In this document: positions 1 through 41,901 of the stretch, one piece after another
Layout of the letters: each line of letters begins with the position of its first letter
How positions within the stretch are numbered: the first letter of the stretch is position 1
Assembly: GCA_020426545.1 (NCBI GenBank)
Contig: JAGQPV010000001.1
Location: 1-41,901, forward strand
Source: Planctomycetaceae bacterium
Lineage (GTDB): Bacteria > Planctomycetota > Planctomycetia > Planctomycetales > Planctomycetaceae
Length of the DNA stretch: 41,901 nucleotides
Reading direction: 5' to 3'
Position numbers and translations under genes: made by a program
The notes under the pieces: model-generated
The model's input: the letters and a program-made list of their open reading frames with translations, nothing else
Told to the model about the DNA's origin: nothing
Databases searched by the model: none

Positions 1-1
1 C

Positions 2-1225
2 CTGCGGCTGGCGAAAACAGACGCCGGGTACACCAGGCAGGGGACTTTTGAATCGGCGGTGACAGACCTCGGTGAGACGCCGCCGAAGAAGGTTTCGCTC
101 GACTGGCTGGCCCAGTGGACCGTCCCGCAGACGTGGACGAAGCACGCTGATAACCCCGTCTACGGGCCGAAACAGTCGGGCAGCTGGGACAACTGGACCA
201 ACGGCGTCTCGGTCATTCCCACCGACGAGGGCCGCCGTTACCGGATGTACTATTGCGGTCGCCAGGGAGCGGGAATTGGCTTTGCCGAGGCCGATGCCAG
301 CCAGCCGACCGTCTGGAAGGAGCACCCTTCCAGCCCCGTGCTGACTCCCCGCACCGACAACTGGGAGGGCAACCTGCTCAACCAGCCACGAGTCGTCAAA
401 GTGACGGAAACTCACTGGCGGATGTATTACACCGGCTGGGGCTTCGAGGGTCTCGGCACCAGATGGGCCATGGGCCTGGCCGAGTCGCACGATGCGGGTA
501 TCACCTGGCAGCGGGTGCAGGACGAGCCGATTCTCGATCGCGGTGACCGCGACTCTCCCGATGGTGCGGGAGCCTGCGTGCCGATGGTGCTGCGGGTGGG
601 TGATCAGTGGAAAATGTGGTACACCGCCGGGCAGTACAGCCAGCGGGGAAACCTCAACATCCATCTGTGCCTGGCGGAATCCGAGGATGGCATCCACTGG
701 ACGAAGTATAAGGGCAACCCGGTCTTCGGCGATCAGTTCGCCGAGAGTGAAAAGCGGAACGTGACATCCCGCTGCTATGTGCGTCTGGAACACGGCGTGT
801 ACCAGATGTGGTACTCCTGGGCCAAACCCCGTTACCGCATTTATTACGCCGAAAGTCTGGACGGGATTCACTGGGAACGCGGCCCGGTCGCCCCGGTGCT
901 TTCGCCCTCGGCGAAGCCGTCGTGGGACGATCAGATTGTGGAGTACCCGGAAATCCAGCGGTACAAAGACACCTGGCGGATGTGGTTCTGCGGGAACGGC
1001 TACGGCACGGTGGGTTTTGCCGAAGGGCAGCCCGAGACGGACCTGCGTCTGAGCCACCGCAACGGCCCGACGGCTGTTCCCGATTCCCGCTGGAGCGAAT
1101 GGACTGCAGCCAGCCGCAACCAGCCCGCTCCCACCGGCCGGTATCTGCAGGTGCGGGCGAGTTTCCGTTCCGCGAATCCACTGCTCAGCCCGGCCCTGAA
1201 TTCGGTCACCATCAGCCCTGGCTGA
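2..1225 (+). CDS. Glycoside-hydrolase-like five-bladed beta-propeller protein (GH43/GH32/GH130-type fold); 5' end probably outside the window
   Basis: The frame is open from base 2 to the TGA at 1223-1225; the track ORF 59..1225 begins at an internal GTG. An aromatic blade motif recurs (YRMYYCG, WRMYYTGWG, WKMWYTAG, YQMWYSW, WRMWFCGNG), as in GH43/130 propellers. Family assignment is by eye only. Confidence 0.7.
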   Translation: MRLAKTDAGYTRQGTFESAVTDLGETPPKKVSLDWLAQWTVPQTWTKHADNPVYGPKQSGSWDNWTNGVSVIPTDEGRRYRMYYCGRQGAGIGFAEADASQPTVWKEHPSSPVLTPRTDNWEGNLLNQPRVVKVTETHWRMYYTGWGFEGLGTRWAMGLAESHDAGITWQRVQDEPILDRGDRDSPDGAGACVPMVLRVGDQWKMWYTAGQYSQRGNLNIHLCLAESEDGIHWTKYKGNPVFGDQFAESEKRNVTSRCYVRLEHGVYQMWYSWAKPRYRIYYAESLDGIHWERGPVAPVLSPSAKPSWDDQIVEYPEIQRYKDTWRMWFCGNGYGTVGFAEGQPETDLRLSHRNGPTAVPDSRWSEWTAASRNQPAPTGRYLQVRASFRSANPLLSPALNSVTISPG

Positions 1226-1243
1226 CACCGGGGCATGGCTTGC

Positions 1244-3697
1244 TTACTCTTCCATCTGCGAGATGTGCGGCTGCAGGGATTGCAGCAGCCAGGCCCCTGT
1301 TCCCTGGTGGTCGGTCGCCACGGTGATGCCTGCCGGGTGAGCGGTTTTGAGACCGGCGTCCCGCAGGCGGGATGTCACCGCTTCCGGAGCAACCCGGCGG
1401 TTGGCCGCATCGACCAGTCCCGCAACCCGCACGGGCAGCGGGCCACGGTGCCGGAGCAGGTCGCTGACATCGGCCACTTTCAGCAGGCCGGGAATCACCA
1501 CATCATGCGGGATCTCCACGCGGGAATGCTGCAGTACCTCGGCCAGTGAGAGCAGCCCGCCGGAGACAGAGACCGCAGCCAGCCCGTCCTCATACACAGC
1601 GGCCAGCAGCGACAACAGCATGCCACCGGGTTCCGACTGAGCCGGTTCGCTGTCAATTCTCCGTGGGACATCGGTCTTTGTATCGGGGCTGTTGACCGCC
1701 GCGAATGAGTCGCCCCACAGAGCGATCCGGTCCGTGTCGATGTCCTTCCGGCTTCTCAGCCAGCCCAGCACCGTCCGCAGGTCTTTCAGCCGGCTGCCGG
1801 CCAGCGTGCCACCGAGCATGAATTCCGTGCAGGTGCGGGAGGTGAGGTTACTGTAAGGGCTGCGTGAATCGGCCAGGGACGTCTCACCGGTGCCCCGCAG
1901 ATCGCACAGCACCACCATGCAGCCACCGTCGATCAGGGTGGCAATCTCTTCCGCCCCATGCTTCAGAAAGGCCTGTTTGCCGGTCTGCGCCACAGCCACC
2001 ACCGCGGGCCGACGCGCCCCGTCCTGTCTGTCGGCGTTCTGCAGCACGATCAGCGGCAGGTCAATCCCTGGCTCCACCGTCAGCCGGCCCCGCTGAATCA
2101 GCAGACGGGAGGAAGTCGCCCCGTCTTTACCTGCTACCGACTCCGCTGGTGTGAACTGTGGACTGTCCGCCGGGGCGATCTCGCCCAGCAGCGGTTCCAG
2201 CTCCCGCTGCAGCTGCTGCCGCGGGGACTGCGATTCGTCGCGTGCCTGGCGGGCAGCGGTCAGCGAACGTTCAACCTGCGGAGGCAGCACATCGCTCAAG
2301 GTCTGGAGCGGAAGATTCTGCGGTAATTCGCGGGTGAAGCACTGCAGCCGACTGGCCGGCACGGGTTTGCTGTATTCGGAGTCCGCAGTCACCTCGACGC
2401 CCAGCCACCGGTGGAAATGCGGGTGAATCATCTTCCGGTGTTCGCGGCCAATGTGCGTGCAGTGCGTGGCTTCCGGCGGTCGCCCGCGCACAGAACCCCG
2501 CCCGTGAGTGAAACCCAGCTGGTCGCGCGCGTCGTACAGGCTCCACAGCTGTTCGTACCGGGCCCACACCGGGTCGCGGTCGCGGTCCCACGCGAACTCG
2601 TGCGCGTAGATCAGCCCGCGGGGAGCCACCGCCCCCACGATAACCCACGGCATGAAGCCATCGATGGCCGACCGCCGCAGATTACGGGCCGTATCCCAGT
2701 AAGCACCGCCGGCATAATTGAATGATCGATCCGAATCAGCCGGGAGTGGAAAGCGGTTCTCCGGCTGAGGACCACCGAAGTTGAACGGAACAGCCACCCT
2801 GATCCGCGAATCAAGGGCCGCCACCACGGCGGCCGGGTCGCCTCCACCGGCCACACTGCCGAGGATCGCAATTTTTTTCTCATCCACGCCCGGCTGGGCC
2901 AGCAGCACATCGACGCAGCACAACAGGTCATTCGCAAACCACGCCATCAGACTGCTGCCCGCCAGATGCAGTCGCACGCCGTTGTCATACCGGAAGAAAT
3001 AATCCTGCCGACTGACGCGAAACTCCCCATCGTAGTCCTCTGCCGAAGCAAACCGATGCTGCCGCCGCTCTCCATAGCCGAGCAGATCGGGAACCAGCAC
3101 GGCGCAGCCTGCCCGGGCCCAGGTCATCCCCATGTCCTGCAGCTCGGCATGTTCCTTCGGGCGGTGGTGGCTGTGTACGATCAGAATTCCCGGCCAGGCG
3201 GGCGCCGGTTCGGCAGCCGGTTCTGTCGGTTTGCGGGCGGGCAGATAGAGATTCGCCGAGACCAGCATTCCCGTGGGAGAAACAAAAGCCAGGTTCCTGA
3301 CCTGGAATCCGCCTCCCTGCCAGCGGTTCGTCACATGGACGGTGGGCATCGCCGGTCGGGCTTCGGGCACATTCAGTGACTGCCTCAACCGCCCGATCTT
3401 CTCCTCGCGGAACTTCTCCCAGTCGGCGGTGGCCGCTATCTCGTGCCATTGGCTGGTGCTGCGGTCGTTGAGTTCCGTCCGCCGCCGCACCTGATGGTTG
3501 TAAACCATGTCTCCGGCGGCGTCGCGGTCTGCTGTCGGCAGGACATGCGGATCGACCGCACGCACGGCCGCCAGGGTCGGGGAAGCGGGCTGATCAGCAG
3601 CCGCCACAACAGGCCGCCGACCGAGCGCAGGGACGGCAATGGCCAGCACCAGCAGGAACACGGGACAGACAGATCGCGCAGTGCATTGCTGTGGCAT
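1244..3697 (-). CDS. Secreted protein with tandem alpha/beta-hydrolase-like domains (dienelactone hydrolase / acetyl-xylan-esterase-like)
   Basis: Track ORF 1244..3898. I prefer the ATG at 3697 (MPQQCTARSVCPVFLLVLAIAVPALG), which gives a signal peptide. The text ILIVHSHHRP...VLVPDLLGYGERR and a second VVLCDLRGTGETS segment are typical of alpha/beta hydrolases. Confidence 0.8.
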   Translation of the reverse strand: MPQQCTARSVCPVFLLVLAIAVPALGRRPVVAAADQPASPTLAAVRAVDPHVLPTADRDAAGDMVYNHQVRRRTELNDRSTSQWHEIAATADWEKFREEKIGRLRQSLNVPEARPAMPTVHVTNRWQGGGFQVRNLAFVSPTGMLVSANLYLPARKPTEPAAEPAPAWPGILIVHSHHRPKEHAELQDMGMTWARAGCAVLVPDLLGYGERRQHRFASAEDYDGEFRVSRQDYFFRYDNGVRLHLAGSSLMAWFANDLLCCVDVLLAQPGVDEKKIAILGSVAGGGDPAAVVAALDSRIRVAVPFNFGGPQPENRFPLPADSDRSFNYAGGAYWDTARNLRRSAIDGFMPWVIVGAVAPRGLIYAHEFAWDRDRDPVWARYEQLWSLYDARDQLGFTHGRGSVRGRPPEATHCTHIGREHRKMIHPHFHRWLGVEVTADSEYSKPVPASRLQCFTRELPQNLPLQTLSDVLPPQVERSLTAARQARDESQSPRQQLQRELEPLLGEIAPADSPQFTPAESVAGKDGATSSRLLIQRGRLTVEPGIDLPLIVLQNADRQDGARRPAVVAVAQTGKQAFLKHGAEEIATLIDGGCMVVLCDLRGTGETSLADSRSPYSNLTSRTCTEFMLGGTLAGSRLKDLRTVLGWLRSRKDIDTDRIALWGDSFAAVNSPDTKTDVPRRIDSEPAQSEPGGMLLSLLAAVYEDGLAAVSVSGGLLSLAEVLQHSRVEIPHDVVIPGLLKVADVSDLLRHRGPLPVRVAGLVDAANRRVAPEAVTSRLRDAGLKTAHPAGITVATDHQGTGAWLLQSLQPHISQMEE

Positions 3698-3941
3698 GGC
3701 AACCTCGAGAGATGTTTCCACCAGCCGGCCTGTTCTCAGACAGACAGGAACCGGCGGGCGAACCGCCGGGAACGGTGGACAGCGTACCATGCCCGGCGGT
3801 GCGGGTTCGAGGAAAAACGGCGTTTGCGGCTTCCGTCCGGCATGGTTCCATCTCCGCTGCGATCTGGATTTCGTTGTCTGTTCGACTCTGAAATCCACAG
3901 CGAAAACTTCGCCGGAATGTTACCGCTCACGGCCACTTTCT

Positions 3942-3969
3942 GCCGGCAGGCGGATTTTCCCCTGCCGGC
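3942..3969 (-). terminator. 9-bp GC-rich hairpin directly after the symporter stop codon (no U-tract)
   Basis: GCCGGCAGG (3942-3950) pairs with CCTGCCGGC (3961-3969) around a 10-nt loop. There is no T-run afterwards on the minus strand, so it may be a stabiliser or Rho-associated rather than an intrinsic terminator. Confidence 0.3.
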
Positions 3970-5499
3970 TCAGCTCTTTGTATCGCCAGCCGCCGGCCTG
4001 GCGGGATCTACGGCAGCAGGCGGTGCGGGAGGCACGGCTGTCCTGGAATTTACCGAACCGGGCGAAACCGTTCCGGCGGAAGACGTGGCTGCTGTCCCCG
4101 CAGCAGCTGTGGCCAGGGCGGGTACGGGCTGGTCGGCCGTCACGGGGAAGGTGCGATCCACCACCGCGGCGCCGACGGCATCGCCAAACACATTGACCGT
4201 CGTGCGGAACCGATCAAGCAGCCAGTCGACGGACAGAATCAGTCCGATGTACTCCAGCGGCAGGCCGACGGCATTCAGCACGATCAGCATGGTCACCAGG
4301 CCGGCTTCCGGGATACCGGCCGCACCGATGGCGGCCAGTGTCGCCGTGACGGCGATGGTCAGCTGGGCTGTCAGATCCAGCGGGAAACCAATGGCCTGGG
4401 CAATGAAGATTGCCGCAACCGCTTCATACAGGGCCGTGCCATCCATATTGATGGTGGCCCCCAGCGGCAGCACGAACTCGGTCGAACGCTCTGAAACGCC
4501 CGCATTGGCCTGGGCACATTCCATCGTCACCGGCAACGTGGCCGACGAACTGGCGGTGGAGAAGGCCGTCAGCAGGGCCTGCCCCATGTGATAAATAAAG
4601 AGGTACGGGTTCCGGCGGGTGAAGATCCAGTAGATCAGCGGCAGAGAAATAAACATGTGCACGCCCAGCCCGCCCACAACGGTTGCCACGTACCAGCCCG
4701 TCTGCCGCAGTTCATCAAGGAATTCTCCACTGGCCTGAGCTGCACCGAAGCGGGCCGCCACCAGGCAGAAGATGCCCAGCGGGGCGACTTTCATCAGCAG
4801 CAGGACGAAGTTCATCAGCGCGTGGTTGATCTGATCGATCATCAGCGTGATGGAGTCCACCCGCGAGCCGAGAGTCGTCAGCATGCCGGCGAAAATGATG
4901 GAGAACACAATCAGTGGCAGCAGCTGCGTTTCCACCGCCGATTTGAACAGATTGTCTGTAAACAGCATCAGCACGAGGTTGTGCAGAATGGTGCCCATAT
5001 CGGGCTTGTCCTGGGCCGTGGGTGCCAGCTGCGGCAGAGCCCGGCTGATGTCTTTCTCGGTCACTCCTGATTCCCGGGCCAGCGACTCGCGGACTGCCTG
5101 GCGAACGGCCGGCGCGCCCATGCCGCTGCTGCGGGATTCCACGGTCTCGGAAGAGACTGTCCCCACACCCGGCTGAATCAGATTCACAGCGGCGAGGCCA
5201 ATGACCACCGCCAGCACGGTGGTTGTCATGTAATACAGTACGGCCACACCACCGGGGATCCCCAGCTTGCGGACATCTCCCAGGCCCAGAATGCCGCTCA
5301 TGACTGACGAAACCACCAGCGGGACAACCATCATTTTCAGCAGGCTGAGGAACACCTCGCCGCCGAGTGACAGGCGGGAGGCGAAATGCGGAAACAGGAG
5401 CGCCACCACAATTGCAGCCACGATCGACAGCAGAATCCACAGAGTCAGATGACTCTTCGGGGGGGACGGTTCCCCGGGTGTGCTTGCAGAAGGTGGCAT
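3970..5499 (-). CDS. Dicarboxylate/amino-acid:cation symporter (DAACS / SLC1 family, GltP-like) with an Ala/Pro-rich C-terminal tail
   Basis: 509 aa and multi-TM. Family-typical segments include FTDNLFKSAVETQLLPLIVFSIIFG-like, SSSATLPVTMEC and INMDGTALYEAVAAIFIAQ. The last ~65 aa are low-complexity A/P/T. Confidence 0.9.
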   Translation of the reverse strand: MPPSASTPGEPSPPKSHLTLWILLSIVAAIVVALLFPHFASRLSLGGEVFLSLLKMMVVPLVVSSVMSGILGLGDVRKLGIPGGVAVLYYMTTTVLAVVIGLAAVNLIQPGVGTVSSETVESRSSGMGAPAVRQAVRESLARESGVTEKDISRALPQLAPTAQDKPDMGTILHNLVLMLFTDNLFKSAVETQLLPLIVFSIIFAGMLTTLGSRVDSITLMIDQINHALMNFVLLLMKVAPLGIFCLVAARFGAAQASGEFLDELRQTGWYVATVVGGLGVHMFISLPLIYWIFTRRNPYLFIYHMGQALLTAFSTASSSATLPVTMECAQANAGVSERSTEFVLPLGATINMDGTALYEAVAAIFIAQAIGFPLDLTAQLTIAVTATLAAIGAAGIPEAGLVTMLIVLNAVGLPLEYIGLILSVDWLLDRFRTTVNVFGDAVGAAVVDRTFPVTADQPVPALATAAAGTAATSSAGTVSPGSVNSRTAVPPAPPAAVDPARPAAGDTKS

Positions 5500-5713
5500 C
5501 AGGCTTGCTCCGTAATCAGGCCAGGCAGTCGATGGCAGCTTCGGGCTGCAGACTGCGAATGGAATCAGATCGGGAAGGACGGCGACCGGCCTGCACAGAG
5601 CAGGGAGTCCCTGCCTCAGAAATGTTGCCCGCCGCTTCGGGCTGATTCCGCGACGGAAACCGCAGCGGTGGCAGCACGGAAGGGAAGAGCAAAGGACTGC
5701 CAGTCCACGTCAG

Positions 5714-6148
5714 TCAGGCAGCAGTCACCAGACAGGCGGACAGAATAGCAGCCAGCAACAGCAGGACGCCAGCACATCCCCGTGGACGGGCGATTCCGGC
5801 CCGGTCGGAGATGCGGTCCACCGCGACCACGGCTTCCACCAGGTCGCACCCGGTGGCCTGCTGCCACTCACGGACGGCCTGAACCCGCCGGCCTTCCAGC
5901 AGCAGCCCCGCAATTCGCTCTGCGGGGGGAGGTTCGGCCGGAGACGTTTCCGTCGTCTCACCGGTATTCTCCGGTGAGGGACCGGCATCAGGCCGCAGAT
6001 CAGCCCCGCATTCCGCGCACCGCTGATCCTCCGGATGGACGGGCTGGCTGCAGAACGGGCAGAGCGACTTCACGGGGATGTCCGACGGAGAGAGCCGCTG
6101 CGGACGGCAGTCATTCCGTCGGCGCAGCTGCAGAGTGACGGACATCAT
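5714..6148 (-). CDS. Small membrane-anchored protein: zinc-ribbon (CPFC...CAEC) + L7/L12-C-terminal-like helix segment + C-terminal TM helix
   Basis: Track ORF 5714..6184; the start is ambiguous (ATG 6184, or ATGATG 6148/6145). Motifs: CPFCSQPVHPEDQRCAECG; RVQAVREWQQATGCDLVEAVVAVDRI, which resembles the K-x-x-A-I-K-x-x-R-x-x-T-G-x-x-L-x-E-A-K pattern; then GVLLLLAAILSACLV. Confidence 0.55.
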   Translation of the reverse strand: MMSVTLQLRRRNDCRPQRLSPSDIPVKSLCPFCSQPVHPEDQRCAECGADLRPDAGPSPENTGETTETSPAEPPPAERIAGLLLEGRRVQAVREWQQATGCDLVEAVVAVDRISDRAGIARPRGCAGVLLLLAAILSACLVTAA

Positions 6149-6294
6149 GATAACCGCCGGCAGGGGACTGTGCACACGCCACATGGCATTTGGCCCGCCG
6201 CAAGCGGGAGAGCAGCGGCAGAAGAAACAGCCGCAAAGTCACCAGGCCACCATCACAGTCAGGCCGTTACAGCCGGCTGATCTGTCGCGGCCGA

Positions 6295-8202
6295 TCAGCG
6301 TTCGCTGTTCTGCACGTAGCCCTGCACCATCCGCAGCACCGCATCCTGCTGGCCGAGACTGATGCTGGTGTGCTTGCGAAGCCGGTCCAGCAGGGCGTTG
6401 CGGGTCACCGGTTTGAGCAGATAATCGGCAATGCCGACTTCCAGACACGACAGAATCGTCTCCCGGGAACGGTCTTCACTGTTCATGATGACCGGGATTG
6501 AAATCTGTGCATTGCGAACATCGCGGATCACATCGATGCCGCTGCCACACTTCAGATGGACTTCGCAGAGAATCGCATCGGCTTCTCTGGCCAGTTCCAC
6601 GGCTTCCAGCCCGGTGGTCGCCTGGAGCACCTGGACGCCCAGCGGGAGCAGCATCAGTCGAATGACGGAGACAATACTTTCCTCATCTTCGATGACCAGC
6701 AGGGCCGGTGCCCGCTTTGCCGTCACCGAGAGCTTCCTGTCAGTCAGCGGTTCCGAAGGAGGCAGGATGACATCCATCATCTTTGCCGCCGAAGTGGCCG
6801 ACAGATGCCCGTTCACAGAGAAGCTGCTGCCCTCAGTCGGGCTGGCCCCGGTCTCCACCGCGGGCACCCGTTCCCCTTCGCTCACCGGCTCGCCGGCCGC
6901 AAACCGGGAGATATCGGCCGTCAGGCTTTCCAGCGCGGCCGCCGAAGGGGCCGGCACGGAAAACATCGAGCTGAATTCCCGTGTTTTCTGCACTGCAGAC
7001 GCGAGGCAGGACTTGAACAGTTCCGGCTTCCCGCCAGACAGTGCGGTCATCTGAGACTGCAGCCGCTGGTGCCGCTGCGGGCCGGGCAAGTCGTACAGAT
7101 CGGCCACGGCCTCGCCCACCTTCATCAGCTGCAGGAGGTGCTGCTCCGCAGTGGAACACTCGCACTCTTCCGCCGGCGTATGGTGTTCCAGCGCAAGGCG
7201 GACAAAACTGCCGGGCAGTTCCCACCGCTGAAACAGAGCCGCCGAGACGGCCGCGTGGGTGAAGGCGAATTCCTGCTGTTCCGCGATGTGCAGCTGCAGC
7301 TGGCCGACGGTCCGACAGCGTTCCAGCACCCGCTGGTAGGGTTTTCCCAGCGCACGCGCCATGACCAGGACACCCAGATCCTGCAGCAGGCCGAGAATAT
7401 GAGCGGTGTCAGCGGAAACCTGCTTCGTGCGGGCCGCAAAAGCCGAGGCACTGGCCGCAATCAGAACGGTCCGAGGACGGAACCACTGCTCGAAGCCTTC
7501 CGGCAGCGTCTGCATCAGTTTCTGCTGGGAGTTCAGCACCGTGGTCGACAGCACAATGGCAACCGTCCGCCGGATCCCCAGCAGGTTCACGGCATCGAAC
7601 ACCCGCGTCACCTTGCTCCGCACCCCCGTGGAGGAGCTGTTGACGACCTTCAGCAGTTCGGCCGTAATACGCGGATCGGTGGACAGCTCCTCCGTCAGCT
7701 CGGCCATGGAGGCGGATTCGTTGTGGAGGTACCCCGGCAGCCGCACCAGCAGCTGCGGAATCGGCGGAACGTAATCCGCATCCCGCACCAGCACCCGCAC
7801 ACTGTGCGGAATGCTGACGCCAGGCTCATCCGCCGTCAGCAGTTCGCCTTTCAGAACGTCGACGATCGTTCCGGAATCCGTCTGTGTATCGAGCAGCGTT
7901 TTCACGTTCACGCGGGCTGCTTTTCCGCGCAGAGCGGCCACGTCCTTCGCCAGCAGAATCACAGCTGGCTGCAGCAGGTCGCCCGCCAGACGCTCAATGA
8001 TTTCAAGCCCCGACAGAAAGCCCGTCAGCTCCTGCTCGACAATGACGGCGTCAATCCGCTGGTGCTGCACCGTATGGCAGAAGTCGTCAGAGGTCGCGCA
8101 GACAACCGGCTCCGCGACGGCGCTCTCCTGGATGCGCTTCGCGATCTCTGCAGCGCGGCCAGAGTTTGCACACAGGAGTGCGACGACTTGCTTGTTGTTC
8201 AC
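6295..8202 (-). CDS. HDOD-domain signalling protein flanked by two receiver-like (REC) modules
   Basis: 635 aa with a GTG start at 8202. The central segment PPIPQLLVRLPGYLHNESASMAELTEELSTDPRITAELLKVVNSSS is typical of HDOD. The C-terminal module LLVIEDEES...ILCEVHLKCGSGIDV...VIMNS...YLLKP has receiver topology. Confidence 0.9.
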   Translation of the reverse strand: MNNKQVVALLCANSGRAAEIAKRIQESAVAEPVVCATSDDFCHTVQHQRIDAVIVEQELTGFLSGLEIIERLAGDLLQPAVILLAKDVAALRGKAARVNVKTLLDTQTDSGTIVDVLKGELLTADEPGVSIPHSVRVLVRDADYVPPIPQLLVRLPGYLHNESASMAELTEELSTDPRITAELLKVVNSSSTGVRSKVTRVFDAVNLLGIRRTVAIVLSTTVLNSQQKLMQTLPEGFEQWFRPRTVLIAASASAFAARTKQVSADTAHILGLLQDLGVLVMARALGKPYQRVLERCRTVGQLQLHIAEQQEFAFTHAAVSAALFQRWELPGSFVRLALEHHTPAEECECSTAEQHLLQLMKVGEAVADLYDLPGPQRHQRLQSQMTALSGGKPELFKSCLASAVQKTREFSSMFSVPAPSAAALESLTADISRFAAGEPVSEGERVPAVETGASPTEGSSFSVNGHLSATSAAKMMDVILPPSEPLTDRKLSVTAKRAPALLVIEDEESIVSVIRLMLLPLGVQVLQATTGLEAVELAREADAILCEVHLKCGSGIDVIRDVRNAQISIPVIMNSEDRSRETILSCLEVGIADYLLKPVTRNALLDRLRKHTSISLGQQDAVLRMVQGYVQNSER

Positions 8203-8335
8203 CTCTTGACCTTTATTTCAACCAGCCCACACACAATGTGGACTGCGCAGTGACAGGCTGTATCGAACCGGCTGCATTACCTGCAGTGATGTTGCCGTTC
8301 AGTAGGGAAATTCAAGACTGGCTGAAACCAGCAGC

Positions 8336-8371
8336 GACACAAATACAGAAACTGCCCGACAACGGGGCAGT
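8336..8371 (-). terminator. Rho-independent terminator (minus strand)
   Basis: The minus strand reads ACTGCCC-CGTTGTC-GGGCAGT (7-bp stem, plus coordinates 8351-8371) followed by TTTCTGTATTTGTGT. It lies about 135 nt upstream of the HDOD start and about 755 nt downstream of the PQQ-propeller stop. Confidence 0.6.
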
Positions 8372-8663
8372 CTGGTCCGCATCAGAATCAATGGAATCAG
8401 CCCGCAGCAGTGAGTTGAATTCCGGCTGACATTTCATGGCGGACAGAGGATGTGAGGCGTGGTTCTGGAGCAGTACCCACCGACCGCCATGCTGGTTTCA
8501 TCGACATCAGGAAAAATCGCCTTCAATTCAGGTGCACTGTCAGCTGCGACTGACGGACATCCCTTAGCGCACCTTACAAACTGTGGGGTGCTGCCGATTG
8601 AATGGCTCCCGTGTTTCAAGTTCCAGCCTTTCTCTCCGGGATTGCCCTGGTCGCGGCAGACGG

Positions 8664-8696
8664 AATCCCCGATAAGGCCTGTACATATCGGGGATT
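8664..8696. repeat. 10-bp perfect inverted repeat (hairpin) AATCCCCGAT / ATCGGGGATT with a 13-nt loop
   Basis: Read directly: 8664-8673 pairs with 8687-8696. It lies inside the non-coding island. Confidence 0.8.
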
Positions 8697-8737
8697 GCGT
8701 GTTGTATACGAATCTTAAAACAGAGTTCAATACGGTT

Positions 8738-8756
8738 GGATTCCTGTCAGGAATCC
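8738..8756. repeat. 19-bp perfect palindrome GGATTCCTG-T-CAGGAATCC
   Basis: Read directly: two 9-bp arms around a single central base. The loop is too tight for a stable RNA hairpin, so a dimeric DNA-binding site is more likely. Confidence 0.8.
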
Positions 8757-9071
8757 GCTCGATCCCGACGGCTCCGATATTCCTGATGCGGGGACTCGGG
8801 GAGAAGAATGTTGTCGACTCTTTCAGCACTATGTTAAGACGTGAAAAGTCAAACCGGGCGTGAGAAACCTGCGTCTGCGGGGAAACTTCACAGCCTTGCG
8901 GCAGCCGGACAGCTACAGCCCCTCTGCCCCGCAAAGGCTGCCCTGAACCAGCCCGTGACTGCCGGTTCACGGGGCAGATTGCCAGGTTCCGAAATGCCTG
9001 ATCGACACCACACCGGCCACGCCTGGACTCAGGTGGGATCCACTCCTGCAACCCGAGTAACTCGCACAATC

Positions 9072-9095
9072 CGCAGCAGGCCACGGGCTGCTGCG
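9072..9095 (-). terminator. 8-bp hairpin about 30 nt after the PQQ-propeller stop (weak U-tract)
   Basis: The minus strand reads CGCAGCAG-CCCGTGGC-CTGCTGCG followed by GATTGTG. It is a possible transcript end for 9127..10446. Confidence 0.35.
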
Positions 9096-9126
9096 AACCG
9101 GGCTCATCCCGCCCTGCCAGCCGGCC

Positions 9127-10446
9127 TTATCTGCTGCCGAGGCAGTACAGCGTCTCCTGCCGTTTTCCGTCCTGCTGCGCCGCCACCCGCATATAAATCC
9201 GGCTGCCACAAATGACGGGCGTGGCGATGGTCTCGTCGCCCAGTGTGTTTTCCGCCAGCTTCTCGGCTCCTGCGGGAGTCGCCCGGAAAACATAAGTGCG
9301 GCCGGCCTCGTTCGTGGCATACACCACATCGCCCACGGGCACGGGCGAAGCACTGAAGGTGCCACCCAGGCGTTCCTTCCACAGTTCCTCTCCCGTCGCC
9401 GCCTTCCAGCAGCAGGCCACTCCCGCGTCGGTCACGCCGTACAGGTGGCCTTCGCGGACGAACATCGACGGCACATACACCCGCGTCTTGTTCTCCCACT
9501 CCACCTTGCCGGAACCATCGGCCACAACAGCCGAGATGTGGTTCTTCGGGTAGCCGCCGCTGGTGAAAATCAGCCGGCCATCGGTCACGGTCGAAGTCAC
9601 GCACTCGGTGGTGGCTCCTTCAGTTTCCCACAGTTTTTCACCCGTCAGCGGGGCAAAGCTGGAAACCAGATTGCAACCTGTCATCAGCAGCTGATCCCGC
9701 CCGCCAATCGGCAGCACAATCGGCGAAGGATAGTTGGGAGTCGACGGACGATCGTTCTTCCAGACGATTTGCCCCGTCTTGCGGTTGAGCCCGGCAACGA
9801 CTCCGCCGCCCTTGTTGTCGGCCGAGACCAGCACCAGCGGGCCATACAGGGCGGGCGACGAACCAAAACCCTGGTGAACCACATAGTCGGTGATTTTCGT
9901 CTGCCACAGCTGCCGGCCTTCCAGGTCGAGGGCCGTGGTATGGACGGCATCCCGGTTCAGAAAGTTCACGAACAGCCGGGTGCCATCGCAGGCCAGGCTG
10001 CCCGAAGCCTGGGTCGATTTCGCATTGCCCTTCTTTGTCAGTCCGCCCTCGAAGATCTGCGTCTTCCACAGCTGCTTGCCCGTTTCACGGTCGTAACACA
10101 ACACCGACTGTGTCTCGGCCTGTTCATCGGCCGTGGCCAGAAACAGCTGGTCCCCCACGACAATCACCGTCCCATGCCCCCGACCGGGCACCGGGCTGCT
10201 CCAGATTACATTCTCCGTCTCGCTCCAGCGAACGGGTGGCTTCTGTTCGGAGTAAGCCATTCCGTTCCGCTGCGGCCCGCGCCACCACGGCCAGTCCAGC
10301 GGAGAGACGGAAATCGGCCCGGGAGAATTCCGCGTGGCCCCGGTGTTCTCGACACGGGTGCCGGGAATCGCCCGCTCTCCTTCACCCGCCAGAGCAACAG
10401 CAGCAGACAGACACAGCAGCGGCAGCAGCAGAACCAGTCGCGGCAT
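9127..10446 (-). CDS. Secreted PQQ-like / BamB-like beta-propeller repeat protein
   Basis: Track ORF 9127..10515. I prefer the ATG at 10446 (MPRLVLLLPLLCLSAAVALAG, a signal peptide). Repeated blades carry W-x-x-x and G-x-V patterns (LWKTQI, LWQTKI, IVWKND, KLWETE, ELWKERL), typical of PQQ-repeat propellers. Confidence 0.85.
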   Translation of the reverse strand: MPRLVLLLPLLCLSAAVALAGEGERAIPGTRVENTGATRNSPGPISVSPLDWPWWRGPQRNGMAYSEQKPPVRWSETENVIWSSPVPGRGHGTVIVVGDQLFLATADEQAETQSVLCYDRETGKQLWKTQIFEGGLTKKGNAKSTQASGSLACDGTRLFVNFLNRDAVHTTALDLEGRQLWQTKITDYVVHQGFGSSPALYGPLVLVSADNKGGGVVAGLNRKTGQIVWKNDRPSTPNYPSPIVLPIGGRDQLLMTGCNLVSSFAPLTGEKLWETEGATTECVTSTVTDGRLIFTSGGYPKNHISAVVADGSGKVEWENKTRVYVPSMFVREGHLYGVTDAGVACCWKAATGEELWKERLGGTFSASPVPVGDVVYATNEAGRTYVFRATPAGAEKLAENTLGDETIATPVICGSRIYMRVAAQQDGKRQETLYCLGSR

Positions 10447-10598
10447 GAAAACGTGCTTTCGATAGAGCCGGGGCGGCCAGGCCCGCGGTCGGAAGACTCC
10501 AGGAATGGACAACATCCCGTCGCCAGTGGCGCGACGGTTCCCTGAAGTCTGGCCTGCCGGGGGACTGCGCTCAAGGCTGCCGGCGGTGGAAGTCCGAA

Positions 10599-12083
10599 TC
10601 AGTCCGCCTGCACCGGGCGGCCGAACGCATCAACTTCCCGCCTGGCGGCTGCCGAAAGAGGTGGCTGCATCTTCGCTTCAATCACGGCCTGCAGGTGGCT
10701 GCGGGCAGCCACCGATTCCGCGTCATCAGCATCCGCCGGCACCGGTTCTTCACGGAACCCCGTGCCGCGAATGTCGTACAGCCCGCCGTCAGAAAACAGT
10801 TTGTACTGGCCATCGAGTGCGAAAATATGCCGCCGGTAAGGTTCCTTGTCCCACCCGGGCCGCGGGTCGTACCAGAAGAAGATCGATTCCCGCGAAGTCC
10901 CGTCCCCGCCCCGCAGCAGATGGGCGAAACTCACGCCGTCAATACCTGGCTGCGGTTGGACCTTTCCACCGGCAATCTCGACCAGCGTCGGCAGGAAGTC
11001 AGTCGAACTGACAAGCTCGCGCGAGACGCCCGGTTTGACGGTGCCTGGCCAGCTGGCAATCAGCGGGACGCGAATTCCGTTCTGTGTCGTCTGGCCTTTC
11101 CCGCCGCGAATCTTCACTCCAGCGGGGGGAACCAGTTCTCCACGGCTGTTGCGAAACCGAGCCTCACTCCCGTCACGAAACCGGCTGGTAATTCGCCGGT
11201 CGGTCCCGTTGTCGGAATAGAACAGAATCAGCGTGTTCTCCCGCTGGCCCAGCCGGTCTATCTCCTTCACCAGCCGCCCGACGAGAAAGTCCATGTACTC
11301 CACCATATCGGGGAAATACTTTGTGCCTTCCTCCAGTCTCCGTTCGGGCTCGCCCCACACAATCGAATGCGGCGTGGGCACCATCGGCCAGTGCGGCAGG
11401 GCCATGGGGTAGTACACGAAGGCCGGCCTGTCACTCGGTTCCTTCAGAAAGTCGATGATGAACTCAAGTGTGAGATCTTCGCCGTACTTCCCGCTGACTT
11501 CCCGATGCAGCTTCCCATCCCGCAGGAAGGTGGGGTTGGCATAGCGGGAGCCCTTGTCCTCCGTCTCCTCCGCATGAAACAGCGAATACGTATCGAAGCC
11601 GGCATCCCGCGGGTGCATGCCCGTGCCCCGCCGCTCTTTCGCTCCGGGGAAATCCGGCGGGTCGTAACTTGTCAGCTGCCACTTCCCCGCCAGGCACGTG
11701 CGATAGCCCAGTTCGCTCATCCGGTGGCCAATGGTCTGTTCGCCCCGCGGCAGAATTCCGAAGGCCTGCCAGTTCCGCTGGTTGCCCCTGCCGGTCATCA
11801 CCTGCAGCCTGGTGGGAGAACACAAGGGCTGGGCATAGGCATGGGTGAACCGCAGCCCGCCCGCCGCCAGCCGGTCAAGTTCGGGCGTCTTGTAGTCCAG
11901 CCCGCCATAACAGCCCAGCCCCTCAATGCCGATGTCATCGGCCATGATCAGCACGATATTCGGTCGGGCCCTGGCCTCGGCAGCCACGGTGTAGCCCGCC
12001 TGCAGTGCAACGACCAGCGCGACCACAGCAACCAGCTGACGCAGCAGTCTGAGAATCGCGAGACGGGGGCAGCAGTCAGACAT
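10599..12083 (-). CDS. Sulfatase (arylsulfatase A family, Cys-type formylglycine site)
   Basis: Track ORF 10599..12290. I prefer the ATG at 12083 (MSDCCPRLAILRLL..., a signal/TM). NIVLIMADDIG, the CSPTR motif in PLCSPTRLQVMTGR, and later YSDNGT are sulfatase hallmarks. Confidence 0.9.
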   Translation of the reverse strand: MSDCCPRLAILRLLRQLVAVVALVVALQAGYTVAAEARARPNIVLIMADDIGIEGLGCYGGLDYKTPELDRLAAGGLRFTHAYAQPLCSPTRLQVMTGRGNQRNWQAFGILPRGEQTIGHRMSELGYRTCLAGKWQLTSYDPPDFPGAKERRGTGMHPRDAGFDTYSLFHAEETEDKGSRYANPTFLRDGKLHREVSGKYGEDLTLEFIIDFLKEPSDRPAFVYYPMALPHWPMVPTPHSIVWGEPERRLEEGTKYFPDMVEYMDFLVGRLVKEIDRLGQRENTLILFYSDNGTDRRITSRFRDGSEARFRNSRGELVPPAGVKIRGGKGQTTQNGIRVPLIASWPGTVKPGVSRELVSSTDFLPTLVEIAGGKVQPQPGIDGVSFAHLLRGGDGTSRESIFFWYDPRPGWDKEPYRRHIFALDGQYKLFSDGGLYDIRGTGFREEPVPADADDAESVAARSHLQAVIEAKMQPPLSAAARREVDAFGRPVQAD

Positions 12084-12289
12084 GGGATTCTCCGGGAGCG
12101 ACGGAACATTGAAGTGCCTGCGAGTATCAGCTGTATGGTGGCCGGGATCAAGAAGTCCACAGAGATCGGGACCGGCAGGCATTCGCCCCCGCTTGTAGCC
12201 GCCCGCCCGATAGCGGACACTTGTGAACATGAACTGCGACTGCTGGTACGTGTCGGTTTGCTCGCCGGGCGGCGGGCTGGAGATCTGCA

Positions 12290-14791
12290 ATGGCTTTACG
12301 GTGCAGACAGTTCGGCTGGTACGCTGCGCTCAGCTGCGGGCTGATCACTTTTGCGGCATACTCCGCACCTCCCGCATCTCTGCTGGCAAAGGCCGCGCAG
12401 GCTGATGCAGCTCAGTCAGAGGCAGCTCGGCCAGCTGCCGCGCAGAAGACCGAGGCCGGGCAGTTTGAGGCTCAATACCGACCGCTCATCGCTAGCTACT
12501 GCACCAGTTGTCACAGTGGCGAGAAGCCGGGGGGCGATCTGCGGCTCGACAGTCTTTCCCTCGAGCTGACGGATGCGGCAAACCGCCAGCAGTGGGGCGA
12601 GGTCGCCCGCCGGCTGGAGAACGGCCAGATGCCACCCGCGGGAAAACCACGTCCCGCGAAAGAGCAGATCGAGGCGTTTGTGAACTGGCTTGCCCCCCGG
12701 CTGCGGGTTGCCGATGCCGCTGCGCGGGACGTCGAGGGCAGGGTGGTGCTCCGGCGGCTGAACCGCGTGGAGTACGAGAACACCATCTGCGATCTGCTGG
12801 GGGTAGAAGTCGAGCTGAAGGACCAGCTGCCGGCTGACGGGTCGGCCGATGGTTTTGACAACGCGGCGGCGGCGCATCACACCTCGGCCTTCCTGATGGA
12901 GAAATATCTGGAAGCGGCCGATACGGCACTGAATGCCGCGATCGCCAACCGCCCGCAGCCACCGCCGTCGAAAACCACCCGCTACAGCATCAAAGACGTG
13001 CACCCGGTGAAGACCACCACGGAGGACGTGTATCGTTTTCGGGAGGATGGCGAAGTCGTCTGCTTCTGCTCGTCGGAATGGCACAACGTGTGGGTTTCGC
13101 CGTTCTATCCGCGTGAAGCGGGACGTTACCGGTTCCGCATATCGGCTTCCGCCTTCCAGAGCGAGGGCCAGCCGGTCGTGTTCCGTGTGACGGAAACCGG
13201 AACTCCGCTGACGGGGCTGGAGGGTCTCGTCAGTTACTGCGATGCTCTGCCCGACAAGCCCACTGTGTTTGAGTTCGTGCGGCACATGCAGCCGAAGACC
13301 ACGATTGCCATACTGCCTTACGGACTGGCCGGAGCCAACACCGTCAAGCAGACGGGGGGCGAGAAATGGGAAGGCCCCGGACTGGCAATTCAGTGGGTGG
13401 AAGTCGAAGGACCGCTGAACGAAGCCTGGCCACCGGACAGCCACCGCCGCCTGTTCGGCGATCTTCAGCAGCAGACATTCGGCATCTTTAATTTCCGCGA
13501 CCGCGTCGAAGTCGTTTCCGGCCAGCCGCTGGTCGATGCCCGGGAGATCCTCGCAAAGTTCACCCGCCGGGCCTTCCGCCGCAGCGTCACGGAAGAGGAT
13601 GTCGAGCCGTACCTGGGCATTGTGCAGGCGAAACTGGGTGAAGGCTACACCTTCGAAAACGCGATGCGGGCGGCGCTGAAGGGCGTGCTGATTTCGCCCG
13701 AGTTTCTGTTTCTGCGGGAACTGCCCGGCCGGCTGGATGACTTCGCCCTGGCCAGCCGGCTGTCGTACTTCCTGTGGAGCACCATGCCGGATGAAGAACT
13801 GTTCGCACTGGCCGAACAGCAGAAGCTGAGCCAGCCCGGGGAACTGCGGCGGCAGGTCGAGCGGATGCTGTCCGATCCGAAATCGGCGGCCTTTACAGAG
13901 AGTTTCGTCGGCCAGTGGCTGGGAGTGCGGGACATCGACACCACCGAGCCGAGCCACCTCCTGTACCCGGAGTTTGACCATCTGCTGAAGGTGTCGATGA
14001 TTCGCGAGACCGAGCTGTTCTTCGAGGAAGTGCTGCGGAACGACCTGAGCCTGACGAACTTCGTGGATTCCGACTTTCTGATACTCAATGGCCGGCTGGC
14101 GAAGCATTACGGCATTCCGGGCATTACCGGCTGGGAACTGAAACGCACGCCGGTGCCGCCGGAGAGTCATCGCGGCGGCGTGCTGACCATGGCCAGCGTG
14201 CTGAAGGTGACCGCCAACGGCACGACGACCTCACCCGTGATGCGGGGTGCCTGGGTGCTGGACCGCATTCTCGGTATGCCCGCTCCGCCACCACCCGACA
14301 ATGTGGGGGCGATTGACCCGGATATTCGCGGGGCCACCACCATTCGCGAGCAGCTGGCAAAGCATCGGTCGGTCGAGTCCTGTGCGGTGTGCCACGTTCA
14401 CATCGATCCTCCCGGCTTTGCGCTGGAGAGCTTCGACTGCATTGGCGGGTGGCGGGACCGCTACCGGGTGACCGGCAGTGGCGACTCGGTGGTGGTCGAG
14501 GGCCGGCGGATGCCGTATCACCTCGGCAAACCGGTTGACCCCTCCGACGTGATGCCCGATGGCGAACGGTTCGCGGATATCGACGAGTTCCGAAAGCTGC
14601 TGCTGCGGGACAAGCCGCAGCTGGCACGGGCGCTCACATCCAAACTGCTGGCCTATGCCACCGGGCGGGCACCGGGATTATCCGACCGCGAAGCCGTGGA
14701 TGAGATCGTGCAGCGGATCAGTCAGAAGAACTATGGACTGCGTTCGCTGATTCACGAGATAGTGCAGAGCGAAATGTTTCAGACGAAGTAA
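12290..14791 (+). CDS. DUF1592/DUF1588/DUF1587/DUF1585-type multi-domain protein with an N-terminal planctomycete cytochrome-c-like CxxCH
   Basis: 833 aa with a signal peptide. CTSCHSGEKPGGDLRLD lies near the N-terminus and CAVCH near the C-terminus. The gene sits directly upstream of a DUF1552 gene, which is the canonical planctomycete pairing. Confidence 0.85.
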   Translation: MALRCRQFGWYAALSCGLITFAAYSAPPASLLAKAAQADAAQSEAARPAAAQKTEAGQFEAQYRPLIASYCTSCHSGEKPGGDLRLDSLSLELTDAANRQQWGEVARRLENGQMPPAGKPRPAKEQIEAFVNWLAPRLRVADAAARDVEGRVVLRRLNRVEYENTICDLLGVEVELKDQLPADGSADGFDNAAAAHHTSAFLMEKYLEAADTALNAAIANRPQPPPSKTTRYSIKDVHPVKTTTEDVYRFREDGEVVCFCSSEWHNVWVSPFYPREAGRYRFRISASAFQSEGQPVVFRVTETGTPLTGLEGLVSYCDALPDKPTVFEFVRHMQPKTTIAILPYGLAGANTVKQTGGEKWEGPGLAIQWVEVEGPLNEAWPPDSHRRLFGDLQQQTFGIFNFRDRVEVVSGQPLVDAREILAKFTRRAFRRSVTEEDVEPYLGIVQAKLGEGYTFENAMRAALKGVLISPEFLFLRELPGRLDDFALASRLSYFLWSTMPDEELFALAEQQKLSQPGELRRQVERMLSDPKSAAFTESFVGQWLGVRDIDTTEPSHLLYPEFDHLLKVSMIRETELFFEEVLRNDLSLTNFVDSDFLILNGRLAKHYGIPGITGWELKRTPVPPESHRGGVLTMASVLKVTANGTTTSPVMRGAWVLDRILGMPAPPPPDNVGAIDPDIRGATTIREQLAKHRSVESCAVCHVHIDPPGFALESFDCIGGWRDRYRVTGSGDSVVVEGRRMPYHLGKPVDPSDVMPDGERFADIDEFRKLLLRDKPQLARALTSKLLAYATGRAPGLSDREAVDEIVQRISQKNYGLRSLIHEIVQSEMFQTK

Positions 14792-14881
14792 TGCAACTAA
14801 GTGGTAAACGACGCGGCGGTCGCAAAGCCTGACCGTGCTCTCTGTTCTGCTGTGGCAGCATTCCATCGACGGGATTTTCCG

Positions 14882-16213
14882 ATGACACGCCAACCTGCTC
14901 GCCCCGCCCGAACCGTGCGCGGCCAAACCGTGCCGGCCCACCGGCTGCCCCGTCGCACATTCCTGCGGGCTGCCGGCGTGGCCCTGGCTCTGCCCGCGCT
15001 GGATGCCATGGCTCCCCGCCTGGCCCGGGGTGCGGCCGGGGCGGCCGAGGGCATTCCCCGCCGGATGGTGTGCATCAACACACCCCTGGGTCTGCATCCG
15101 CCGCACTTCTTCCCCGAGGCGGCCGGCCGGGATTTCGAGCTGTCTCCGTACCTCGAAGTCCTTAAGGAATTTCGCGACGACTTCACCGTGATTTCCGGGC
15201 TGTCGCACCCGGATGTCGGCCCCAGTCACGACAGCAACCAGAGCTTTCTGACTGCGGCCCCGCACCCGGAGCAGCGGGCCGGCTTCCGCAACAGCATCTC
15301 GCTGGATCAGTTCGCCGCCGAGCAGATTTACGGGCAGACCCGGTTCCCCACCTTACCGCTGTCCTGCGAAGGTCTGAGCCTGTCGTGGACCAGAAGCGGC
15401 GCCCCTGTGCCGGCGGAGTGCTGGCCGTCGAGCGTGTTTTCGCAGCTGTTTCTGGAAGGCCGACCCGACGAGGTGCAGGCCCAGGCCCGCCGTGTGGCCG
15501 ACGGACAGAGCATTCTGGACGCCGTCCGCGGGCAGGCGAAAAAGCTCCAGCAGTCGCTGGGTGCGGGCGACCGCGGGAAGCTTGACGAATACTTTACCAG
15601 CGTCCGCGAGCTGGAGGGCCGGCTGGCCCAGGCCGCCATCTGGGCGAAGAAGCCAAAGCCGAAGGTCGATGTCGAGCCGCCGGTCAACATCCGCAACAGT
15701 GCGGATCTCATCGGCAAGACACGGCTGTGGTTCGACCTGATTCATCTGGCCCTTGAGACCGACTCCACCCGGCTGGTCACTTTGCAGCTGCTGGGCACCA
15801 GCAGTGTGCCGCCCGTGCCGGGCGTCAGCCAGGGGCACCATGATCTGTCGCATCATGGCCAGGATCCGACAAAAATCGCCCAGCTGAAGGCCCTGGAAAT
15901 CGAGAAGATGAAGACCCTTCGCGACTTCCTCAACCAGCTGAAATCCACTTCCGAGGACGGCGAAACGCTGCTCGACCGCACGACGGTGTTCTTCAGCAGC
16001 AACCTGGGTGATGCGGGGAAGCACAGCGTGAAGAACATGCCCGTGCTGCTGGCCGGGGGCGGGTTCCGGCATGGCCAGCACCTGGCCTTCGATGAAGACA
16101 GGCACCCGCCGCTGTGCAACCTGTATGTGAGCATGCTGCAGCGGATGGGCATTGAAGCCGACCGGTTCGGCAGCAGCACAGGCACGCTGACGGGCCTGGA
16201 GCTGCGAGGTTGA
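14882..16213 (+). CDS. DUF1552 domain protein with a twin-arginine (Tat) signal
   Basis: Track ORF 14801..16213. I prefer the ATG at 14882 (MTRQ...RLPRRTFLRAAGVALALPALDAMA). The text SGLSHP...HDLSHHG...MPVLLAGGGFRHG is typical of DUF1552. Confidence 0.85.
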   Translation: MTRQPARPARTVRGQTVPAHRLPRRTFLRAAGVALALPALDAMAPRLARGAAGAAEGIPRRMVCINTPLGLHPPHFFPEAAGRDFELSPYLEVLKEFRDDFTVISGLSHPDVGPSHDSNQSFLTAAPHPEQRAGFRNSISLDQFAAEQIYGQTRFPTLPLSCEGLSLSWTRSGAPVPAECWPSSVFSQLFLEGRPDEVQAQARRVADGQSILDAVRGQAKKLQQSLGAGDRGKLDEYFTSVRELEGRLAQAAIWAKKPKPKVDVEPPVNIRNSADLIGKTRLWFDLIHLALETDSTRLVTLQLLGTSSVPPVPGVSQGHHDLSHHGQDPTKIAQLKALEIEKMKTLRDFLNQLKSTSEDGETLLDRTTVFFSSNLGDAGKHSVKNMPVLLAGGGFRHGQHLAFDEDRHPPLCNLYVSMLQRMGIEADRFGSSTGTLTGLELRG

Positions 16214-16400
16214 CCGGGCCATCAGTGCCGCGCCAAAGGTCCGGCAATTGCTCGGCCGCATCGCCTGGGTGAACCTGCTGAAGCCGGCACGCAGCGAAAA
16301 GCTGCGGCAACTGTTCGACCGGATCGAATGGAAGGCCGCGGCGGAGCAACAGCCTCTGACGATAACCGGTTGGGGTCGTCAAACGTCTCGCCCCGGGGAA

Positions 16401-17624
16401 CTACTCCTTCGGCAGCTCCCAGACTCTGCTGCCGGTGGCCAGCAGCTTTCCGTCGGCTGAGTAGCTCGTACTGGCAGACAGTGGCATACCGTCGGCATCG
16501 AAGGTGAAGCGAATTCTGCCGTCGCTGCTATTACGAATCTGAACGGCACGCCGGTCTTCTGTGCTGCCTTCTTTACGGGGCAGTTCGCCCGTGATGGCTA
16601 CCGTGCTGCCATCGGGAGAGTACGCGATGCTGTAGATTCTGATCAGGGGCGTTTCGATCTTCCAGACGACATCTGCGGTGGAAGTATCGAACAGCACAGC
16701 CATGCTCCGGTCTTCGCCGCGAATTTCCTCGTCGCAGGCCCCCAGCAGAAACTGCCCGTCCGGAGAGTACCGCACCAGATCCAGCGATTCCATATCGCCG
16801 AACGCAACGGCCTGCTTCGTTTCGCCAGTCATCGCATCGCAGAAGACCAGTTGATCTGCCTGCATGGCGGCCAGTGTGCCATCCGCCGGGCTGAAGTCGG
16901 CTGGTTTCACATCCCGCCAGCTGGCCGTCCATTTCCAGAGCACCTTTCCCGTGCGGGCCTCCCACACAAAGCTTTCGTAGGTGCCCCCTTCGCCCGAGGT
17001 CATCAGACCGCCATCGGGCGAAACAGCAAACGTGGCCGGAATACGAAACATACCTCCCAGAGAACCTTCCACGGGCGGATGCGCGAACTGCTGGACGCAC
17101 TCCCCGGTGGCAGTGTCCCACACGGTAATTCCTCCATCGTAATGCGCCGCTGCCAGAATGCTGCCATCGCGGGACAGCCGCAGATGCTCAAGATCCGCGA
17201 GGTCCGGCAGTTCCCATGTACCGGTCCGCTCCCAGGTGGCAACATCATAAACTCCGATGTTTTCGTACGCCGCATAGGCCCGCGTCCCGTCCGGTGCAAA
17301 CAGCAGATGATCTTCTTCCACCCTGCCGACGCGCTGCACCTCGACGAACTGCGGAGCTTCGATCGGGGAAAGGCCCTCGAACGGCATGAATTCACCACCG
17401 CTGGCGTCCGCCGTGGCGGGGGATTCGGGTGTGTCGCTGAAGGTCGATTCCTCAAAATCATCGGCAGCGGCAGCCGGCAGTTTCTCCCTCTGGTATTCTT
17501 CGGTTTCAACTTCAACCGCGGGCGATGGCGCGGAACTGCCGCACCCCGCAGGAAGCAGCAGCAGAACGACGGGGAACAGCAGTCGGAGACAGGTGGCAGC
17601 ACGGGTTCGAGCAAACTCAATCAT
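16401..17624 (-). CDS. WD40/TolB-like beta-propeller lipoprotein
   Basis: Track ORF 16401..18047. I prefer the ATG at 17624 (MIEFARTRAATCLRLLFPVVLLLLPAGC), which carries a lipobox L-P-A-G-C. SPDG-type blade motifs recur (FAPDGT, LSRDGS, VSPDGG, YSPDGQ, YSPDGS, YSADGK). Confidence 0.85.
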   Translation of the reverse strand: MIEFARTRAATCLRLLFPVVLLLLPAGCGSSAPSPAVEVETEEYQREKLPAAAADDFEESTFSDTPESPATADASGGEFMPFEGLSPIEAPQFVEVQRVGRVEEDHLLFAPDGTRAYAAYENIGVYDVATWERTGTWELPDLADLEHLRLSRDGSILAAAHYDGGITVWDTATGECVQQFAHPPVEGSLGGMFRIPATFAVSPDGGLMTSGEGGTYESFVWEARTGKVLWKWTASWRDVKPADFSPADGTLAAMQADQLVFCDAMTGETKQAVAFGDMESLDLVRYSPDGQFLLGACDEEIRGEDRSMAVLFDTSTADVVWKIETPLIRIYSIAYSPDGSTVAITGELPRKEGSTEDRRAVQIRNSSDGRIRFTFDADGMPLSASTSYSADGKLLATGSRVWELPKE

Positions 17625-17898
17625 GGCCGAATTCTCCCGGAAAGGGATGTGAGATGAGTACGTTATGATGGCTTTCGCCCCTGTGGAATTCCAGCTGTGT
17701 CTGTCCAAGTTCCCCGTCCGGGGCGGATCATCCCCCAATCGATAGACGCAGGGCAATCCGGCGGCTAACGTGAACGGTGGAACTGGAACCGGTCTGTCAG
17801 GCCGGTGGCGTGCCTGGCATCTGCTTTGTGAGCAGCTGAGCCCTCGCCACCCGCGAAGCCACGTTTCGGCTGTTGTCTGAAAATCAGGGAGAATCCCA

Positions 17899-18480
17899 AT
17901 GCTGCGGAATTCGTTCGATCGTTCTGCCCTGCCGACTGCGATGCTGCGGAACCTGTGCGCGGCCGGCGTCGCCCTCGGCTGTCTGCTGCTGCCGGGCACA
18001 GCCTCAGCTGCGGATGATGCGGCGGCGAAGAAAACGGAAGCGGCCAAACCTGCTGAGGAATCTGCCGAACTGACTCCCGAGCAGCTGGCATTTCAGAAGA
18101 AGATGGTCAACGTGGCGCTGGTGGGCACGTTTTCGGTCGATGGCCGCGAAGGCCAGCCACCCAAACCGGAACGCTATGAAATCGAGAAGGTCACCCATCA
18201 GCAGGGAGACTACTGGACGTTCTTTGCCCGCATCAGCTACGGCAAGAATGACATCACCGTGCCGGTCACCGTCAAGCTGCTGTGGTCGGGCGATACCCCC
18301 ATGGTCTCGCTGATCGATCTGACGATTCCCGGCCTGGGCACGTTCACCTCGCGGGTGCTGTTCCATGAGGACCGCTACGCCGGCACCTGGCAGCACGGGA
18401 AAGTCGGCGGGCACATGTGGGGCCGGATTGAACCCATTACCACCGGGCCGAAAACCGAAAAGCCCGCACCGAATCCCTGA
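17899..18480 (+). CDS. Secreted hypothetical protein
   Basis: 193 aa. GGGAGAA lies upstream of the ATG. Signal peptide is LCAAGVALGCLLLPGTASAADD. I recognise no family. Confidence 0.7.
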   Translation: MLRNSFDRSALPTAMLRNLCAAGVALGCLLLPGTASAADDAAAKKTEAAKPAEESAELTPEQLAFQKKMVNVALVGTFSVDGREGQPPKPERYEIEKVTHQQGDYWTFFARISYGKNDITVPVTVKLLWSGDTPMVSLIDLTIPGLGTFTSRVLFHEDRYAGTWQHGKVGGHMWGRIEPITTGPKTEKPAPNP

Positions 18481-18569
18481 TGGCGGCAGGTTGCGCAGGC
18501 ACGGAACCAGCTGTTCCGGCCTGCCTGAGTGAATCCAGACAGAACTCGATTTGACAGCAGGGGCGGACG

Positions 18570-19739
18570 ATGACCAGCGACCGATACGTATCGGAAACTT
18601 CTCTTCAGCAGCGGCAGCCGGAAAATCCCAGGCCAGCAGTTGCCCTCCGTCCTGATGTTCCTTCAGTTGCGCCGCCCGCTGGCCGGGCGAACTCAGGCCG
18701 AATCCGGAAAGCGGCGGTGCTGCTCGCCACAGTCATGCTGGCTGGTTTCCCGCAGCCGGGAACTGCGGCCGACCGCGCCGCGGTGGCTGCCCCCCAGGAA
18801 CCGGTCACTCCTCAGCTGAAGGCGATGACCTACGAGACATCGCTGGATCAGAGCGAGCAGCCGATGCGGGTCTGGGCTCCGGAGACAGCGAAAACCCAGC
18901 CCACACCGCTGTACGTGCATCTGCACAGCTGGAGCGGCAATTACCTGCAGGCGAATGATGCCTGGTTTCGCCTGGCGGCGGCGCGGGGCTGGATCATTCT
19001 GCACCCGAACTTCCGCGGATCGAACCGGAAACCGGACGCCTGCGGTTCGCCGCTGGCCCGGCAGGATGTGCTGGATGCGATTGACTGGGCCATTGACGAG
19101 TATCAGGTCGATCAGAGCCGCATTTACCTCGCCGGGGCCTCCGGCGGCGGGCACATGTCGATGCTGATGGCGGCGTACTACCCTGAGCGGTTCAGTGCGG
19201 TCTCGGCGTGGGTGGGCATCAGCGATCTGGCGGCCTGGTATCGGTTTCACACCCCGGACGGAGAGCCCGGCAACTACGCCCTGATGACAGCCGCCTCCTG
19301 CGGGGGAGCACCGGGCGCATCGCCCGCGGTCGATGCCGAGTACCGGGCCCGTTCGCCGCTGTTCCATATCCACCGGGCGGTTGGCCTGCCGCTGGAACTG
19401 AGCGCCGGCGTGAACGACGGGCATACGGGTTCCGTCCCGGTGCGGCATACCCTCAATGCCTTTAACGCGCTGGCCCGGGCACAGAAGGCAGACACGGTTT
19501 CCGAAGAGGAAATGGAACAGATCTCAACGGACAAAAAACTGGCGAAACCGCAGCCCGGAGATATCGCTCCGGATCCCGCCTACGGTCGTGCGATTCTGCT
19601 CCGACGAACGGCCGGCAAGGCGCAGGTCACCATTTTTGATGGAGGCCACGAAGGTCTGCCGCAGGCGGGAATCGCCTTTCTGGCCCGGCATCGCCGGATG
19701 ACACGTTCTCCCGCCACCGACAAACCGGCCGCCGAGTGA
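18570..19739 (+). CDS. Alpha/beta-hydrolase, S9 prolyl-oligopeptidase / dienelactone-hydrolase-like serine esterase
   Basis: 389 aa. The nucleophile elbow is YLAGASGGGHMSM (G-x-S-x-G), followed by later Asp and His (NDGHTGSVP) segments. A signal-like segment AAVLLATVMLAGFPQPGTAA is present. Confidence 0.8.
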   Translation: MTSDRYVSETSLQQRQPENPRPAVALRPDVPSVAPPAGRANSGRIRKAAVLLATVMLAGFPQPGTAADRAAVAAPQEPVTPQLKAMTYETSLDQSEQPMRVWAPETAKTQPTPLYVHLHSWSGNYLQANDAWFRLAAARGWIILHPNFRGSNRKPDACGSPLARQDVLDAIDWAIDEYQVDQSRIYLAGASGGGHMSMLMAAYYPERFSAVSAWVGISDLAAWYRFHTPDGEPGNYALMTAASCGGAPGASPAVDAEYRARSPLFHIHRAVGLPLELSAGVNDGHTGSVPVRHTLNAFNALARAQKADTVSEEEMEQISTDKKLAKPQPGDIAPDPAYGRAILLRRTAGKAQVTIFDGGHEGLPQAGIAFLARHRRMTRSPATDKPAAE

Positions 19740-19958
19740 GGCAGTTCCGGACTGGCAATGGTCGACGCGGTACGTCCTCATGGAAACTGCGCACCAGCAG
19801 AATCTGCTGGAGCTGCTGCCGGCGACTGCACTGAAGTCCGTACCGGCCAGGTTGAGTCAGCCTTCCCGGCTTTCCTGGCCGGAAGATTCCTCAAGTCCGT
19901 CACGAACGGAATCCGATGAGGAATATGGACGATTCTCCAGCTGCTCACTCCGCCATGG

Positions 19959-20990
19959 ATGGCGACACAACGCACTGGACAGACGCAGTCACGGTGGATT
20001 GCAGCCATGCGGAAGACGGGAAGGGCGGACCACTCCGCACCCGACAGCCCTGCCGCTCCGGTGCCAGCCAATGCGGCGCTGATGCTGTATGCCGGTGCGG
20101 CGACAGCCAGCCCGACCACCACGATGGATCCGTCAGCCGCTCCGAAGGCGGAGGTGGCAGCGGTATCTGTCGCGGAAGCCGAGGCGGCGCAGGTTGCTGA
20201 CTATCCCCCCGGCGCCACCGGTGTCGGAACCGCTGCAACAGGCTCTGCTGTGGCCAGTTCCGCTGTAGGGCATCCCGCGGATCAGCCGGAAATCGAACAC
20301 ACAGCCGACCTGCTGTTTCAGCCGGAAACACAGGCCAGGTTTCGGACGGTTTATACCGTGCTGTCGGTTCTCATCAGACCCCTGCGGCGGGCTGCACCCC
20401 AGCTGCTGCGGCTGGCACGCGTGGTTCGTGTGCCGTGGCTGCTGATTCCGCTGGCAGTTGGTGCCGTGCTGTTCACGCTCAGGTTCCCGTTCGGTCGGCT
20501 GGTTCCCGGTCTGTTTTCCAGCCGCAGAAAGGCCCTGTCGACTTTGACTTTCGCGGGCCTGATGGGTGGAGCGATTCTCTTTTCACTGCCCCGGGCAGAT
20601 TCCGGACGGAAAGTTTCCACCGAGCAGTCGGAACTGCAGTCTCTGCCCTCAATCGCCGGTGAAGAGATCGTCATTACCCACGATCACGAAACAGAAATAC
20701 CAGCAGCTGGAGAGCATCAGTTCGCCACACCACTGCTGATTGCACCGCCCGGCAGGCAGCGGGTGCCCTCGCTCAGCAATACCATGCCTCCGCCACCACT
20801 GATTGTGCCGGGAGCGTGGGATGAACGAGAAGTACCCGCAGCCGTGCAGACGGTGCAGGTCACGCTGCAGCAATCGCAGACAGCCAGCGAACCGCCTGAT
20901 CCACAGCGGGTGGTCTGGCTGACCGGCACCATTGAACCAGAATCACAGTTCGCTGCCGGGCACCGTCCGGCCGGTCCGCGTCTGAGATAA
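19959..20990 (+). CDS. Hypothetical membrane protein with low-complexity A/T/P-rich N-terminus; start uncertain
   Basis: 343 aa with two hydrophobic segments (WLLIPLAVGAVLFTL, LTFAGLMGGAILFSL). It lies directly upstream of an ExeA-like ATPase. Several in-frame ATGs are possible starts. Confidence 0.6.
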   Translation: MATQRTGQTQSRWIAAMRKTGRADHSAPDSPAAPVPANAALMLYAGAATASPTTTMDPSAAPKAEVAAVSVAEAEAAQVADYPPGATGVGTAATGSAVASSAVGHPADQPEIEHTADLLFQPETQARFRTVYTVLSVLIRPLRRAAPQLLRLARVVRVPWLLIPLAVGAVLFTLRFPFGRLVPGLFSSRRKALSTLTFAGLMGGAILFSLPRADSGRKVSTEQSELQSLPSIAGEEIVITHDHETEIPAAGEHQFATPLLIAPPGRQRVPSLSNTMPPPPLIVPGAWDEREVPAAVQTVQVTLQQSQTASEPPDPQRVVWLTGTIEPESQFAAGHRPAGPRLR

Positions 20991-21223
20991 CGACAGCCGC
21001 AGCCCTGACGCGGCGATGGTTCGCAGTCAGAGCAAATGCCCGGCAGACAGAGCCAGCGGAGCAGTTCACGAGCACAGTCGATACCGGCAACCGTGATAAT
21101 GCCACCGCGGCAATAAGTCGGCATGGAACATCTATCGCACAGGGCCTGCCTGCGGGCAGTTTCCTCTATATTCGCTGTACAGCCAGCAGTCTGGCCTGCA
21201 GCCCGTCCGGAAAGCACCACTCG

Positions 21224-22069
21224 ATGTATCAGCCATTCTGGGGGCTTGTTCGGGCACCATTCGACCAGTGTCTGGAGCCGGACTTCTTTTATCGCAGTCA
21301 GACTCATCAGGAGGCGCTGGTGCGGCTGCGGTACATGATCGAAAACCGAATGGGCGCCGGACTGCTGGCCGGATCGGCCGGTACGGGAAAATCCTCGCTG
21401 ATCTCGATGCTGGCAGCCGAGCTGCCGGAAGATCTCGATCCGTTGATTCACGTGATTTATCCGCGAATGTCGCCGCAGGAACTGCTGGCCTGGCTGGCCG
21501 CGGAACTGGGTGACGATTCCGCCAGCCAGCACAGTCCGGCAGGTTCCGTCCCGGCGATTCTCACTGTGGATCGTTCCATCCGGGCCATTCAGCGACGACT
21601 GACAGAACTCACCGAGGAAGGTCGGCGGGCCGCCATCGTGATGGACGATGCGCACTTGATCGACAATCCACAGGTCCTGCAGACGCTGCAGCTGCTGCTC
21701 AATTTTCAGCAGAGGCCGGAAATTGACTTCTCGCTGATTCTGGCAGGCGAGCCGGAACTGCTGCCGCAGGTACAGCGAATGGGACAACTGAACGACCGGC
21801 TGGCCGTGCGATGCGTCCTGCGACCACTGACCGACAGCGAAACCACCGAGTACGTCCAGCACCGGCTGGCGGCTGCCGGTTCGAGAATGCCGGTCTTTGA
21901 TCAGTCCGCGATGGAATCACTGTTCGAACTGACGGGCGGAGTGCCCCGCAAAATTAATCGCCTGTGCGATCTGGCGCTGCTGGTGGGCTGTGCCGATCAG
22001 CTGCAGACCGTACGGGCGGAGGAAATCGAAGCTGTCGCACGCGAGTTGAACTCGGTGGCAGCTGCCTGA
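21224..22069 (+). CDS. ExeA/GspA-like AAA ATPase
   Basis: The N-terminus MYQPFWGLVRAPFDQCLEPDFFYRSQTHQEALVRLRYMI, followed by Walker A GSAGTGKSS and Walker B AAIVMDDAH, is the typical ExeA (COG3267) layout. Confidence 0.85.
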   Translation: MYQPFWGLVRAPFDQCLEPDFFYRSQTHQEALVRLRYMIENRMGAGLLAGSAGTGKSSLISMLAAELPEDLDPLIHVIYPRMSPQELLAWLAAELGDDSASQHSPAGSVPAILTVDRSIRAIQRRLTELTEEGRRAAIVMDDAHLIDNPQVLQTLQLLLNFQQRPEIDFSLILAGEPELLPQVQRMGQLNDRLAVRCVLRPLTDSETTEYVQHRLAAAGSRMPVFDQSAMESLFELTGGVPRKINRLCDLALLVGCADQLQTVRAEEIEAVARELNSVAAA

Positions 22070-22643
22070 CGTCTTATGGAATCCGCTGTTCCGCGGGAGC
22101 TGTTCCGGCAGTTTCCGCCGGTTCATCAGATGGCCGTCGGCCACCGGGCAAATAAAACATGCAGACAGAAACAACCGGCTGATCATTCTACAGCCATTTT
22201 TGTAAGTCTGTCACAAATGCCAGCCGGCGAACGCCGGACGGGAAATTAACAGAACAGAGATTTTCAGATCTCTGAATTGAAATGCCAGACTGGGCGGGGA
22301 GCCTTCCTGAACGGCAGAAACTGCCGGTCTCCCTCGCAGATGCAGTGCAGTCCGCAGGAAGTGACCGCTTCCGCGGATGAAGCTGTAACGATCAGGCTGG
22401 TGTAACGGCCAGGGAAGATTTAAGAGTGTGACCCGACTGAGGGCGAACCAGGTTTCACGAGATCAACAGGCACAGAAGTTGCCTGCCGGTGGAATCAGAC
22501 CAGCTTGCAGGTTCCGGGGCAGCGTGTTGTGCAGACGACTGTAATCCATTTTACACAGGGTTTCGCAGTTGCCAGCCGAATACAAACCATGCGGTCTCCG
22601 GACACCGGACCCGATTCAACTTCTGTCAGCAGGGGCTAATATC

Positions 22644-23561
22644 ATGTCGATCAGGAAATACTTTCCGACAGCAGCGGCCGTGTTCGCGGCCATGCTGCTG
22701 ACCATCTCCGCCGGAACCGCCAGCGCAGCGGGCATCTCCTGGAGGAGCAGCCTGCAGGCGGCGGCCGAGGAATCCGGTCGGACCGGAAAGCCGCTGCTGC
22801 TGAAGTTCACCGCCAGCTGGTGTGGCTACTGCCGCAAGATGAAGGCCGAAACCTTCAGCGACCCGCGGATTGTGGAACACGTCTCCGACTGCTTCATTCC
22901 GATTGAAGTCGACGCCGACAAGAACCCCCAGCTGATGCAGGCTGTGGGCGTGAAAGGTCTTCCCACAACCGTCATCGTATCCCCGGAACTGAAGGTCGTT
23001 CGCAAGCTGACCGGCTATCAGAATGCCGATCAGCTCGACCAGCATCTGACGCAGGTGTGCCCGGCAACTCACCGTCGCTCGGCGGATTCCGCTCCCGCTG
23101 TGACTCAGGCCGGAGCCACATCCGCCCAGCCGGTTGCCGGAAACACCGGCCGGCCCGCTCCGTTTCCTCAGGATCCCGCTCCGCCGGCTGCTGCTCCCCA
23201 GGAGACGGCTCCCGTCGACTTCTCCTTCGCTGGCCGCTGCCTGGTCAGTCTCGTGGATGGACAGAAGCTGGCCCAGGGCGACCCCCGCTTCAGCATCGAC
23301 TGGCGACACCGCAAAGTCTGCTTCGCCAGCCGGACCGAAATGCAGACCTTCCTGCAGAATCCCGATCGCTACTGGCCGCAGCTGAGTGGTGGCTGCCCGG
23401 TCACGGCGGTTGATGAAAATGCTCTGGTGGATGGCCAGCCCGAACTGGGTGTGCTGTTCCGGGGCAAGATCTGGTTCTTCCGCAGCGAAGCGGATCTGGT
23501 GCGGTTCGAGCAGAACCCCGCCCGCTATGTGGACGGTGCCATGAAAATGCAGCAGCGGTAA
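22644..23561 (+). CDS. Secreted thioredoxin-fold protein (WCGYC) fused to two YHS-like C-terminal modules
   Basis: Track ORF 22569..23561. I prefer the ATG at 22644 (MSIRKYFPTAAAVFAAMLLTISAGTASA). The thioredoxin segment is LLLKFTASWCGYCRKM...GLPTTVIV. Two repeats end in F-x-x-NP-x-RY (FLQNPDRYW, FEQNPARYV). Confidence 0.8.
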   Translation: MSIRKYFPTAAAVFAAMLLTISAGTASAAGISWRSSLQAAAEESGRTGKPLLLKFTASWCGYCRKMKAETFSDPRIVEHVSDCFIPIEVDADKNPQLMQAVGVKGLPTTVIVSPELKVVRKLTGYQNADQLDQHLTQVCPATHRRSADSAPAVTQAGATSAQPVAGNTGRPAPFPQDPAPPAAAPQETAPVDFSFAGRCLVSLVDGQKLAQGDPRFSIDWRHRKVCFASRTEMQTFLQNPDRYWPQLSGGCPVTAVDENALVDGQPELGVLFRGKIWFFRSEADLVRFEQNPARYVDGAMKMQQR

Positions 23562-23841
23562 TTCCGCCGCACGAATGCACGCTTCAGCAGGACCGCAAGA
23601 CACCCCGGCTGGGCCATGCCCTGCCGGCTGCCGAATCAGCCGCTGAGTTTCCACCAGGTGTGGCATGCCGCCTTTGTGCTGGCATGCCGCACCTGTTCTG
23701 GATCCGGGGGACTGAAAATCGCGCAGCAGAAATCGCGAATCGGCTGGCCCGACCTGAGCAGGTACCGGTCTGAACAGGGCACGGCCTGAGCTGGCCAGTC
23801 GGACAGGGCAGGGCAGGGCAGTGAGCCGGTAAGAAGATCAG

Positions 23842-24333
23842 TCAGTCGAGCTGACGGGGCCGCCACAGATTGAGCAGGGTGGCCGAACTGGAGACTTCGA
23901 GGTCGTCCCAGCTTTCAATCGGCAGGGCCAGCTGCGCCAGCGCAGCCGTGGGAAATCGCTCGTACTGGCCGGTCAGCCGTTCGAGCAGTTCCTCCAGACC
24001 GGGATTGTGCCCCACCAGCAGGACGCAAGCCGGATCACTCCACAGCGACCGCAGCACCCGGCAGATTCCTCCCGGCGCAGCATGGTACAAATCCGGCTGC
24101 AGTTCGATTGCTCGCTCGTATCCGCAGCGGCGGGCGACTCGAACCGCCGTCTTCCGGGCTCGAACCGCTGGTGAGCTGACCAGCAGATCGGGCAGCAGGC
24201 TCTCGCTCTGCAGCAGCCGTCCCATGCGGGCCGCAGCCCGCCTGCCGCGGCGATTCAGCGGACGGTCAACATCCGCCAGCGAGGAATCGCTCCAGTCGGA
24301 CTTGGCGTGACGCAGCAGCAGCAGTGTTTTCAT
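23842..24333 (-). CDS. sixA: Histidine phosphatase superfamily, SixA-like phosphohistidine phosphatase
   Basis: Track ORF 23842..24342 starts at TTG; an ATG at 24333 gives MKTLLLLRHAKSDW (the RHA/RHG catalytic motif). A later LLVGHNPGL motif is present. The length of about 160 aa is typical of SixA. Confidence 0.8.
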   Translation of the reverse strand: MKTLLLLRHAKSDWSDSSLADVDRPLNRRGRRAAARMGRLLQSESLLPDLLVSSPAVRARKTAVRVARRCGYERAIELQPDLYHAAPGGICRVLRSLWSDPACVLLVGHNPGLEELLERLTGQYERFPTAALAQLALPIESWDDLEVSSSATLLNLWRPRQLD

Positions 24334-24643
24334 AAGAACCAAGCAGCCTTCAAGAGAACCGCACCGGAAACAGACGGTCCCGACCGGACAGTTCTGCCAG
24401 GACTGTCCCGGGACTCATTTCCGCTATTCTCTGCGATACGTCCTGGAAACTCACGGCCAGGCACAAGGCGGAATACTCCCGGCGGAAAGCTTCCCGGGCG
24501 TGCCTGCAGCGGAAGGGAAAAGCGGAACCGTGAAGGCGATGACTCCGCAGCCGCACGGGTCCGGTATCCGGCCCTGCACTCACAGCCCGATTTTCACCGT
24601 CCTGCTGATGACACCCGGAATCGACAGGGCAGGGCAATCCGCC

Positions 24644-25831
24644 CTACTGGGCGGTGGGCAGCATGTACTCCGGCTGGACGAAAGTTTCCTTGCTGCCGGG
24701 CGCGGGCAGAGCCTGCACGATCGACAGCTGACTCTCCGCCGGATCGATGACATCGCCCTCGGGACATGCGGCACCATCGGCCGTCTGGATCCGCTGGACG
24801 ATGGGCTTGGTGTAATTCTTCCCATTGCGGCGTATTACCCGGGCCGCAGTCCCATCGCTCAGCACCACATAGCTGCCAATGGGGAACAGGGACAGCACTC
24901 CCAGCAGAGCACGCACCACGTCCTGATCGAAGTGCTGTTTTCGCGACAGCCGGAGAATCGATTCCATAGCCGCGTACGGCAGCAATGGCGGACGGAAGGG
25001 ACGATCCGTCGTCAAACCGATAAACGCATCGGCCACTTTGAGGATACGGGCAAACAGGTGAATGGACTTGCCCATCCGACCGCGAGGGTAACCGCTGCCG
25101 TCGGGGCTTTCGTGCACCTGATAGCTGACGAGGGGAACAACCGTGGGAATTCCGTTGACCTGCTCCAGCAGCTGCAGTGAATAGATCGGATGCTTCTTGA
25201 TCTCCAGGAATTCTGAATCACTCAACCTGCGACTGGACAGGCGGATCTCTTCCGGAACCCGCACCATGCCCCAGTCGTGAACCAGCCCGCACAGCCCGAC
25301 CTGGCGAACGTTGGATGCATCCAGCCCCAGTTCAACGCCAATCGCCATTCCCAGCACGGCCATCTGCAGGCAGTGATGCGACAGAGAGTCATCGATGACC
25401 ATGTCACCTGCGGCAGTCAGCAGCAAGTCACAGTCGGCAGTCATCTGCTTCAGATAACCTGCCGTGATATCGGACATCTCATCGGTCGCCAGCTGCCCGC
25501 CCTTCAGGGCAGTCTGCAGCATGTTATTGATGGATTTTCCTGCAGCCTGGTGCTGACCGAGTACTTCTTCCCTTTTTTCGGCCTTGTACGCCGTACAGCC
25601 GTGGGACACGAGCGAATCGCGAACCTTCGGCCCGTTGTTCGTCACGAACAGAGAGCCGGCATCGACGATCGCATCCAGCCGGCTCGCCACTTCGCTGCCG
25701 ACCTTCAGCGCAGCTGCGGCCTCCGGATCCATCTGCCGGACCGTGCTGCCGGCCGCATCGTCCGGGTGCATCAGTAACGTCCCGTTCAGACGTTCCCGCA
25801 GCAGATTCCTGATCCGCGGGGTCACTTCCAT
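24644..25831 (-). CDS. HD-GYP domain phosphohydrolase (putative c-di-GMP phosphodiesterase), main reading frame
   Basis: HD motif: GLVHDWGM. GYP motif: HESPDGSGYPRG. Also HPIYS...GIPT. See the frameshift feature and finding for the missing N-terminus. Confidence 0.9.
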   Translation of the reverse strand: MEVTPRIRNLLRERLNGTLLMHPDDAAGSTVRQMDPEAAAALKVGSEVASRLDAIVDAGSLFVTNNGPKVRDSLVSHGCTAYKAEKREEVLGQHQAAGKSINNMLQTALKGGQLATDEMSDITAGYLKQMTADCDLLLTAAGDMVIDDSLSHHCLQMAVLGMAIGVELGLDASNVRQVGLCGLVHDWGMVRVPEEIRLSSRRLSDSEFLEIKKHPIYSLQLLEQVNGIPTVVPLVSYQVHESPDGSGYPRGRMGKSIHLFARILKVADAFIGLTTDRPFRPPLLPYAAMESILRLSRKQHFDQDVVRALLGVLSLFPIGSYVVLSDGTAARVIRRNGKNYTKPIVQRIQTADGAACPEGDVIDPAESQLSIVQALPAPGSKETFVQPEYMLPTAQ

Positions 25832-25851
25832 GCCCCCACCCAGCAGCAGAA

Positions 25852-26072
25852 CCCCCCCCCTCAGAGAAGATGGGATGCCTGACGGTCCGGCCTGTGATCA
25901 GATCATCCACATGCACACGGACACAGCCCGCACTGCCTTTCGGTTCGGCAGCTGCAGCCGGGGCTCCCGCAGGCTGAGCCGCCTGCGATGCATTTGCTGA
26001 GGTCCGGGCCGAGGGCCGATCTTGTGTATTCACTGTGGATTTATCGGCTGCGAGATTTGAAGACGCGGGCAC
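25852..26072 (-). pseudogene. Out-of-frame N-terminal fragment of the HD-GYP gene, separated by a +1 shift in a G9 (plus-strand C9) homopolymer at 25852-25860
   Basis: The upstream ORF (25524..26072 frame) reads ...VRVHVDDLITGRTVRHPIFSEGGG and then leaves the frame. Removing one G from the run joins it to LLLGGGMEVTPRIRNLLRERL. The join reproduces the common HD-GYP N-terminal pattern V-x-V-x-D-L-x-x-G-x-x-V-x-x-P-I-x-x-x-x-G-x-L-L-L-x-x-G-x-x-I-T. Confidence 0.6.
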
Positions 26073-26524
26073 TGGGGAACAGCCTCCCTGACAGCATCGG
26101 GCTCTCGAACAGAGTCTCTGCGGATCACCATCTCGACCTGCGACTCAGTCGACCTGAGCAGCGACAGCTGCGAAGTCTCATGCAGCGGACGGGTGCGAGT
26201 GCTGTTCTCCCGGAAACTCACTGTGCGAACATCGGAGACCCGCCTGCGGGACTCTGACGCACAGTCTGGCCTGTCGCTCAAGACAGCATTGATGATGAAG
26301 TCCTGTACGGAAAGAGTTTATGCCATCCTGTCATTCGCAGAGCGGGGGAGCAGACCGATAAGTCCAGTTCGACGGTCTCTTTAACCGGGTTGTACGGACC
26401 GCGTCAGAAAGAGCGATCAACCGGCGGTTCCGCAGCACGAATCCGCCTGCCCGTTGCTGATGCCGAACGGATCATCGGAGCCAGGCCATGGTAGAAGCAG
26501 GGAACGGGCCAGGTACAAACGACG

Positions 26525-26561
26525 CTGGCCCCGACCGAAGACATGCTTCGACCGGGGCCAG
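26525..26561 (-). terminator. Long GC hairpin downstream of the porin-like gene
   Basis: CTGGCCCCG (26525-26533) pairs with CGGGGCCAG (26553-26561), with an inner CGAAG/CTTCG stem. On the minus strand it is followed by CGTCGTTTGT, a weak U-tract. Confidence 0.4.
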
Positions 26562-26623
26562 CTGAAGATTCAGATTTCAGATCGGGTGTCGTCAGACCGC
26601 AGCCTCACAACCCCTGACGGTGA

Positions 26624-28045
26624 TCAGAATCCGTAGTTGATGGTGCTCAGGAATTCGGTCTGGCGAGCGTAGTCGCGGCCAGCGGACAGCGGCACGGACA
26701 GACCAACACCGACGCTGATGTTGTCCCGCAGCACGAAGGTCGAACCGACCGTCAGGTCGATGATGTGACGGGGCTCTTCTTCGACGAAGATGTCCTGACC
26801 GGTCGTGGTGATACCGGCGAAGTTCAGGGCCTGGCTCAGCTCGTAGTTGCTGACACCATAAGGATCAGCCTGGGTGGCATCCGACAGCACGTGGTGACCG
26901 AACAGTTCGATCTTCGGCACGATGCCCAGCAGCAGGGGCTGCTGCTGGCAGCTGTTGCAGTAGCCGCCGTAGCCGCCACCGTAGTAGCCGCCGTTGGCGA
27001 AGCCCACGTTGAACCGCGGGTCGATGCTCTCGTGGCGATAAGCCCAGTAACCGGCACCAATCGCCCAGTCCGCGGCGTACTTGTCGCCTTCCAGCGGCAC
27101 GTTCAGCTGAGTACCGAGGCTCAGGAACAGGTCCTCACTGGCCTGGTAGTAAGCCAGCAGACCGGGGTACAGACGAGCCTGGTTGTCACGATAAACCAGC
27201 TTGTCGGAACCGACTTCCGGAGCATAACCCAGAGTACCGGAGACGATCAGGTCGTTGTAGCACGAGCGGTACAGCACGTACTTGGCCATGATCTGGGGGT
27301 TGGTCCAGTCTTCAGCCGCCTGGCTGTCGTCGGTCACAACGTACTGGCCCTGCACGGCGAGACTGAAGTCGTCGCTGAAGGCGTATTCGATTCCGCCCCG
27401 GAAGGCGTGCTGGTCAAAGTCGTCACGGATGTCACCCGTGATACCGGCTGACCGCAGAGCAGCAATGGCCGTGGGGCTGGAAAGCCCTGAAAGCGTCCGC
27501 CCGTAAGGCGTCAGGATCGTGTTGGTGTTGGTACCTTCGGTGTAGATGTAGCTGGCCCACACCCGGCTGGTCGGAATGGCCGACATGTTGTCGAACAGGT
27601 TGAACCGGTTGTTCGAATCCAGACGACCCAGGAAGCCACCACCCGCACCACCACCGGCACCACCCGCTGCGGAGGCGGCCGGAGCAGCACCCATCACGCC
27701 GGGAGCAGCCTGCGGAGCGAACGCACCGGGATCAGCCTGCGGCTGAGCACCGGGATCCATGGGCTGAGCCATCGGATCCGCGTTCTGATCCATGGGCTGA
27801 GCCATCGGATCGGTGTTCTGCTCACCTTCCTTGCCTTCTGCCGGCGGCAGGTCGGCGGGAGTCGGCGCTGAATGAGTGCCGGGAGCGTAGGAATGAGGTG
27901 CCGGAGCATATGGCGAGGGGCAGCAGTTGGGCTGCACCTGCCACTGAGGTCCGGGGCCCTGGGCCTGAGCGGTTGCACCAAAGGCAACGCAGAGTCCAAG
28001 ACCAAGTGCCGCACGCAGCGGCTTGCGAATCCAGTGACTGATCAT
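26624..28045 (-). CDS. Putative outer-membrane beta-barrel (porin-like) protein with a low-complexity, repeat-bearing N-terminal region
   Basis: Track ORF 26624..28228. I prefer the ATG at 28045, which has GGGAAGGGGAATC upstream (MISHWIRKPLRAALGLGLCVAFGATAQA). Alternating aromatic/hydrophilic strands run through the protein and the C-terminus is ...STINYGF, with the terminal Phe typical of OMPs. Confidence 0.75.
   Translation of the reverse strand: MISHWIRKPLRAALGLGLCVAFGATAQAQGPGPQWQVQPNCCPSPYAPAPHSYAPGTHSAPTPADLPPAEGKEGEQNTDPMAQPMDQNADPMAQPMDPGAQPQADPGAFAPQAAPGVMGAAPAASAAGGAGGGAGGGFLGRLDSNNRFNLFDNMSAIPTSRVWASYIYTEGTNTNTILTPYGRTLSGLSSPTAIAALRSAGITGDIRDDFDQHAFRGGIEYAFSDDFSLAVQGQYVVTDDSQAAEDWTNPQIMAKYVLYRSCYNDLIVSGTLGYAPEVGSDKLVYRDNQARLYPGLLAYYQASEDLFLSLGTQLNVPLEGDKYAADWAIGAGYWAYRHESIDPRFNVGFANGGYYGGGYGGYCNSCQQQPLLLGIVPKIELFGHHVLSDATQADPYGVSNYELSQALNFAGITTTGQDIFVEEEPRHIIDLTVGSTFVLRDNISVGVGLSVPLSAGRDYARQTEFLSTINYGF
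27754..27811. repeat. In-frame 33-bp tandem repeat (2 copies; 25-nt identical cores) inside the porin-like gene
   Basis: GATCCATGGGCTGAGCCATCGGATC occurs at 27754-27778 and again at 27787-27811. It encodes DPMAQPMDQNA / DPMAQPMDPGA. Confidence 0.85.
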
Positions 28046-29026
28046 GATTCCCCTTCCCTGTGAGACGAATGAAGTCTCTGAGAATCCAAGTACGGGAGTA
28101 TTCGGAAAGTCTCCCTGTGAACTTCCCTGTATCTTCAACTTCAGATAGCTGACGTCTGATCCACTCAGAGACCGTGTGCCGGCCGGCATGGCGACCGGCG
28201 GTTCATCCGAATCTCCGGCACTCGGCATCTGACCGGAAGTATCGGGATGCGACAGCTTCTGCTTGACAACAGAGGAGGTGGAATTCTGCCGTCTTCAGCG
28301 AACAGGACGCCCAAAACCAACTGTGACTTGTGGGAGAAGTACTGAGGGACGGCGCATTCTTCGACGCGGGACTGGCGGACGATTCCTCACCTAACTGTCT
28401 TACCAGCAACCGGTTATCGCCACAGTGCACTCACAGGCAGCACGATGACGGTTTCCGCAGCAGCGAGCGGGTGCCCCGAATTCTGTGAAGACAGGCGATC
28501 TGCGAGCTGTATCGCAGTCGAATCAGTTGCTCCTGCTGACGAGGCAGTGAGCCCTCGACAGTCATTGCCCGACCGAAGCAGCTGTTACAGCCAGCAGCGT
28601 GCACCAGCTCTTCGCATCATCCGTAACCGGTACAGCCTGTGATTTGGCGTCTGGAATCGCCCCGCAGCAGATGCTGGCACACCTGAGCAGCCCCGGCCAG
28701 CAGCTCGAAACAGCTGGCATCCTCCCGGACAGAGCCAGAATCGAAGTCGCCGCGTCCCCTGCGAACTTCAGGGGGGGGGTGAGCCGAACGGCATCTCCGG
28801 GGCATTTCGCTCCGTCCGCTCAACCCGGCAGAGACCTGGATCGCACCGAAGCTGCTCCACGCAGCCGGCGAGGATCGGGGAGAACCGGCCAGCGCGATAC
28901 GCAAAACTGGCGGCGTTCCGCGATCAGCCCCTCGCTTCCCGCAAAGGCACGCCCGAGCCACCAGAACGCCCCGTGCCTGAGACCTGCAAACGCCAGATGG
29001 GCCAGCGGCTGGTTCAGAGAGTTAGC

Positions 29027-29055
29027 AGAAAGTGAACCTGACACGTTCACTTTCT
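29027..29055. repeat. 11-bp perfect inverted repeat AGAAAGTGAAC / GTTCACTTTCT with a 7-nt loop
   Basis: Read directly. It is immediately followed by a second hairpin CTCTCC-GCGCACG-GGAGAG. There is no U-tract on either strand. Confidence 0.8.
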
Positions 29056-29577
29056 GAAGCATCTCTCCGCGCACGGGAGAGCACAGAAACCACGCGATGT
29101 TGATTTCCGGAAACAGCCGGAACATTTCGCACAGCCCTAACCCGTGCTGAGATTACGGCTTGCAGCGATTGCACTGCGGTGGTGCTCTGCTGCAGCGGAA
29201 GCAGGGCACCGGCAGGCTGGGGCCTTCGGCACAGGGCGTGCTTCTTCGTCTGCTGTCTCCAACGCAAGTCGGAACGAACAGCAACAGAACACACAACTCA
29301 AGCATGGCCGAGTGACGCAGGTGAGAGTGCATCCGCTGCCAGGTTCGTCACGGAACAGGCAGCCGTCCGTGTCTTGAGTCCCCTGCGAGCCGTCCGTTTG
29401 CGGACGGTTCGTGCAGATATCCGGTCGGCTTCTCGAACGGGAATCCGGCCCCCCGAATACATCCTGCAGGATGGCGCAGTGCAGCCGGCGGGCTGCACCG
29501 CAGGTCACAGGTGGAATCCGTTCCACACTGCCGGCCGGCCGAACGACGGGGTTAGTCTCCCCTGCCATTCGGAGAAA

Positions 29578-29592
29578 TGGAAGCTGTGCTGC
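29578..29592 (+). promoter_or_regulatory. Weak sigma-54-like -24/-12 element (TGG-N9-TGC) upstream of pilin paralog 1
   Basis: TGGAAGCTGTGCTGC has the correct GG-N10-GC spacing and lies about 70 nt upstream of the ATG at 29662. Only the core dinucleotides match, and no equivalent was found upstream of paralog 2. Confidence 0.2.
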
Positions 29593-29661
29593 GGAACTCA
29601 GTACCGCGGTACGCGAATCTCAGTTTACAGGTCTCTCAGTCAATCAAAGGAACTCAATCCA

Positions 29662-29985
29662 ATGCTGCGCACACTGTGGAACGATGAAGCTGGTGTTGTT
29701 ATCTCCGCCGAACTGGTGCTCGTCCTGACAATCGCCGTCATCGCGATGGTCGTCGGTCTGCACGCTGTGGCCAAGTCGGTCACCATGGAACTGAACGATG
29801 TCGCCAATGCCATCGGTACCCTCGATCAGTCCTTCGGCTACGCCAGCCTGGTGAAGTCCACCCACGCTGCCGTCCCCGGTTCGGCCTTCGCCGATCGCCA
29901 GGATGCCTGCGACTGCACCGCGATCATTCAGGTTGCTCCGCAGCCCAAGGTCGACAACAGCGGAACCGGTGCCGAGAACCAGTGA
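29662..29985 (+). CDS. Flp/Fap-like type IVb prepilin-like protein, paralog 1 (107 aa)
   Basis: Internal ATG of track ORF 29179..29985, with AAAGGAAC upstream. MLRTLWNDEAG-VVISAELVLVLTIAVIAMVVGL resembles the Flp leader D-E-x-G / x-x-x-x-E-[YL] plus a hydrophobic helix. It has a ~60-aa C-terminal extension containing CDC. Confidence 0.7.
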   Translation: MLRTLWNDEAGVVISAELVLVLTIAVIAMVVGLHAVAKSVTMELNDVANAIGTLDQSFGYASLVKSTHAAVPGSAFADRQDACDCTAIIQVAPQPKVDNSGTGAENQ

Positions 29986-30051
29986 ACTCTTGAGCTGGAC
30001 GAATGAATCAACCGGCTGAATGGCTTCTCGCCAGCGGCTGAACGGATTCCG

Positions 30052-30088
30052 GCTCCCGGGGGTCCAATGACTCCCGGGAGCTTTTCTT
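30052..30088 (+). terminator. Rho-independent terminator after pilin paralog 1
   Basis: GCTCCCGGG (30052-30060) pairs with CCCGGGAGC (30073-30081), followed by TTTTCTT. Confidence 0.7.
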
Positions 30089-30649
30089 CGACCTGCTGTC
30101 GATGGCATTCACATCCGAATGCATCACCAGCTGCTCCCGCCGGCTCTGCCTGCCCGGTGCTGATTGAGCAGTCTGAAGCATGACCCCGGCAGAATACCGA
30201 GGAGTCGCAGCGCTCACTTCTCCTGACAGTCGCGCTTTACGCTTCGCTCACACGTGTTGACAGGCCCGACTGGCCTGACTCTCACGAAACCGGCTGACCG
30301 GTTGATCTCAGCCGCATGGCTAACATCCGCCTGGAACCGGGTTTAGCTGAAGCACCCGCCCCCTTGAGTCTCCCCGGGCGGCACCTGTCCCGCGGCCTTT
30401 GGCATGCCGTCTGCAATCTTCTGCCGGCAGGTCAGGCTCTGCATCGCTCGACACCGTGACATTCGTCGCCGATGCAGAACACGCTTTGCCGCTGGCTGAT
30501 TCCTCAGTCAGGCGGCTGCACAGCCCGGGTCCGGTCAGGCCCGGGATCGCTCGCAAAAAAAGGCCAGCCCCTTCGCCCCCGTGGCGAAGAGGAGCCCGGC
30601 GGGCAGTTACTTCTCTCACAGTGTGGTCAGGATACAGGGGACTCAGACA

Positions 30650-30985
30650 ATGTTGCGCAGCGGGAAAATGTTGTGGCAGGATGAAGCCGGTTTCGTGCTT
30701 TCAGCCGAACTGGTGCTCGTGATGACCGTCGCCGTTCTGGCGATGGTGGTCGGCCTGCATGCCGTGGCGAAAGCCGTGACGACCGAACTGAACGACGTGG
30801 CGAACGCCTTCGGAACTCTGGATCAGAGTTTCTCGTACAAGGGCCTCGTCAAGGCACATCATGCCAGCGTGGCTGGCGCCGCCTTCATCGATCGGGCCGA
30901 TGACTGCGACTGCACCGTCATTATTCAGCCCGCTCCGCGGCCCAAGGTCGATCACAGCGGCTGGATGGCCGAAAACGGCGACTGA
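30650..30985 (+). CDS. Flp/Fap-like type IVb prepilin-like protein, paralog 2 (111 aa)
   Basis: Internal ATG of track ORF 30581..30985. MLRSGKMLWQDEAG-FVLSAELVLVMTVAVLAMVVGL. About 70% identical to paralog 1 by eye, including GTLDQSF-Y, DCDCT-IIQ and PKVD-SG. Confidence 0.7.
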   Translation: MLRSGKMLWQDEAGFVLSAELVLVMTVAVLAMVVGLHAVAKAVTTELNDVANAFGTLDQSFSYKGLVKAHHASVAGAAFIDRADDCDCTVIIQPAPRPKVDHSGWMAENGD

Positions 30986-31037
30986 TCTGCACCGAACCAG
31001 CGACCACGCTGAACGATGGTTCGACGGATAACCAGCA

Positions 31038-31074
31038 GGCACTTTCGGCCACAATTGCCGGAAGTGCCTTTTCT
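31038..31074 (+). terminator. Rho-independent terminator after pilin paralog 2
   Basis: GGCACTTTCGGC (31038-31049) pairs with GCCGGAAGTGCC (31057-31068), 12 bp including one G-U, followed by TTTTCT. Confidence 0.7.
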
Positions 31075-31138
31075 GCTGCGCCACGCCTGGCGGACCGCCT
31101 GAAACGAACGATGAGACGGCACCTGCCTGCCAGCTGCT

Positions 31139-32734
31139 TCAGCGATGGCATACAGCGGGAGCGGTTCCGGCTGAGACCGTACGGGTTGCCTCCCCGGCAG
31201 AATGTTCTCCGGCAGCTGGTTCGCCGGCAGCCGGGTCTCTCGGAAGACTGCGGGAATCCGCCAGCAGCCGCTTCAGGCTCTGATAATTCACCGGCTTGAT
31301 CAGATGCCTGTCGAAGCCCGCCTGCATGGCCCGCTGCACATCTTCCGGCTGACCATAGCCCGTCAGCGCGATCAGGCTGATCTGACTTCCGTCCGGCATA
31401 CGGCGAATCCGTTCGGCCACTTCGTACCCGTTCAGGCCGGGCAGGCCGATATCAATCAGAGCGACATCACATACATGCGTGCCGGCCACCTCGACGGCTT
31501 CGCACCCGTCACCGCAGGCCAGCACCTGGTGACCTTCCAGTTCCAGCAGCAGGGCCAGCGTTTCGCGAATATCTTTCTGGTCCTCCACCAGCAGCACCCG
31601 CAGACCGTCTGACTCCGCCTCTTCCTCCGGCACGACTGTTTCCACAGTCTCTGCCTGCCGGGAAGCCAGTGGCAGCTGAACCAGGAACTCGCTGCCTGGC
31701 CCCGGCTCGGCTGCGCCGGCCGTCACCGAACCATGGTGCAGCCCGACCAGCGTTCTCACGAGCGACAGTCCGATTCCCAGTCCTTCTTCTGTCGAACCGG
31801 TATTGGCCCCCGCCTGCACGAAGGGTTCAAAGATCGAAGCCCGCAGTTCCCTGGGAATGCCGGGACCATTATCCCTCACTCGCACCATCGCGCAGTCGTC
31901 TTCCACCGACAGAGCGATCTGGATCCGCCCGCCAACGGGTGTGTACCTGACAGCATTCGCGAGAATGTTGGACAGAACCTGCGTGATGCGGGTGGGATCC
32001 ACTTCCACCAGCACGGGCTGCTCCGGCAGACTGCAGATCAGCTCATGCTGCCGGCTGGTCAGCTGCGGCTGTACGGTTTCCACTCCGGCCCGCACCAGAT
32101 CGGCCAGGTTGGCCGTCTCAATTTTCAGGCGGATCTTTCCCTGCGAAATCCGGGACAGATCCAGCAGGTCGTCCAGCAGCCGCGAGAGTTGACGGCACTG
32201 CCGGTCAATGACTCCCTGCGCAGCAGCACGGACGGAATCCACGGGGCCAGTGCTGTTCAGCAGGCCCACCGCGTTGCTGATGGCAGCCAGCGGATTCCGC
32301 AGCTCGTGCGACAGGACTGCCAGGAATTCATCCCGCTGGCTCACTTCGTTCCGTGCTTTTTCTGCCGCCAGCTTGTAACCGGTGATGTCTCTCAACGTGG
32401 CAAGAAACGCCGGTCGGTCCTGCCAGCGGGTCTCCACGGTTCTCATTTCCACGCAGCGGGTGGTGCCGTCCTTCTGCACCAGATGAATTTCCGCCTGTTC
32501 GCCGGGCGCTACCGGCAGACCGAACGGCTCGCCCAGCAGCGCATCCGCATCCCGGCCCAGCAGTTTCCCGGCGGCCGCATTCAGAAAGGCAATCGTGCCG
32601 GTTCCCGTGAGAATCACCACGCCATCGGCACTGCTGGTCACAACGGAATGGAAGTAGCTGCGGCTGGCTTCCAGCTGGCGACGCAATTCGTCGATTTGTT
32701 TCATGTCTCTGCGTTCGGACCGACGGCTGCTCAT
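31139..32734 (-). CDS. PAS-containing hybrid sensor histidine kinase (HisKA + HATPase_c + C-terminal receiver)
   Basis: H-box LAVLSHELRNPLAAI; N-box NILANAVRYT; G-boxes VRDNGPGIP and GLGIGLSLV. The receiver is LRVLLVEDQKD...VALIDIGLPGLNG...HLIKP. The ATG at 32734 overlaps the kaiB-like stop (ATGA); an alternative ATG is at 32704. Confidence 0.9.
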   Translation of the reverse strand: MSSRRSERRDMKQIDELRRQLEASRSYFHSVVTSSADGVVILTGTGTIAFLNAAAGKLLGRDADALLGEPFGLPVAPGEQAEIHLVQKDGTTRCVEMRTVETRWQDRPAFLATLRDITGYKLAAEKARNEVSQRDEFLAVLSHELRNPLAAISNAVGLLNSTGPVDSVRAAAQGVIDRQCRQLSRLLDDLLDLSRISQGKIRLKIETANLADLVRAGVETVQPQLTSRQHELICSLPEQPVLVEVDPTRITQVLSNILANAVRYTPVGGRIQIALSVEDDCAMVRVRDNGPGIPRELRASIFEPFVQAGANTGSTEEGLGIGLSLVRTLVGLHHGSVTAGAAEPGPGSEFLVQLPLASRQAETVETVVPEEEAESDGLRVLLVEDQKDIRETLALLLELEGHQVLACGDGCEAVEVAGTHVCDVALIDIGLPGLNGYEVAERIRRMPDGSQISLIALTGYGQPEDVQRAMQAGFDRHLIKPVNYQSLKRLLADSRSLPRDPAAGEPAAGEHSAGEATRTVSAGTAPAVCHR

Positions 32735-33039
32735 GACACACCCTGATGTAAGCTCTCATCCAGTTCGTAACTGGCCAGCAGCAGACCTTCGCGCACCTGC
32801 TGTTCATTCCGCAGGTTTCCCACGATTCGTCGCTGCGGGCCGGGAGCCTGCTGCACCAGGACCGGTGTTGCCAGCAGGTTTTCCCTGCGGACAGCATCCG
32901 GATTTCTCAGAACGTCGATCACATGCAGTTCATACTGCTCGTGGTAATCCGTGTTGCAGACCTGTCGAATCACATCGATTTCCCGGGCGTAACCGGCCGG
33001 GTCGCCAGCAATGAAGTAACAGAAACAGTAACGTGACAT
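32731..33039 (-). CDS. kaiB: KaiB-like protein (thioredoxin-like fold family)
   Basis: 102 aa. CFCYFIAGDPAGYAREIDVIRQVC...YELHVIDVLRNPDAVRRENLLATPVLVQQAPGPQRRIVGNLRNEQQV aligns by eye with the KaiB core (LYVAG...[25 protein letters not shown]...PVRRIIGDLSD). Confidence 0.85.
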   Translation of the reverse strand: MSRYCFCYFIAGDPAGYAREIDVIRQVCNTDYHEQYELHVIDVLRNPDAVRRENLLATPVLVQQAPGPQRRIVGNLRNEQQVREGLLLASYELDESLHQGVS

Positions 33040-33382
33040 TCAACGGGCTGCCTTTGCAGACATGATCCGGAAATCGCTGAACCGCCCCGCGACAGCCCCC
33101 GTGGCACGGAGCAGCCCGGTCAGGGGGATTTCCCCTGATCGCCTTCGACTGATCCACAAGATGCCCTGAAGAAGCAGTTCCCGGGCCAATGCGCAGCCCG
33201 TCAGTTCCAGCCACCGGGCAGTCTTCTGATCGGTTCTACCTGAGGCAGCTGCACGGCCGGAGAATCACGCGGGCTGACAGTGCAGCTCGCGGGATCATCC
33301 TGAAACCATACAGCCGGGCCGGCCTGCGCGGACTGGCAGCCGGTATTCAGCGGGTGAAGGAACGAACCAGACAGATTCTGCA

Positions 33383-34198
33383 TCACACAGAGCTGGAGGT
33401 CACCTTCAGCTCGCGGGCCATCTCACGCACCAGCGATTCCGGATCAAGCGGCTTGGCAAACCAGCGGTCGATACCCTGCGGCCCGGTCTGGATGTCGTAT
33501 TCCTCCGGTTTGCTGCCGCTGATGGCAAAGACCTTCAACCCTTCCAGCGCGGGATCACGGCGGATCTGCTGCAGAGTTTCCGGTCCGCTGCAGCGGGGCA
33601 TCCGCATATCCAGCAGGACCACATCCGGACGGTCGGTCGCACGCAGCAGATCGAGTGCAGCACACCCGTCCTGCGCGGTCACCACTTCAAAGCCGCTCAT
33701 CCGCAGAAATCCGGCCAGCAGCTCGCGCTCGTTGGAATCGTCCTCGACGACCAGAGCCCGCATCCCGCCACCTGAAGAGGGCGCGTGCAGCTGAGATTCC
33801 ACCGACTGCAGCTGGCTCAGCAGACGTTCAAATGTGGATTCCACATCGGTGATACTGCCCATTGACAGCTGCTTCTTCAGCAGATGCAGCGCCAACGTGG
33901 CACCATTCAGCCGGTTGGCCAGGCTGTGGCGGAACTCCCGGTTCCGTGCCTCCTGCTCGGACGAGGCTGCAGCAGCGCTCGGCGAAGCAGCAGTCACGGG
34001 CGACTTCGCGGAACTTGCACTGGTGGTGGTATTCTCCGCGGGCAGCCGGGACGCGACTTCGTCCCGCAGCACCTTGATTTCAGGAGGCGCATCGACACCA
34101 AGTTTGACGATGTTGCCGCGGACGCGAAGCACTTCGATCGTAATTCCGATGTTGGGAAATACGATCTTCTGATCAGGCCGACGAGACAGGACAAGCAT
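33383..34198 (-). CDS. CsrA-domain / H-box helix / receiver-domain fusion protein (271 aa)
   Basis: The ATG at 34198 is preceded by GAAGGGGAAAGGAAACCCGGT. Residues 1-52, MLVLSRRPDQKIVFPNIGITIEVLRVRGNIVKLGVDAPPEIKVLRDEV, align with E. coli CsrA [47 protein letters not shown]. Residues ~88-135 form an EFRHSLANRLNGATLALHLL HisKA-like helix. Residues ~146-260 are a receiver (VVEDD, VVLLDMRMP, FAISG, FAKP). The frame stays open upstream to a GTG at 34642, so a longer N-terminus cannot be excluded. Confidence 0.8.
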   Translation of the reverse strand: MLVLSRRPDQKIVFPNIGITIEVLRVRGNIVKLGVDAPPEIKVLRDEVASRLPAENTTTSASSAKSPVTAASPSAAAASSEQEARNREFRHSLANRLNGATLALHLLKKQLSMGSITDVESTFERLLSQLQSVESQLHAPSSGGGMRALVVEDDSNERELLAGFLRMSGFEVVTAQDGCAALDLLRATDRPDVVLLDMRMPRCSGPETLQQIRRDPALEGLKVFAISGSKPEEYDIQTGPQGIDRWFAKPLDPESLVREMARELKVTSSSV

Positions 34199-34302
34199 AC
34201 CGGGTTTCCTTTCCCCTTCAGTCGGTTCCACTGGCGAACCATCGCCAGGAACCGAAATCCCCACCCTGGGATCCTGCGCAGCGACGGCCTGACTCTCAGG
34301 TC

Positions 34303-34328
34303 GATTCCATGCACAGGGCATCCGTGCC
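34303..34328 (-). promoter_or_regulatory. Pair of CsrA-consensus-like GGA sites (GGCACGGAUGCC and GCAUGGAAUC)
   Basis: The minus strand reads GGCACGGATGCC-CTGT-GCATGGAATC. The first can form a 4-bp stem presenting CGGA in the loop. GGA-to-GGA spacing is 15 nt. Confidence 0.4.
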
Positions 34329-34613
34329 TGTCCGCAGAGCCTGCTCAGTTGACGGCAGGCGGCAGAATGGAAATGATGCGGAAGCCCTGCGGACTGCTGA
34401 TGGTTCACACTCCACAAAAAGAGTGCAACTTCCCAGTAACCGGGTACTCCTGCCTTCAGTTCGAACTTCTGCTCGTTACCGACAGCAGCCAGCTGGCTGC
34501 ACTGCAAACCACACCACTGAACAAACAACGGTGCGGACAGGATTCGGACAGCATTTGAAGGAGAACGGCTCTCCGCAATCCCTGCGAAGACCCTTCCGTG
34601 GCGCCCATGGTCT

Positions 34614-34638
34614 GAGCATCCATGCTCGGATTCCATGT
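34614..34638 (-). promoter_or_regulatory. Pair of CsrA-consensus-like GGA sites (ACAUGGAAUC and GAGCAUGGAUGCUC)
   Basis: The minus strand reads ACATGGAATC-C-GAGCATGGATGCTC. The second is a palindrome that can present AUGGAU in a hexaloop, and CAUGGAUG matches the CARGGAUG core of the CsrA SELEX consensus except for R to U. GGA spacing is 13 nt. Confidence 0.4.
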
Positions 34639-34893
34639 TCACAGCATTTTTCTAGCGTCGCCCCCCTCATCCGTCAAGATCGGTTTTCCCCAGGTTTTTT
34701 GAACGACGTAAATCACTGCTGTGGCATAAGATGGATTCGACCAGCCCTTGGGCACTCCTGCTGAACCCGGAATGCGGGGGACATCGGTCTTGCAGAACCG
34801 ACGGAATTCTGCACGAAATCCCGCAAAATCGGCACCAGCGGGACAAACCGCGGTATTGACACAGCCATCGCAAACTGCGTATTCTGACATCAT
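34639..34893 (-). CDS. Possible small Cys-containing protein (84 aa), unknown family
   Basis: An ATGATG at 34893/34890 is preceded by GGAGAG 9 nt upstream (MMSEYAVCDGCVNTAVCPAGA...). GC3 is lower than in neighbouring genes. Its stop TGA overlaps (GTGA) a GTG that opens the long frame of the CsrA-fusion gene. No family recognised. Confidence 0.3.
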   Translation of the reverse strand: MMSEYAVCDGCVNTAVCPAGADFAGFRAEFRRFCKTDVPRIPGSAGVPKGWSNPSYATAVIYVVQKTWGKPILTDEGGDARKML

Positions 34894-35041
34894 CTCAACT
34901 GTCTCTCCGCGTGCCGCCTCAACGGCATGACGCATCATGCACAGCTGCCCGCACGACTGAACAGTCTGCCGGCGGGCTGCCCCAGGCGTTCCGCTGCGAA
35001 ATGGAGTCCTTGAACAGACTCTGCAACGCAACGGGGCCAGA

Positions 35042-35878
35042 ATGACCGGGAAGAACACGACAGAGCAGATCTCGCCGGCGGCAGTCATGCAGCTGGAGCG
35101 GGCGGAGTTCCATCAGGCCGCGGGCCGGCTCGCTGATGCCGCTGTGGATTACCACGCCGCAATCGAACTCGATCCCTCACCTCGCAGCCAGCTGGCATTC
35201 AGCAGGTTTCTGAGCCAGTCGGACTGTCCCCAGGCGGCCGAGTCTCTACTGAAGGCTCTGGTCGATCGCGCCCGGCGTGAACAGGACGGCCAGCTGATGG
35301 CCGTGGCGGCGGGAAACCTGGCCTGCGTCCTGCGGGAATGTGGCCGGTTTGCTGAAGCCGCCGGCTGGCAGCAGCGTTCCCTCGCGGCAGAAATGCAGCG
35401 GGAGAGCAGCGCGGGGGAGGGCACCTCAGAGCCGGGCGAACTCGCTACCGACCTGATTAATCTGGCGGGCGATGCCATTGCCGCGGGCAGGCTGTCGCTG
35501 GCGGAATCACTGGCAACCCGCGCTCTGCAGCTGGGCCAGTCCAGTCACGATCAGCCCGGCGAAGCGGCTGCCTGGGGAGTTCTCGGGCTGGTGGCTCTGC
35601 AGCAGCAGAAGCTCGACAACGCGCTCACGTTGCTGGGCCGCGCGTTCCGACTGCACTGCACGCTGCAGGATGCTGAAGCCGCTGGCCGTGATCTGCTCAA
35701 TCTGGCGGAAACCTGCCATCGGATGCAGCGGTGGCATTCGGCCGCCCGCTGTCTGAAACACGCCGCCGATCGCTTTCGCGAAACCGGTTGCGTGCGACTG
35801 CTGCAGGTGGCGATGGCCCGGCTGAAGGAAGCCCAGCGGTTCTTCGCCGTCACCACGTTGCCACCCACCCTGAACTGA
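35042..35878 (+). CDS. Tetratricopeptide (TPR) repeat protein
   Basis: 278 aa of Ala/Leu-rich helical repeats (AGRLADAAVDYHAAIELDP, GRFAEAAGWQQRSL, GEAAAWGVLGLVALQQQKLDNALTLLGRAF, RWHSAARCLKHAADRF). Confidence 0.8.
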   Translation: MTGKNTTEQISPAAVMQLERAEFHQAAGRLADAAVDYHAAIELDPSPRSQLAFSRFLSQSDCPQAAESLLKALVDRARREQDGQLMAVAAGNLACVLRECGRFAEAAGWQQRSLAAEMQRESSAGEGTSEPGELATDLINLAGDAIAAGRLSLAESLATRALQLGQSSHDQPGEAAAWGVLGLVALQQQKLDNALTLLGRAFRLHCTLQDAEAAGRDLLNLAETCHRMQRWHSAARCLKHAADRFRETGCVRLLQVAMARLKEAQRFFAVTTLPPTLN

Positions 35879-35885
35879 AGGCTGC

Positions 35886-36860
35886 TCAGGGATTGGCGAA
35901 AGGGTCCGCGGAACGATCGAGACTTTCGCCCGGTACGGGCTGCTGACCGGGCATGTTCTGCAGATCTGGCGGCTGACTGAGACGGGAATCGAGCACGACG
36001 CCGATACTGTTTTCCGTAATCAGCAGGGAGTGCAGCCGGTTGGCCGAAAGCTCGCTGCTCATGATGCTGAGGCTGGAAGTCCCGGCTGTGGTCACGCCGC
36101 TCCGCCCGTTACCGGTCAATTTCACCGAGTGCAGCAGCACGGAATCACACAGATCGTGTGCATTCACGCCATCCTGCCGGAAGTAGCGGATTTCCAGACC
36201 GGAGATCCGCACATTCCGCACAGCGTACATACTGATTCCCGTCTGTTCGACGGCGAAGCTCAACCTGTAGCTGGATGGCACGAAGCCCGCGTGCGGACGA
36301 AACCAGATTTGGCCACGCCAGGCCGCCCAGTGCCCGGCCGGAATCTCCGGCAGCAGCACCGCCCCGGTCTCCACCTTCACCTCCGGCACCGGCGCACCAT
36401 CGCGTATCAGCTGGTAGAACCCCTTGCGCCACGGCTTGAAGGACCACACGTTCTCGGCGCCGCGCCGCCACGCGTCATAGGGCACCGGCAGAGAACCATC
36501 GAGCACTGCCCCATTACCGATAATGGTAAAGGGCAGGTCCGGCAGTCCGCTGTGGCGGGCACCGCTGAGAGTCAGAGCCTCGTGATACGGTTCGCCATGG
36601 TTGGCAATGATGATCGTATCGCCCGTATCGGCCAGTCGGAGCGCTTTGCGAATCGTCCTGACAGGCCCGTCCTCGCTGCTGGTCACTACGGGGGCTGTCC
36701 CCGTGCGGCCATCATTCCCGGCCCGGTTATCGACATAAATCACACCGGCCACGGCCGGCCCGGCCGTGGCGGAAATGGCCAGGAACAGCAGTGGCAGAAC
36801 AGGATTTCGCAACTTATTGCAGCAGACAGCGGGACAGAATGCTCGAATGAATCGGACCAT
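35886..36860 (-). CDS. Secreted right-handed parallel beta-helix repeat protein (pectate-lyase / NosD-like fold)
   Basis: Track ORF 35886..36989. I prefer the ATG at 36860 (MVRFIRAFC...LLFLAISATAGPAVAG). IYVDNRAGNDGRTG...IRKAL and the repeated segments VRISGLEIRY, VLLHSVKLTGNG and LSIMSSELSAN are typical of beta-helices. Confidence 0.75.
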   Translation of the reverse strand: MVRFIRAFCPAVCCNKLRNPVLPLLFLAISATAGPAVAGVIYVDNRAGNDGRTGTAPVVTSSEDGPVRTIRKALRLADTGDTIIIANHGEPYHEALTLSGARHSGLPDLPFTIIGNGAVLDGSLPVPYDAWRRGAENVWSFKPWRKGFYQLIRDGAPVPEVKVETGAVLLPEIPAGHWAAWRGQIWFRPHAGFVPSSYRLSFAVEQTGISMYAVRNVRISGLEIRYFRQDGVNAHDLCDSVLLHSVKLTGNGRSGVTTAGTSSLSIMSSELSANRLHSLLITENSIGVVLDSRLSQPPDLQNMPGQQPVPGESLDRSADPFANP

Positions 36861-37050
36861 AAACCGGCTCCCGAATGTCTCTTGGCTGCGGTTGTCGCAA
36901 TCCGCACAGTTCCCTGCGGACTCGTGCTTCCGGAATCTCCGCTGTCGCCTGACCTGAGAGAAGTGGTGCTGAGACAGGGAATTTTCCACAGGCTGCTACT
37001 GGTCATCGACCAGCAACCGGCAGATTCTGCTGCCCGAGCCGCCCGGAGAC

Positions 37051-37998
37051 TCAGTTTGTCATCACCTGCCACGGCAACGCCCGCCCGCTCAACCCAGCCT
37101 GCAGATTCTCCGCAGTCATTTCCATCATCCGTCGTCGGGTACGGTCCGACGCACTGCCCAGGTGCGGCGTGATGAGCACATTCTCCAGCGAAAGCAGCGG
37201 GTGGTCGCGGGGAAGTGGTTCGGGATCGGTCACGTCGAGAGCCGCCCCGGCAATCGTACCGCTGGTCAGTGCTTCAACCAGAGCCGCATGATCGACCACC
37301 GGGCCACGGGCCATGTTGATCAGCAGGGCGGAAGACCGCATCAGCTTCAGCTGCGGGCCGGAAATCAGTCCGGTCGTTTCCTCGGTCAGCGGACAGTTGA
37401 GCGAGACAAAATCGCTCTGCCGGAGCAATTCCTCCAGCGAGCAGTATTCCACGCCGAGCGCGGCTTCGGCTTCCGGATCGGGACGCCGGTTGTGGTACAG
37501 CAGCCGCATGTTGAACGCGGCTGCCCGGCGGGCCACCTCCCGGCCAATTCGCCCCAGTCCCACAATGCCCAGGGTGCTCCCGGTGACTTCATGGCCGATC
37601 AGAATGGACGGATCGTAATGCACGAATTCGGGACTGCGCGCGTAACGGTCGCCGATGCGCACATTCCGGGCCGCGGCCAGCAGCAGGGCCAGCGTCATAT
37701 CGGCGGTGGAGGCATCGAGACAGCCGGGCGTATTCCCCACGGGAATCCCGCGACTGACGGCAGCCGCCACATCGATGTGATCGACACCGACTCCATGATT
37801 ACTGACCACCCGCAGTTCGGGCATGGCGTCCAGCAGCGGCCCGTCCACCGCAGGGTGCGAATAGCAGATGATTCCACGGCACCTGCGGAGCGTGTCCGAT
37901 TCCGGGTCGGTCGTCCACGGGTGCAGTTCCACCTGATCGCCCAGCAGATCAACGAACGATTGCGGCAGCGGATCAGTCATCACGGGGCACGGAGACAT
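37051..37998 (-). CDS. D-isomer-specific 2-hydroxyacid dehydrogenase (glyoxylate/hydroxypyruvate reductase-like)
   Basis: NAD-binding motif GIVGLGRIGREVARR; catalytic segment MARGPVVD...ALDV...EP; then ITPHLGSA. About 315 aa. Confidence 0.9.
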   Translation of the reverse strand: MSPCPVMTDPLPQSFVDLLGDQVELHPWTTDPESDTLRRCRGIICYSHPAVDGPLLDAMPELRVVSNHGVGVDHIDVAAAVSRGIPVGNTPGCLDASTADMTLALLLAAARNVRIGDRYARSPEFVHYDPSILIGHEVTGSTLGIVGLGRIGREVARRAAAFNMRLLYHNRRPDPEAEAALGVEYCSLEELLRQSDFVSLNCPLTEETTGLISGPQLKLMRSSALLINMARGPVVDHAALVEALTSGTIAGAALDVTDPEPLPRDHPLLSLENVLITPHLGSASDRTRRRMMEMTAENLQAGLSGRALPWQVMTN

Positions 37999-38122
37999 AC
38001 GGAAAAGTCCAGAAAGCGGAAAGTGGCCGGGAGGACAGCCGGGGCAGTGTGGCAGTGGCTGCTGCCCGGATCAGATCGGAAAGGCCAGCAAGGGCCCGAA
38101 GCGAATGGCTGGACCGGAACAG

Positions 38123-38152
38123 AACAGCGTCAGACAGAACAGCTTCAGACAG
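38123..38152. repeat. 15-nt direct tandem repeat (AACAGCGTCAGACAG / AACAGCTTCAGACAG)
   Basis: Read directly in the intergenic region between the cytochrome-c-like gene and the dehydrogenase gene. One mismatch between copies. Confidence 0.8.
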
Positions 38153-38215
38153 TGCAACCCGGGGCAGAACAGCCCGGGCCGGAGGCACCGACTTCCGGCG
38201 GTGCTCATGCTGCGT

Positions 38216-38257
38216 AAAAAAACCAGGACCGCCCCGCAACAGCGAAGCAGCCCTGGC
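38216..38257 (-). terminator. Rho-independent terminator of the small cytochrome-c-like gene
   Basis: The minus strand reads CCAGGGCTGC...GCGGTCCTGG (10 bp including two G-U pairs), followed by TTTTTTT (plus-strand A7 at 38216-38222). It lies about 70 nt after the stop at 38325. Confidence 0.7.
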
Positions 38258-38324
38258 AGATCTCTATTTCAGACTTCGCAGCACGAACAGACTGCCCGCA
38301 CCGGAGCGAAGCCGGATATCAGGC

Positions 38325-38681
38325 TCACTCGGGGAGCTTGCCATCGGCGATCAGGTCGCCGAAGGTCTTGCCTTCGGTGCTGCTGTCAGCCTTTTCGGCG
38401 GCCTTCAGCGCTTCGGCCAGCTTCTCGGCGTCCTTCTCGTTCTTCTTCTCCAGAGCCTTGCCGACGGCCATGCCGTACTTGTTCCGCTCGCTCTTCTTCT
38501 TGCCGTGGCACAGGCCACATTTGACCTTCTTCGCTTCCTCTTCCAGTCCTTCGTACGAGGTCACGAAGGCCTTCATGTACTGAGGACGAGCCTGTGCTGT
38601 CTGATCTCCATCAACCAGCATGAAGCCGGTGATGGCCAGGCCGAACACGACGGCTGAACGAATTTTCCAACTGTTCCGCAT
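38325..38681 (-). CDS. Small secreted mono-haem cytochrome-c-like protein
   Basis: 118 aa. SD-like GAGAGGTG lies 7 nt upstream of the ATG. There is a signal/TM segment (SAVVFGLAITGFMLV) and a single CxxCH (KCGLCHG). The C-terminus is Lys/Glu-rich. Confidence 0.8.
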   Translation of the reverse strand: MRNSWKIRSAVVFGLAITGFMLVDGDQTAQARPQYMKAFVTSYEGLEEEAKKVKCGLCHGKKKSERNKYGMAVGKALEKKNEKDAEKLAEALKAAEKADSSTEGKTFGDLIADGKLPE

Positions 38682-38832
38682 TGAGTCACCTCTCTGGTAA
38701 GTAAAGTCGATGCCGACGGTGTGGCTGCCATTCCCACCCCCGTCCAGCGGCGTGCTGGAACCTGGAAACGCAGCCGATGTTACTCTTCGGTCAGTATTTC
38801 ACGGGTCTGCACCGTCGCGCAGAACCGGATTC

Positions 38833-38861
38833 ATTAGACTGAGCGCCTGCAGACGTGTCAA
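38833..38861 (-). promoter_or_regulatory. Sigma-70-like promoter for the cytochrome-c-like gene (TTGACA-N17-TCTAAT)
   Basis: The minus strand reads TTGACA (38861-38856), a 17-nt spacer, then TCTAAT (38838-38833). This is about 150 nt upstream of the ATG at 38681. Confidence 0.5.
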
Positions 38862-39040
38862 CTCTCCAATCTCTGCATGCTTATGCGTTCTCTGCAGATT
38901 GACACGTCGGTCCCGCTCTGGATCAGAGCCTTCATTTCCACGAGTCTGTTCACCACATGCACCCGCTGCCGCCACGGGCCCGTCTTCCGGGAATGCACTT
39001 CCCGTGCCGGAATCGGCAATTGCACCGGTCGGGCGGGGTT

Positions 39041-40345
39041 TCAGTCGGACTCGACCGCCCGCTCAACCTGCCGGTCGACCCACGCGTTCCGCTGGGATTC
39101 CGCGGAGGCTGCCTCCTGCACTTCGATGTATTCCACATCCTTACCCAGCAGAAACACCCGCATCAGCTGCTGCCGGCTTTCCTGCACTGCAGGGTCTGTG
39201 GACGCAACGGGCGGCTGCACCGGCACCACATCCCACGGGCGGCTGCCGAACGAGAACGACAGATTGAGCAGTCCTTCCCAGAACCGGTGCAGCCCGGCGG
39301 GATCTTCGAGTCCAGCGGGCTGCGGCAGTCCGACAACCACCAGCGTGGGCTTCCGCGAGCGGACCGTGGTTGAAATTTTTGCAATGTCAGCGGCAGTTCG
39401 GCCTTCCACTTCCCACACGGTTTCGCTGATCTCCGCCTGAGGAAAATGATGCCGAAGCCGCCGAGCCACCAGGCCACCCCAGGGCGGCATGGCGATCATG
39501 CTGACCGGTTTGCCGGCCCGCAGCTGCGCCAGTGTCTTCTGCAGTCCATCGGCGGGCGGCGGCACATCGTTCAATGAAACTTTGAGTCCGAAGGCTTCCT
39601 GCACAATCTGCTCGGCGAACAGCCGGTGGCCATTCATATTGGGATGGATGGAATCGCTCATCAGCTGAATCCATGCCAGTTCGTCCGCTTTGCGGTAATC
39701 GGTCCACAGCCGGAAAAAATCCACCAGAGGCACATTGGTTTCTTTCGCCACGCGGCGAACAACATCCGAGAACTGATCCAGTTTGCCATTCGGGCGAGCA
39801 CCGTTGTCGTACACGTTATTCGGCGTACACAGCACAACGGCGGAACCGGCCGCCAGACAGTCGCTGCAGATCTTCCGCAGGTTGGCCTCGTACTGCGCAA
39901 TGGGCACGCGCGTCACGTCGTTCATGCCGAACATCACCACCGTCAGCCGGGGTTTCCTGGCAATCACATCCTTTTCAATCCGGCCGAGAGCATTCACCGT
40001 CGTATGCCCGCTGATCCCGGCATTCACCATTTCCACGTCTGCCTGCGGAAAGGCCTGCTCCAGAGCGAGGCCCAGCATGTCGCACCACGCCCGCTGGCTG
40101 CCACTGTGGTAATACACCCCGGTAATGCTGTCGCCGAAACAGGCCACTTTGACAGGCTTTTCACCCGATTCCAGATCACGCTGCACCGCCTGAAACAGCG
40201 ATTTCGCGTCAGCTTCGGCGGCGGGCAGGCACTCAGCGGCCAGCAGCACCAGGCCAGACAGCAGCAGGGATACCATTTCGGAATGATGGTGTCGCCGGAA
40301 AACAGAACGGTCATCGGCACAGTCAGCAGCAGGCAGTTTCAGCAT
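39041..40345 (-). CDS. SGNH/GDSL-family hydrolase with an additional C-terminal domain
   Basis: Block I VACFGDSITG, later NAGISGHT and GMNDV, and block V SDSIHPN. A signal-like segment MVSLLLSGLVLLAAECLPAAEA starts at the alternative ATG 40276. Confidence 0.8.
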   Translation of the reverse strand: MLKLPAADCADDRSVFRRHHHSEMVSLLLSGLVLLAAECLPAAEADAKSLFQAVQRDLESGEKPVKVACFGDSITGVYYHSGSQRAWCDMLGLALEQAFPQADVEMVNAGISGHTTVNALGRIEKDVIARKPRLTVVMFGMNDVTRVPIAQYEANLRKICSDCLAAGSAVVLCTPNNVYDNGARPNGKLDQFSDVVRRVAKETNVPLVDFFRLWTDYRKADELAWIQLMSDSIHPNMNGHRLFAEQIVQEAFGLKVSLNDVPPPADGLQKTLAQLRAGKPVSMIAMPPWGGLVARRLRHHFPQAEISETVWEVEGRTAADIAKISTTVRSRKPTLVVVGLPQPAGLEDPAGLHRFWEGLLNLSFSFGSRPWDVVPVQPPVASTDPAVQESRQQLMRVFLLGKDVEYIEVQEAASAESQRNAWVDRQVERAVESD

Positions 40346-40488
40346 GAAGTCGTTCTTTCATGATGCCCGGGCGGAACCAGCAGCAACCGGGCCCATTCCG
40401 CGGGAAAGCAGCAGTGGAATGAACAGCATGGAACGAGGCCATGCACTCGCAGCGGGCCTCACCGGAACAGAGCGGGCGGAGTTGTCCG

Positions 40489-41901
40489 TCAGGTGGTGGC
40501 CAGCAGCTGGCGAATGCCGGCCGTCATCAGGTCGTCCACTTCCGGCTCGCAGAATGCCACGGAAACTTCGTACCCGCCAGCCGGGTACTCTTCCTTCACG
40601 GGAATGTACCACGGCCCGCCGTCCCCATACGCGGCAGTCGCCACAAACCGCTCGCCGCCAATCTGCTGTGCTCGCAGCTGGTACTGCACGAAGGACTCGG
40701 CCGGCAGGTGCAGCAGGCTGATATCGCCCACCTCCAGAGAACTGAGCACAATCGGCTGCTTCTGCTCCAGCCGCCGCAGCCAGGACAGACGGTACGAGGG
40801 CCGGTTCCGGGCGACCACCGGGTTCTTTGAATTACTGATGGCGGCTTCCAGAGCCTCCGCCGTCATTGCAGCGCGGGCCGGCGGCAGCAGATCAACCGTT
40901 TTCCAGCGGGCCGAAGAAATGGGAACGGGGTCGAGCTTCTGTTCCGATTTCACAATGCCTTCATACACGCGGCGAGTCAGAATCGGCCTCCGCTCGTGGG
41001 AGCCATCGTTGTATTTGCCGGCGGAAATATTTCCGGCACAGCCCGTAAAGTAAATGTGCCGGCAGCCGGGCTCATCCTGCTGCCGCTGCCTGCGGGCCAG
41101 CCCGGCGAAATCGCTGGTGACCAGGCCATCGGCGTAGTAGCTCATCGGGTGCGTCGCATAGTAATGCAGCGCGGCCACCTTCTCGCGGCCCTCGTAGAAG
41201 GCCACCGTCTTCATCCACGGGTCGATGGTGCCTTCAGGCAGGGCGATCAGTTCCGGATCGCGGCAGCTGCTGCCCCGCATTTTCAGAATCCGGCCTTCGC
41301 TGTTCCGCATGACGCGGCGATTCGAAGCGACCTTCTCCACCCTGCCCTGGCTGGCCGCAATGTGCGACACGGGGCGGGCCTGCTTCAGGGCCTGTTCAAT
41401 CGCCTTCCGCCCTTTATCAAGGCACCGGTTGTAGAAGTCCAGCTCCACAATGTGGGGCAGGTCGCCCTGCTGCAGCACGATTCGCTCGGCTTCGAGACAG
41501 GCAAACGGCGCGTTGTGCTGGTGCACGCACTGCACAGCCACCCGCTCCGGCGTGGTGCCGGCGGCTTCGGCCAGAGCCTTCCGCCAGTTCAGGTGTGCTT
41601 CGTTCAGCAGGCCCGTCCAGTCGACCGCGCACAGCACAATCGGCTTACCCGCGCCCAGCAGGACAAAACCCACCGCTTCCAGCGGGTCGGTCACCGCTTC
41701 CACCGGTTTGATCCACCCGCCGCAGCACGAATGCCCCTTCGGCGGAGTCACATCGAACTGGAACGGTGCCAGGGCCAGCCCCGACTGCTTCCCCGCAATG
41801 GAATCGGCCAGCAGCGGACCAAGTGACCAGCCACCAGCAGTCAACGTGCCAGCAGCCAGAGCGGCGGACCCGAGAAATCCCCGGCGGGAAACCTCCTGCT
41901 G
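40489..41901 (-). CDS. Tat-signal hydrolase-like protein (tentatively neutral-ceramidase-N-terminal-like); 5' end outside the window
   Basis: The frame is open to base 41901. The upstream in-frame sequence reads ...SRRGFLGSAALAAGTLTAGGWSL, a twin-arginine signal. The track ORF starts at an internal TTG. FDVTPPKGHSCCGG...DPLEAVGFVLL...VLCAVDW...VHQHNAPF resembles ceramidase-like hydrolases, but this is a weak call. Confidence 0.7.
   Translation of the reverse strand, partial: QQEVSRRGFLGSAALAAGTLTAGGWSLGPLLADSIAGKQSGLALAPFQFDVTPPKGHSCCGGWIKPVEAVTDPLEAVGFVLLGAGKPIVLCAVDWTGLLNEAHLNWRKALAEAAGTTPERVAVQCVHQHNAPFACLEAERIVLQQGDLPHIVELDFYNRCLDKGRKAIEQALKQARPVSHIAASQGRVEKVASNRRVMRNSEGRILKMRGSSCRDPELIALPEGTIDPWMKTVAFYEGREKVAALHYYATHPMSYYADGLVTSDFAGLARRQRQQDEPGCRHIYFTGCAGNISAGKYNDGSHERRPILTRRVYEGIVKSEQKLDPVPISSARWKTVDLLPPARAAMTAEALEAAISNSKNPVVARNRPSYRLSWLRRLEQKQPIVLSSLEVGDISLLHLPAESFVQYQLRAQQIGGERFVATAAYGDGGPWYIPVKEEYPAGGYEVSVAFCEPEVDDLMTAGIRQLLATT

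Follow-up and report, generated by a model that had tools for sequence, protein, structure and literature searches.

The gene cluster described here, from a Planctomycetaceae bacterium, probably encodes a four-step His-Asp-His-Asp phosphorelay in which the last two steps and the output are combined in one protein. It lies in a window of 41,901 nt, which is the whole stretch of DNA analysed, and consists of a CsrA fusion, a KaiB homologue and a hybrid histidine kinase, all found on the minus strand at the coordinates given in the preliminary description (Table 1). In the proposed route, the PAS-sensing hybrid kinase would autophosphorylate at H143, after which D428 of its own receiver would obtain the phosphoryl group. 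The kinase receiver would then dock on the hairpin of the fusion, an ATPase-less and presumably dimeric DHp, and phosphorylate H91, much as Spo0F acts on Spo0B or the CckA receiver on ChpT. From H91 the group would pass to D197 of the flexibly tethered C-terminal receiver. The phosphorylated receiver would alter the binding of the N-terminal CsrA dimer to GGA-containing mRNA leaders, the control being translational and not transcriptional. We infer the phosphotransfer, its direction and the control of CsrA by the receiver from the domain identities, the DHp homology with His placed on His, the conserved linkage to a receiver of the hybrid-kinase type, and the finding that H91 and the kinase receiver occur, or are missing, together. 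Judging by sequence, the elements of such a relay are present: a kinase core, an intermediate receiver, a DHp-type histidine, and a terminal receiver with an output domain. Taken together, the comparisons across genomes lend this predicted relay good support.

Table 1. Features of the fusion-kaiB-kinase cluster (positions in the window)
Feature	Positions	Strand	Basis or remark
CsrA-DHp(His)-REC fusion protein, 271 aa	33383..34198	minus	Pfam CsrA + Response_reg
CsrA domain, residues 1-51	34046..34198	minus	PF02599, 57 bits vs cutoff 27
Low-complexity linker, residues 52-75, length variable	33974..34045	minus	AF2 + homologue comparison
ATPase-less DHp-like hairpin, helices 76-113 + 116-137	33788..33973	minus	AF2, Pfam, hhalign
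H91 codon, proposed phosphotransfer histidine	33926..33928	minus	conserved in 176/184
Terminal receiver, residues 147-262	33413..33760	minus	PF00072, 73 bits, residues ~147-258
Fusion-kaiB spacer, 343 nt	33040..33382	minus	no convincing promoter/terminator
KaiB homologue, 102 aa	32731..33039	minus	PF07689, 65 bits
PAS-HisKA-HATPase-REC hybrid histidine kinase, 531 aa, no Hpt	31139..32734	minus	Pfam

The CsrA-DHp-REC fusion is widespread in Planctomycetota. More than 2000 homologues were found, belonging to this phylum wherever the source is named, and the family comprises 361 representative clusters at 50 % identity. It occurs in the cultured species Stieleria marina, Lacipirellula limnantheis and Rubripirellula obstinata, so that the relay hypothesis is directly testable. 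Residue conservation was counted over 184 distinct family sequences, the mutual identity of which is only ~40-50 %. Since MLVLSRR forms the N-terminus of 184/184 homologues, the start of the fusion was placed at the methionine at 34198, and the 419-aa ORF from the GTG at 34642 was rejected as the true gene. In the CsrA domain, L2, R6, R45 and E47 are invariant in all 184 sequences; we take them to correspond to the RNA-binding residues L2, R6, R44 and E46 of E. coli CsrA. The AF2 model of the fusion has a mean pLDDT of 84.9, with values below 50 across residues 51-69, and the length of the linker between CsrA and the hairpin differs by tens of residues between homologues. This long disordered linker leaves the predicted coupling to RNA binding without explanation.

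The helical hairpin (pLDDT 88-95 in the full AF2 model, 92 in the domain model) carries on its first helix an H-box of the form H91-x-L-x-N95-x-L97. N95 is kept in 173/184 sequences and L97 in 177/184; conserved together with H91 at so low an identity, the motif is not a chance match. When 20 hairpin segments were compared with Pfam, HisKA was the sole recurrent match, sub-threshold in 7/20 (best E 1.6e-4), and SPOB_a matched one segment (E 0.089); the hairpin segment of the window itself gave no Pfam HisKA score. Profile-profile alignment (hhalign) of the fusion hairpin with the DHp of the partner kinases reached 93.6 % with E 2e-7, in a register that sets H91 on the phospho-acceptor His and pairs N95 and L97 with an Asn and a Leu of the kinases. 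By these profiles, the hairpin is a divergent ATPase-less HisKA/DHp domain homologous to that of the partner kinase. HATPase_c was not found in the fusion by Pfam, and between the end of helix 2 at residue 137 and the beginning of the receiver at 147 there is a gap of only ~9 residues, which leaves no room for an ATPase domain. An ATPase-less H-box helix followed by a receiver, as had been proposed before any database search, is thus borne out by Pfam, the AF2 spacing and the His-on-His alignment. Structure searches (Foldseek) did not tell the isolated hairpin apart from generic ones: all matches, such as Rop, 14-3-3 and designed bundles, had E > 3, and HK853 came only 19th. A PDB search with the hairpin profile gave only coiled-coil noise.

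Autophosphorylation in HisKA domains depends on specific residues, an acidic one at H+1 and proline at H+5. The partner kinases have E and P at these positions (120/120), whereas in the fusions H+1 is A, R, E, Q, D or L and H+5 is mostly R. With these two positions unconserved, HisKA matches below threshold and HATPase_c missing, the fusion is, on the evidence of its sequence, no histidine kinase. From what is known of HisKA catalysis, the loss of the acidic H+1 and of Pro H+5 fits a histidine that is phosphorylated by a receiver and not by ATP. The Asn at H+4 is a hallmark of DHp phosphatase activity, and its conservation together with H91 means that the hairpin could dephosphorylate instead of relaying. 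This residue, N95, being the one in HisKA most tied to phosphatase activity and present in 173 of the 184 sequences, favours a plain two-component pair, in which the kinase would phosphorylate D197 directly, the kinase receiver would be a competing sink or an auto-inhibitor, and the hairpin would serve as a dimerisation or transmitter element and perhaps as a phosphatase of D197. A second dimerising element would also help the CsrA dimer. We regard such a pair as unlikely in view of the distribution of the histidine and of the kinase receiver among related loci, considered below.

In the terminal receiver, D153, D197 and S/T227 are found in 184/184 sequences, and W246 and K249 in 183/184. The codon of D197, the proposed terminal phospho-acceptor, is at 33608-33610, and for both H91 and D197 the residue numbers of the preliminary description agree with the codons. 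The S227/W246 switch pair is intact and of the kind typical of terminal allosteric receivers. Receiver matches dominated when the whole fusion model was searched with Foldseek, which was uninformative about the hairpin, and a PDB sequence search with the full fusion returned receivers only. Given the disordered linker to the CsrA domain, the receiver would most likely act by occluding or freeing the RNA-binding face of CsrA on phosphorylation, akin to a built-in FliW-like antagonist.

Phosphate could also flow in the reverse direction, with the DHp-REC part as a sink for the kinase receiver or another donor, or with CsrA-bound RNA as an input to the DHp-REC module, which would in turn tune the kinase. 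Transfers between DHp domains and receivers are reversible, as established for Spo0F/Spo0B and CckA/ChpT. CsrA stands at the N-terminus, the usual place of a sensor domain upstream of a DHp, and there seem to be DHp(His)-REC proteins that lack CsrA (P0357, P0364, P0401, P0432), which suggests an independent function of the module. However, the fusion receiver is of the terminal type, having the S/T and aromatic switch pair (S227, and W246 in all sequences except one), the RNA-binding residues of CsrA are invariant as an effector would require, and the conserved neighbourhood encodes no further output. We consider reverse flow or drainage improbable, somewhat more so than the plain pair.

In the kinase, Pfam recognised PAS at residues 28-118, HisKA at 133-199 (62 bits), HATPase_c at 246-357 (94 bits) and Response_reg at 380-489 (83 bits). 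An alternative start at M11 would yield a protein of 521 aa. Its key residues are H143, D428, the T458-G-Y motif and H477. The H-box reads H-E-L-R-x-P in every one of 120 homologues, and with HisKA and HATPase_c both present the core has what autophosphorylation is expected to need. The kinase receiver has the motif LxALTGYG and, in 118/120 homologues, a His at K-3. Its T-G-Y motif resembles that of the 'FATGUY' receivers, which serve DHp-type partners, as in CckA-Rec and MrrA (PMC9981736). The kinase had been described as having its own receiver and no Hpt domain, and this agrees with the Response_reg match and with the lack of any Hpt match in Pfam. Hpt (PF01627) was likewise absent from the fusion and from everything else in the window, as well as from the annotations of neighbours at related loci. 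As had been noted, the fusion is the sole other protein nearby with a His-box and a receiver: the window contains no further kinase or His-box protein, and the only other receiver, according to the Pfam and ORF survey, is that of an HDOD-REC protein ~23 kb off.

Linkage was counted in 33 His-bearing fusion loci flanked on each side by 1.5 kb or more. The same hybrid-kinase family adjoins the fusion in 24 of them, and an adjacent partner is missing in nine, about a quarter. The kinase gene may follow the fusion on its strand, precede it there, or converge on it from the other strand, and these three gene orders argue for selection on the linkage and not for mere inheritance. Conserved synteny of the three genes, suggested earlier as a check, holds for fusion and kinase, with KaiB taking part in only nine loci. 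Wherever the C-terminus of the partner kinase is complete, the kinase is hybrid (30/30); none has Hpt, and the long CheB-CheR-PAS type is among them. A non-hybrid orthologue was never the neighbour of a His-bearing fusion (0/30). At three loci (L082/83, L095, L097), the fusion adjoins only a separately encoded receiver of the kinase type, with no kinase core nearby. These receivers score 137-162 bits against the HMM of kinase receivers versus 50-66 bits against that of fusion receivers, and share the TG[YF] and DxHLxKP motifs with the former.

A subfamily of fusions (P0241-P0273), which includes proteins from Stieleria marina and Rubripirellula obstinata, keeps D197 and is missing H91 and N95. 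The kinase adjoining such His-less fusions was non-hybrid in 3/3 cases (L021, L159, L162), so that H91 and the kinase receiver either both occur or are both missing. The two types of fusion are found together in S. marina (L012, L159), each beside the matching type of kinase. The association of His loss with a non-hybrid kinase has a Fisher p of 0.0015, or 0.011 if collapsed to ~4 independent losses, values that overstate independence because there are three loci and the His was probably lost in few evolutionary events. For the plain pair, the His-less subfamily indicates that a direct route from kinase to D197 is workable in relatives. The pair does not, however, account for the retention of H91 (96 %) and its loss only beside non-hybrid kinases, for the kinase-type receiver standing without a kinase beside some fusions, or for the complete lack of non-hybrid orthologues beside His-bearing ones. 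All of these are in line with the relay.

Finally, the genes might be neighbours by descent only, the conserved His being structural. The nine partnerless loci would agree with this, as would the many hybrid kinases and orphan regulators of planctomycete genomes. Against it, the pair is kept in three independent gene arrangements, split-receiver variants retain the linkage, the His and the kinase receiver are lost in a correlated fashion, and the hairpin is homologous to the kinase DHp with His on His. Such coincidental adjacency was already disfavoured and can be given very little weight.

The KaiB homologue is colinear with cyanobacterial KaiB structures (E 7e-14, residues 4-94 vs 2qke). Its stop codon overlaps the ATG of the kinase in the sequence ATGA, which suggests translational coupling. 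KaiB was found between the fusion and a PAS-kinase in the nine distinct loci mentioned, always just upstream of a short PAS-type kinase. KaiC was absent from the ORFs of the window and from the KaiB-containing neighbourhood L085, and KaiA from the window. KaiB is an optional accessory to the PAS-kinase variant, with the kinase or the kinase receiver as its probable binding partner; as it belongs to a recurrent sub-variant and not to the whole family, the modulation by KaiB proposed at the outset is a possibility only.

The fusion had been placed 343 nt upstream of the kinase. The gap is real, extending from the fusion stop to the kaiB start; the kinase itself starts 648 nt past the fusion stop. 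A scan found only a weak 5-bp stem (33324-33312) and no promoter-like site of the minus strand in this spacer, and over 30900-35100 no promoters or terminators usable as operon boundaries. Given the gap, the fusion may or may not share a transcript with kaiB and the kinase. In other genomes the distance from fusion to kaiB is 4-900 nt, or the genes are rearranged. A TPR gene (35042-35878) and two Flp-like genes were rejected as parts of the system, tblastn counterparts being absent from 23 related loci.

CsrA is among the best-studied global post-transcriptional regulators. Rfam revealed no Csr/Rsm-type sRNA in the window at the gathering threshold, and GGA/AGGA density across the window showed no outlier near the cluster and no GGA-dense region. 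GGA motifs lie over the ribosome-binding site of the fusion itself; this is not significant. Full-text literature searches found nothing on CsrA-receiver fusions, planctomycete CsrA, or planctomycete KaiB beside kinases; the response-regulator censuses of Galperin may list the CsrA+REC combination. If the relay is true, two-component phosphorylation acting directly on CsrA would add a new principle of regulation, the fusions would join ANTAR as only the second class of response regulators that bind RNA, and the phosphorelay would be wired in a new way. The need of a hybrid kinase for a second His would have a third answer, a DHp-type His inside the regulator, besides Hpt and free Spo0B/ChpT. 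The natural His-less and non-hybrid variants would be ready-made controls, and the KaiB-containing variant a lead on the role of orphan KaiB outside cyanobacteria. The chances are about even that Planctomycetes have widespread 'self-relaying' RNA-binding response regulators, in which CsrA is switched via a four-step relay and one sub-variant is gated by an orphan KaiB.

Relays using DHp-type dimeric histidine phosphotransferases are Spo0F-Spo0B-Spo0A of Bacillus and CckA-ChpT-CtrA/CpdR of Caulobacter. As in Spo0B and ChpT, the second His of the fusion is predicted to sit on the first helix of a DHp hairpin that derives from a kinase and is unable to autophosphorylate, and not on a monomeric Hpt. 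Spo0B and ChpT are separate proteins with a degenerate CA-like domain, whereas the planctomycete protein has no CA remnant and joins the phosphotransferase to both the acceptor receiver and the output domain. The donor receiver may be kinase-fused, CckA-like, or free-standing, Spo0F-like, both being present among planctomycete loci, and that of the kinase shares with CckA-Rec a T-G-Y 'FATGUY-like' beta4 motif (PMC9981736). A His-Asp-His-Asp route with a hybrid kinase at its head would be shared with the Hpt-containing ArcB, BvgS and TorS systems and the LuxU/Ypd1-type relays; unlike these, the system has no Hpt fold and bears the second His on the regulator polypeptide and not on the kinase.

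With CsrA/RsmA the fusion shares a CsrA domain of canonical type, in which the RNA-binding residues are invariant, and its expected output would be the binding of GGA motifs at ribosome-binding sites. To our knowledge, known CsrA proteins are free-standing, of about 60-70 aa, and controlled by sponge RNAs (CsrB/RsmY) or partner proteins (FliW, CesT), whereas the fusion is a three-domain protein of 271 aa in which control would come via phosphorylation of the attached receiver. The ANTAR regulators AmiR, EutV and NasT similarly direct a two-component output to RNA and not DNA, but act by antitermination, with an N-terminal receiver and no embedded His domain; the fusion has another RNA-binding fold and would presumably control translation or RNA stability. 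In the cyanobacterial clock output, the N-terminal domain of SasA is KaiB-like and the pseudo-receiver of CikA binds KaiB. A full-length KaiB homologue coupled to a histidine kinase recalls this arrangement, but here KaiB is a separate gene, and the hybrid PAS kinase partnered with it would signal to a CsrA protein instead of RpaA.

On the minus strand, the genes of the fusion, KaiB and the hybrid kinase stand head to tail. From this order, the preliminary description had proposed a His-Asp-His-Asp relay. In residues, it would run from H143 and D428 of the kinase to H91 and D197 of the fusion. Independent comparative lines make such a relay, ending on CsrA, the moderately probable mechanism. 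The arrangement on which the proposal was built is confirmed: in the Pfam domain scan, the kinase has PAS, HisKA, HATPase_c and receiver domains and no Hpt; the fusion lies upstream on the same strand, the 343 nt being its gap to kaiB; H91 and D197 are numbered correctly. Translation of the fusion begins at ATG 34198, since every homologue starts with an invariant MLVLSRR; the 419-aa mechanical ORF was thereby ruled out as the fusion gene. The window is planctomycete DNA, as its PSD/PSCyt and DUF1552 genes show and as do the best homologues, which belong to Planctomycetota.

Features of the window, the fusion protein and related loci
Feature	Location	Strand	Description
Fusion	33383-34198	-	271 aa
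CsrA domain	fusion residues 1-51		above Pfam threshold
Linker	after CsrA domain		predicted disordered; variable length among homologues
Two long helices	fusion residues 76-113 and 116-137		pLDDT about 90
Receiver	fusion residues 147-262		
KaiB homologue	32731-33039	-	full-length; gene end overlaps kinase start as ATGA
Hybrid kinase	31139-32734	-	531 aa; receiver C-terminal
HDOD-receiver protein	6295-8202	-	635 aa; HDOD domain, C-terminal receiver
Repeat-unit protein	26624-28228	-	534 aa
Small-protein paralogues	29653-29985 and 30581-30985	+	72 % identical
Intergenic region	34199-35041		~840 nt between fusion start and divergent TPR gene
Long CheB-CheR hybrid kinases	L003, L006, L007, L010, L023, L086, L090, L113, L134		
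kaiB loci	window, L001/L085, L013, L088, L093, L094, L098, L104, L111		
Kinases beside His-less fusions	L021, L159		CheB-CheR-PAS_10-HisKA-HATPase, ending directly after ATPase domain; receiver-less form of commonest partner
Kinase beside His-less fusion	L162		dCache-HAMP-PAS-HisKA-HATPase
Paralogue pair	L016 8001-8792 and 9326-10096		CsrA-receiver
Paralogue pair	L102 810-1652 and 2175-3020		CsrA-receiver
Short CsrA proteins	L130 5953-6297; L143 2120-2464		metagenomic; ~100 aa

Several other features of the window were recorded. Its only other receiver, in the HDOD protein, lies 23 kb from the cluster and has no obvious link to it. The region upstream of the fusion holds no convincing gene, its long ORF being merely a 5' extension of the fusion reading frame, and no Rfam match was found there. 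The two small proteins, encoded in the copies of a 289-nt direct repeat that lie about 1 kb from each other and convergent to the kinase gene, each have a hydrophobic, Flp-type pilin-like N-terminal segment; their sole Pfam match is a weak Sec61_beta, and they are not conserved beside the fusion across 23 related loci. The 534-aa protein has repeated proline-/glutamine-rich DPMAQPMD units near its N-terminus, a glycine- and tyrosine-rich C-terminal half and no Pfam match; a place at the cell surface or in the outer membrane is possible.

The fusion was described as carrying an ATPase-less H-box helix followed by a receiver, and this holds for the hairpin at residues 76-137. Its motif H91-x-[LVM]-[RK]-N95-x-L97-[NH] is almost invariant (H in 176, N in 173, L in 177) across the 184 distinct sequences of the family, whose identity is only about 40-50 %. 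HisKA was the sole Pfam family recurring on isolated hairpins (7 of 20 segments, best E 1.6e-4); Hpt matched none of the 20. Profile-profile alignment with the partner kinase family (93.6 % probability, E 2e-7) sets H91 opposite the phospho-acceptor His of HELRNPL, with N95 and L97 opposite its Asn and Leu. By its sequence, the helical region is thus classed as a kinase-derived DHp without the ATPase; the fusion is not a histidine kinase. Searches with structural models of the fusion and the isolated hairpin added nothing on its identity, a two-helix hairpin being too generic. In HisKA catalysis, an acidic residue at H+1 serves autophosphorylation. All 120 sequences of the kinase family carry Glu at H+1 together with Pro at H+5; in the fusions, the H+1 position varies (A/R/E/Q/D/L) and Arg prevails at H+5. 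Loss of the acidic residue and absence of the CA domain fit a role of H91 as a His phosphorylated by a receiver, not by ATP.

Variants of the hairpin proteins were also seen. Four proteins of ~200 aa with a Met start (P0357, P0364, P0401, P0432) combine the H-box hairpin and a receiver without a CsrA domain; they could be DHp(His)-REC modules that stand alone, unless their gene starts were mis-called. The short L130 and L143 proteins have CsrA and only the first helix, stopping after 'QLDQGAAL', with Gln replacing the H-box His in one; either decay into truncated pseudogenes or a short CsrA-helix variant could explain them.

The two receivers appear to differ as a relay would require, which is suggestive only. 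In the kinase receiver, T458-G-Y is conserved (T in 118, G in 120, Y in 113 of 120), with His at the switch position K-3 in 118 of 120. This T-G-Y resembles the 'FATGUY' motif of intermediary receivers with DHp-type partners (CckA-Rec, MrrA, SdrG), a motif whose meaning is not settled (PMC9981736). The fusion receiver keeps the classical S/T and aromatic pair (S227; W246 in 183 of 184), as is expected of a terminal, allosteric receiver.

CsrA-DHp-REC proteins are common in Planctomycetota (named sources include Pirellulales, Thermoguttaceae, Gemmataceae, Isosphaera, Stieleria, Lacipirellula), and nearly all of the 361 clusters at 50 % identity recovered by the hairpin profile have this architecture. 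Neighbours were classed by HMMs built from the kinase and fusion families in 23 genomic loci, about 70 metagenomic loci and 10 annotated contexts. The conserved synteny suggested for the three genes stood for the fusion and the kinase receiver, an orthologue of which lies within 1.8 kb in 24 of the 33 His-bearing loci with at least 1.5 kb of flank on both sides (in L013, one of the 24, it is 2.4 kb off, past a kaiB gene); kaiB was limited to 9 loci. The pair occurs in three arrangements: the two genes converge, or the kinase gene follows or precedes the fusion gene on its strand. Inertia alone would hardly account for such linkage. Partner kinases have either the short PAS form of the window or a long CheB-CheR-PAS_10-PAS form; each of the 30 whose contig includes the C-terminus is a hybrid kinase without an Hpt. 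The commonest partner is a kinase of 1300-1600 aa in which a CheB methylesterase and a CheR methyltransferase are fused to PAS_10-PAS-HisKA-HATPase-REC.

At three loci (L082/83, L095, L097), the neighbour of the fusion is a stand-alone receiver instead of a kinase, and no kinase core was found nearby. The kinase-receiver HMM gives these receivers 137-162 bits, the fusion-receiver HMM only 50-66 bits, and they carry the LxA[LM]TG[YF] and GFDxHLxKP motifs of the kinase receiver. The partner conserved with the fusion is therefore the intermediate receiver itself, as a step analogous to Spo0F-to-Spo0B predicts.

In the main rival reading, which is considered rather unlikely, transfer from His to Asp is direct and the hairpin serves as a dimeriser or phosphatase. 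One fusion subfamily, which has lost H91 and N95 and kept D197, bears on the choice. The kinases adjoining it (L021, L159, L162) are all non-hybrid, and Stieleria marina has both fusion kinds, each beside its matching kinase (L012 and L159). No kinase-type receiver was found beside the His-less fusions with adequate flanks (0 of 6; Fisher p 0.0015, rising to 0.011 when only about four independent losses are counted; as the sequences are related, both values exaggerate their independence). Thus the first Asp, in the kinase receiver, and the second His, H91, come and go jointly. Side-by-side CsrA-receiver paralogues occur at L016, L102, L161 and L162; in the L016 and L102 pairs, the H-box His is present in one copy and replaced by Q or E in the other. 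Such pairs may reflect sub-functionalisation after duplication.

KaiB is an accessory of one variant, as it occurs only with the short PAS-type kinase, between it and the fusion, in 9 distinct loci, and no KaiC was found in the window. Its gene in most cases touches that of the kinase or overlaps with it; in the loci collected, it never accompanies the CheB-CheR type. The analogy with cyanobacterial KaiB-CikA/SasA suggests the kinase, or else its receiver, as a possible binding partner of KaiB.

In the CsrA domain, no variation was seen at L2, R6, R45 and E47, and L4 is kept in 181 of 184 distinct family sequences; read against the E. coli sequence, these correspond to the residues with which CsrA binds RNA there. 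Phosphorylation would mask or unmask the CsrA surface through the receiver or the hairpin; rigid helical transmission from the hairpin is unlikely, given the disordered, length-variable linker. No Csr-type sponge RNA was found in the window. GGA motifs in the fusion's own ribosome-binding region, GAAGGGGAAAGGAAACCCGGTATG, are a hint of autoregulation at that site, not evidence for it.

The fusion is a genuine member of both the CsrA and receiver families, and the pairing is visible in database names ('Translational regulator CsrA', 'response regulator'). Full-text literature searches found no study of a CsrA+REC fusion, and none of the database annotations recognises the embedded His domain. 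The system would be a multi-step phosphorelay with new wiring and a new output. Functionally, the closest known systems are relays with the DHp-type phosphotransferases Spo0B and ChpT; the fusion falls outside that family, since it lacks a CA-like domain and gives no match to SPOB_a.

Follow-up and report, generated by a model that had tools for sequence, protein, structure and literature searches.

The window analysed here, a stretch of 41,901 nucleotides from a Planctomycetaceae bacterium (contig JAGQPV010000001.1 of assembly GCA_020426545.1), carries on its reverse strand a gene whose 271-aa product joins a CsrA-type RNA-binding domain to a predicted helical hairpin with a conserved histidine and to a receiver domain (REC). 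A KaiB-like gene and a hybrid histidine kinase gene follow it on the same strand.

33383..34198 (-), stop codon included: coding sequence of the 271-aa CsrA-DHp-REC protein, called from the open reading frame and its translation, the Pfam CsrA and Response_reg matches and an architecture common to the 120 best homologues
34043..34198 (-): CsrA/RsmA-type RNA-binding domain, residues 1-52 (PF02599, 57.9 bits)
33974..34042 (-): low-complexity Ser/Ala/Thr linker, residues 53-75 (pLDDT <50 at 55-70; mostly gaps in the family alignment)
33788..33973 (-): predicted HisKA-type DHp helical hairpin with no ATPase domain, residues 76-137 (AF2 helices, conservation and hhalign)
33928-33926 (-): His91, the invariant H-box histidine
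33916-33914 (-): Asn95, at H+4, also invariant
33413..33763 (-): receiver domain, residues 146-262, with Asp197 at 33610-33608 (PF00072)
32731..33039 (-): KaiB-like gene, 102 aa, with a 4-nt overlap with the kinase start (PF07689, 65.3 bits)
31139..32734 (-): hybrid histidine kinase, 531 aa, with the Pfam domain order PAS-HisKA-HATPase-REC

The open reading frame runs from 34198 to 33383 and encodes 271 aa plus a stop codon, opening with MLVLSRR, exactly as a first-pass annotation of this DNA had placed it; His91 is a CAC codon and Asp197 a GAT codon. On comparative grounds the true start is the ATG at 34198 rather than a GTG upstream at 34642, because MLVLSRR opens all 120 homologues, a conserved ribosome-binding element lies 5' of this ATG, and the upstream extension has a codon-position GC like that of non-coding DNA (GC3 of 0.57, versus 0.72 in the gene, which itself shows the codon-position GC expected of coding DNA). 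The homologue starts, the conserved ribosome-binding site and the codon GC all led us to drop the 419-aa version that begins at the GTG. A 61-aa open reading frame across the stop codon (33386-33201), which has no family match and is not conserved, was also dropped as a gene. The modules lie in one frame with no stop codon or frameshift between them, and their order recurs in each of the 120 best homologues, which share 45-61% identity with the window protein in our alignment.

The N-terminal module matches the Pfam CsrA profile (PF02599), its residues 1-51 covering positions 1-50 of the 53 in the profile, with 57.9 bits against a gathering cut-off of 27 (E 9.5e-16), and it carries the motifs GNIVKLGVDAP and VLRDEV, the latter with Arg45, the equivalent of E. 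coli R44. All 120 homologues have L2, L4, R6, R45 and E47, and 110 keep R7, so that the module shares with E. coli CsrA and Pseudomonas RsmA/RsmE the residues that contact GGA RNA (in E. coli numbering, L2, L4, R6, R7 and R44/E46). The AF2 monomer model predicts beta strands at residues 11-36 and leaves beta1 and beta5 unpaired, as expected for a strand-swapped dimer. A CsrA fold at residues 1-52, first recognised by eye, is thus upheld by the profile score, the invariant RNA-binding residues and the motifs. The NCBIfam equivalogs for canonical CsrA score below their cut-offs (NF002469, 50.6 versus 73; TIGR00202, 49.7 versus 70.1), and on these scores the module is a CsrA-family domain and not a CsrA orthologue, its membership being at the domain level only. 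In the earlier phrase 'global post-transcriptional regulator', the word 'global' is not supported.

At the other end of the protein, Pfam Response_reg (PF00072) matches residues 149-258 with 74.7 bits against a cut-off of 30.2 (E 8.4e-21), and the window receiver has the full catalytic set of E152-D153, D197, S227 and K249, as the first reading had claimed. Conservation across the 120 homologues is complete for D153, D197, K249 and for Ser or Thr at 227, and E152 is kept in 115. The receiver is modelled with pLDDT >90 and resembles CheY, PhoB and RR468 in Foldseek (E about 1e-8, target TM about 0.85-0.9); searching with the whole model returned essentially receiver structures only.

Between these two domains, AF2 predicts helices at 76-112 and 119-137 in the full model (pLDDT 87-95) and at H3-41 and H44-66 when given the hairpin in isolation, and H91 and N95 are both kept in 120 of 120 homologues. 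When a family profile of the middle segment was aligned by hhalign with the HisKA domains of the neighbouring kinases, it matched with 95.7% probability (E 8.5e-9) and placed His91 on the phospho-accepting His of SHELRNPL, the family H-box reading H-x-L-R-N-x-L. Weak individual matches to PF00512 (HisKA) occur in 19 of 53 family members (best 3.1e-5) and to Pfam SPOB_a in two of these 53; the window protein alone has no Pfam HisKA match at E <= 1, and Hpt (PF01627) matches neither it nor any of the 53 at E <= 10. A PDB profile search with the middle domain gave only chance matches such as cyclin and tropomyosin (E >= 0.14), and Foldseek with the isolated hairpin gave nothing significant, its non-specific list placing HK853 at rank 9 (E 3.1, TMq 0.69). 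We conclude from the family-level comparison that the middle of the protein holds a divergent DHp of the HisKA type, homologous to HisKA at the family level and without an ATPase domain. This bears out the earlier reading of an H-box helix around His91, with the qualification that a HisKA relationship emerges for the family and not for the window protein alone, and an Hpt relationship for neither.

Several features set this hairpin apart from that of a working kinase. HATPase_c is absent from the window protein by Pfam, and an ATPase domain would not fit in the family, the longest of the 150 best representatives having 358 aa. The H+1 residue is acidic in only 15 of 120 family members versus 48 of 48 neighbouring true kinases, and the Pro at H+5 is replaced by Arg in 103 of 120 versus none of the 48. 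In HisKA kinases the acidic H+1 residue is needed for kinase activity only, and Thr or Asn at H+4 for phosphatase activity only (PMC3510030). With HATPase_c missing and H+1 mostly non-acidic, the domain is, as far as its sequence can tell, not a functional autokinase. The window protein has one oddity of its own, an Ala at H+3 (residue 94) that is the sole case among the 120, 111 of which have Arg or Lys.

The neighbouring genes offer a candidate partner. In 45 of 80 loci an orthologue of the hybrid kinase is found no more than about 3.4 kb from the CsrA-DHp-REC gene; three gene orders occur, and the 36-48% identity, over about 350-550 aa, takes in the REC every time. By eye, the window kinase has no hydrophobic segment. 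The other 35 loci lack a neighbouring kinase orthologue by the criterion used, with split matches at one of them falling just below it, and only four of these 35 have an adjoining stand-alone REC that resembles that of the kinase. The KaiB-like gene occupies the equivalent position, between the CsrA-DHp-REC gene and the kinase, in 6 of the 80 loci. Pfam found no Hpt domain among the neighbouring genes in the window, no second response regulator is conserved beside the gene across the 80 loci, and neither FliW nor any flagellar gene is encoded in the window. TPR, beta-helix and dehydrogenase genes nearby were left out of the system because their adjacency is not conserved among homologues. The PAS-HisKA-HATPase-REC kinase is the probable phosphodonor.

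Upstream of the start codon lies a leader rich in GGA motifs, with the following elements.

34649..34677 (-): promoter-like element, TTGACG, a 17-nt spacer and TAGAAA, shared by related loci
34614..34627 (-): candidate stem-loop SL1, GAGCA-UGGA-UGCUC, a GGA-loop hairpin
34570..34590 (-): candidate stem-loop SL2, UCUUCGCA-GGGAU-UGCGGAGA, a GGA-loop hairpin
34317..34328 (-): candidate leader hairpin GGCA-CGGA-UGCC of the A-N-GGA-U type, 127 nt 5' of the ATG, from a site scan
34202..34216 (-): predicted Shine-Dalgarno hairpin GGG-GAAAGGAAA-CCC, which carries the GGAAAGGA element (34214-34207) and whose predicted loop presents GGA

A CTTGt/TTGAC-17-TAGAAC element stands at -206..-240 in 21 related loci, and TTAGAAC is enriched 38-fold in leaders; a generic sigma-70 scan did not call the element at 34649..34677 because the final base of its -10 box is not T. 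SL1 begins 22 to 27 nt past the -10 box in 13 of 22 leaders, with stem sequences that vary between loci, and SL2 begins 57 to 69 nt past it in 11 of 22, in positional windows that were picked after inspection of the data. The GGAAAGGA Shine-Dalgarno element, which occurs once in the window, is almost specific to this gene, as 42 of its 72 occurrences in 1.79 Mb of related loci fall <=30 nt upstream of a CsrA-DHp-REC ATG. GGA density is about twice background at -200..-100 and five times background at -20..-1, with a flat antisense control, and A-N-GGA-U/G sites number 1.86 per leader versus 0.31 expected. Enriched leader words include ACAAGGA and AGGATGT, which resemble the E. coli CsrA SELEX consensus, RUACARGGAUGU. 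In a local hairpin test, 46% of leader GGAs fall in potential hairpin loops (stem >=4 bp) versus 31% in background. Global MFE folding of the leaders left 27.6% of GGAs unpaired versus 24.6% in the control, with no significant difference, and for one leader clade RNAalifold, given a MAFFT alignment in which the variable hairpins were misaligned, recovered only an invariant GCGAG/CUCGC stem with no covariation. Rfam returned nothing in the window at gathering score and nothing around the gene at E <= 1, and no RNA family of the CsrB/Rsm type. The conserved leader points to CsrA-type autoregulation; a separate canonical CsrA could instead be what binds these GGA-rich leaders.

On balance we lean, if only slightly, towards a phosphorelay-controlled, self-regulating RNA-binding response regulator of three modules, belonging to a Planctomycetota-wide family. 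The domain identities, residue conservation, gene linkage and leader motifs on which this model builds are observed; from them we infer how the dimer would be arranged, which way phosphate would flow, how phosphorylation would affect RNA binding and that the gene would regulate itself. The CsrA/RsmA-type domain would bind A(N)GGA motifs in hairpin loops. CsrA forms an obligate, interdigitated dimer, and the DHp hairpins of two chains would pair into a four-helix bundle that could hold the chains together for it. The neighbouring hybrid kinase (32734-31139), apparently soluble, would supply the signal. The DHp, keeping His91 and the phosphatase/transfer residue Asn95 with the autokinase Glu/Asp at H+1 lost, may act at His91 as a relay site like those of Spo0B and ChpT (kinase Asp to His91 to Asp197), as a built-in phosphatase centre for Asp197, or as both; we propose these roles because the partner kinase always has its own receiver, or in some genomes is replaced by a stand-alone one, and no HPt gene is nearby. 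The phospho-state of the receiver would then set the availability of the CsrA surfaces for RNA.

Phosphorylation control of a CsrA-type regulator, which the first-pass annotation had drawn from the architecture alone, is a reasonable inference, strengthened by the kinase linkage conserved at 45 of 80 loci and by the GGA sites of CsrA type within the leader of this gene. One target would be the gene's own mRNA, with the protein probably repressing its own translation, given the GGA-loop hairpins in the conserved leader and the ribosome-binding site inside the GGAAAGGA hairpin. Counting against this favored model, rigid allosteric coupling is unlikely because the linker between CsrA and DHp is disordered and variable in length, with 7 to 43 aa between CsrA and the H-box across the family. 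A more specific version, which we advance tentatively as one possibility, makes the protein a self-contained phosphorelay end, in which phosphate would pass from the neighbour's REC to His91 on the kinase-less DHp and on to Asp197 within the same dimer, and the phospho-state would toggle CsrA between free and RNA-bound.

The rival that survives best, although we hold it unlikely, is a two-step system in which the DHp of the neighbouring kinase phosphorylates Asp197 directly, the kinase REC is an internal sink or regulator, and the hairpin serves only as a dimeriser and, by way of Asn95, as a built-in phosphatase that makes Asp197~P shorter-lived, while His91 never carries phosphate. It gains from the invariance of the H+4 Asn, which is phosphatase-specific in HisKA, together with the loss of the kinase-specific acidic residue (PMC3510030), and from the 35 of 80 loci where, by our criterion, no hybrid kinase adjoins the gene. 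The isolated EnvZ DHp, lacking the catalytic domain, is also said to have phosphatase activity, reportedly from work by Zhu and colleagues in 2000. Against it, His91 is invariant in 120 of 120 homologues, even though some kinases tolerate substitution of the His where its role is structural or in phosphatase activity. The partner, moreover, is always hybrid, or a stand-alone receiver in some genomes, which is the signature of a multistep relay that needs a His carrier; the nearby genes include no HPt to provide one.

RNA could, in an improbable alternative, be the input: CsrA would sense the abundance of particular GGA-rich RNAs, binding would alter phosphotransfer in the DHp-REC part, and the real output would be another response regulator or the kinase itself. 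The receiver is C-terminal, DHp-REC looks more like a relay module than a classical REC-output protein, the flexible linker offers the REC no obvious route to control of CsrA, and the conserved His would be able to hand phosphate onward. The unusual domain order, however, is already explained by the N-terminus of CsrA, which contributes to the surface that binds RNA. The gene also has no conserved second response regulator beside it, and GGA sites that overlap its ribosome-binding site suit an effector of translation.

A fusion artefact of misassembly or frameshift, or a decaying gene with a dead CsrA or His motif, to which the atypical A94 and an H-box below Pfam detection might lend color, is very improbable and effectively refuted by conservation across genomes, as the architecture is continuous in at least 376 clusters (50% identity) and at least 277 species genomes, cultured strains such as Bythopirellula polymerisocia and Stieleria tagensis included, a protein identical to the 271-aa product is encoded on an independent metagenome contig, and the functional residues and coding-like codon-position GC are all intact. 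Every genome among those listed belongs to Planctomycetota.

To our knowledge, the controllers of CsrA are either decoy sRNAs or partner proteins, FliW among them, and the RNA-binding response regulators that have been studied all use ANTAR domains. As in classical CsrA/RsmA targets, which include csrA itself, the leader described here places A(N)GGA in candidate hairpin loops and over the Shine-Dalgarno sequence; canonical CsrA, however, stands alone at about 60 aa and is under decoy-sRNA control, whereas here the domain is joined covalently to DHp and REC. The CsrA-FliW pair of B. subtilis is a parallel in that a protein module rather than sRNA titration would set CsrA activity, and one published survey raises the possibility that Planctomycetes, like some other phyla, control CsrA by FliW rather than by BarA-UvrY (PMC4682653). 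FliW, though, is a separate antagonist linked to flagellin secretion, whereas here the presumed controller is a receiver in the same chain, itself governed by phosphorylation. The ANTAR response regulators AmiR, EutV and PdtaR likewise have RNA binding rather than DNA binding as their output, and EutV is titrated by RNAs that bear its binding site (PMC7602753); they differ in their coiled-coil ANTAR fold, in acting by antitermination, in their N-terminal REC and in having no internal His-containing DHp.

The hairpin has its own relatives. Like Spo0B and ChpT, it would be a helical hairpin that dimerises into a four-helix bundle, bears a phosphorylatable His, has no kinase activity of its own and sits, here by prediction, between two receivers; Spo0B and ChpT exist as proteins in their own right, each with a degenerate ATPase-like domain, whereas here the hairpin stands alone, fused to a terminal receiver and an output domain, and phosphorylation of His91 is putative. 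It also resembles the HisKA DHp domains of bifunctional kinases (CrdS, HK853 and EnvZ): its H-x-L-R-N-x-L motif aligns with the SHELRNPL of true kinases, and its Asn at H+4 corresponds to the residue on which phosphatase activity depends (PMC3510030). It differs from these domains in having no HATPase_c, in the loss of Glu/Asp at H+1 and in Arg for Pro at H+5.

If the favored model is true, a CsrA domain wired directly into a receiver protein would add a third route, carrying a kinase signal to translation with no transcription step. Covalent control of CsrA, independent of both sRNA and FliW, would be an undescribed mode, and would give a direct two-component path to translation with a GGA-hairpin feedback leader, in a family that is large in a phylum whose regulation is poorly known. 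The locus already offers handles for such work: a candidate kinase, His91 and Asn95 as candidate catalytic residues besides the receiver Asp, and SL1, SL2 and the ribosome-binding-site hairpin as candidate RNA ligands. A kinase-dead, phosphatase-type DHp fused to a receiver would, in addition, be a compact natural case of relay or phosphatase modules made from kinase parts.

The architecture itself is already catalogued, and what is new here is the kinase linkage and the conserved leader. A 2007 paper (PMC2222644), citing Galperin 2006, gives the RNA-binding output domains of response regulators as 'ANTAR and CsrA', and the 'CsrA' class of the Galperin census (J Bacteriol 2006; 188:4169), as relayed there, appears to be the same domain combination in the form of a catalogue entry. 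In the accessible parts of the literature we found this catalogue listing and no characterisation of any member, so the earlier statement that no characterised example was known holds to that extent, and any impression of a rare or unrecorded architecture gives way to a large Planctomycetota family whose class is listed by way of PMC2222644. A 2025 review that names E. coli CsrA an 'orphan RR' appears to misread the census and was not used. In the databases, members of the family are labelled either 'response regulator' or 'carbon storage regulator CsrA'.

The CsrA-DHp-REC gene is a single open reading frame (34198..33383, minus strand) that translates without interruption into 271 residues beginning MLVLSRR, with His91 encoded by CAC at 33928-33926 and Asp197 by GAT at 33610-33608. 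Pfam recognizes a CsrA domain (PF02599) at residues 1-51 (57.9 bits, cut-off 27) and a receiver (Response_reg, PF00072) at residues 149-258 (74.7 bits, cut-off 30.2). Both domains are present in all 120 best homologues from a 5.8-billion-protein collection (42-53% BLASTP identity, 239-327 aa); no stop or frameshift separates the modules. Two NCBIfam CsrA equivalogs score 50.6 and 49.7, under their cut-offs of 73 and 70.1, which makes the N-terminus a CsrA-family domain rather than a canonical CsrA orthologue; NCBIfam has no model dedicated to the fusion protein. A longer listed frame from GTG 34642 was rejected because all homologues begin at MLVLSRR, because a conserved ribosome-binding element sits 5' of the ATG and because the codon-position GC of the extension is non-coding-like. 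A 61-aa frame at 33201-33386 (minus strand), starting inside the regulator's stop codon (GTGATG), has no Pfam match, is unconserved in related loci and is probably not a gene.

Conservation across the 120-sequence alignment supports the first-pass annotation, which had read the two ends by eye as a CsrA fold and a catalytically complete receiver. In the CsrA part, L2, L4, R6, P15, P38, R45 and E47 are invariant; R45 and E47 are equivalent to the RNA-contact residues R44 and E46 of E. coli CsrA. H91 and N95 are invariant in the middle part, as are D153, D197 and K249 in the receiver, where E152 is kept in 115 of 120 and residue 227 is always Ser or Thr. AlphaFold2, run with this alignment, gave a model (mean pLDDT 86) with the following elements:

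Residues 11-36, beta strands
Residues 55-70, disordered stretch
Residues 76-112 and 119-137, the two helices of a helical hairpin (pLDDT 87-95)
Residues 147-270, standard receiver

Across the family, 7 to 43 residues separate CsrA from the H-box, and 11 to 62 lie between DHp helix 2 and REC beta1, with 11 in the window protein. Within receiver residues 227-262 (33413-33520, minus strand), Trp246 is invariant at the CheY Tyr106 switch position, alpha4 is shortened and G239-P240-x-G242 is invariant. The resulting alpha4-beta5 face, unusual and strongly conserved, may serve for output.

Residues 53-148 of the window protein have no significant Pfam match, and it is at the family level that the proposed HisKA-type H-box, lacking an ATPase domain, holds up. 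Profile-profile alignment of the middle module with the HisKA domains of neighbouring kinases (probability 95.7%, E 8.5e-9) places His91 on the phospho-accepting His. Searched singly, 19 of 53 members match Pfam HisKA (best 3.1e-5), two match SPOB_a and none matches Hpt. Against solved structures, neither a sequence nor a fold search was informative, given how small this helical unit is. Family members read H-x-[LV]-R-N-R-L-N-x-A-x-L-A-L, and the adjoining true kinases S-H-E-L-R-N-P-L-A-A. At H+3, 107 of the 120 carry Arg and 4 carry Lys, and the window protein alone has Ala (A94; residues 91-95 lie at 33914-33928, minus strand), which is why its own H-box falls under Pfam detection. The H+1 residue is acidic in only 15 of 120 members, against 48 of 48 neighbouring kinases, and the H+4 Asn (Asn95) is invariant in all 120. 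In four HisKA kinases, Willett and Kirby found the H+1 acidic residue to be required for kinase activity alone and the H+4 Thr/Asn for phosphatase activity alone (PMC3510030). Read against these roles, the residue pattern suggests a DHp that would be unable to autophosphorylate yet would handle the receiver's phosphoryl group.

Two genes follow the regulator:

33039-32731, minus strand, KaiB-like gene (PF07689, 65.3 bits), downstream of the regulator on the same strand
32734-31139, minus strand, hybrid kinase PAS-HisKA-HATPase-REC, 531 aa, overlapping the KaiB-like gene by 4 nt

In 45 of 80 related loci, the CsrA-DHp-REC gene has a kinase orthologue (36-48% identity over about 350-550 residues, the alignment always spanning the receiver) no more than about 3.4 kb away. 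The orthologue is downstream on the same strand in 20, downstream and convergent in 19 and upstream in 6, and a linkage that persists through such reshuffling speaks for a functional pair. In four loci the kinase is missing and a stand-alone receiver with 42-51% identity to the kinase's own is present instead, in one case confirmed from called genes. The KaiB-like gene occupies the identical position in 6 of the 80 loci, and the window has no kaiC. Cyanobacterial KaiB binds a pseudo-receiver domain; by analogy, the KaiB-like protein may modulate one of the receivers here. A weak terminator-like hairpin (33312-33324, minus strand) lies 60 nt past the regulator's stop, in the 343-nt gap before the KaiB-like gene, and the regulator may be transcribed separately from the KaiB-kinase pair. 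None of the neighbouring TPR, beta-helix and dehydrogenase genes is conserved in related loci.

The leader, rich in GGA sites, is an addition to the first-pass annotation. Across the 80 loci (1.79 Mb, both strands) there are 72 copies of the octamer GGAAAGGA, 42 of them ≤30 nt upstream of a CsrA-DHp-REC start codon; the window version, GGGGAAAGGAAACCCGGTATG, is the sole GGAAAGGA in its 42 kb. GGA density is about twice background at -200 to -100 and five times at -20 to -1, with the antisense TCC control flat. Each 230-nt leader has on average 1.86 extended sites (A-N-GGA-U or A-N-GGA-N-G), where 0.31 would be expected and 0.35 are seen further upstream; the window's only cluster of at least four such sites within 200 nt lies at 34583-34674 on the gene's strand. 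The leader words with the strongest enrichment (AGGATGT, ACAAGGA, CATGGAT and GCAGGGA, about 12-17-fold) are similar to the SELEX consensus of E. coli CsrA, RUACARGGAUGU. For 46% of leader GGAs, a hairpin with a stem of at least 4 bp can place the GGA in its loop, against 31% in background and 34% further upstream. The ribosome-binding GGA itself is predicted to lie in a hairpin loop in 23% of loci, a share that drops to 9% when the flanks are shuffled; the predicted window hairpin is GGG-GAAAGGAAA-CCC.

About 206-240 nt upstream, 21 distantly related planctomycete loci (L005, L015, L017, L019, L021 and L022 among them) share a promoter-like CTTGt/TTGAC-17-TAGAAC. The window element, TTGACG-17-TAGAAA, is at 34677-34649 (minus strand), which implies a longer leader of about 440 nt. 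A generic sigma-70 scan does not call the element because its -10 box ends in C or A. Two hairpins stand at fixed distances 3' of it, each with GGA in a 4-8-nt loop on stems of unrelated sequence (GGGC/GCCC, GUGGUA/UACCAC and CGGGAA/UUCCCG; GAGCA/UGCUC in the window). The first occurs in 13 of 22 leaders against 0.67 expected, a comparison whose P value is optimistic since the positional window was picked after inspection. The leaders of one clade (L017, L022, L047, L048, L052, L056, L058 and L071) have in common an invariant long-range stem, GCGAG...CUCGC, within which lie the first GGA hairpin and a single-stranded CA(U/C)GGAUGAC. This suggests a larger structured leader RNA absent from Rfam, which likewise has no family matching the window or the gene's leader.

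The sequences show three intact modules, a hybrid kinase conserved as partner, and a conserved leader with GGA hairpins. We propose that the hybrid kinase would be the signal input and that the DHp hairpins would form a four-helix bundle, also meeting CsrA's need to dimerise. Because the partner kinase invariably has a terminal receiver and the window's neighbouring genes include no Hpt gene, His91 may be the missing His of a His-Asp-His-Asp relay, a role modelled on Spo0B and ChpT, and/or Asn95 may make the hairpin a resident Asp197 phosphatase. Helix 2 ends level with His91 in the AlphaFold2 secondary-structure spans and lies just 9 residues from the receiver in the window protein, so Asp197 could reach His91 in cis or across the dimer, as judged from those spans and not from coordinates. 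The receiver's state would set RNA access to the CsrA surfaces, and the protein would act on the leader and on the hairpin at the ribosome-binding site to repress its own translation. The weak point is the flexible CsrA-DHp linker, which offers no evident route for the signal; the leader could also be bound by another CsrA.

The first-pass annotation knew of no characterised example, and our literature search found no characterisation of any CsrA-receiver protein. The combination is nonetheless on record: the passage of PMC2222644 that cites the Galperin 2006 census names 'ANTAR and CsrA' as the output domains through which response regulators bind RNA. On that passage, it has been recorded for two decades, and the architecture is not new, but uncharacterised and widespread. 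E. coli CsrA appears in Table 2 of a 2025 review (PMC12471899) as an 'orphan RR' whose RNA-binding domain is C-terminal, an entry that looks like a misread census item on CsrA-type response regulators. The original observation is confirmed and its interpretation supported, with less novelty than had been assumed; as far as we found, what is undescribed is the kinase-less DHp and its residue signature, the conserved kinase (sometimes KaiB) partner and the autoregulatory-looking leader.

This is a family and not a one-off. Residues 1-140 retrieve 376 clusters at E ≤ 1e-10 from 1.84 billion cluster representatives, and the best 150, at 93-358 aa, leave no room for an ATPase domain in any. Database names among the best 120 homologues are 'response regulator' (in Pirellulales, Pirellulaceae, Gemmataceae, Thermoguttaceae and Rhodopirellula) or 'carbon storage regulator CsrA'. 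A one-genome-per-species scan found 277 relatives. Every one of the best 80 belongs to the Planctomycetota (Pirellulales, Gemmatales, Planctomycetales, Isosphaera/Singulisphaera), and the cultured Bythopirellula polymerisocia and Stieleria tagensis are among them. At one related locus, L067, positions 1038-1181 hold a stand-alone CsrA-like coding stretch with 47% identity to residues 1-49, ~5 kb upstream of the same genome's CsrA-DHp-REC gene, so both forms coexist in at least some genomes. The window's own gene content is planctomycete (PSD/PSCyt domains, DUF1552, a sulfatase), with a planctomycete-specific pair at 12290-16213 (plus strand): a PSCyt/PSD multidomain protein (DUF1592, 1588, 1585, 1587, 1595), then DUF1552 (HXXSHH). 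It also encodes a second non-canonical response regulator, a 635-aa protein with HDOD and a C-terminal receiver (6295-8202, minus strand).
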